A DNA stretch of 10,013 bases from Candidatus Aenigmatarchaeota archaeon. GTDB lineage: Archaea; Aenigmatarchaeota; Aenigmatarchaeia; QMZP01. The position numbers and the translations under genes were made by a program. The number at the start of each line of letters is the position of its first letter. Position 1 is the stretch's first letter. The stretch spans positions 1 through 10,013 of the forward strand of contig JAVZYR010000020.1 of NCBI GenBank assembly GCA_038999435.1, in the 5' to 3' direction. Below, in pieces: positions 1 to 10,013 of the stretch. The notes beneath the pieces are model-generated. The model was not told the origin of the DNA, searched no databases, and saw only the letters and a list, made by a program, of their open reading frames with translations.

Positions 1-170
1 AATGCTGTCCTGTTTGCTTTTGGCTTTGAGCCTGGTAAACCAAGACATGTCGGGCATGTTAGTGTGTTTGGTTCAAGCTCACTAAGATTTGCCGGGTTTT
101 GACATGGACAAAAGAGCTTCGTCCTCGTGTTCAACTGTACATGTGTCTCAAGCCCTATCTTTATCTTCAT
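1..170 (-). CDS. gatB: Asp/Glu-tRNA amidotransferase subunit B, N-terminal fragment (runs off the left edge)
   Basis: Manual translation from ATG 170: [56 protein letters not shown]. Matches GatB motifs IGLExHxQL-TxTKxFC and PNTxxCPxCLGLPG. GAGGGAG lies just upstream; ATGA overlap with the GNAT stop. Not in the ORF track. Confidence 0.95.
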
Positions 171-706
171 ATCTCCCTCACCATTAGAATCTTATCAAGA
201 TATTGCCTTCCTACCTTATAGCCCTTTGGTATCTTTCCATAGATTTTAAAGCCCATCTTTTTGTAAAGCCTAATCGCAACCTTGTTGTCTTCAATCACCC
301 AAAGCCTTACAATCTTTATCCCAATCTTTTTTGCCTCCTTCATTGCCTCTGACATGAGAATCTTTCCGAGCCCGAGCCCGCGAAAGCCATTTGCTACCAT
401 CAATCCCATTGTGCCAACATGCTCGCTGTGATTTGGGAACGGTGGGTTTTTTATAATATCACATCTTCCAACAATCTTTCCCTCATATTCTGCTAGCACA
501 TCTGCCCTTTTGCCTTTACTGATTGCCTTTAAAACAGACTTCAGATACTTTTTCTCTTCATTTATACTCACTGGCTTCATTAGCTCAATCCTTGCCCCTT
601 CCCTCACAATTCCATTAACAAACCTCATCAGCGCCTCTGCATCACTGAACCTTGGCTGTCTGAGCAAAACCCTTTTTCCATTCTTTAACAAAGCATACCT
701 TTTCAT
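167..706 (-). CDS. GNAT family N-acetyltransferase
   Basis: Acetyl-CoA-binding motif A ([11 protein letters not shown]) and motif B ([17 protein letters not shown]), preceded by [13 protein letters not shown] overlaps at both ends. Confidence 0.92.
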
Positions 707-2097
707 ATCTCATTCACGATTGGGATATTTGGAACGCGCAATTTTATATTGAACTTTTTTGCCGCTTCAAGCAACAACATATCATCCCAATGATTGCCTA
801 TGAGATGAACACCTACAGGAAGGTTATTATGAAATGTGAATGGCACGTTTAGGTGTGGTAGACCTGCAAGGTTTGGCCCAACAGTTAGTATATCCATCTG
901 ATATTGCTGAAGTGGGCTTAATCCTGCTATCTCAGAGAATTTTGGCGCAATGGTTGGCATTGTAGGAGAAAGGAGCATATCATAGTGCTTTAATATGGTC
1001 TTGAATTCTTTTATAATCTCAGCCCTAACCTGAAGTGCCTTTAGATAATATTTATCCCTATATCCTGCAAGCCGAGCAAATGTACCAAGTATAATCCTCC
1101 TCTTTGCCTCCTCACCAAAATATGCCCCTCTTATTGCTGAAAAATATTCATTGAAATCTCCTGCTATCACACCTTCCTTGCCATATCTCATCCCACAGAA
1201 TTTTGCAAGGTTCGTCGAGGCTTCGCTACAGGCAATGATATAGTATGCTGGTATGTGATATTTCAAAAGCTTCAATGAAACCTCTTCACATTCTGCACCA
1301 TTTCTCTCTAACATTTTTGCAGCATCCCACACAGCATTTTCCACATCATCATCTGCTGCATCAAGGTACTCCTTTGGCAGAGCTACCCTTTTTATCTTTT
1401 TTGGTTTATTCAATTTTGCCTTGGCTGTCGTTGGGTCTCTTTTATCTTTTCCTGCAATGATGTCGAGCATAACCTTTATCCCATCAATATCCCTTGCCAT
1501 GATACCAATCTTATCAAGCGAGTTTGCATAATCTATCAGGCCATATCGAGAGACAAGACCATATGTTGGTGTGAGCCCAAAAACACCACACCATGCAGCA
1601 GGACATGATATCGAACCGCCGGTTGATTGTGCCAGAGCAATGTGCGGCATATCCAGTGCAGCTGTAAGTGCTGCAGTCCCTCCTGATGAGCCACCGCAAA
1701 CACGCTCCATATCCCATGGATTTTTTGGTATGCCATAACCAGAGTTTGTGCAAAATGTGCCAAAGCCAAACTCATCCTGATTCGTCTTGCCAATAATAAA
1801 ACCGCCTTCGGCCTTGACCCTTGCAACTGCTGTTGCATCGTATGGCGGGGCCCATCCCTCAAGTATCTTTGAACCAGCAGATGATTGCATGCCTTTTACA
1901 CATATACAGTCCTTTACAGAAACCGGAAGTCCAGCAAGTTTGCCTTTTGATGTTTTTGGCGCTGAACCCTCATCTGCCATTGTCACAAATATATTCAGCT
2001 TCTTGTCAATCTCCCTTATCTTCTCAAAAAGCCTGTGATAAAATTTTTGCAACTCATCCTGACCCATTCGCCTTTTCAGAAAATCAGCCACATCCAT
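703..2097 (-). CDS. gatA: Asp/Glu-tRNA amidotransferase subunit A (amidase-signature family)
   Basis: Motifs PVSVKD, GKTNQDEF, GGSSGG, TGGSI, EASTNLAKFCGMRYG, FGEEAKRRIILGT and YYLKALQVR; gatB is two genes downstream. Confidence 0.95.
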   Translation of the reverse strand: MDVADFLKRRMGQDELQKFYHRLFEKIREIDKKLNIFVTMADEGSAPKTSKGKLAGLPVSVKDCICVKGMQSSAGSKILEGWAPPYDATAVARVKAEGGFIIGKTNQDEFGFGTFCTNSGYGIPKNPWDMERVCGGSSGGTAALTAALDMPHIALAQSTGGSISCPAAWCGVFGLTPTYGLVSRYGLIDYANSLDKIGIMARDIDGIKVMLDIIAGKDKRDPTTAKAKLNKPKKIKRVALPKEYLDAADDDVENAVWDAAKMLERNGAECEEVSLKLLKYHIPAYYIIACSEASTNLAKFCGMRYGKEGVIAGDFNEYFSAIRGAYFGEEAKRRIILGTFARLAGYRDKYYLKALQVRAEIIKEFKTILKHYDMLLSPTMPTIAPKFSEIAGLSPLQQYQMDILTVGPNLAGLPHLNVPFTFHNNLPVGVHLIGNHWDDMLLLEAAKKFNIKLRVPNIPIVNEI

Positions 2098-2124
2098 ATT
2101 TTTAGTTGCATCATAAAATTAAAT
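2098..2124. promoter_or_regulatory. 27-bp divergent spacer, probably overlapping TATA-type promoters for leaderless gatA and pop5 transcripts
   Basis: AT-rich spacer ATTTTTAGTTGCATCATAAAATTAAAT between head-to-head ATGs (2097 minus, 2125 plus). No SD-like motif for either gene. Confidence 0.5.
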
Positions 2125-2475
2125 ATGAAGTTCAAGGTCCTTCCCAGCACAAGGATTAAAAAAAGATATGTTGCCTTCAAGCTCATCTCTAGTGGGCCTG
2201 TGCAGCTGGCAAATATAAAAGATTCGATTAGGGCAAGTATTATAAAGTGGATTGGAGAAAAAGGATTTGGTGAATCAGGATATAAATTCATATCATGGGA
2301 TGAAAAGCAAAAAATAGGCATTATCAGATGCAACCATACATTTGTCGATGATATTAAAGTTGCACTTGCCCTTGTTCATCAAATAGGTGATGAGCATGTC
2401 ATTTTTGCATCATTCAGGGTCTCTGGAACAATAAAGGGTTTGGGAAAAGAAAAACCAAAGGTTGTGGAAGAGTGA
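2125..2475 (+). CDS. rnp2: Ribonuclease P protein component 2 (Pop5/Rpp14 family)
   Basis: LPSTRIKKRYVAF ... GIIRCNH ... VSGTIKG fits archaeal Pop5 (R/K-RY, GIxR, SGTI). Start moved from 2035 to ATG 2125 because the longer form overlaps gatA. Confidence 0.9.
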   Translation: MKFKVLPSTRIKKRYVAFKLISSGPVQLANIKDSIRASIIKWIGEKGFGESGYKFISWDEKQKIGIIRCNHTFVDDIKVALALVHQIGDEHVIFASFRVSGTIKGLGKEKPKVVEE

Positions 2476-2476
2476 T

Positions 2477-3337
2477 ATGGAATGGTTTTGGCTCTCTCTT
2501 CTTGCTGCATTTCTCTGGTCCATTGTAAATATTATTGATAAACATGTCATTGATAGCGAGCTTAAAGACCCGATATTATGCTCGGTTTCTTATACATCAG
2601 CTGTGTTTTTTGTTTTCCTTTTCTCTTCTCTTTTGCTCAGCAAAGTTGATTTTGGCATCGAATCTCTAATATCTTTTGCAGCAGGGGTTGTTTTTGGTTT
2701 TGCTGTGTATTTTTACTTCAAGGCACTTCGATATGGTGAGATATCAAGGGTTATACCTCTCTCAATGCTCGGCGTTTTATTTGTTGTGATGTTTGCGCTG
2801 ATTTTTTTCGGAGAAAGCCTTAATCTATTAAATTATATTGGCATTGCATCTCTGCTTCTTGGTGCAATATTGATATCGTACAAAAAGGATAGGGCGGGAA
2901 AAAAATTTGTCCTGTTTGGTCTTATCTCAGCGATGCTATTCGCTTTGCGGGATATCTTGACAAAATGGAGTATGGCTGCTTCACCTCTTTCTGTCCTATT
3001 TTGGATAGCCCTTGGAACACTTTTCTATTCTTTGTTTATGATAGCCATTCATCATCCACATCTGAGAAAAAAGATGGTTTCAGGTGTTGAGCACATCTTT
3101 ATCGTGTCCTTTATATCTGCTACAGCACTACTTGTGTTTGTTTTTGCAATGTCTATTGGCCCACTTTCTTTAGTTAGGGTTGCTGCAACATCACAAGGGC
3201 TATTTGTGTTCATTTTGGCATTATTTTTGAGCAAAACACATCCGCATATCATAAAAGAAGAGATGAGGGCAAGTATCATCGAGAGAAAATTGATAGCAAT
3301 ACTTCTCATTATCTTGGGTATAGCATTGATAGCTTAG
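2477..3337 (+). CDS. EamA/DMT family transporter
   Basis: About 10 hydrophobic segments in two repeats: LLAAFLWSIVNIIDK, YFKALRYGEISRVIPL, FFGESL, GPLSLV. Start at ATG 2477, 1 nt after the pop5 stop. Confidence 0.9.
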   Translation: MEWFWLSLLAAFLWSIVNIIDKHVIDSELKDPILCSVSYTSAVFFVFLFSSLLLSKVDFGIESLISFAAGVVFGFAVYFYFKALRYGEISRVIPLSMLGVLFVVMFALIFFGESLNLLNYIGIASLLLGAILISYKKDRAGKKFVLFGLISAMLFALRDILTKWSMAASPLSVLFWIALGTLFYSLFMIAIHHPHLRKKMVSGVEHIFIVSFISATALLVFVFAMSIGPLSLVRVAATSQGLFVFILALFLSKTHPHIIKEEMRASIIERKLIAILLIILGIALIA

Positions 3338-3615
3338 CCTTTTGACTTTTTCTTGAATTCTTCCTCTGCTTCTTCCTCTTTGTGCAGGCCATACAAAAAC
3401 AATTTTATAAGCCAAAAGCCGAGTATACCTCCAAGTAAACCACCAAAAAGATAGGGCCATGGAGAATCGAAAACAAATTCTGTGAACGGTTCATGACCAG
3501 GATAGAATGAGCGGTGTACATCAAAAACAAAAAGTCCCACAAGTGTTAATATTGCAGGTATTGTAATGAATATCGCATCTGCGATCAGCTCATCCTTTGT
3601 TATCCTACCTCTCAT
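3334..3615 (-). CDS. Small two-TM membrane protein with charged C-terminal tail, unknown function
   Basis: Two hydrophobic stretches, the second Gly-rich (LFGGLLGGILG), then an EEEAEEEFKKK tail. Fills the gap between eamA and alba; TTTTATAA lies 20-27 nt upstream. Confidence 0.75.
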   Translation of the reverse strand: MRGRITKDELIADAIFITIPAILTLVGLFVFDVHRSFYPGHEPFTEFVFDSPWPYLFGGLLGGILGFWLIKLFLYGLHKEEEAEEEFKKKSKG

Positions 3616-3634
3616 AAAAATTATTGTAATGTCA

Positions 3635-3642
3635 TTATAAAA
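3635..3642 (-). promoter_or_regulatory. Putative TATA box for the 93-aa membrane protein gene
   Basis: Minus strand reads TTTTATAA 20-27 nt upstream of ATG 3615. No SD, consistent with a leaderless archaeal transcript. Confidence 0.45.
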
Positions 3643-3674
3643 AATAAAAAAAGAAGTAGGCCTTTGACCTACTT
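3639..3674 (-). terminator. Hairpin plus U-tract terminator of alba
   Basis: Minus-strand RNA AAGUAGGUC-AAA-GGCCUACUU (9-bp stem with one U-G pair) followed by CUUUUUUUAUUUUUU. The stem includes the alba stop codon. Confidence 0.7.
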
Positions 3675-3953
3675 TCTAAGAACAATCTCTATTGTTGAAA
3701 CCCTTAGGTTTTCGTTTTCTTTTCCTTTTACCTCTTCTGTTCCTATTGTCACTTCTGTCTTTACGCCTTGCACAAATCTGTTCTTCAGAACCTCAGCCAC
3801 ATCCACTGCTCGGGATATAGCTCGGCCCCGTGCTTTTATTCGAACTTCTTTTGCGCCGTCCGAAAATTGTGTCATTGCTGCAAGGACGTAAGACATTGTT
3901 GGCTTTTTGCCAACAAGTATGACATTTTCGTCAGTTTTTGTTTTTTCTGCCAT
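3669..3953 (-). CDS. albA: DNA/RNA-binding protein Alba
   Basis: Classic Alba motifs [31 protein letters not shown] and VSTIEIVL. Confidence 0.97.
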
Positions 3954-3958
3954 GCTAG

Positions 3959-3966
3959 CACCTCCT
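3959..3966 (-). promoter_or_regulatory. Strong Shine-Dalgarno for alba
   Basis: AGGAGGTG on the minus strand, 5 nt before ATG 3953. Confidence 0.8.
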
Positions 3967-4015
3967 GTTTTGTTGCTTTATCTTTAATTTATGGTTTGGA
4001 TTTTTAAGCATTTGC

Positions 4016-4630
4016 TCACCTAAGATACCCAAGTTCTTCAATAACTATATATGCCATCATGCCAGCAGCAAAAGTCATTGCAAACGCTTGTGCTGTCTGA
4101 CTTAATCCAAACAAAGCTACATATGTGAGAAATCCACCAATGCAATACGCAACCTGCGTCAAAACCAATGCCTTTAGGGCGTGCATACTTTTCTTTTTTA
4201 AAAGGTATGGAATCGCTACTATTGAACCTTCTGGTATATTATGGATGGCCATAAGTGCTGCAGTCAGAATGCCTACTGCTTTATCTAAAATATAAGCTGA
4301 ACCAAATGCAATGCCTTCTGGTAATTCATGAAAGCACATTGCACAGAATATAAGAAATCCTACCCGTTCAATACCTGTGATATGGCTATGAGGTATGGTT
4401 TTGTTAAGTAACAACATTAGAAATATCCCTGCAAGCATAGATAAAGGCGCCAAATATGTTATCAACGCACCTTCCCATACAAGTTCTGCAATAATCACAG
4501 ACATCATAATCATTTCAACAATCAAAATCCTTTTCACCTGTTTGAATCTCTTTATTACAATCCAAGAAATTAATCCTCCAAGTAGTTGTGATAGCGCAAC
4601 ACCAATTAATAAAAATGTAAATAGTAGCAT
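4016..4630 (-). CDS. ZIP family (ZupT/GufA-like) divalent metal transporter, compact form
   Basis: Paired motifs HELPEGIAFG and AIHNIPEG, an HSH loop and C-terminal FAAGMMAYIVIEEL; highly hydrophobic. Confidence 0.92.
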   Translation of the reverse strand: MLLFTFLLIGVALSQLLGGLISWIVIKRFKQVKRILIVEMIMMSVIIAELVWEGALITYLAPLSMLAGIFLMLLLNKTIPHSHITGIERVGFLIFCAMCFHELPEGIAFGSAYILDKAVGILTAALMAIHNIPEGSIVAIPYLLKKKSMHALKALVLTQVAYCIGGFLTYVALFGLSQTAQAFAMTFAAGMMAYIVIEELGYLR

Positions 4631-4633
4631 AGC

Positions 4634-5632
4634 TCAGCTTTTAACAAGATTGAATGTATAGTTTGCAATAAGTGGGCTGAATGCAATTTCAGTGCCATTG
4701 AAGACAGGATACCTGTCCTGACTCTCTATGACAACCTCTCCAACTGCATCTATTTTATATTCAAAATTGCATTCTACCCTAATCCAACCATTTTCAGAAA
4801 CAGGATATATGCCTGTTATTAAAGGCATAATTTTTACATTTTTAATACCCTTTTTTATCACAATATTACCTTCTTTCTCTTCAATACTTTTTACAAGGTC
4901 TTTTTCATATTCATCAAGTGAATACCCTTCTATCTCAAGCACCTTTTTACACACATCATTTAGATTCTTCATATCTATCCCTTCAAATACAGCCTTTGGA
5001 TATTTCTTTGAATCTTTAGGAAGTCTTTTTGGTAGAGTTGAAATTTTAGATTCAAACCTTGTCCTCTCATCCTGTTCAAAATTTGCAGCATTGGCCTTTG
5101 CAAAGTTAAAAATGCTTAGACATGGCATTTCTATCGTCTTCACTACCAAGCCATCCTTTTCGAGTTTTATATCCTTTGATACAAGTCCGGTTAAAGAGTA
5201 GCTTTTTGAAACCGAAATATTTTCCAAAGGCACAGCAACTACTTTTATATTGTTTTCATTTACATCTGTAATGCTAATTTCGTACTGTGGTAATTTTACT
5301 TGATATCCTTCCATAAATACATAGTCTTCGGATGTGTACACAGCTAAATTTTCTTTTATCCTGTTTTTAATAGATTCCACAAAACTTGTTTCGCTACTTG
5401 GCATTGTCTTCAGCACATCATAGCATGCCTGATAGGTTGAAAAAATTAGGCTTGTTTCAATGTATGCCTTTGCAGCCTTTAAACTATTTAATAATGTATA
5501 TGTATCTTCCTGTAACATCCTTTCTTCTGTTCTTACAAACTTTTCTGCCTGGAATGCAAGCAAAAACATTATTATACCCATCACTACCAAAACAATAAGC
5601 AATATCTCTTGAGCAACACCTCTCATCTTCAT
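4634..5632 (-). CDS. Prepilin-like (class III signal peptide) exported protein, 332 aa
   Basis: MKMRG|VAQEILLIVLVVMGIIMFLLAF N-terminus followed by a soluble domain with 4 Cys. ATGA overlap with the M23 gene. Confidence 0.7.
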   Translation of the reverse strand: MKMRGVAQEILLIVLVVMGIIMFLLAFQAEKFVRTEERMLQEDTYTLLNSLKAAKAYIETSLIFSTYQACYDVLKTMPSSETSFVESIKNRIKENLAVYTSEDYVFMEGYQVKLPQYEISITDVNENNIKVVAVPLENISVSKSYSLTGLVSKDIKLEKDGLVVKTIEMPCLSIFNFAKANAANFEQDERTRFESKISTLPKRLPKDSKKYPKAVFEGIDMKNLNDVCKKVLEIEGYSLDEYEKDLVKSIEEKEGNIVIKKGIKNVKIMPLITGIYPVSENGWIRVECNFEYKIDAVGEVVIESQDRYPVFNGTEIAFSPLIANYTFNLVKS

Positions 5633-6600
5633 GCCATACTCATGGATATTTTGAAATTACCCGGCCGTGCCCCAGGCAAAGGTATCTCAGCACTCCATCT
5701 CCCACCCATACCTGCCTTTCCTTCACCTATACCTAAATATGGTGATGGGTCAACAGCTGCTATTTTCTGCATGCTGTCTTTTCTCAATTCAAAATGCAAA
5801 TGCGGACCTGTTGTTCTGCCTGTATTTCCACTTTTGCCGATCTCTTGGCCTTTGTAAACTTCGTCACCTTCATCTACAGTCACAGAGCTGAGATGCAAAT
5901 AATATGAATAAAAGATATTGCCGTATATATTGTGCTTTAGGATAACATAATTTCCATTTCCATTGTTGCACTTACAACCCTCTTTTTCAGCATCTTCAAG
6001 GCTTGCTTCAAGACAATTAAAGCCGAGGCGCACATTAGGACATCCTGTGCCTACTTCTATTACTTCACCATCTTCAATTGTTTGAACAGTTGTGCCTATC
6101 TCTACTGCAAAATCTATCCCTCTATGCATGTATCCTCTCCATTCACCAAACTCAGAAGTTATCGCTTGTTTTAACTGTTCAGGCTTCATCCTCAATGGTG
6201 GATAAAAGATTATTTTTTCTTTTGGTACTTCTCCACCAAACCCAAATTGCTCAATTGGCACGTATGTACCAGGTGCTAAACCCTCTTTAAAAAGAATGAT
6301 GCTAAAGTACGGGTCTATTTTTTTTGCTGTTTCATTAACAATAGCAATCTCCGATTCATTCCTTCCTGTAACATTTCTTTCCCCTAAAATTTGCATGAAT
6401 GGCTTTCCTTTCTCTGACAAAAGCAAGCTTGTCATCTCAGCACCAGAATCTGCTGATTCTACGTAGATAGTCATAGTTGCCTTTGCCTTTGCATGCACTT
6501 TTTGCAGGCCAACGCCAAGTAAAAAAGAAATCCCAACTATAGCTATGGCTATTATCAAACCAAAGAATACTGTTGCTTGGCCCCTTAATCTATTCTTCAT
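5629..6600 (-). CDS. Prepilin-like protein with M23 family zinc metallopeptidase domain
   Basis: N-terminus MKNRLRG|QATVFFGLIIAIAIVGISFLLG. M23 motifs ITSEFG, HRGIDF (HxxxD), GNYVILKH, YYLHLS, VYKGQEIGKSGNTGRTTGPHLHFE (HxH) and VDP. Confidence 0.92.
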   Translation of the reverse strand: MKNRLRGQATVFFGLIIAIAIVGISFLLGVGLQKVHAKAKATMTIYVESADSGAEMTSLLLSEKGKPFMQILGERNVTGRNESEIAIVNETAKKIDPYFSIILFKEGLAPGTYVPIEQFGFGGEVPKEKIIFYPPLRMKPEQLKQAITSEFGEWRGYMHRGIDFAVEIGTTVQTIEDGEVIEVGTGCPNVRLGFNCLEASLEDAEKEGCKCNNGNGNYVILKHNIYGNIFYSYYLHLSSVTVDEGDEVYKGQEIGKSGNTGRTTGPHLHFELRKDSMQKIAAVDPSPYLGIGEGKAGMGGRWSAEIPLPGARPGNFKISMSMA

Positions 6601-6994
6601 AACCTATCCATAACTTTGCAGGATGAATCTCATTTTCAACTTGTATGCTTGTATACACAACCCTTTCCTCTTTTCCTTCTTTGTCAAATTTCCAAACCTT
6701 TTTTGTGATTATGTCCTGTACCCATGCAAAATCTGCAACAATGTGCGGACAAATATCAGTGATTTTTTTCTTTTCATTCTCATCGAGAAAACTCGAATTT
6801 ATATAATCATTACCCTGTCTTAAACATGCCTCCACTAATCTCTCAGCTGCTATCTTATTTATCTCTGCAGCAACTGTTTTGCTCGAATACTGAAGCTGTA
6901 TAAGATTTGAAAACAATAAAACAACGCTCACTGCAAAAGTGCCAACTACGAGCAGACCAAGGAATACTGTATACATAAGCGAATACATGCCCAT
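6590..6994 (-). CDS. Pilin-like single-TM protein, 134 aa
   Basis: MG|MYSLMYTVFLGLLVVGTFAVSVVLLF, then a predicted helix, a Cys pair and a beta-rich C-terminus. AGGAGG SD 7 nt upstream; 11-nt overlap with the M23 gene. Confidence 0.7.
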   Translation of the reverse strand: MGMYSLMYTVFLGLLVVGTFAVSVVLLFSNLIQLQYSSKTVAAEINKIAAERLVEACLRQGNDYINSSFLDENEKKKITDICPHIVADFAWVQDIITKKVWKFDKEGKEERVVYTSIQVENEIHPAKLWIGYEE

Positions 6995-7013
6995 TTTTAT
7001 TCCTCCTTATATT

Positions 7014-7427
7014 TCATGCCACGACACCTATGCCTGGTTTTAAACTTATGCCTCCTTCTGACTTTTCTATCCTAAGCTGCCTTATGTTTTTAAATTCCTT
7101 TTCTCCACCCATATCAAGCATTATGGATGCAGGGTCGGATTTTATTTTTTCATGCATAACCCTAACCTGATATCTTTTCTGAAGTATACCTGCCATCTCT
7201 ATTTTGACATCCCATTCTGCTGCAAACACCAGTGTGGCATTTCCTTTTTCAACACCACCAAGTCCATTTATGCTCAGCGCAATCACACGGGCAAGCGCAT
7301 CTGCCTGCTCCTTGCCATAGACCTGTGCAGTTGGCACAAAAATCCTTGGTATGATGAGCACAAGCACAACAAGGGCCATACCTATTGCAAATATTGCTTC
7401 AACCATTACAGAAACAGCTGCTTTCAT
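7014..7427 (-). CDS. Prepilin-like (class III signal peptide) protein, 137 aa
   Basis: MKA|AVSVMVEAIFAIGMALVVLVLII, then a predicted helix (QADALARVIALSINGL) and beta-rich C-terminus. ATGA overlap with the upstream gene. Confidence 0.72.
   Translation of the reverse strand: MKAAVSVMVEAIFAIGMALVVLVLIIPRIFVPTAQVYGKEQADALARVIALSINGLGGVEKGNATLVFAAEWDVKIEMAGILQKRYQVRVMHEKIKSDPASIMLDMGGEKEFKNIRQLRIEKSEGGISLKPGIGVVA

Positions 7428-10013: not shown

Follow-up and report, generated by a model that had tools for sequence, protein, structure and literature searches.

An M23 peptidase domain inserted into an order-specific archaeal scaffold protein with a prepilin-like leader: a candidate surface complex directed at bacterial murein

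Why would an archaeon encode a lysostaphin-type M23 peptidase behind a prepilin-like leader? The question is raised by a 323-amino-acid (aa) open frame in a stretch of 10,013 nucleotides (the window), which is one contig (C20) at full length from a 549-kb genome of 30 contigs, 86% complete. The genome is that of a 0.55-Mb DPANN archaeon whose relatives are labelled Aenigmarchaeota by NCBI; the habitat of this archaeon is a hot spring. The reading we favour, with a probability of about two in three, is that the protein belongs to a prepilin-processed heteromeric surface complex presenting murein hydrolases to bacteria.

The initial annotation had called the genome archaeal from two genes on the M23-bearing contig, and Pfam matches bore this out:

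2035–2475: Rpp14/Pop5 (Pfam E 3.4e-17), on the same contig as the M23 gene
3669–3953, minus strand: Alba (Pfam E 7e-22), an archaeal marker and conserved neighbour of the operon described below

Alba adjoins the operon in 12 of the 18 related loci from the first search round, and the gene order common to other genomes is the independent evidence against chimerism. Checking the taxonomy of the contig, as the annotation had proposed, returned an archaeal answer. An 8162-base contig from a public run covers window positions 447–8599, including the stretch from Alba to the operon, and shorter contigs from three further runs of that study cover the same gene junctions; the 8162-base contig is not independent, since its run may be the source sample of the window. 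The stretch was found in four DNA runs, all from one hot-spring study, and in no listed RNA run; its GC content is uniform over the whole length. No tRNA was found in the window, and a scan for sigma-70-type promoters, a method unsuited to an archaeon, remained at chance level (21 found, 22.6 expected). Upstream of the operon, a 606-aa open reading frame (ORF; 8192–10012) showed no match to the large flanking family of the relatives by phmmer (E ≤0.001) or to the HMM of that family (E up to 10).

The M23 gene is the fourth of five tightly packed genes that follow a small membrane protein, with the order 56, 228, 137, 134, 323 and 332 aa (a slash marks the end of the leader):

8020–8190, minus strand: 56-aa single-pass membrane protein heading the conserved cluster, without a K-G/A leader
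7424–7987, minus strand: gene 1 of the five leader-bearing families, MRG/IERD followed by a helix
7014–7427, minus strand: gene 2, 137 aa, MKA/AVSV followed by a helix
6590–6994, minus strand: gene 3, 134 aa, with an N-terminal hydrophobic helix; its stop overlaps the start of the M23 gene
5629–6600, minus strand: gene 4, the M23-bearing scaffold protein (P0001), 323-aa open frame
4634–5632, minus strand: gene 5, 332 aa, of unknown family, MKMRG/VAQE followed by a helix

The likely start of gene 1 is an internal ATG at 7987, upstream of which the mechanical ORF listing extends to 8110, and the start of the 332-aa gene overlaps the stop of the M23 gene by 4 nt. Homologues of the M23-slot protein and of the 332-aa protein are adjacent in all 18 first-round loci and all 13 second-round loci. 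The remaining operon genes were found in most of these 31 related loci, with homologues of the 56-aa protein in 9 of 18 and 10 of 13, respectively.

Comparison of these loci revealed that the gene is not the simple prepilin-M23 fusion of the initial annotation; the M23 domain instead interrupts a conserved scaffold protein of about 150 aa that is specific to the order, in a loop close to its C-terminus, and this scaffold is one member of the five-protein operon. The features of the 323-aa protein are as follows:

6580–6600, minus strand: leader MKNRLRG, residues 1–7, ending in R-G, with a putative cleavage site between G7 and Q8
6499–6579, minus strand: hydrophobic helix, residues 8–34 (hydropathy scan; helix 6–34 in the model)
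6241–6453, minus strand: scaffold ectodomain ahead of the insert, about residues 50–120, with three helices and two strands in the model
5725–6204, minus strand: inserted M23 catalytic domain, about residues 133–292 (Pfam and structure; 133–291 in the structural comparison)
6112–6126, minus strand: HRGID, the HxxxD zinc motif (H159, D163), read from the sequence
5893–5895, minus strand: H236 in YLHLS, a catalytic-type histidine
5794–5802, minus strand: HLH, the HxH motif (H267, H269), read from the sequence
5632–5703, minus strand: C-terminal scaffold strands, residues 300–323, which follow the insert and return to the scaffold domain
5671–5685, minus strand: conserved IPLPG motif within these strands

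The slot protein is only 137–167 aa long in 12 of the 13 second-round loci. All 12 short proteins match the family profile at about positions 1–120, the part that corresponds to the N-terminal scaffold, and 10 of them also match positions 313–340, with nothing between. In the AlphaFold2 (AF2) model of the 323-aa protein (pLDDT 85.2), the helix at residues 6–34 is followed by a low-confidence stretch at 35–51 (pLDDT about 50–58) and then by an alpha/beta domain, which the C-terminal strands (300–322) rejoin. Within these strands, positions P309 and G310 show conservation of at least 90% among 144 rows. Among structural matches other than M23, the best for the scaffold are PAS/Cache-like with Z of 5–6, a range (Z <8) in which, by the tool's own warning, similarity may reflect a mere common arrangement. 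The scaffold family occurs in 66 of the 73 sampled genomes of the order and yielded 6 weak matches in 228 other genomes of the phylum; 43 members found in this survey have long frames. It is a near-universal, single-copy gene of this order within DPANN.

The N-terminus of the protein reads MKNRLRG followed by QATVFFGLIIAIAIVGISFLLGV, that is, MKNRLRG/QATVFF leading into the hydrophobic helix. A basic residue followed by glycine or alanine (K/R-G/A) precedes the helix in 32 of 32 locus proteins of the M23-slot family, and the same leader is found in the 332-aa (31/32), 137-aa (19/22), 134-aa (20/26) and 228-aa (16/18) families; the 134-aa protein of this genome has lost its K-G leader. Among 149 library representatives, defined by clustering at 50% identity, 135 carry the leader, with a median length of 7 residues; in these 135, position -1 is Gly in 107 and Ala in 28, and position -2 is Lys in 129. 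In a control set of ORFs of this genome with an N-terminal hydrophobic helix, 32 of 131 (24%) carry K/R-G/A, a rate that leaves the true background uncertain because it includes many likely true pilin-like proteins. Set against this control, the values of 32/32 locus members and 135/149 representatives place the signal-like N-terminus beyond chance. The class III-like signal noted in the initial annotation is real, both as RG leader and as helix, and is kept across the M23-slot family. The genome also encodes an A24 prepilin peptidase (C1:59233–59547; PF01478, 34.9 bits against a cut-off of 26.5) in an ORF at C1:59218–59958 that carries a GDGD motif. The conserved motif and the presence of this peptidase suggest that it may remove the leader between G7 and Q8.

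A further step, in which five leader-bearing minor pilins are polymerised by one of the type IV pilus machines of the genome with the M23 domain at the tip or along the filament, is conceivable but doubtful. It would agree with the class III-like leaders conserved in all five families, with the prepilin peptidase, and with T2SSE ATPase and T2SSF platform genes elsewhere in the genome (contigs C6 and C14). Five small leader-bearing genes in one operon also recall the minor-pilin sets of bacteria, which occur in type II secretion and Com systems. Bacterial modular pilins are reported to carry grafted or inserted modules that include peptidases (PMC8179133). The initial annotation had proposed display on such a filament or on the cell surface, and filament display was not borne out. 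None of the operon proteins matched a pilin family in Pfam (E ≤0.01) or NCBIfam (E ≤0.1), and the only two ORFs of the genome that matched Pilin_N both lie on contig C6, outside the operon. No pilin appeared among the 50 structural matches listed for the 323-aa protein, most of which are filled by the M23 domain. In the model a flexible linker follows the helix, in place of the single long helix packed against an antiparallel sheet that marks the pilin fold. Pfam scans of the window and of seven related loci found no assembly ATPase or platform gene next to the operon, although archaeal pilin genes are often unlinked to such genes. Finally, the operon holds no candidate major pilin, as the 56-aa protein has no K-G/A leader.

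The missing pilin matches would equally suit a plain signal anchor, that is, an uncleaved type II anchor in which K/R-G/A merely follows the positive-inside rule and the protein is tethered to the membrane like the PrgK-type enzymes that cut the wall in conjugation systems of Gram-positive bacteria. Tethered ectoenzymes typically have a flexible stalk like the one modelled behind the helix, the LytM domain of PrgK was matched, weakly by profile (E 0.00025) and structurally with Z 12.1, and no K-G/A precedes the helix of the SLT protein that this genome encodes on contig C26. However, a plain anchor needs no Gly or Ala after the basic residue, yet one of the two occupies position -1 in all 135 scoring representatives, and the same leader pattern recurs in four other operon families. 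We consider the plain anchor unlikely, and less likely than filament display.

Prediction of a complex between the ectodomains of the 134-aa, 332-aa and M23 proteins points to a heteromeric assembly, which would also fit a pilus tip complex. The predicted complex scored 0.61, in comparison with 0.00 for the best of three controls; in the calibration set, 116 of 157 solved complexes attained this mark, as did 2 of 215 mismatched pairs, counts that hold only roughly here because our own alignments and three chains were used. Agreement in contacts among the three runs is at least 73%, and the partner pLDDT is at least 69. The predicted interface consists of residues 51–95 and 302–319 of the 323-aa protein, the second segment containing the conserved P309 and G310, and includes none from the M23 domain, so that the scaffold, and not the M23 module, is predicted to sit against the 134-aa and 332-aa partners.

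The identity of the module itself was confirmed by the HMM search that the initial annotation had called for: the protein matches Peptidase_M23 (PF01551) with E 1.6e-26 and 92.8 bits, above the curated cut-off of 28.7. This is the sole Pfam match of the 323-aa protein, and no wall-binding domain was found in it. A profile search against the PDB retrieved ShyA (E 4.2e-29), Foldseek retrieved lysostaphin and LytM (TM 0.83–0.85 by target), and a structural search aligned 127 residues to LytM (2b0p_A, Z 18.0, rmsd 1.8). The zinc ligands reported in the annotation also held: HRGID and HLH are intact, and all five expected catalytic residues are present. In an alignment of 20 rows, H159 and H267 are invariant, D163 and H236 are at least 90% conserved, and position 269 is His in 17 rows, Asp in two and Tyr in one; the role of H236 and the individual roles of the other M23 residues are those we take over by homology to LytM. 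A Cys-rich sub-insert (C187, C196, C209 and C211) lies inside the M23 domain. Together, these features suggest that the gene product is an extracytoplasmic zinc endopeptidase of the M23 lysostaphin/LytM type, with murein hydrolysis as its predicted activity.

It is improbable that the domain is instead a non-catalytic LytM-type module of the EnvC and NlpD kind, which would bind murein or switch on a separate hydrolase without cutting. Besides enzymes, NCBIfam gave weak matches to EnvC, NlpD and ActS, and one relative (locus L106) has lost both D163 and H269, so that some family members may not be enzymes. The window protein, in contrast, retains H159, D163, H236, H267 and H269, and its top matches are the active enzymes ShyA, MepM, lysostaphin and LytM.

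The content of the slot in other genomes bears on the substrate. In a scan of 30 long representatives, M23 was the sole module in 22; two others carry SLT, two Peptidase_M15_4, one CHAP, one Glucosaminidase, one NlpC/P60 together with M23 and a carboxypeptidase, and one nothing. The partners vary as well: the 137-aa slot has a C-terminal SLT lytic transglycosylase domain in 9 related loci, a domain absent in the window, and the 332-aa family carries SLT (3 loci), PG_binding_1 (2 loci) or GDSL modules in relatives. In this genome, SLT proteins are encoded outside the operon, on contigs C12 and C26. Because relatives place other murein hydrolases in the same protein slot, bacterial murein is strongly favoured, from this domain content, among the three targets proposed in the initial annotation; pseudomurein and a host S-layer found no support. 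No match to Mur_ligase_M or to a PBP transpeptidase was found in the genome (86% complete), and across 61 genomes (this one and 60 relatives) there is at most one Mur-ligase-type match each, in 18 genomes, and a single PBP match in all. A role in remodelling a murein-like or pseudomurein wall of the archaeon itself, or else an origin of the gene in bacterial contamination or faulty assembly, would suit the facts that M23 enzymes are mostly bacterial autolysins and that the nearest M23 sequences outside the scaffold family are bacterial, but is hardly credible given the absence of Mur ligase and PBP matches, the position of the operon beside Alba in 12 other genomes and its near-universal presence in the order, the single contig that spans Alba to the operon, the even GC content and the murein-specific nature of the swapped families (SLT, GH73-type glucosaminidase, CHAP, M15 and PG_binding_1).

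A search of contigs with M23-core peptide patterns gave 601 relatives, of which 80 were kept, and these contained bacterial M23 genes only. A phylogeny of the M23 domain, another check named in the initial annotation, was computed by a quick method from 160 rows (44 scaffold-borne archaeal and 116 bacterial) and 125 columns, in which the bacterial rows are the best matches to the M23 domain of the window and thus bias the picture. The archaeal rows cluster: 5 label changes suffice, whereas shuffled labels need 38.8 on average and never as few in 500 shuffles. They do not form one resolved clade, as well-supported branches force at least two changes, and the row of the window falls inside no well-supported set. 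The tree names no donor.

The M23 endopeptidases lysostaphin, LytM and ShyA/MepM have the catalytic fold and the HxxxD and HxH motifs in common with the window protein, whereas the latter belongs to an archaeon without murein-synthesis genes, sits in an unrelated scaffold with a prepilin-like leader, has an extra four-cysteine sub-insert and lacks SH3b, LysM or any other wall-binding domain. PrgK of pCF10 and the VirB1-type enzymes, wall hydrolases that serve conjugation or secretion machines, likewise have an N-terminal membrane helix followed by LytM, SLT or CHAP-type domains, domain types that recur across the slot family. Such enzymes open the producer's own wall for machine assembly, whereas the producer here is an archaeon without murein, and the Pfam scan of the window and seven related loci found no VirB4-type or other secretion gene. 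In the bindosome of Sulfolobus, sugar-binding proteins carry class III signals cut by PibD; these too are working archaeal proteins other than pilins that have a prepilin-type leader and assemble at the surface, but they bind solutes rather than hydrolyse, and there is no sequence relationship.

Modular type IV pilins, such as PilB and PilC of Streptococcus sanguinis and GspK with its inserted domain, are described in a survey that includes the peptidase modules S74 and M26 (PMC8179133). They resemble the window protein in that a small class III-signal protein has received a functional module, by grafting or by insertion; neither HMMs nor fold comparison, in contrast, identify the window scaffold as a pilin, and the modules of its family are murein hydrolases swapped among relatives. 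That survey searched for the bacterial pilin signature IPR012902, and its main text does not contain the word "archaea" (PMC8179133).

Archaeal murein hydrolases are also on record. Published examples are Woldo and Danwoldo of Halogranum (PMC12352652) and large SLT proteins in Woesearchaeota and Pacearchaeota (PMC8204110, PMC9723730); action on bacteria is reported as shown for Woldo and presumed for the others. The window archaeon resembles these organisms in encoding a murein hydrolase, but the Woldo-type and SLT proteins, as described there, carry Sec/Tat signals and wall-binding domains or are giant. The definition used in PMC12352652, a catalytic plus a wall-binding domain, leaves out the window protein. 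The same source reports 10 archaeal genomes with M23, including four from Nanoarchaeia; its main text contains neither "pilin" nor "class III", and its supplement text neither "Aenigm" nor "Nanoarchaeia", the S2 Table cited for Nanoarchaeia possibly falling outside that text. The main text of PMC8204110 contains neither "pili" nor "pilin", and that of the main Aenigmarchaeota genomics paper (PMC8407114) contains none of "peptidoglycan", "murein" and "M23". Our literature search found no paper joining class III signal peptide, peptidoglycan hydrolase and archaea, or joining Aenigmarchaeota, pili and transglycosylase.

In the favoured reading of a prepilin-processed surface complex, the K/R-G/A leader and the hydrophobic helix would direct membrane insertion, and the A24 peptidase would cut the leader at the G7-Q8 bond. 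The scaffold ectodomain would then bind its operon partners, and the resulting heteromeric complex might be either held in the membrane or built into a short pseudopilus-like structure. Lying outside the interface, the M23 domain would be free to cut the murein peptide links of a touched bacterium, and glycan-cutting enzymes, here possibly the SLT proteins of contigs C12 and C26, may act alongside it. Such a complex could let the cell break through bacterial walls or hold on to them, and so attach, feed on a bacterial host or prey, or scavenge wall material. The occurrence of M23 here, and of other wall-cutting enzymes in the same protein slot of relatives, suggests that this archaeal group attacks or feeds on bacteria.

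More tentatively, the operon might build an order-specific host-attack organelle, a prepilin-processed, pseudopilus-like tip complex that drills bacterial walls and offers sockets for interchangeable murein hydrolases (M23, SLT, GH73-type glucosaminidase, CHAP, M15 and NlpC/P60). If this were true, this lineage would live on bacteria and not on other archaea. For most DPANN archaea neither host nor lifestyle is known, and the operon offers a concrete, testable marker for contact between archaea and bacteria: a single-copy candidate surface complex, in nearly every sampled genome of the order, has repeatedly gained murein-cutting modules. The idea of a modular prepilin-type protein that carries an enzyme would thereby extend from bacteria to archaea, and hydrolases of this class would escape any survey that asks for a Sec/Tat signal together with wall binding by a second domain. 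Compact and probably thermostable, the wall hydrolases of this family also form a naturally occurring set built on one shared scaffold.

For the 332-aa partner, a single-sequence search retrieved only the protein itself and one relative of 38% identity. In the ESM Atlas, its N-terminal 135 residues scored 0.78, below the tool's level for a lead, and all structural matches had TM <0.5; the look-alikes of the 332-aa protein there are unnamed archaeal clusters with scores of 0.93–0.94.

Analysis of the gene at 5629–6600 (minus strand) indicated an uninterrupted frame of 323 residues, whose residues ~133–290 match Peptidase_M23 in Pfam with an E-value of 1.6e-26 (bit score 92.8; cut-off 28.7); the NCBIfam entries MepM, ShyA, Pgp3 and DipM are matched below threshold. 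The protein begins with MKNRLRG-QATVFFGLIIAIAIVGISFLLGV, and the motifs HRGID (6126–6112) and HLH (5802–5794) can be read directly from the sequence. The initial annotation had described this gene as an M23 peptidase with these motif positions, in a genome marked as archaeal by Alba and Pop5, and its observation is confirmed. Both markers were recovered with Pfam:

2035–2475, Rpp14/Pop5
3669–3953, minus strand, Alba

The other window genes include GatA and the beginning of GatB, a GNAT acetyltransferase, an EamA transporter and a ZIP-like protein (Pfam). The window is the entire contig C20 (10,013 bases), uniform in GC content and one of the 30 contigs of a 549-kb genome rated 86% complete. 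In NCBI, near relatives of the M23 protein and of the proteins around it are labelled Candidatus Aenigmarchaeota/Aenigmatarchaeota; these include a 318-aa protein with 50% identity, a protein annotated as a partial "M23 family metallopeptidase", and, adjoining the operon in one related locus, a radical SAM protein. A single hot-spring metagenome study contains the window stretch in four of its runs, and one public contig of 8162 bases, possibly from the same source sample, covers 447–8599. Contigs from the public runs carry an in-frame 9-base insertion at 7725 in the 228-aa gene (one run) and an in-frame 6-base deletion at 5763 in the C-terminal part of the M23 gene (another run, depth below 5). 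In one relative, a reverse-gyrase-type frame with helicase and topoisomerase domains lies near the operon (L110:11431–14682, plus strand), which, together with the hot-spring runs, fits a thermophilic lineage.

A profile built from the M23 protein and four relatives found matches in 41 of 61 genomes (the window's own and 60 relatives), and we compared 31 loci, 18 with full-length matches and 13 in which the N-terminal part only was matched. In 12 of these 13 loci the slot gene, at the position of the M23 gene, encodes only 137–167 residues; all 12 short proteins align to profile positions ~1–120 (N-terminal), 10 also align to 313–340 (C-terminal), and nothing matches in between. In the thirteenth (L124:5233–6285, minus strand), a Glucosaminidase domain (E 5.8e-21) takes the place of M23. 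Judged from these alignments, the M23 domain is an insertion in a small scaffold protein. The 12 short forms were then combined in a profile, which found 233 representatives at E-values up to 0.001 among 1.84 billion representative proteins; among the 150 matches listed, 119 are short (109–168 aa) and 31 long. Pfam domains were scanned in 30 of these 31, the remaining one (P0005) having previously been marked as M23.

Domains in the 30 scanned long representatives of the scaffold family
M23 alone: 22
SLT: 2
Peptidase_M15_4: 2
CHAP: 1
Glucosaminidase: 1
NlpC/P60, M23 and a carboxypeptidase-type domain together on the scaffold (P0183, 780 aa): 1
No domain match: 1

A sample of 301 genomes from the phylum included 73 of the window's order; 66 of these carry the scaffold family, in one copy each, and the 228 genomes outside the order gave six weak matches (E 1e-6 to 8e-4). 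By open-frame length alone, 43 of the copies in the order have at least 311 residues, 21 have at most 188, and two lie between.

The predicted structure of the M23 protein is consistent with this arrangement. The mean pLDDT was 74.5 with a 20-row alignment and 85.2 (pTM 0.68) with 144 rows.

Regions of the model
Residues 6–34: helix
Residues 35–51: low-confidence stretch
Residues 52–115: three helices and two strands
M23 domain: pLDDT in the 90s
Residues 300–307 and 317–322: strands

The M23 part superimposes on lysostaphin and LytM with TM-scores of 0.83–0.85 by target (Foldseek), and with a Z-score of 18.0 and an rmsd of 1.8 over 127 residues (VIA-align). The matches that skip the M23 domain align about 80 residues over the model range 48–323 with periplasmic PAS/Cache-type sensor domains, at Z-scores of 5–6, below the tool's meaningful level. 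These matches do show both ends of the modelled protein making one domain around the insert. They give no indication of a pilin fold, and no pilin appeared among the 50 structural matches listed, which were mostly filled by the M23 domain. Within the M23 domain, a sub-insert with four cysteines (5980–6045, minus strand; residues 186–215; C187, C196, C209 and C211), common to a subset of relatives and modelled with high confidence, may be disulfide-bonded or bind a second metal. In one relative (L106:6992–7987, plus strand), the motif Asp is replaced by Ser and the second His of HxH by Tyr, and that domain is probably a non-catalytic copy.

Module exchange extends to the operon partners. The 137-aa slot carries a C-terminal SLT domain in nine related loci, and the 332-aa slot carries SLT in three, PG_binding_1 in two and a GDSL hydrolase in one; the window's own 137-aa and 332-aa proteins are without these modules. 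The GDSL/SGNH domain (L118:5355–6845, minus strand) could, as a guess, have esterase activity on modified sugars of the wall. Elsewhere in the window's genome, SLT occurs in a 224-aa membrane-anchored protein and a 1196-aa protein (contigs C26 and C12). By family assignment, the swapped modules all act on or bind bacterial murein, which points to bacterial walls as the target. Among the targets that the initial annotation had offered (bacterial walls, pseudomurein or a host S-layer), the first is now strongly favoured, as a predicted substrate. The cell's own wall does not appear to be the target: neither Mur_ligase_M nor PBP transpeptidase had a match in the window's genome, at 86% completeness. 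Across the 61 genomes, a single Mur-ligase-type match per genome was found in 18 and a PBP match in only one; the Mur-ligase family is also matched in control archaea without murein.

Gene order is as in the window in all 31 loci: a ~50-aa membrane protein, the 228-, 137- and 134-aa homologues, the M23-slot gene and the 332-aa gene. Single-sequence phmmer on the first 18 loci detected the slot and 332-aa proteins in all 18, the 134-aa protein in 12, the 137-aa protein in 8, the 228-aa protein in 6 and the small one in 9. In the further 13, where family HMMs were used, the 228-aa family was detected in 11, the small protein in 10 and the remaining four families (137-aa, 134-aa, slot and 332-aa) in every locus. 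Packing in the window is tight: the M23 start overlaps the stop of the 134-aa gene, and the M23 stop shares ATGA with the next start. We scored a prepilin-like leader as K/R-G/A lying up to 12 residues ahead of the first hydrophobic window or within its first four residues.

Leader-positive sequences by family
M23-slot: 32/32
332-aa: 31/32
137-aa: 19/22
134-aa: 20/26
228-aa: 16/18

The leader is also present in 135 of 149 library representatives of the scaffold family, with K at −2 in 129, G at −1 in 107 and A in 28, and a median length of seven residues. As a control, 32 of 131 genome frames with an N-terminal hydrophobic helix scored in the same test; many of the 32 cluster beside T2SSE/T2SSF genes or match Pilin_N, and so are probably real pilin-like proteins. 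The genome carries an A24 prepilin peptidase frame (246 aa, GDGD motif) together with four T2SSE and four T2SSF matches. The leader pattern and this peptidase make processing at G7|Q8 plausible. Further clusters of K/R-G/A-leader frames (C17:1–9422 and C16:3259–6848), including 1253- and 614-aa proteins, suggest that this small genome invests heavily in prepilin-type surface proteins.

The best-supported account is an order-specific surface complex built from prepilin-type proteins, with one subunit as the socket for a murein hydrolase, apparently an active M23 endopeptidase in the window's genome. Its assembly could be a filament, a short pseudopilus or membrane-held. A classical pilus is argued against by the missing pilin signature, the floppy stalk predicted after the helix and the lack of a linked ATPase in the window and the seven related loci scanned. 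That the helix is a plain membrane anchor is argued against by the conserved G/A at −1.

To model the proposed complex, the ectodomains of the 134-aa protein (33–134), the 332-aa protein (30–330) and the M23 protein (38–323) were used, with hydrophobic helices removed. The three-chain prediction scored 0.61, against 0.00 for the best of three controls; 116 of 157 solved complexes and 2 of 215 mismatched pairs reach this mark, a rough guide here, since the prediction used three chains and alignments of our own making. At least 73% of contacts are common to the three runs, with partner pLDDT of at least 69. Predicted contacts on the M23 protein fall on residues 51–95 and 302–319, including the conserved IPLPG, and none on the M23 domain. 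The model supports binding of the 134-aa and 332-aa partners by the scaffold, and the place of IPLPG in the predicted interface would give a reason for this conserved C-terminal motif.

Murein hydrolases of DPANN archaea and modular pilins of bacteria are already known. Published work describes large SLT proteins from Woesearchaeota and Pacearchaeota (PMC8204110, PMC9723730) and bacterial pilins with grafted or inserted modules (PMC8179133). Ten archaeal genomes, of which four belong to Nanoarchaeia, are reported to contain M23, and one archaeal M23 enzyme is reported to kill a bacterium (PMC12352652). No paper was found that ties archaeal wall hydrolases to a prepilin-type leader or to an operon like this one.

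Directly upstream of the operon, a frame of at least 606 residues (8192–10012, minus strand), which runs off the contig and is rich in charged, helix-like sequence, had no homologue in the related loci. A conserved membrane-anchored family of 720–1320 residues, with no Pfam match in the members scanned, occurs in 15 of the 31 loci and flanks the operon where positions were inspected; the window's genome has a member at C18:10046–11809, truncated at the end of that contig. The interval separating the operon from Alba contains a 204-aa fragment of a ZIP-like zinc transporter (4016–4630, minus strand; Pfam E 7.6e-8, under the cut-off). It had no homologue at the same place in the first 18 loci, and its position beside a zinc enzyme may be coincidence. 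Alba adjoins the operon in 12 of those 18 loci. Just past the Alba stop, a terminator-like hairpin with a T-run (3654–3674, minus strand) could mark the end of a transcript running from the operon through Alba.
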